Below, piece after piece: positions 1 through 21,070 of a stretch of 21,070 bases of DNA. The stretch covers positions 1-21,070 of the forward strand of contig JAWCLG010000015.1 of assembly GCA_038851075.1 (NCBI GenBank), given 5' to 3'. The notes under the pieces are model-generated. The model saw nothing but the letters and a program-made list of their open reading frames with translations, was not told where the DNA came from and did no database searches. A program made the position numbers and the translations under genes. Numbering within the stretch: the first letter of the stretch is position 1; every line of letters begins with the position of its first letter. Source of the DNA: Candidatus Hadarchaeales archaeon. Lineage in GTDB: Archaea; Hadarchaeota; Hadarchaeia; Hadarchaeales; Hadarchaeaceae.

Positions 1-1
1 C

Positions 2-175
<174 letters not shown>

Positions 176-222
176 GGGACTTACGGGAAGGATTATTAAT
201 CGCGGGGTTAATTTATCTATGT

Positions 223-756
223 ATGCCTAACCTGACGAGAATAACAATAGCGCTGGACGAAGAGACCGAGAAAATTGTGGAAAAGCTGTCCAAAGAGATG
301 GGAGTATCTTATAGCGCGTTGATCCGTGCAGCGCTGAAATTCTTCTCGCAGAACAAGGAGTCGGCCAAAGACTTTGAAAGCATGAAACTCTGGTCCAGTC
401 TACTCGCGAAAGGTGAACACATAATTTTGGACATCGATCACTGGCTCCTCTTTCTGAAATACATCGAATCATCTGACAAAAAAGAGTCGTTTTATGAAGA
501 GGGAAAGAAGATCGCCAAGTCACATGCTGAACAGCTGGCGGGGATCACGAACAAACCTGAGGATTACCTGAGGAGACTTGAGGCATGCAACTTCTATAAA
601 CTGAACAAGGACTCAGAAAATGAGTACACCTTGGTTCTGAACTCCAACCTGACCAAGAGGTTTGTAAAGGAACTCGTGCTTGAAACTTTAGCCGAGATGG
701 GTTTTGACGCTTCGGCCAAGGAAGACCTGGCGAAACTCAGACTGAGGATAAAGTGA
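223..756 (+). CDS. CopG/ribbon-helix-helix transcriptional regulator with an uncharacterised C-terminal domain
   Basis: N-terminus RITIALDEETEKIVEKLSKEMGVSYSALIRAALKFF is a typical RHH strand-helix-helix, followed by about 130 further residues. TTATTAA lies about 25 nt upstream. Confidence 0.8.
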   Translation: MPNLTRITIALDEETEKIVEKLSKEMGVSYSALIRAALKFFSQNKESAKDFESMKLWSSLLAKGEHIILDIDHWLLFLKYIESSDKKESFYEEGKKIAKSHAEQLAGITNKPEDYLRRLEACNFYKLNKDSENEYTLVLNSNLTKRFVKELVLETLAEMGFDASAKEDLAKLRLRIK

Positions 757-763
757 AATCCCT

Positions 764-2362
764 TCAGGCCTTAGACCCTGCAGCGGCCCTCAAGAACGCG
801 TTGAAAACAGGCGCCGGCCTCCCGGGTCTTGATTTGAACTCGGGATGGAATTGCGTGGCAAGGAAAAACGGGTGCTTTGTTATCTCCAGAATTTCCATCC
901 GCCTGCCGTCGAGCGATTTCCCGGAAAACCTCAGCCCGGCCTTCGTGAGCTTGGTTATATACCTCGGATTGACCTCATATCTGTGCCTGTGGCGCTCGTA
1001 GATGCGCTCGCACCCGTATATCTCCATGGCCCTCGAGCCCCTGGCCAAGCGTATCTCGTGCGCTCCGAGCCTCATCGTGCCTCCAAGCTCCTTCACCCTC
1101 TTCTGCTCGGGCAGGATGAAGATCACGGGATGGGGCGTTTTCGGGTCGAGCTCGGTGCTGTTTGCCTGCTTCAGTCCGATGCTTCTGGAGAACTCGACCA
1201 CCGCAAGCTGAAATCCGAAGCACAGCCCGAGGAACGGAACCGGGTGCTGTCTGGCATAGGATATCGCCGCTATCTTACCTTCGCTGCCCCGCTGACCGAA
1301 ACCCCCAGGGACCAGTATTCCATCGTATGCAGAGAGTCTCTCCACCTCTCCGGGGGATTCCTCAAACCTCTCGGCGTCTATCCAGCTGATCTCGACCTTA
1401 CAGCCGTTAGCGGCGGCGGCGTGTTTGAGAGCCTCGTTGATGCTCAGATATGTATCGGAGATGCGGATGTATTTGCCGACCATGGCTATCCTTATGAGTT
1501 TTCTGGCCTTCTCCATTTGCCCGACTACCTTTTCCCACCCTGACAGGTCATCTTTCCTGGCGGTGAGCCTGAGCCTCGCGAGCAGCAGTGAACCCAGTCC
1601 CTCCCGCTCCAGCAGGAGAGGCACCCTGTAGATGTTATCCACATCCGGGGCGCTGATCACGGCATTTTCCGGGACGTTGCAGAAAAGGGATATCTTTCGC
1701 CTCACACCTTCGCTCAAGGGATTCTTGGCCCTGCAGATCACCGCATCCGGCATTATGCCGAGTTCCAAGAGTTCCTTCACGCTGTGCTGCGTTGGCTTGG
1801 TTTTCTGCTCTCCGACCACATCGAGCACAGGCACCAGCGTGACGTGGACAAAAACCACGTTCTCCGGCCCCTCCTCAAGCCTCAGCTGCCTCACGGCCTC
1901 CAGGAAGGGCATGCTCTCTATGTCCCCGACCGTCCCTCCTATCTCAACGAGACAGACCTCTGCCCCGCTCCTCTGCGCAACCTCACGGATGCGGTCCTTG
2001 ATGAGGTCGGTTATGTGGGGGATTATCTGCACCGTTTTGCCCAGGTAGTCCCCCCTCCTCTCCCTTTTTATCACCTCGCCGTATATCTGCCCGGTCGTGA
2101 TGTTGTGATCCTTTGTCAGGTTTATGTCGAGGAAGCGCTCGTAGTGCCCCATGTCAAGGTCTATTTCGCCGCCGTCATCTGTGACAAAAATTTCCCCGTG
2201 CTCGAAAGGATTCATTGTGCCGGCATCGACGTTCAGATAAGGGTCGATTTTGATTGCTGTGACCTTAAAACCACGTGACTGAAGAAGTTTTCCGATCGAG
2301 GCGGTGGTTATCCCCTTTCCCAACCCACTCATCACCCCGCCCGTCACGATGAGGTACTTCAT
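764..2362 (-). CDS. pyrG: CTP synthase (glutamine-hydrolysing)
   Basis: [22 protein letters not shown] start, [24 protein letters not shown], GATase GLCFG and HPEF. The true start is placed at the ATG at 2362, not the ORF-track start at 2533. Confidence 0.97.
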
Positions 2363-2385
2363 GGTAATCACGGCGCGCCTACAAG

Positions 2386-2402
2386 TCTTAAATTTTTCTC
2401 CC
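2386..2402 (-). promoter_or_regulatory. Putative BRE/TATA promoter of pyrG
   Basis: Minus strand reads GGGAGAAAAATTTAAGA about 25 nt upstream of the pyrG ATG, consistent with a leaderless or short-leader transcript. Confidence 0.5.
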
Positions 2403-2551
2403 ACTTTATAAGGACTTAATTCTGCGCCGCCCCGTGTCAGGGAGAGGACCTTAAACCTTTGGTCGCGGAAGTCGCACCGGCAATGGTTCAACAAGTTCTG
2501 ACTACTATTGCTCAGGTAACGCAACCATGACAAGCAAGGTTTTCTATATTG

Positions 2552-3634
2552 CTAAAGGCTGCACAAGCTCCACATCCAGGCCTGTCCTCTCTTTCCCGCA
2601 CGTTTTACCAATCCTTGCTTCTCCAGGATGGGAATGTGGTGGGCTTGGATAGTCGTGCGGGCCTTGCCAAGCGCTGTAGCCAGCTCGTCGTACGTCTTGG
2701 GGCCGGAGGCAAGCTGTTCCAAGATCATCCTTCGCGCCTCCTCGCCGTCAAGGACATTCGTCCTCCTGTAGGCCGAAAATCCCCGTTCGAACTTCTCGCG
2801 CTTCTCAGGATGGAGGGCGTGGATGCTAAGTTCGCGAATTCGTCTAAAATTAGTCAAACCATATATCTGCAAATTCATCCCTCTGATTGAATAGCTGTTC
2901 GCCCTAACTCCAACCAAGTGGAGGGATTGTCTGAGAAAATGGATAAGCTCGTCATCCTTCGAAGAAAAAGTTATGTGGTGCAGAACGCCCGAATTTTTCA
3001 GCATAACGGAGCCCTCAGCCGCGAAAACGCCGCGCAAGAAAGCAACGCTGAATTCCTGATTTTGTAAAATGACATTCTTGGACCTCTGATAAAGGTCGCC
3101 CATAAGTTTTGACAGAATAACGGAATTAAAGTAAGCCTGGGCATATTCTTTCCTGATTCTGGGATCCACGCAGATCTCCGTGAAATTTTGGTGGGGGATT
3201 GACAGCTCATTCGCCCATTTCTTCCTAGCCTCGTTAAGAGAAGATGATGTCGGTACATTAAGGGTAATTTTGAATTTCTCTCTGTTCAATCCAAACCTGT
3301 ATTCAACAAAATTTAAGAAATGCCGGAGCAACGCTGGTTCCGAATTGCCAAAGTATAGGCCCTTACTTTTGCCACCCTCCCCCCGCCAAAGGCCAAGCCC
3401 AACGAAAAACAGGTCATCCAACTCGACAAAACGCTTAAGCCCGATTTCCTTTGAACGATGACCGCAGTGCTCTCCCGAAGGCAAAGTGTAAATCCAGATT
3501 TTATCATTTTCAACCCTTGTAACGATCTCCCTACCCCTGAACTTTTGAGCTCTGATTATCTCCTCCAAATCTACGGATGTATTTCCTTCCACGCTCCCGG
3601 CGTCGCTTTGGTTGGAGGTCCTTTTAATAGACAA
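2552..3634 (-). CDS. Free-standing double-motif LAGLIDADG endonuclease-like protein with C-terminal winged HTH
   Basis: Two LAGLIDADG helices (GLGLWRGEG and FLRGVFAAEG), each followed by typical beta-strands (LYFGNSE; ITFSSKD). C-terminal ILEQLASGPKTYDELATALGKARTTIQAHHIPILEKQGLV is an ArsR-like wHTH. TTG start is uncertain. Confidence 0.85.
   Translation of the reverse strand: MSIKRTSNQSDAGSVEGNTSVDLEEIIRAQKFRGREIVTRVENDKIWIYTLPSGEHCGHRSKEIGLKRFVELDDLFFVGLGLWRGEGGKSKGLYFGNSEPALLRHFLNFVEYRFGLNREKFKITLNVPTSSSLNEARKKWANELSIPHQNFTEICVDPRIRKEYAQAYFNSVILSKLMGDLYQRSKNVILQNQEFSVAFLRGVFAAEGSVMLKNSGVLHHITFSSKDDELIHFLRQSLHLVGVRANSYSIRGMNLQIYGLTNFRRIRELSIHALHPEKREKFERGFSAYRRTNVLDGEEARRMILEQLASGPKTYDELATALGKARTTIQAHHIPILEKQGLVKRAGKRGQAWMWSLCSL
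2565..2583. repeat. Imperfect direct repeat, copy 2 (16/19 identical to 3642-3660)
   Basis: aagctccacatccaggcct versus aagctctacatcgagccct; both read GLDVEL on the minus strand. Confidence 0.5.
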
Positions 3635-3638
3635 ATTT

Positions 3639-4568
3639 TCAAAGCTCTACATCGAGCCCTAACTTTTCACAGAGCTCCTTGTAGCGATTCCTTACGGTGA
3701 CCTCTGTGACCCTAGCGACATCAGCGACATCCCTCTGAGTCCTGCGCTCACCGCAGAGCACGCTCGCTATGTAGATCGCGGCCGCAGCAACCCCCGTCGG
3801 ACCGCGCCCTGAAGTCAGCCCCTTCTTCATGGCTTCCTTCAGGAGCTCCACGGCCTTGGACTGTACCTCGCCGCTGAGCCCCAGCTCTGAGCCGAACCTA
3901 GGTATATAATCAACTGGACTGGTCGGCCTCAGATGTATCAGGAGTTCCCTGGCTATGAACCTGTAGCTGCGGCCTATTTCCTTCTTGCTGACTCTGGAGA
4001 CGTCTGCTATCTCGTCCAGTGTTCTTGGAACCTTGCACTCCCTGCACGCGGCGTACAGCGCCGCAGCCGCCACGCCCTCTATAGACCTGCCGCGTATCAG
4101 GCGCTCCTCAACGGCCTTCCTGTATATCAGCGCGGCCGCCTCCCTCACGTTCCTGGGGAGCGCGAGGTGCGAGGACATCCTGTCTATCTCTGAGAGCGCG
4201 AAGGCAAGGTTTCGCTCGGTTGCGTCAGAGACCCTGATCCTGCGCTGCCATTTCCTCAGCCGGTAGATCTGCGCCCTCTTTTTGGGTGTCAGATCCTTTC
4301 CGTGGGAGTCTCGGTCACGCCAGTCTATCATCGTCGAGAGGCCTTTGTCATGAATGGTCAGCGTCATCGGAGCGCCGACCCTTCCCCTCCTATCGCGCTG
4401 CTCCTGATCGAACGCCCTCCACTCAGGCCCCATGTCCATTATCCTGTCGTGTATGACATAGCCGCACCCGGCGCATACCAGCTCGGCCTTCTCATAATTC
4501 CTGACGAGCTTGTTGCTTCCGCACTCTGGGCACGCCTTCTGCTTTACCGGCTTTTCCTCGTTTTCCGT
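3639..4568 (-). CDS. tfb: Transcription initiation factor IIB (TFB)
   Basis: B-reader [20 protein letters not shown], two cyclin repeats ([19 protein letters not shown]) and [12 protein letters not shown]. The frame stays open upstream of 4439 through the zinc ribbon CPECGS...LVCAGCG. The start is placed at ACG (4568) behind an SD-like GGGGGAGAT (inferred). Confidence 0.95.
3642..3660. repeat. Imperfect direct repeat, copy 1 (last codons of tfb)
   Basis: Encodes the tfb C-terminus GLDVEL; near-copy at 2565-2583. Confidence 0.5.
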
Positions 4569-4804
4569 TCTATCTCCCCCATGAATATTTCGGACCCTAC
4601 GAGCCGCTCCGCGTCACGGGGGGTCAGCCCTGACGCGAGTTTTATCACGATATACGGAGATCCGACAGGCCCGAATATCTCGGATACGTTGCCGATCCTT
4701 TTCTTTTTGCCATCGAAGACCTCCTGGCCGAGCTTGGTGTTCCCGGACGCCCTCGCCACGATACCCCTTCGTGTGGCACGGAGGATCTTTCCTGTCACGG
4801 CCAC
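4544..4804 (-). CDS. gar1: H/ACA RNP component Gar1/Naf1 family
   Basis: [30 protein letters not shown] matches archaeal Gar1, and gar1 upstream of tfb is a familiar archaeal arrangement. GTG at 4804 follows GGAGGT. Confidence 0.88.
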
Positions 4805-4844
4805 CTGCTTACCTCCGAAAAATTTATAAGTCATCTTTAAGCCC

Positions 4845-4858
4845 CTATATAAATCTTG
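4845..4858 (-). promoter_or_regulatory. Putative BRE/TATA promoter of gar1-tfb
   Basis: Minus strand CAAGATTTATATAG about 40 nt upstream of the gar1 GTG. Confidence 0.55.
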
Positions 4859-4952
4859 CGCATGTATTTAAAAGGAGCAGTTTTCGCGCGCCGGCCTCCG
4901 GAACCACCGGCGCTTTTTTAACGGCTTTTGTTTAATGATTGGTGATGGTTGA

Positions 4953-5231
4953 ATGAGCAGAAGAACCCTGAAGAAGATCGTGCTGGACGTGTTAAAGCCG
5001 CACGCTCCAACCCTCCCTGAGTTCGCGGAGATGCTGACCTCGGTGCATGGTGTTGCCAGCGTTAACATCACGCTGATAGAGATAGACCAGGACACCGAGA
5101 CGATAAAGGTCGCGATTGAAGGGGACCTGAACTATGAAAAGATAAAATCGGCGATAGAGGAGAGGGGCGGTGTGGTCCACAGCATCGATGAGGTTTCAGC
5201 AGAGGCCCAGCACCCATCATTGAAAGTCTGA
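4953..5231 (+). CDS. DUF211 domain protein
   Basis: KKIVLDVLKPHAP...EIDQDTETIKVAIEG...GGVVHSIDEV pattern of archaeal DUF211; GGTGA SD upstream. Confidence 0.85.
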   Translation: MSRRTLKKIVLDVLKPHAPTLPEFAEMLTSVHGVASVNITLIEIDQDTETIKVAIEGDLNYEKIKSAIEERGGVVHSIDEVSAEAQHPSLKV

Positions 5232-6026
5232 TCGTTTTTTCCTGAAGCATGACGAGTACTTGCACTCTCCGCATCCGGCAGATATCCTGACAGGTTTCTC
5301 TCCCTTTAACCCGCTTATGAGCATCTTCAGTGCACGCAACTGTTTTTCGGTTCCTGAAGCCGCGAGCGTAACGCTCCCCTCTGCCCCGGAAACTCCTCCT
5401 CTCCCGATGGCCCATGCGTCTGCCCCAGTGAGGATCTTTATTGCCTCGATCTCAGTTATCACCTTTCCACCCATCATAGCGATTCTGACAGGCAGGCCTG
5501 TTGCGTAGCGGCACTCCTCCATCCTGGTGGCATTCATCACGGATGCGAGCGAATCGGGAATGAACTTTTCCAGCCCGACCGGAATGATTAGTTTTGCTTT
5601 TCCGCGCCCGACCACTTTCTTCAACTTCCCGACCGTTCCCCAGTCCTCGGAACCGACCATCACCCCTGCGTTCCAGTCTGAGTCCAGGGCGTTGGCTCCT
5701 TTTATCACCACGTCCCTCGAGCGGAGTTTCCCTGAGACATCGTCAAGCGTGAGGCCAGTGCGCCTGCCCCTCCTGACCACGATTTCGCGCAGGCGTTTTT
5801 CCCTTCGGAGTGCGCAGGTTCCCTTGGGGAGCACGACTCCTGCGGCGAATCTTCTCCTGTCGATCTTCAACCCGATTTCCTCAGCCACGTATCCGTTCGT
5901 GGTACCAACACAGATTACGATGGTTCCCTCTTCCAGCGCCCTCCTCACCTCAGGCAGCCGTGACACACCTCTGGCGATGAGTCGCTTTGACTCTGCCGGA
6001 GTCAGTGTTATCTGCACCTGTGGCAT
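5217..6026 (-). CDS. Conserved hypothetical protein, probably NagB/RpiA/CoA-transferase-like fold, with C-terminal Cys cluster
   Basis: LTPAESKRLIA, GTTNGYVAEE, IKGANALD, IIPVGLEK, GGVSGAEG motifs; ends CGECKYSSC. The ATG at 6026 is preferred over the TTG at 6050. Confidence 0.7.
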   Translation of the reverse strand: MPQVQITLTPAESKRLIARGVSRLPEVRRALEEGTIVICVGTTNGYVAEEIGLKIDRRRFAAGVVLPKGTCALRREKRLREIVVRRGRRTGLTLDDVSGKLRSRDVVIKGANALDSDWNAGVMVGSEDWGTVGKLKKVVGRGKAKLIIPVGLEKFIPDSLASVMNATRMEECRYATGLPVRIAMMGGKVITEIEAIKILTGADAWAIGRGGVSGAEGSVTLAASGTEKQLRALKMLISGLKGEKPVRISAGCGECKYSSCFRKKRSDFQ

Positions 6027-6096
6027 GCGACCCACCAGTAACAGGTTCAAGAGAATATTTATTTTTTACAGCGGTTGTCCGGAACCCTCGCACGGC

Positions 6097-6489
6097 TCAG
6101 CCCGACTTTTGCTCGATGAGAACAGCGTTTATCGTGCCGTGTTGCCCGGGCCTGCTCGTTATTCTTGCCCTGCCGATCTCGGTGTCGATCACCGCTCCCT
6201 TGGTCAGGATGTTCCTCCTCACGAAGTGCGAGTCCGCAGGATTTTCCACAACTGTTATTATTTTCGTCTTCTGCGACCTTCCGGTACTGGGATTTATCAC
6301 GTTCACAGTTTCGCCCGCGAGGACCTTTATCTTCTCACCGCCTCCGCGGGTTCTTTCCCTCACGTATTTCTTGGGCCCTATCCCCGGCTCCCTAAAGTCG
6401 CTGCCCATCTCCCTTCTGCGCTTTCCGCGTCTGGGCCATACCCTTCCGCCCGTCGGTTTCTTGAGAGATCTTCCCTGCCATCTTCCCAT
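6097..6489 (-). CDS. rps8e: 30S ribosomal protein S8e
   Basis: WQGRSLKKPTGGR...RTRGG...VVENPADSHFVRRNILTKGAVIDTEIGRARITSRPGQHGTINAVL; GGTGA SD. Confidence 0.97.
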   Translation of the reverse strand: MGRWQGRSLKKPTGGRVWPRRGKRRREMGSDFREPGIGPKKYVRERTRGGGEKIKVLAGETVNVINPSTGRSQKTKIITVVENPADSHFVRRNILTKGAVIDTEIGRARITSRPGQHGTINAVLIEQKSG

Positions 6490-6530
6490 GTTTCACCGTC
6501 AAAATAATTCCACGAGGTGGTATAAATGGG

Positions 6531-7040
6531 CTATCTTATGAGCTCCTCTATTTTCTCCCTTATTCTGTCCATGTCGTCCTCCATGCCGAAATAACTTGCG
6601 AACTTTCTCGAGGTTCTGAGCATTCTCGTGCGCCCGAAAGGTCTTGACTCTATAAAGCCCAGCGCCTGCAGCTGTTTTATATGCTCGTAGACCCTGTTTC
6701 CCCTGAGCTCCGCCAGCTTTGATTGCGTGAGGTTCTGCCTGTAGGCTATCATGGCGAGGGTCTTTAATGCCCCCCTCGATATGCGGGACTTTGGCACGAT
6801 ATCTCCAAGCTTTTCGATGTACTCCTCTCTGAGCTGCAGCCTGTAGGAATCCCTGCCGCACTCCACGATCGAAACCGATCCGCCCCTTCTCTGGTACTCC
6901 GCCCTGAGCTCATCGAGCAGCTTCCTGACGTATGTTTCAGAGGAAGTCTTCACGACATCCATGAGCTCCTTCACGGTCAGCGGATGATCTGCCACGTAGA
7001 GCGCGCCCTCGATCATGGCAATGTCATTCTTCTTTCCCAT
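6531..7040 (-). CDS. scpB: Segregation and condensation protein B (kite subunit)
   Basis: IEGALYV..PL, LKTLAMIAYRQ..TQSKLAELRG, HIKQL...GFI, TSRKFASYFG; directly downstream of scpA. Confidence 0.93.
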   Translation of the reverse strand: MGKKNDIAMIEGALYVADHPLTVKELMDVVKTSSETYVRKLLDELRAEYQRRGGSVSIVECGRDSYRLQLREEYIEKLGDIVPKSRISRGALKTLAMIAYRQNLTQSKLAELRGNRVYEHIKQLQALGFIESRPFGRTRMLRTSRKFASYFGMEDDMDRIREKIEELIR

Positions 7041-7683
7041 TGTTCCCCTCCGTCAGAGAAACTGTGATATCTCCGAATGGCTCCTGCTGCTCGAGCATTA
7101 TCCTCCCCTGCGCGCACAGGAAAAGCAGGAGATAGAGGGTTCTGACCACCGCCCTCTTCGTGCGTTCACCGGCGAGGGACATCAGCGTCGGGACCCCGCC
7201 AGAGGATATGACGTTGATTATCCTTTCATACATCTTCTCTATATGCTCCTCTATCCTGACCTCGTATTCGTCAAGCATCTTCAGTATTCTCTCCATTCCC
7301 CGGCTCCTGACCGTCTTTTTCTCGGGTATCTCCGAGAGCGCCTCATGAAGGGCCCCCAGAAGGTCCGAAAGGGTTATCTTTCGGGGGACGTTCTGGATGA
7401 CCGTGACCTCGCCTATGTCCGGAAAGTCCACGTTTACCAGCTCCATCAGGTCATCTTCGGCCGTCTCCTGCGTTCCGTTGCCGTTGCCAGAAAAGCTGGA
7501 CTTTATTCTCAGGAGTATCGATGCGGAGAGCAGGGCCCTACCCGATGCCCTCAGATCCGGCTCCGGCGCCTCCGTGACCAGCCTCAAGTACAGCGATGTC
7601 AGCTTCTGGAGATCCACGTCCCAAGGGTCTAGCTTGTGCTGTCTCACCAGATCGAGAAGCGTCTGAACCGGCTGCTCTATCAT
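7024..7683 (-). CDS. scpA: Segregation and condensation protein A (kleisin)
   Basis: N-terminal LDPWDVDL...SGRALLSASILLRIKS and C-terminal LLLFLCAQGRIMLEQQEPFGDI. ATG at 7683 follows GGTGA (alternative GTG at 7695). Confidence 0.93.
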   Translation of the reverse strand: MIEQPVQTLLDLVRQHKLDPWDVDLQKLTSLYLRLVTEAPEPDLRASGRALLSASILLRIKSSFSGNGNGTQETAEDDLMELVNVDFPDIGEVTVIQNVPRKITLSDLLGALHEALSEIPEKKTVRSRGMERILKMLDEYEVRIEEHIEKMYERIINVISSGGVPTLMSLAGERTKRAVVRTLYLLLFLCAQGRIMLEQQEPFGDITVSLTEGNNGKEE

Positions 7684-7696
7684 CGCGCTCACCACA

Positions 7697-9937
7697 TCAT
7701 CCTCCTAGCCCCTCCAGGTCAACCGAGAAAACACGCGAGATGTTGTTCTCCATCGCGATCCCGAAGATCCTGTCCGCGGAGGACATTATCGCGTCGTGCA
7801 GCGTTATCACCAGTATCTGCGAGTCCCTGGAGAACTTTTTCAGCATCTCGGCGACCCGCCCCCTGTTCCGGGGGTCGAGGTTGGCATCTATTTCGTCCAG
7901 CACGTAGAACGTTGTCGGGCGGTATCTCTGCAGGGCGAATATCAGCGTGAGCGCCGTTATGGCTTTCTCCCCTCCTGAAAGAGACCCGAGCGATATGAAT
8001 TCCTTTTTCGGAAACTCTGCATAGATTTCAACCCCTCCTTCGAAGGGTGATTCCTGGTTCTGCAGGGTCAGGCGCCCCACGCCCCCGACCGATATCTCGC
8101 TGAATATCTGTCCGAAGTGATATGATATCTCATTGAACGTTTTCATGAAAACCTCTTTTTTCTTCTCGTCTATCCTGCGCATAAAGTCCAGTATTGACTC
8201 CTTCTCTGCAACGAGCTTGTCGTACCTTGCCTTCTCGGAGCCGAACTTTTTTTCCTCCTCCTTGTAGTCCCTTATCGCTCTCTGGTTGACCTCACCGAGC
8301 GACCTCAGCTCCTCCTCCACCTGCTCCGCCCTGTTTTCAAGCGCCTTCAGGTCAGCTTCTTTCGGCGCGCTGGTTCCGGACCTTAATTTTTTGATTTCAG
8401 CTTCGGCTGCTTCGAGTTCGGCCTTCATTGAAGCCCTCTGCAGCTCATGCCCCTGCTTTTCCCCTTCCAGCTCCCGCACCCTCGCGTCGATCTCCCTCTT
8501 TTTTGACTCCAGCGCCTGCAGTTCGGACCTCAGCTTTTCCCTCTCCGACCGCAGCCTGTTTATCGAGGCCCTGACCTTCTTTTCAGCTTCGCTCAGTTTT
8601 TCCTCTTCGGACCTCGCGGCAGTCATCTTTTCCTCGATTTCTGCGATGTTGGTCCGAACCTCGGCAAGGGACCTCGCCAGACCCTCACGCTTTGCCCTCA
8701 TATCCGCGAGAGATGGTGCCTCGCTTCCGTATGTCCGGTAATTCGCGATATATCTCTCCAGCTGGGTGAGAACCGATGATATCTCGTCGAGAACCCCCCT
8801 TGTCTCTTTAAGCGCCTCCATGACCTGTTCCCTGGTTTTTTTGCCCATTGATGACATGAGCTGCGTGAACCTTCCATGGAGCTCTCTGAATTTTGATATG
8901 AGGGAGCCGGTGTCGGGAACCTCCTCCGTTACCTTCTGTATCATGCCGTCAATGTCAGCCAGATCCCGCTCGAGGGAGGAGCGCCTATTTCTGTATGATT
9001 CCAGCAGCCCCTGAAGCGTTGTTATTTTCGAGTGGATAGCGGTCGTGCTCTCTATGGCACTGTCCGATTGCATCTCCTCTATTTTTGAGGAGAGCTCTTC
9101 GATTTTAGACTTGCAGCCGTTCAGCTCCCCTTCAATGCCATCCGCTCTGGCGCGGGCCTTTTTAAGGTCTTCGTGCAGCCTGTCGATCTTCCTCTCCAGC
9201 GCCGAGAGCTTGCCAGCTATTCTGTCCCTCTTGATTACCGCTATCTCACCCCTGAGCTGCTCCAGCTCCGCGGTGAGCGTCCTGTGTTTGATCGCAACCT
9301 CGACCTGAGACTTGAGATTTTCCATTCTGGAGGATATTTCTTTCAGCACCGCTCCGACCGTGCTGAGGTTCGCCTCAACCGCTTTCAGCTCCTCCACCGA
9401 CTTGGCTTTTTTCTCGTCGTACTCCTTGACCCCGGAGAGTTCGTCGATTATCAGCCTCCTCTCCAGCGGCGTCATGTTTATGAACGAGGACACATCCCCC
9501 TGCATCACGAAATTGTAGCCTCCGGGGCTGGACATGACCGGTGCCAGAAGGTCGATTATGTCCTGTCTGGTGACGCGTTTTCCGTTGATCTTGTAGACGC
9601 ATTTTCCATGCCTGTCGATCCATCTTGAGACCGCAACATCCTTGGATCCTACGGGGATTTTTCCGTCTTCGTTGTTGAACACGAGCGTTACCTCGGCAAA
9701 AGGAGCCGGCCGCTGTCCGTTGTCGTTTCCCTTGAAGAGGAGGTCTGACAGTTTTTCGGCCCGCATCGTCTTAGCGCTCAGCTCACCCAGAACAAAACAC
9801 AGCGCGTCAACTATGTTGCTCTTCCCGTTGCCGTTTGGACCCACAACTGCGGTGAGTCCCTTGGAAAGAGGGAGAGTCACCTTGGAGTTCCCAAACGACT
9901 TGAACCCCCTCATTTCTATTTTTGATATGTGTGGCAC
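7697..9937 (-). CDS. smc: Chromosome segregation protein Smc, atypically short (746 aa), no recognisable hinge
   Basis: GFKSF, Walker A GPNGNGKSN, Q-loop VMQGDV, LGEVNQRA, signature LSGGEKA, Walker B/D-loop YVLDEIDANLD; operonic with scpA-scpB. Confidence 0.92.
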   Translation of the reverse strand: MPHISKIEMRGFKSFGNSKVTLPLSKGLTAVVGPNGNGKSNIVDALCFVLGELSAKTMRAEKLSDLLFKGNDNGQRPAPFAEVTLVFNNEDGKIPVGSKDVAVSRWIDRHGKCVYKINGKRVTRQDIIDLLAPVMSSPGGYNFVMQGDVSSFINMTPLERRLIIDELSGVKEYDEKKAKSVEELKAVEANLSTVGAVLKEISSRMENLKSQVEVAIKHRTLTAELEQLRGEIAVIKRDRIAGKLSALERKIDRLHEDLKKARARADGIEGELNGCKSKIEELSSKIEEMQSDSAIESTTAIHSKITTLQGLLESYRNRRSSLERDLADIDGMIQKVTEEVPDTGSLISKFRELHGRFTQLMSSMGKKTREQVMEALKETRGVLDEISSVLTQLERYIANYRTYGSEAPSLADMRAKREGLARSLAEVRTNIAEIEEKMTAARSEEEKLSEAEKKVRASINRLRSEREKLRSELQALESKKREIDARVRELEGEKQGHELQRASMKAELEAAEAEIKKLRSGTSAPKEADLKALENRAEQVEEELRSLGEVNQRAIRDYKEEEKKFGSEKARYDKLVAEKESILDFMRRIDEKKKEVFMKTFNEISYHFGQIFSEISVGGVGRLTLQNQESPFEGGVEIYAEFPKKEFISLGSLSGGEKAITALTLIFALQRYRPTTFYVLDEIDANLDPRNRGRVAEMLKKFSRDSQILVITLHDAIMSSADRIFGIAMENNISRVFSVDLEGLGG

Positions 9938-10087
9938 GTTCTGACCCCAGGATCATCCTCACCCTTGCCTCCCCGGAACGTGCCTCCGGTTTAATTTCTG
10001 TCGGTCTAAACTTAAATTTCTTTCGCGAGAAGAGCCCGGTCATGTACCGGTTAGTTTTATGAGAGCGACGATATATTCTTAGAGACC

Positions 10088-10897
10088 ATGAGCCCCGTCA
10101 GGATACCCGTGCACAGGATTCCCGGGATTTCCAAAATTCTGGAAGTCGCTAAGGGGTACTACGAACAGCAGCTTGCTTACGAGGTGATGAAGGCAGGAGT
10201 GGTGCCGGAGCACATAGCGATAATACTGGACGGGAACAGGAGGTATTCGGCTGGCTCCGGGATTGAGATATCGGAGGGATACCTGCTCGGTGCAAAGAAG
10301 CTCGAGGAGGTGCTGGAGTGGTGTCGGGAGCTCGGCATAAGGCACATCACCGTGTACGCCTTTTCAACGGAGAACTTCAAGAGATCCGAGGATGAGGTGA
10401 ACCTGCTGATGGAGCTGTTCAGCAGGAAGTTCAGGGAGGCTGCCAGAGATGAGAGGATCCAAAGGTACAGGATCAGGATAAGGGCAATAGGAGACATCGA
10501 GACTCTCCCGGAGAGCGTGAGGAGTGCAATACGTGAGGCTGAGTCCGCGACGGAGGGGTATGACGGGCACACGCTCAACCTGGCCATAGGTTACGGCGGC
10601 AGGGCCGAGCTGGCCCACGCAGTCAGGAGAATATGTGAGCGAATAGAGAAAAAGGAGATCACACCGGATCAGGTGGATGAGGATCTGATAAGCAGGCACC
10701 TGTACACCTCGGACCTGCCGGACCCGGATCTGATCATAAGGACGAGCGGTGAGGAGAGGCTGAGCGGGTTCCTGCTCTGGCAGTCGGCGTACAGCGAGCT
10801 CTACTTCTGCGAGGCAAACTGGCCCGAGTTCACGAAGCTCGATTTCCTGAGAGCCATAAGGGCCTATCAGAGCAGGGAGAGGAGGTTCGGTCAGTGA
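10088..10897 (+). CDS. uppS: Cis-prenyltransferase (polyprenyl diphosphate synthase)
   Basis: HIAIILDGNRR, YAFSTENFKR, GYGGR, PDPDLIIRTSGEERLSGFLLWQSAYSE, RRFG. Confidence 0.96.
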   Translation: MSPVRIPVHRIPGISKILEVAKGYYEQQLAYEVMKAGVVPEHIAIILDGNRRYSAGSGIEISEGYLLGAKKLEEVLEWCRELGIRHITVYAFSTENFKRSEDEVNLLMELFSRKFREAARDERIQRYRIRIRAIGDIETLPESVRSAIREAESATEGYDGHTLNLAIGYGGRAELAHAVRRICERIEKKEITPDQVDEDLISRHLYTSDLPDPDLIIRTSGEERLSGFLLWQSAYSELYFCEANWPEFTKLDFLRAIRAYQSRERRFGQ

Positions 10898-11703
10898 AGC
10901 CAACCGCGGAAATTGCGGTGATGGGCGGGTCCGGGCTTTACTCGATGGAGATGCTCTCCAACGCGAAAACGGTTTCAGTTTCAACACCTTACGGGAAGGT
11001 GAACGAAATACTGATAGGGGTTATCTCTGGAAGGAGGGTGGCGTTTCTTCCGAGGCACGGAAGATCTCACTCGGTGCCGCCCCACATGGTGAACTACAGG
11101 GCGAACATATGGGCGCTCAAGAAGATGGGCGTGAGAAGAGTGATGGCAACGACCAGCTGCGGTTCGATGAACCCGAAGATCAGGCCGGGCGATATGGCGG
11201 TCTTCGGTCAGTTCATCGACTTCACGAAGGGCAGGCCCTCCACATTTCACGATGGGGGTAAACACGGGGTGGTTCACGTGGACATGACCGAGCCCTACTG
11301 CCCCGAGCTCAGCGGGATGCTTTTCGATTCCGCGAAGAGGGCGGGAGTCAGGGTCCATCGCGGCACCATCTACGCGTGTACGGAGGGCCCGAGGTTTGAG
11401 ACCCCCGCCGAGATAAGGGCGTTGCGGGGTCTCGGGGCGGATCTGGTCGGAATGACAAACGTTCCGGAATGCGTGCTCGCGAGGGAGGCGGAGATGTGCT
11501 ACGCCGCGCTTGGCATAGTCACCAACTTTGCTGCAGGAATATCGAAAGAGAAACTGACCTACGATGAGGTCGTCTCCATCGTTAGAGAAAAGACAGGGGC
11601 GGTGCAGGGCATATTCGAAGACGTGATAGCAAGGCTTCCTGAGGAAAGAAAATGTCCGTGCGGAAGAGCGCTTGAAGGCGCGGGCGCTCACTCTCCGGTG
11701 TAA
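10894..11703 (+). CDS. mtnP: MTAP-family purine nucleoside phosphorylase (methylthioadenosine/methylthioinosine type)
   Basis: GGSGLY, TPYG, LPRHG..H.VPPH.VNYRANIWAL, EGPRFETPAE, VGMT..PE..LARE, VTNFAAG; GTGA overlap with uppS. Confidence 0.92.
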   Translation: MKPTAEIAVMGGSGLYSMEMLSNAKTVSVSTPYGKVNEILIGVISGRRVAFLPRHGRSHSVPPHMVNYRANIWALKKMGVRRVMATTSCGSMNPKIRPGDMAVFGQFIDFTKGRPSTFHDGGKHGVVHVDMTEPYCPELSGMLFDSAKRAGVRVHRGTIYACTEGPRFETPAEIRALRGLGADLVGMTNVPECVLAREAEMCYAALGIVTNFAAGISKEKLTYDEVVSIVREKTGAVQGIFEDVIARLPEERKCPCGRALEGAGAHSPV

Positions 11704-11948
11704 ATCTCCTCCTCCTCTTCCATCTCTGGAGGCTCGAGCTCAAACTCCTGCTCAGGCTGGATCTTTTTCTTTTTCTTCTTTTCAACGATGACCGGGACCT
11801 CTTCGGGCTCCTTGCACTTTTCGCTTATCCTGTATGAGTTCGACTTTTTCACCTTTCCCTTGTAACCGCAGCGCGGGCATGCCAGCTTCTTCGACCTTCC
11901 TATTTTCGTGGGCACCAGCATCGTGCCACACTTGGGACAGAACTCCAC
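11688..11948 (-). CDS. TFS/RpoM-family paralogue with N-terminal zinc ribbon only
   Basis: MEFCPKCGTMLVP...LACPRCGY N-ribbon; no second ribbon; KKKKKK run then acidic tail; GGTGA SD before GTG. Confidence 0.85.
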   Translation of the reverse strand: MEFCPKCGTMLVPTKIGRSKKLACPRCGYKGKVKKSNSYRISEKCKEPEEVPVIVEKKKKKKIQPEQEFELEPPEMEEEEEIYTGE

Positions 11949-11986
11949 CGACTCACCTGCACAATTACAGATAAAGAAATGCGCCG

Positions 11987-12003
11987 TTCTTATAAATATA
12001 TCG
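11987..12003 (-). promoter_or_regulatory. Putative TATA box for the TFS-like gene
   Basis: Minus strand CGATATATTTATAAGAA in the divergent intergenic gap. Confidence 0.5.
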
Positions 12004-12065
12004 CAGAGTCAGCAGCGGAGCATCTGTCTTAATTATCCGACCGCAGATAGGGAATTGGGAAGGGC

Positions 12066-13496
12066 ATGTACCTGATGATGGGTTGCGATGACTTTGGCTT
12101 CACCCTGGCCAGCAGGGTCAGGGATAGGTCGGACCTCATAATACTTCCCGATGAGCCGAGGAAGGCCGAGCTGCTGAAGTCACTGGGCTTCAGGGTGGCT
12201 GATGGAAGTCCTTACTCGAGCAAGACCATCAAAAGCCTGGGCTTGAGCAGCAACGATTTCGTTCTCATCGGGACCGCGGATTTCAGATCTGCGGCGGCAG
12301 CGCTTTTCGCGCTCAGCGATGCGAAAAAGGAGACCGGCGCGAGGCCATACGTTATTGCGGTCGTTGAAGACGAAGCTGCGGCAGGTGAGGTCAGGGCTCT
12401 CGGAGCGGATGAGGTGGTTTCGGTGAGCGGGCAGACATCCGGGGCGATCCTGGAACGGCTGGAAAGTCTGACCCAGAGCCTGAAGGAGCGGAGGCTGCGC
12501 GAGATAATGAAGGAGAGATCCATGATGGGCGAGATGGCGATAATACTCCAGACCAACCCCGATCCGGACAGCATAGCCAGTGCGGCCGCCCTGAAGCTTT
12601 ACGCCAAGTCCTTCGGGGTCGACTCCAGGCTGGTTTACGACGGCGTGGTCGGGCATCTGCAGAACAGGGCGCTTTTGAACGTTCTGGGCCTGGAGATGCT
12701 CGAAGCAGATAGGGTTGACTTTGATCAGTTCAAGACCTTCGCTCTGGTCGACGTTGCCACGAGGAGTTACTGCTGCCTCCCGGAGACCAAGATACCCACC
12801 ATAATAATAGATCATCACTCAACACCCGCGGGGGAGGTCAACGCCCTGCATGTGGACATCACCCAGGTCGGCGCGGCATCCACGATAATGACGGGTTACC
12901 TCAGGAGCGCCGGCATAGATGTTGACAGGGCCACAGCCGCCGCGCTCATGCTCGGAATAACGACGGACACCATGAACTTCAGCCGCGGCGCCACGGATCA
13001 GGACCTTGAAGCATTCAAATACCTTCATGGCATTGCGGACCAGGATATCCTGAAAAAGCTCGTAAATCCTCCGGTTTCCTCGGATGCACTGGATGTGATC
13101 TCCAGAGCGATAAAGTCCAGCAGGATGAAGGGCAGCTATCTCACCTCATATGTGGGAGCTGTACCGGACAGGGACCTGATCGCACAGGCCGCGGATTTCA
13201 TGCTCGAGAGGGAGGGGGTGAGCACGACCCTTGTTTACGGGATAGTTGGAGGCAACGTTTATGTTTCAGCCAGGACGAATGATGTAGCGCTTAACTTGGG
13301 GCAGATCCTCAGGAAGGCCTTTGGAGAAAAATTTGCAGGCGGTCATCCGCACATGGCCGGCGCCTCTATACCTATGAGATCGCTGAAGATTGGGGCAACG
13401 GCAACCAAGGGCGTCATGCACAACTTGATCGCGAAACGCTTTCTCGAAGCAACCGGGGTAATAAAGACCAGAACCAAGCGTGTCTCCGGTGCGTAG
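12066..13496 (+). CDS. TrkA-N/RCK-like domain fused to DHH/DHHA1 phosphoesterase
   Basis: N-terminal Rossmann-like RCK region (MGCDDFGFTLA...LGADEVV); DHH motifs NPDPD, LVD, IDHH, GITTDT, SART, GGHPHMAG. Confidence 0.88.
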   Translation: MYLMMGCDDFGFTLASRVRDRSDLIILPDEPRKAELLKSLGFRVADGSPYSSKTIKSLGLSSNDFVLIGTADFRSAAAALFALSDAKKETGARPYVIAVVEDEAAAGEVRALGADEVVSVSGQTSGAILERLESLTQSLKERRLREIMKERSMMGEMAIILQTNPDPDSIASAAALKLYAKSFGVDSRLVYDGVVGHLQNRALLNVLGLEMLEADRVDFDQFKTFALVDVATRSYCCLPETKIPTIIIDHHSTPAGEVNALHVDITQVGAASTIMTGYLRSAGIDVDRATAAALMLGITTDTMNFSRGATDQDLEAFKYLHGIADQDILKKLVNPPVSSDALDVISRAIKSSRMKGSYLTSYVGAVPDRDLIAQAADFMLEREGVSTTLVYGIVGGNVYVSARTNDVALNLGQILRKAFGEKFAGGHPHMAGASIPMRSLKIGATATKGVMHNLIAKRFLEATGVIKTRTKRVSGA

Positions 13497-13498
13497 CC

Positions 13499-14323
13499 AT
13501 GAGTTATCTGGCAGAGGCGTTGCGCGGCGTTCTCTCAGAGGAGGAGATGAGGCTTCTTCCCATGGGTTACAAAAGAATAGGCCACGTTGCTATAATTTCC
13601 CTTCCGGAAGGGCTGATGCACAGGAGCGCCGATATCGCGCGCGCTCTTCTCGGGACCGGAGGGACACGCACGGTGATGCTGAGGGAGCGGGGAGTGTGTG
13701 GGAGACGGAGGGTCCCGGGGTTGAAGTTTCTTGCGGGTGATCCTGAGACCGAAACGCTGCACAGGGAGAACGGATGCGCGTTCAGGATCGATCCGGCAAT
13801 TGTGATGTTCTCCTCCGGAAACATGCATGAGAGGGCCAGAATCGCGGGCCTTGTTGGAGATGGTGAGGTCGTCGCAGACATGTTCGCGGGAGTTGGACAG
13901 TTCACGATTCCTATAGCCAGACATTCAGGATGCAGAAGAGTTTACGCCGCGGAGATAAATCCGGTGGCTTTCGGTTACCTGCGTGAGAATGTGAGGATAA
14001 ACAGGGTCGGGCATCTGGTCGTTCCGCTCTTGGGGGACTGTACGGAGGTTCTCCCCAGGGGGATTGCGGACAGGGTGATAATGGGCATACTGCACGTCTC
14101 GCAGGCCTACATAAAAGCTGCCATGGACGTCCTGAAGCCCGAGGGGGGAATCGTGCACTACCATGAGAGCGTTCCGAGCAGGGTGAGGTTCGAGAGGCCG
14201 GAGAAGAATCTGAGGTCTGCGGCAGGAAACCGTGAGATAGAAATCCTGGGGAGGAGAGTGGTCAAGAGATACTCTCCGGGAGTGGATCACGTTGTGCTCG
14301 ACGTCAGGGTTGGAAGGAGGTGA
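13499..14323 (+). CDS. Trm5/TYW2-family SAM-dependent tRNA modification enzyme, most like Taw2
   Basis: HRENGC.F, MFSSGN..ER, VADMFAGVGQFTIP, EINP, ADRVIMG, HYHE, VKRYSPGV.H. Confidence 0.85.
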   Translation: MSYLAEALRGVLSEEEMRLLPMGYKRIGHVAIISLPEGLMHRSADIARALLGTGGTRTVMLRERGVCGRRRVPGLKFLAGDPETETLHRENGCAFRIDPAIVMFSSGNMHERARIAGLVGDGEVVADMFAGVGQFTIPIARHSGCRRVYAAEINPVAFGYLRENVRINRVGHLVVPLLGDCTEVLPRGIADRVIMGILHVSQAYIKAAMDVLKPEGGIVHYHESVPSRVRFERPEKNLRSAAGNREIEILGRRVVKRYSPGVDHVVLDVRVGRR

Positions 14324-14328
14324 TCTGC

Positions 14329-14811
14329 GTGGCTGGTCCTGTCCATCCTGATCGGAAGGAGCTGACGAAGCTCAGGGCAATGGCGGATTACCTCTTCGGA
14401 AGGGGAGCGGGCAGGGCGCTGTTCCCTGACAGCGTGAATGTTGTGAAAAGCAGCGGCAGGATTAGGCAGGTTCTGCTCGGAGGCGAGCCGGTCTGCGCGA
14501 TAAGGGCGTCCGATGGACACATAAAACTGAACAGGAGGGGAGCCGAGCTTCTTCATTCCGCGTTTCCCCCTCCGAGGCTGCGCGTTGTGATAAGCGAAGA
14601 GGCGGTTCCTTTCGCGGGTTCCGGCAGAACAGTCTTCGCGCCTCATGTGAAGTCAGCTGATCCGGAGATCAGACCTGGAGAGGAAGTGCTGGTCGTTGAT
14701 GAAGAGGACAGGCTGATCGCCAGCGGAACCGCTATATTATCTGGAGAAGAGATGTCAGCGTTCAGACACGGAATGGCGGTCGCCGTGAGGAGAGGTTACA
14801 GATCGGGGTGA
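14329..14811 (+). CDS. PUA-domain RNA-binding protein (like the archaeosine TGT C-terminal domains)
   Basis: LRAMADYLFG.GAG, SGRIRQV, GRTVFAPHV..ADPEIRPGEEVLVVDEED.LIASGTA; GGAGGTGAT SD before GTG 14329 (alternative 14320). Confidence 0.88.
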   Translation: MAGPVHPDRKELTKLRAMADYLFGRGAGRALFPDSVNVVKSSGRIRQVLLGGEPVCAIRASDGHIKLNRRGAELLHSAFPPPRLRVVISEEAVPFAGSGRTVFAPHVKSADPEIRPGEEVLVVDEEDRLIASGTAILSGEEMSAFRHGMAVAVRRGYRSG

Positions 14812-14812
14812 A

Positions 14813-15175
14813 ATGATGTTTCCGAGGCACATGGACAGGAGACAGATGGAGAGGCTGATGCGCCAGATGGGGATAAAAAGCCTGGAGCTGGATGGCGTCG
14901 AAGAGGTGGTGATCAGGCTTTCGGACAGGGAGATCGTGATTCCTGGGGCCGGGGTCACCATTACCGAGATGGGAGGGCAGAAGATATATCAGGTTGTGGG
15001 GCAGGCGCACGAGCGGAAGCGTGAGTACCAGCCCTCAGATGAGGACGTGTCCATAGTGATGGAGCAGGCCGGGGTCGGAAGGGAAGAGGCGATCAGTGCG
15101 CTGAAGGAGACTGGCGGGGACCTGGCCGGGGCAATACTCAAACTGAAGGATCGCGGGACCAGCCAAGCTCCCTGA
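14813..15175 (+). CDS. nac: Nascent polypeptide-associated complex protein
   Basis: MERLMRQMGI...VEEVVI...YQVVG and UBA-like EDVSIVMEQAGV.REEAI.ALKETGGDLAGAILKL. Confidence 0.95.
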   Translation: MMFPRHMDRRQMERLMRQMGIKSLELDGVEEVVIRLSDREIVIPGAGVTITEMGGQKIYQVVGQAHERKREYQPSDEDVSIVMEQAGVGREEAISALKETGGDLAGAILKLKDRGTSQAP

Positions 15176-15959
15176 GGAGAGCCTCCCTCAGTTCCGAAAA
15201 CGCCTCAGTTCTCCCCCCGATCGCGTTTCCGTTTATCTCAACCACGCGTGCCATGCCGATCAATGAGTTAGTCAGAAAAACTTCGTCCGCCGAGAGCACG
15301 GATTCCGCGAAGAACCTCCCATCAATGACCTCAATTCCGAGTCCCCTGGCGATTGAAATGAGAAGCTTCCTGGTTATGCCGGGAAGTATGCCGCACTCCC
15401 GCGAGGGCGTGAACAGCTTTCCATCCCTGAACCAGAAAACGTTTGTGGCCGCCCCTTCTGCGACCTCATTTCTGTCGTTCAGAAAAAGCGCCTCGTCTGC
15501 CCCCCTGCGCTCGGCTTCCCTCCTCGCCACCACGTTCTCGAGATAGTTCAGCGTTTTGTGCTGCAGGAGCGGCGATGAAGAGTTCCTCCTGAACTCCACG
15601 ATGCAGCACTTCATCTCTGTCTTCGGTTTCATGTACCTCCCGACCGCCGTGAGCAGCTCCGACCCATCCGGAGCCGAGGAGAACCGGCCTTTTCCTCTGG
15701 ACAGCAGACAGACCTTCACGCGCGCGTCTTCAATCCCGGAGCTTTCCACGGCTGAGCTCACCTCCCGCACAACCGCGCCCTTTCCGGGGAACGGTATTCC
15801 GAGGAACTCCGCTCCGCGCCTCATCCTTTCAACGTGCTCGTCGAGGAGGACCGGTGGTCCGCGGTGCCACCTGAAGGTCTCGAAGACTCCCTCGCCGTAC
15901 AGCTCTGACCTGGATGGCTCGCCGCACGGTCTGCCGCCTCTGAAGAAGAGCGTTCTCAA
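15138..15959 (-). CDS. pabC: Class IV PLP aminotransferase, probable 4-amino-4-deoxychorismate lyase
   Basis: YGEGVFETF, HVERM, HKTLNY (PLP lysine), EGAATNVF, ILPGITR, FLTNS; overlaps the pabB stop codon. Confidence 0.78.
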   Translation of the reverse strand: MRTLFFRGGRPCGEPSRSELYGEGVFETFRWHRGPPVLLDEHVERMRRGAEFLGIPFPGKGAVVREVSSAVESSGIEDARVKVCLLSRGKGRFSSAPDGSELLTAVGRYMKPKTEMKCCIVEFRRNSSSPLLQHKTLNYLENVVARREAERRGADEALFLNDRNEVAEGAATNVFWFRDGKLFTPSRECGILPGITRKLLISIARGLGIEVIDGRFFAESVLSADEVFLTNSLIGMARVVEINGNAIGGRTEAFSELREALLRELGWSRDPSV

Positions 15960-17158
15960 GCTGGCGTCCCTCCGAGAGCCATGGCCACCGCCCTCGCCTT
16001 CACCAGGGTTTCCGCGTACTCCTTCTCCGGCGTCGACCCCCAGGTTATACCTCCGCCAGACCAGAAGTAGCTCTTACCGCCGCCTACTCCGACCACCCTT
16101 ATCCCCACGCTCATCACAAAGTCTCCGTCCGGCAGAAAAAGACATATCGCCCCGCAGTACGGCCCCCTCCTGTGCGGCTCGAGCTCCTCTATTATCTCGA
16201 GTGCCCTGCGCTTCGGAGCCCCGGTTACGGACCCGGGCGGGAAAGTCGCCCTGATCACGTCCCCGATCGTCACGTCGTCCCTGAGCCTGCCGGATACGTA
16301 CGAGACCAGCTGGTGCAGAGTCGAGTAAGTTTCTACCCTGAAAAGATGTGGCACGCGCACGCTCCCGAACTCGCATATCCTGCCCAGGTCATTTCTCATG
16401 AGGTCCACTATCATCAGGTTCTCCGCTCTTTCCTTTTCGTCAGACCTGAGCTCTTCAATGACTCGCTCGTCTTCCGCGCGGTCAGCGAGCCTCGGCCTCG
16501 TGCCCTTTATCGGGCCGGATGTGATAGTCCTGCCGGATCTCCTCAGGAATAGTTCCATGGATCCGCTTATCACACCAAATGCGCCAAAGTCCATGCAGCA
16601 CGCGAACGGGACCGGCTGGGCAGAGTACAGGGTTTTCAGAAATTCCACCGGGTCAGGTTCGTGTTCGATCTCGAACATCTGCGAGAGGTTCACCTGATAA
16701 ACGTCCCCCGCGAGGATGTATCTTCGGACCGCCTCGACCATTTCCATGAACCTCTCGTGATCGATCGTCTTTTCAAGCGAGAAACTTTTTGGCGCGGGAT
16801 TGTCCGCACCGTTCAGGAACTCACCTGCTGGCAAACGCTTCAGCGAGCCTTCCTCGAAGAATGCGAAGCAGGCGTCCGGGAATATGCCCGGATCCTTCCG
16901 CCTGGCGCGGAAGTCGCGCTGGAGGTGGTGGAAGAACTCATAGCCGAAGAAGCCGATTCCCAGATAACCCTCCCCGGTTTTTTCCTCCAGCAGCCTGAGC
17001 GGGTCTCCGGTCCCGGTACCGTCGTCGCTGCATTCCGCTCTGCCGTTCCTGAAGATCATGACGCAGTTCGGCCTCTCGAGCACAGTCGCGCGGTCGTCAC
17101 CGAACCATCCGGAGCCAAGCAGGACCGCCAGGGCGCCACCGTTTTTCCGAGTCAGCAT
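15956..17158 (-). CDS. pabB: Aminodeoxychorismate synthase component I
   Basis: GDVYQVNLS, PIKGTRPR (Lys typical of PabB rather than TrpE PIAGT), AENLMIVDLMRNDLGR, FPPGSVTGAPK, RGPYCG, GGGITWGS. Confidence 0.85.
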   Translation of the reverse strand: MLTRKNGGALAVLLGSGWFGDDRATVLERPNCVMIFRNGRAECSDDGTGTGDPLRLLEEKTGEGYLGIGFFGYEFFHHLQRDFRARRKDPGIFPDACFAFFEEGSLKRLPAGEFLNGADNPAPKSFSLEKTIDHERFMEMVEAVRRYILAGDVYQVNLSQMFEIEHEPDPVEFLKTLYSAQPVPFACCMDFGAFGVISGSMELFLRRSGRTITSGPIKGTRPRLADRAEDERVIEELRSDEKERAENLMIVDLMRNDLGRICEFGSVRVPHLFRVETYSTLHQLVSYVSGRLRDDVTIGDVIRATFPPGSVTGAPKRRALEIIEELEPHRRGPYCGAICLFLPDGDFVMSVGIRVVGVGGGKSYFWSGGGITWGSTPEKEYAETLVKARAVAMALGGTPA

Positions 17159-17176
17159 GTTCAGCCCAGACCCAAC

Positions 17177-17395
17177 TCATCGCGTCAGCAGGTATATCAG
17201 CAGCGCGATGATCGAGATGGCGATGAGGAGCGGAGATGTCACGAAGACGAACCCGTCGCTCCTGTACACGTAGAGGATCCATGGGGGTATTCCCGAGGGG
17301 TCGAAGCATCTGCCCACGATCGGGATGAGTATGAAGGCGATCCCGAGCAGTATCAGCACCATCCCCACAAGCGTGAAGGGATGCGCGATGTCCAT
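17177..17395 (-). CDS. Small two-TM membrane protein (DUF2905-like architecture)
   Basis: Two hydrophobic helices flanking a short loop; ATG abuts the stop of the upstream gene. Confidence 0.7.
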   Translation of the reverse strand: MDIAHPFTLVGMVLILLGIAFILIPIVGRCFDPSGIPPWILYVYRSDGFVFVTSPLLIAISIIALLIYLLTR

Positions 17396-18070
17396 CTACA
17401 GTACCTCTATCTTCTCCACGTGTCCGCCGCAGTACCTCCTGGCGTACGTCGCGGCGGCGTTGAGCGCTGAGGAAAGCCTCTGGCCGTCAACCCCGGGCGC
17501 GTTCCAGGCGACGATCAGGGCGTTCGAGGTCTTTATCGTAACCATTGTGGCTTTGGCGTCCCCCAGGGTGTATGCGGCCATCAGCTTCTGGCCGTCCCTG
17601 AGCACGATCTCGTTCGCCTTCGTGGTCACATTTTTTCCTGATATCAGCTGGAAGGACTCACCGCCCGCTGAGAGGGTCGTCACCGGGTCACCCTTCACCT
17701 TCTCCATGTCGTATACTCCCACCGGTATCCAGTTCTCGAGGGTTGCCAGCAGGCATGAGTCGACGAGGTTGTTTATCGCGGGGAACCTGTCCTCCAGCAT
17801 TCTCCTGAGCAGGTACTCTGGTGCGGGGCGGTAGCTCGATGGGTCCGCGCCCATCTGTTTGAAGAAATTCCTGTAGGCCAGCACTTCAGGTATGGAGGAT
17901 GGTTCTGCGGAGGCGTATTTCGACTTTAGCTCGCTGAAGACCTTCTCCTTTCTTTCGATCAGCCCCTCGACCGCCTGTTCGATGGTCACACCGCTGACGA
18001 TGGCATATCCGGCGGCGAATTCGGGGTACCTCTCCCTCACCTTCTGGTCTAGCTTCATTTGATCCTCCAT
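17396..18070 (-). CDS. Stand-alone B3/4 (PheRS beta-like) domain protein
   Basis: AYRNFFKQMGADPSSYRPAPEYLLRR, FPAINNLVD, PVGVYDMEKV, EIVLRD. Confidence 0.85.
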   Translation of the reverse strand: MEDQMKLDQKVRERYPEFAAGYAIVSGVTIEQAVEGLIERKEKVFSELKSKYASAEPSSIPEVLAYRNFFKQMGADPSSYRPAPEYLLRRMLEDRFPAINNLVDSCLLATLENWIPVGVYDMEKVKGDPVTTLSAGGESFQLISGKNVTTKANEIVLRDGQKLMAAYTLGDAKATMVTIKTSNALIVAWNAPGVDGQRLSSALNAAATYARRYCGGHVEKIEVL

Positions 18071-18120
18071 TTACCCGTGGCGGTGGAGTTATTTTAGGCT
18101 TCCGCGCGCATCGGATTCTG

Positions 18121-18693
18121 ATGAGGCCCCTTCCGAGAGATTTCTATGAGAGGGATCCGGCGAAGGTCGCTGTTGAGCTGCTGGGCAGGATGCTCGTCCG
18201 GAGGGTTCCGGGCGGCATCATGTCTGGAATCATCGTTGAGACCGAGGCCTACTACGGGAAGGGAGATCCAGCGTCGCGCGCTTCGAGGAAGATGACGAAG
18301 CTGAACTGGCTGATGTGGGAAAGAGGGGGTCTGGCCTTCATATATCCGGTGCACGGGAACTGGCTGCTGAACGTGACCGCGAGGGAGAGCGGAGTCCCCG
18401 GCGCAGTTCTCATAAGGGCTCTTGAGCCTGCGGATGGCGTCGACCTTATGATGATGAACAGGAGGGTCCCGGTGAGGATGCTGACATCAGGACCCGGAAG
18501 ACTCACCGGGGCAATGGGCATAACATCCGAGCAGAACGGCATCGACTTGACCCTTCCAGACTCCGAGCTGAGTATCGTTGATGCGGGACGCCGGATTCTC
18601 AGTGTCGGGAGGTCTCACAGAATCGGTGTCAGGAAAGACCTTGAACGGAAGCTGAGGTTCTTCGTGGAGGGCAATCCGTATGTTTCAAGATGA
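18121..18693 (+). CDS. mpg: 3-methyladenine DNA glycosylase (MPG/AAG family)
   Basis: LPRDFYER..VA.ELLG, IVETEAY, AVLIRALEP, SGPGRLT, RIGV, RFFV.GNPYVS. Confidence 0.93.
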   Translation: MRPLPRDFYERDPAKVAVELLGRMLVRRVPGGIMSGIIVETEAYYGKGDPASRASRKMTKLNWLMWERGGLAFIYPVHGNWLLNVTARESGVPGAVLIRALEPADGVDLMMMNRRVPVRMLTSGPGRLTGAMGITSEQNGIDLTLPDSELSIVDAGRRILSVGRSHRIGVRKDLERKLRFFVEGNPYVSR

Positions 18694-19396
18694 CATCAGG
18701 TCCGCAAAGCAGAGAATACGTGAGAGGGTCTGGAGCGAGATGGAAGCCAAGGGAGTCGCCTCCTTTCCGCTTCCGCCCATGGGGAGGGTGCCGAACTTTA
18801 AGGGAAGCGAACTGGCGGCATCCAGGATGAGAGAGCTTGAGGAATACAGTTCCGCGGATGTGATCATGGTGAACCCGGACGCGCCGCAGCTGCCTGTCCG
18901 GAGAATGGCGCTGTTAGATGAAAAGAGACTGCTGATGGCAACACCGGCCCTAAGGGCAGGACTGGTTATCCTGGACCCTAAGAGGATGGATGATCCGGCC
19001 CGGGCGGCCACCATACCAGGCGCCGTCAAGCATGGAAAACCGGCCGACCTCAGATCGGTCGAGGTGGATCTGATCGTGGAGGGGTCGGTGGCGGTCGACG
19101 CTTGCGGGGGAAGGGTGGGTAAAGGGGCCGGGTGGGGGGACTTGGAATACGCTGTTCTGAGGGAATCCGGGGCAGCTGATGGAAGCGTGAAGGTCGTCAC
19201 AACGGTTCATGACATTCAGATGATCGATGATCCGATCCCGATGGAGCCGCATGATATGCCGGTCGACCTGATACTCACCCCGACCAAAATCGTGCGCGCT
19301 GAAACGGGGCATCCGCGTCCGGACGGAGTGATCTGGGACAAGCTTGACCCGGCAAAAAGAGATCTTGTGAGGAGAATGCTGAAGGCTCAGATGTAG
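18680..19396 (+). CDS. 5-formyltetrahydrofolate cyclo-ligase family protein (archaeal/MTHFSD-like)
   Basis: GRVPNFKGSE.AA, VNPDAPQ.PVR, GSVAVD..G.RVGKG.GWGDLEYA, TTVHDIQ, HD.PVDLI.TP. Confidence 0.9.
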   Translation: MFQDDIRSAKQRIRERVWSEMEAKGVASFPLPPMGRVPNFKGSELAASRMRELEEYSSADVIMVNPDAPQLPVRRMALLDEKRLLMATPALRAGLVILDPKRMDDPARAATIPGAVKHGKPADLRSVEVDLIVEGSVAVDACGGRVGKGAGWGDLEYAVLRESGAADGSVKVVTTVHDIQMIDDPIPMEPHDMPVDLILTPTKIVRAETGHPRPDGVIWDKLDPAKRDLVRRMLKAQM

Positions 19397-19938
19397 AGCG
19401 AGAAAGACGCCGCCAGCCCAGCCGCAACCGAGGCGCACAGCACGATGAGGAGGTTGGAGAGCGGCTTCCTGCTGCTCCAGTCCCGCCACGGTTTTCCCCT
19501 GAGACGGTGAAACGCCTTCATGGAGCTCTCGGAACCTAGGTGGGCCGCCCAGAGGAGGAGCGGAAGGTTCACCGTCAGCACCAGCGCAACGAAGAAAAGA
19601 CATCCGAGCTGCGACCACGTGACGCCGAAGATGTCCATGCCGCCGGCCGTGGAGATCGCCCACCTGAGGATGATGTAGTCGTTTATGCCCCTGCAGAATG
19701 AGAACAGGGCTGAACCAGCTCCGAAGAATATCTGTGAGAGCATGAAGATGGCGATCACGGTCAGGACGAAATAGGGAATGGCCTGCCACCATGCGACCAC
19801 GTCAGGTGATGGAACGCTCACCGCCTTGCCTATCTCGGAGAATATCCCCTGAACCCCGACCATTCCCGAGAGGAACCCCAGAGCCCAGCTGCCTGTTATG
19901 ATGAGCCAGAAGATGTGGGGCCAGTACTCAGCCCGCAT
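19387..19938 (-). CDS. Multi-pass membrane protein, hypothetical (loosely SpoIIM-like)
   Basis: About 5 hydrophobic segments; GGTGA SD before ATG. Confidence 0.75.
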   Translation of the reverse strand: MRAEYWPHIFWLIITGSWALGFLSGMVGVQGIFSEIGKAVSVPSPDVVAWWQAIPYFVLTVIAIFMLSQIFFGAGSALFSFCRGINDYIILRWAISTAGGMDIFGVTWSQLGCLFFVALVLTVNLPLLLWAAHLGSESSMKAFHRLRGKPWRDWSSRKPLSNLLIVLCASVAAGLAASFSLYI

Positions 19939-19956
19939 TCGTTCACCGGAGCGCGT

Positions 19957-20199
19957 TCACCTGTACTTTCTGTCGTAGTCCTTTTTCGCTGAGGCTATGG
20001 CCCTGCGCAGGTAGTTGTGCTCGACAGCGGTGGATGTTCTGGCGGGCTGCGCGGTCGGCTGTGTTGTCACCTGTCTGGCAGGTTGCGGAGCGCGTTCCAG
20101 CGCTGCTATTCTTCGCTCGAGATCTGCCACCCTGCGAATCAGGTCGTTGAGCCTCTGCTCCATAACGTCAAGTCGGCCCTTATCGGTCGGATTCATCAA
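19957..20199 (-). CDS. Small coiled-coil protein, hypothetical
   Basis: Heptad LDVMEQRLNDLIRRVADLERRIAALE, P/Q/T linker, basic C-terminal helix; AGGTGA SD. Confidence 0.7.
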   Translation of the reverse strand: MMNPTDKGRLDVMEQRLNDLIRRVADLERRIAALERAPQPARQVTTQPTAQPARTSTAVEHNYLRRAIASAKKDYDRKYR

Positions 20200-20350
20200 T
20201 CACTCACCTATCTCCGTTGCCCTTGAGGGTATTAAGTTTTTTGAGTCCATCTTTGACCCGATTTTCCGTGCGCCCGGGCTGAGCGCCCCACCTCCCCCGT
20301 ATTTATAACGAAAAGGAGAAAGTTAATCCGTAGAGGCGTCTGGTGATAGA

Positions 20351-20704
20351 CTGCGCAAGCTAAACAGAAAAAGGTTTGGGCTGGCTGCCATTGGATTGAC
20401 CATCATTATCGTTGTAATTATCGTCGCTGCTGTTTTGAGCTTCCGTCCTCAGGCCGCGGTGATACAGCCGACGTGGGCCATCACCGTGGCCGTGTTCTCC
20501 TACTTCATGCCGAACGCGATCGCCGAGCAGATATGCAGCTCGCCCGGATCAGCGTTCACATTCCTGTTCGAGTACTTCGCCACGAGCGAGATACCGTCGG
20601 CGTTCGCGGAGGACGCGTACAAGTGGGCCGCGAACAGGGAGTGCGAGTGGGTGAACGGGCTGAACGCCAGCGGCACACCGGCGATATTCATACAGCCGGA
20701 GTGA
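20351..20704 (+). CDS. Hypothetical secreted or membrane-anchored protein
   Basis: The frame is open from CTG 20351 (after GGTGATAGA), giving a basic n-region RKLNRKR plus a hydrophobic stretch. The ORF track starts it at TTG 20396, inside the hydrophobic segment. Confidence 0.6.
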   Translation: MRKLNRKRFGLAAIGLTIIIVVIIVAAVLSFRPQAAVIQPTWAITVAVFSYFMPNAIAEQICSSPGSAFTFLFEYFATSEIPSAFAEDAYKWAANRECEWVNGLNASGTPAIFIQPE

Positions 20705-20777
20705 ACAAAATTTCATCGAGTTCCGAGAGCGGGCCTTTCGCAAGTGATCGAAAACGGTTTCGGCGCTCTGCAAGGTT

Positions 20778-20794
20778 AAAACCTATTATAAAAC
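20778..20794 (+). promoter_or_regulatory. Putative BRE/TATA promoter of tRNA-Thr
   Basis: AAAACCTATTATAAAAC ending about 20 nt before the tRNA 5' end. Confidence 0.6.
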
Positions 20795-20814
20795 TTGAGC
20801 CTATTCTAAACCGG

Positions 20815-20890
20815 GCCGCCGTAGCTCAGCCGGTAGAGCGATCGCCTCGTAAGCGATAGGTCGTGGGTTCAATCCCCACCGGCGGCTCCA
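20815..20890 (+). tRNA. tRNA-Thr(CGT), intronless, CCA encoded
   Basis: Acceptor stem GCCGCCG/CGGCGGC, D-arm GCTC..GAGC, anticodon arm ATCGC-CTCGTAA-GCGAT, T-arm GTGGG-TTCAATC-CCCAC, discriminator T, then CCA. Confidence 0.97.
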
Positions 20891-20986
20891 CGCGAAAATC
20901 GATGCGATCCATGTAATGTCAACCAGTTTAAGACCATAGTAAGAATAGTTAGAAATAAATGACAAGCTAAGTATATCATCATATGG

Positions 20987-21070
20987 ATGTATCTAATCGT
21001 GGACGATTGGAAAACATTCGTTGGTAAAAAAGAGAACCGTTTTGAGTTACTTCAAGGAGAAAAAAGGCAA
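20987..21070 (+). CDS. Possible 5' end of an AT-rich ORF, truncated by the window end
   Basis: ATG 20987 is open to the end (MYLIVDDWKTFVGKKENRFELLQGEKRQ); too short to identify. Confidence 0.3.
   Translation, partial: MYLIVDDWKTFVGKKENRFELLQGEKRQ

Follow-up and report, generated by a model that had tools for sequence, protein, structure and literature searches.

A Hadarchaeota Smc without a hinge, encoded beside scpA and scpB across an archaeal order

The hinge is treated as a defining domain of SMC proteins and has been described as their constitutive dimer interface, as a site of DNA binding and, more recently, also as a gate. An uncultivated hot-spring order whose Smc has no hinge but whose partner genes have been kept would hence offer a natural test of the hinge's purpose. 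The locus studied here lies in a 21,070-nt stretch of DNA from a Candidatus Hadarchaeales archaeon (the window) and contains the three ORFs listed in the preliminary description of the sequence, i.e., a short smc, an scpA-like gene and scpB (Table 1). It raises the question of whether the encoded protein is a genuine Smc that has lost its hinge, a member of another SMC-like family or the product of a faulty assembly, and, if the first, how its two chains could be held together.

Table 1. Features of the smc-scpA-scpB locus (coordinates are positions in the window)
Feature	Position	Strand	Description
smc	7697-9937	(-)	746 aa; complete ATPase head and all-helical middle
smc, head N-terminal half	9431..9937	(-)	Residues 1-169: GFKSF, Walker A, invariant R59, Q-loop QGD
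smc, outgoing coiled-coil helix	8924..9430	(-)	Residues 170-338; helix break 291-292
smc, tip module where the hinge would stand	8711..8923	(-)	Residues 339-409: loop, helix 344-366, 2-residue turn, helix 369-403, loop
smc, returning coiled-coil helix	8150..8710	(-)	Residues 410-596; joint breaks and LGEVN segment
smc, head C-terminal half and stop codon	7697..8149	(-)	Residues 597-746: LSGGE, Walker B, D-loop, H714
scpA-like kleisin	7024-7695	(-)	223 aa; PF02616 SMC_ScpA 50.7 bits (cut-off 24.6), PF04824 Rad21_Rec8 C-terminal 30.1 bits (cut-off 22.7)
scpB kite	6531-7040	(-)	169 aa; PF04079 121.9 bits, TIGR00281 95.4 bits (cut-off 89.2)

All the canonical head motifs attributed to the 746-aa protein, as well as the LGEVN segment, could be located: GFKSF at residue 11, Walker A (GPNGNGKS) at 33, QGD at 146, LGEVN at 547, LSGGE at 653, Walker B (FYVLDE) at 677 and DEIDANLD at 681. 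With Walker A, Q-loop, signature motif, Walker B, D-loop and H-loop in place, the protein meets the requirement of an ABC-type head for a prokaryotic Smc. The residues of Walker A, the Q-loop, the signature motif and Walker B/D-loop are invariant in 39 short Smc sequences with 34 to 59% identity. The best Foldseek match was the head and joint of Pyrococcus yayanosii Smc (PDB 5xei; E 2.2e-42, TM by target 0.77). Judging from these motifs the ATPase is likely to be active, although there are no data on either its expression or its activity.

The preliminary description predicted no hinge match alongside a strong SMC_N match, and this is what the Pfam searches returned. PF02463 (SMC_N) scored 230.7 bits over residues 4 to 733, and PF06470 (SMC_hinge) gave no match at E≤1 in a six-frame search of the whole genome of origin, including the window contig (88% complete assembly, 29 contigs); the same search matched 11 of 14 control genomes. 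Within the limits of that completeness, no hinge is encoded elsewhere in the genome either. In the AlphaFold2 model (mean pLDDT 81) there is no beta strand between residues 123 and 619, consistent with the predominantly helical character assigned to residues ~170 to 615, where the model predicts only helices; the same method recovered an alpha/beta hinge at residues 522 to 640 of the canonical relative P0072 (1,192 aa). By both profile and predicted structure, the hinge domain expected of a prokaryotic Smc is thus missing. The absence of a hinge, as originally proposed, is upheld by these two lines of evidence, but not by the lack of a GX6GX3GG motif that was also noted. As a regular expression this motif is no usable test, since it fails to detect the genuine hinge in P0125 yet matches the LSGG signature motif in 13 of the 39 short Smcs. 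Sub-threshold hinge matches (E 0.002 to 0.01) occurred in three genomes; the two that were traced are Hel308-type helicases, and the third is in G043.

Could the protein then belong to a family that normally has no hinge, such as Rad50, RecN, ASRP/ClsN or the archaeal SMC5/6-related complex? Like it, Rad50/SbcC and RecN have an ABC head interrupted by a coiled coil and lack an alpha/beta hinge, and there were weak profile matches to ASRP (134.2 bits), Rad50 (PRK03918, 109 bits) and RecN (60.2 bits). However, the corresponding cut-offs of 300 (NF045487), 700 and 407.85 bits (TIGR00634) are all far above these scores, while TIGR02169 (SMC_prok_A) gave 599.7 bits; on its score alone the protein does not qualify as RecN. 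Nor does it carry the CxxC zinc hook at the coiled-coil apex that identifies Rad50/SbcC: as previously noted, the 746-aa sequence contains no CxxC (its only cysteines are at 47, 113 and 275), and a mid-region CxxC was found in none of the 39 short Smc family members. The combination of low NF045487 score and missing CxxC also fails the criteria for ASRP/ClsN/Sph. A separate Rad50 with a CPVC motif is encoded on contig C1, and, in contrast to Rad50/SbcC and RecN, the short Smc has no adjacent Mre11 gene and is accompanied by kleisin and kite genes.

As regards the archaeal SMC5/6-related complex, the accessible part of its description (van Hooff et al., bioRxiv 10.1101/2024.01.07.573240) points to a system that likewise has a three-gene SMC-kleisin-kite operon in archaea. 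Many relatives of the present organism possess a second SMC-like operon with three products: an ATPase of 677 aa, hence also short, a protein of 267 aa that Nse4_C matches faintly, and one of 202 aa. This ATPase reached only 188.9 bits with TIGR02169 and had no SMC_hinge match at E≤0.01, and the kite of the operon was not recognized as ScpB. The short Smc is a different paralogue: its partners are ScpA and ScpB, the kite exceeding the NCBIfam cut-off for the latter, and the SMC5/6-like proteins of the relatives are set apart from the short clade on a long branch of their own (length 2.78). Assignment to any of these normally hinge-less families appears very improbable. With queries from the relatives, the second operon was not found in the genome of origin (88% complete), leaving the short Smc as the only SMC-kleisin system found there.

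The other expected attribute, adjacent partner genes, is fulfilled. Only one nucleotide lies between the stop codon of smc and the start codon of scpA. The scpA and scpB genes share 17 nt, and GGAGGGG is found five bases ahead of the scpB ATG. The claim that both genes directly follow smc is borne out by the family matches in Table 1 and by the gene order in relatives, where 19 of 22 loci have scpA and scpB immediately after smc and the remaining three end within smc. There are no binding data, and that ScpB binds ScpA here is inferred only. ScpA matches bacterial profiles with ~40 middle positions missing, so that ScpB may not be a subunit at all; for six archaeal ScpA/ScpB pairs, one of them from adjacent genes, no binding in vitro is reported in the portion of the source consulted (PMC7055376).

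An assembly collapse, or a deletion private to one metagenome-assembled genome, would also yield a shortened gene, and the 29-contig assembly does contain stray sequence. A second smc copy is present on contig C26 and has 92 to 98% protein identity to the Smc of the same-genus genome G001, to which contig C27 is 96 to 99% identical at the DNA level, whereas the window and a large contig of the genome proper are each only 70 to 75% identical to G001. On account of this disparity, C26 and C27 are most likely stray contigs from a congener, and the C26 gene was discarded as a candidate paralogue. At the locus itself there was no sign of a collapse around the middle of smc: one Logan contig of run X1 covers positions 7373 to 9519 with 0 differences, and neither joints nor loose ends were seen in four runs of one study. 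Since X1 may be the source sample, its contig is not independent support.

Evidence against an artefact also comes from other genomes. A short Smc orthologue (E≤1e-40) was detected in 62 of 65 Hadarchaeota genomes belonging to this order, the exceptions being G016 (88% complete), G026 (75%) and G032 (93%); in 50 genomes it is full-length, colinear and in a single frame, without stops or frameshifts, at 35 to 52% identity. About 75 protein clusters of 703 to 775 aa fully cover the query, none with PF06470, and the smc-scpA-scpB order is kept in five families. No genome of the order (0/65) has an SMC_hinge match above the Pfam cut-off, and no full-length Smc, the finding that would have spoken for a one-off deletion, was seen in close relatives. 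The single genome from elsewhere in the phylum, G041, which belongs to a different family, encodes an Smc of 1,140 aa with a hinge at residues 502 to 613 (91.6 bits). The hinge-less architecture is fixed across the order and is no one-off deletion; an assembly or single-genome origin is barely worth entertaining.

The relation to canonical Smc is apparent from several alignments. The best stretch of the TIGR02169 match aligns residues 3 to 401 with profile positions 1 to 385 of 1,165; the total remains short of the equivalog cut-off (729.4 bits), a deficit that fits the missing profile positions. BLASTP found 36% identity to P0072 in two blocks (residues 1 to 488 on 1 to 469, and 237 to 742 on 660 to 1166), hhalign against canonical Smc gave a probability of 100 with a big central gap in the template, and MAFFT placed gaps after residues 339 and 409. 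The three methods agree on the size of the deletion and differ on its borders, as the alignment of coiled coils is loose. In quick maximum-likelihood trees, with SH-aLRT support only, the short clade is monophyletic (98 to 99) and nested inside canonical archaeal Smc, thereby meeting the phylogenetic criterion for an Smc; it adjoins the G041 Smc with a support of 84 in one tree, a position unresolved in two others. The estimate of ~430 aa lost, given in the preliminary description, is supported, with ~390 to 430 residues missing that correspond to the hinge plus distal arm. That the protein is a canonical-type Smc minus this segment is supported, in so far as sequence comparison can support it. 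It retains the head fold, ATPase motifs, joint, LGEVN segment, ScpA/ScpB genes and tree position of the canonical archaeal Smc-ScpA(B), and differs in lacking a hinge and in having shorter arms and a clade-specific hairpin at the tip.

In the AlphaFold2 model, DSSP assigns helices at residues 170 to 290 and 293 to 338 in the outgoing arm and at 410 to 517, 530 to 546 and 554 to 615 in the returning arm. The long antiparallel coiled coil with a head-proximal joint typical of Smc is therefore predicted to be present, at about half its usual length: ~170 to 197 residues per strand compared to ~340 in canonical archaeal Smc. The arms had been described as balanced; this is correct (169 versus 187 residues), but only if residues 344 to 403 are taken as a separate hairpin, and the original count omitted this ~70-aa tip (residues 339 to 409) altogether. 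Averaging ~178 residues without the tip or ~213 with it, the arm cannot be clearly assigned to either of the modes published for natural arm lengths, 163 and 238 residues. The loops flanking the tip (339 to 343 and 404 to 409) were considered as remnants of a discontinuity in the canonical arm, but the arm breaks in the P0072 control model (287 to 291 and 779 to 782) do not map cleanly to them.

The tip hairpin itself is ~60 aa long, helical and specific to the Hadarchaeota short Smcs. A tip HMM matched 40 of 225 compared proteins at E≤4e-6, without exception short Smcs of the Hadarchaeota type or fragments of such Smcs; against canonical Smc and other hinge-less groups it gave only weak lines (P0230, 10.9 bits; P0124, 7.6 bits), and a common origin of the tips among hinge-less groups could not be demonstrated in this way. 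Hydrophobic a/d positions F350, L353, F357, L360 and L383 each have their majority residue in 85 to 97% of rows, and the second helix has additional hydrophobic g positions at V382 (85%) and V389 (69%), as would be expected if more than two helices pack. A search of the ESM Atlas for structural look-alikes of residues 320 to 430 returned only generic helical matches (TM 0.41 to 0.55) in unnamed clusters.

How would such a protein work? We lean, if only slightly, towards the sole chromosomal Smc having descended from a canonical one by loss of its hinge and distal arm, fixed at the base of the order, and functioning as a shorter Smc-ScpAB closed at the tip. Along with the hinge, both arm helices would have lost their distal part (~390 to 430 residues in all). 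Still present are a complete ATPase head, the joint, an antiparallel coiled coil with ~170 residues per strand (~25 nm) and the ~60-aa hairpin. The presumed complex would be Smc2-ScpA(-ScpB), with inferred arm lengths of ~25 to 30 nm, in which one ScpA would bridge the two Smc chains by contacting one neck through its N-domain and the other cap through its winged helix, with ScpB possibly seated on ScpA. The dimer would be kept together by the ATP-engaged heads, by the kleisin and by lateral contacts between the arms, and the two tip hairpins probably pack as a small bundle of helices and so take over ring closure from the hinge. The whole may then act as a shorter DNA-entrapping, loop-extruding motor on a genome of ~1 Mb. 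For dimerization through the tip, however, there is neither an experiment nor a successful prediction; a two-copy complex prediction of residues 280 to 470 scored 0.14 against a mark of 0.42, which says nothing either way.

The engineered Bacillus subtilis variants provide a precedent, as far as the available portions of the reports go. They involve the same changes, i.e., removal of the hinge, shortening of the arms and replacement of the hinge by another apical element; arm-arm contacts help dimerization of hinge-less Smc (PMC5526789, PMC4785775), and the Rad50 zinc hook, an unrelated dimerization domain, functionally replaces the hinge (PMC5344682). In contrast to those laboratory constructs, of which Mini-Smc retained its hinge, the Hadarchaeota short form is natural, conserved and the sole Smc of the order.

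A less likely but not negligible possibility is that the tips remain unjoined and the arms form an open fork. Only the head end, through the ATP-engaged heads and ScpA, would keep the chains together, although the arms might zip up transiently. DNA would then be clamped on the heads or in the kleisin compartment, the complex acting as a clamp or bridge, or as a motor without a closed Smc compartment. The lack of a hinge, hook or other known dimerization motif agrees with this, as does a tip that has no net positive charge and whose conservation does not stand out from that of the arm (the majority residue has a mean share of 0.48 for residues 341 to 360 and 0.37 to 0.39 for 361 to 400, compared to 0.36 to 0.50 in the rest of the arm). 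Head-proximal B. subtilis Smc is, moreover, sufficient for targeting to loading sites when its heads are locked engaged. Engineered Smc without its hinge does not localize to the chromosome (both from the accessible part of PMC4785775), so that hinge loss is not trivially tolerated, which counts against the tip-closed reading as well as against unjoined tips. Also against unjoined tips, the tip HMM matches fall at the same position in the Hadarchaeota short Smcs, and hydrophobic positions are denser in the tip (15 in 58 residues) than in the flanking arm (9 in 48 and 10 in 61). Finally, a Rad50-like CxxC sits at the center of one other hinge-less archaeal Smc group, suggesting that selection keeps some apical joint.

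It is also conceivable, if improbable, that the protein is a degenerating or repurposed remnant with another role, e.g., in repair, the chromosome being organized by other systems such as the SMC5/6-like operon. That operon is indeed present in many relatives, and genomes in the order are small (~0.6 to 2.2 Mb). A remnant is nevertheless difficult to reconcile with the invariant ATPase motifs, the three-gene order retained in five families, the 50 intact copies and the absence of any other detected SMC-kleisin system from the 88% complete genome of origin.

A natural, order-wide Smc-ScpAB devoid of the hinge and of roughly half of each arm shows that evolution has arrived at an alternative solution, and poses a usable question: what the hinge contributes that DNA entrapment and loop extrusion cannot do without. 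At 746, 223 and 169 aa the complex is compact enough for structural and single-molecule work and, given its origin in a hot-spring metagenome, probably thermostable. More tentatively, and at somewhat less than even chances, this may be a natural hinge-less SMC-kleisin motor in which the tip is a new minimal dimerization module, or in which there is no apical closure; the hinge would have been lost or replaced at least three times in archaeal Smc, and would be exchangeable rather than defining. We found no published description of a hinge-less Hadarchaeota Smc or of the parallel groups in the portions of the literature available, and the supplementary tables of archaeal SMC surveys might list such sequences. 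These parallel groups, among them a natural CxxC-hook Smc, broaden the question to SMC evolution in general: at least two further archaeal Smc groups without a hinge were identified, a DPANN-like clade, in which some forms have a CxxC hook and others no hook, and a single Bathyarchaeia-like protein.

We conclude that the smc-scpA-scpB operon of the window encodes a real, conserved, and new variant of Smc-ScpAB, the dimerisation mode of which is untested. The three ORFs are packed tightly on the minus strand, the scpB ORF overlapping that of scpA by 17 nt and being preceded by GGAGGGG, and lie among housekeeping genes (CTP synthase, TFB, undecaprenyl-diphosphate synthase, nucleoside phosphorylase, and TYW2-type methyltransferase). 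Every Smc head motif listed in the preliminary description was found in the 746-aa protein. In 19 of 22 related loci smc is directly followed by scpA and scpB, and the remaining three end within smc; three locus pairs in this set have identical figures and may each be the same record twice.

Coordinates and profile matches of the window's smc-scpA-scpB genes
Feature	Position	Strand	Profile matches
smc, 746-aa ORF	7697-9937	-	SMC_N 230.7 bits over residues 4-733 (Pfam)
scpA, 223-aa ORF	7024-7695	-	PF02616 50.7 bits; Rad21/Rec8-type C-terminal winged helix 30.1 bits
scpB, 169-aa ORF	6531-7040	-	PF04079 121.9 bits; TIGR00281 95.4 bits (cut-off 89.2)

Of 65 genomes from this order, 62 have a short smc orthologue at E ≤ 1e-40: in 50 the match is full-length, colinear, and in one open frame, spanning 2097 to 2316 nt, while in 12 the gene is split or in fragments at contig ends. 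The search results contained no short smc for G016 (88% complete), G026 (75%), or G032 (93%). In the sequencing runs, a Logan contig of run X1, which may be the source sample, spans window positions 7373-9519, including the middle of smc, with zero differences, and no joints or loose ends were seen in four runs of one hot-spring study. It is the order-wide orthologues, more than these run data, that show that the gene is not an artefact. In one related genome (G009:C6:2200-4472) residues 1-597 and 593-746 of the short Smc are read in neighbouring frames, owing to a frameshift or sequencing error. Public records with the label Candidatus Hodarchaeaceae, which is an Asgard family (L022; proteins P0019 and P0051), carry a Hadarchaeota-type short smc-scpA-scpB at 44 to 51% identity, probably through a mix-up of the names Hodarchaeaceae and Hadarchaeaceae.

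The lack of an alpha/beta hinge was upheld by two approaches. A six-frame search of the whole genome holding the window (1.01 Mb, 29 contigs, 88% complete) with PF06470 gave no matches at E ≤ 1, the controls matching in 11 of 14 genomes. The AlphaFold2 model built with the short-Smc family alignment (mean pLDDT 81) has helices at residues 170-290, 293-338, 344-366, 369-403, 410-517, 530-546, and 554-615 and no strand between them, in keeping with the helical character previously assigned to residues ~170-615. The same method placed an alpha/beta hinge at residues 522-640 of P0072 (1192 aa), the closest canonical Smc, and hence detects a hinge where one exists. Among PDB structures, Foldseek matched the model best to 5xei, the head and joint of Pyrococcus yayanosii Smc (E 2.2e-42, 31% identity).

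Alignments placed the loss at ~390 to 430 residues (earlier figure, ~430), a size that is robust. TIGR02169 aligns as two stretches, the first pairing residues 3-401 with profile positions 1-385 of 1165, for a total of 599.7 bits (below the cut-off of 729.4). BLASTP against P0072 paired residues 1-488 with 1-469 and residues 237-742 with 660-1166, hhalign of the short-family against the canonical alignment gave a single match (probability 100) in which the template has a long gap at its centre, and MAFFT distributed the missing residues as ~54 after 339, ~170 (the hinge) after 409, and ~150 after 444. Unlike its size, the borders of the loss are not robust in these alignments.

The assembly also contains a second, partial, hinge-less smc. 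Codons 1 to 634 of it lie on contig C26 (1-7440), and its product shares 56% identity with the window Smc and 92 to 98% with the Smc of the same-genus genome G001. Another contig, C27 (1-5235), duplicates window 2318-4862 at 75 to 97% DNA identity and is 96 to 99% identical to G001 DNA; the window and one large contig of its own genome are each just 70 to 75% identical to G001. Together, C26 and C27 repeat parts of the window (2318-4862 and 8024-10024) at 72 to 97% DNA identity. Judged by sequence alone, both probably strayed in from a co-occurring congener, although the contamination reported for the assembly is 0.21%; on this reading the genome has one Smc, that of the window. Window 2552-3634 (minus strand), next to TFB (3639-4439, minus strand), encodes a protein of 360 aa that combines a LAGLIDADG_3 domain with an ArsR-type HTH; this fast-evolving, homing-endonuclease-like gene product is 56% identical to its C27 counterpart, versus 98% for the adjoining TFB.

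Across 66 genomes of the phylum, the only hinge match above the cut-off lay inside a 1140-aa Smc of G041, the sole genome of another family. Three sub-threshold matches occurred inside the order; the two that were checked proved to be Hel308-type helicases and were rejected as hinges. Three quick maximum-likelihood trees each united the short Smcs in one clade (SH-aLRT 98-99), placed inside canonical archaeal Smc and beside the G041 Smc and P0072. Sisterhood with the G041 Smc had a support of 84 in one tree, the fork being unresolved in the other two.

The claim that the arms are balanced held only if residues 344-403 are taken as a separate hairpin (turn at 367-368 in the AlphaFold2 model): arm helices 170-338 and 410-596 then balance, the returning arm including ~19 loop residues of the joint. 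In the tip (residues 339-409), which stands where the hinge would be, the a/d pattern of the first helix is regular, F350, L353, F357, and L360 being the majority residue in 85 to 97% of rows, and the second has added hydrophobic g positions (V382, 85%; V389, 69%). Overall, the tip is just slightly better conserved than the remaining arm and has a net charge of ~0. A tip HMM matched 40 of 225 compared proteins at E ≤ 4e-6, all Hadarchaeota short Smcs or fragments of them and at the same position, with nothing convincing outside them. As previously stated, the window Smc has no Rad50 hook and no CxxC; the motif was absent from the middle region in all 39 short-Smc family members.

The conserved ATPase head is intact, the joint is present, and the arms are short and balanced; the kleisin is conserved and has both of its end domains, and the kite gene is conserved too. 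We infer an Smc2-ScpA(-ScpB2) complex held as a dimer by heads, kleisin, and arm contacts, probably also by the two tip hairpins packing into a bundle; it would function as a shortened Smc-ScpAB motor. It is uncertain that ScpB belongs to the complex, since in vitro binding was not seen for six archaeal ScpA/ScpB pairs, according to the available portion of that report (PMC7055376). The leading alternative is a complex whose tips stay open. For Bacillus subtilis Smc, the accessible text of the relevant papers describes arm contacts that aid dimerisation of the hinge-less protein (PMC5526789, PMC4785775) and no chromosome binding after plain hinge deletion (PMC4785775). The evidence cannot decide between open tips and a tip-bundled dimer.

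Many Hadarchaeota relatives have a second three-gene operon, e.g., L043 3937-7337 (G025) and L044 3817-7164 (G023), encoding a ~677-aa SMC-like ATPase (no SMC_hinge match at E ≤ 0.01), a protein of 267 aa that faintly matches Nse4_C, and a ~200-aa protein of no family. As far as the available part of that preprint goes, this operon agrees with the archaeal SMC5/6-related complex described by van Hooff et al. (bioRxiv 10.1101/2024.01.07.573240). We rejected the window operon as such a system: the 677-aa ATPase branches far from the short-Smc clade, and a search with it did not find the second operon in the window's own genome.

Literature searches on hinge-less Smc, on Hadarchaeota with SMC, and on a zinc hook with DPANN found no paper describing this variant, which is also unmentioned in the available parts of the main texts of archaeal SMC surveys, supplements excluded. 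Other hinge-less Smcs do occur. P0089, P0115, P0102, P0098, and P0085 (953 to 1058 aa) lack a hinge and are nested among DPANN-type canonical Smc, with CPLC or CPIC near residue 480; the Rad50_zn_hook match of P0089 (23.3 bits) is just below the cut-off of 24.3. They appear to be naturally occurring equivalents of the engineered zinc-hook Smc, a zinc hook being able to stand in for the hinge in B. subtilis Smc (PMC5344682, available text). Hookless hinge-less proteins without CxxC (P0253, P0153, P0193, and P0263; 779 to 804 aa) group with these ~950-aa hook-bearing proteins in a DPANN-like clade (SH-aLRT 99). P0226 (907 aa), also without hinge or CxxC, falls beside canonical proteins including P0118 (Bathyarchaeum label). 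P0124 (801 aa; L029 3920-6325), from a bacterial metagenome-assembled genome, is hinge-less, without CxxC, and has no scpAB downstream. There are also short-armed Smcs, of 799 to 841 aa, in which the hinge is retained.
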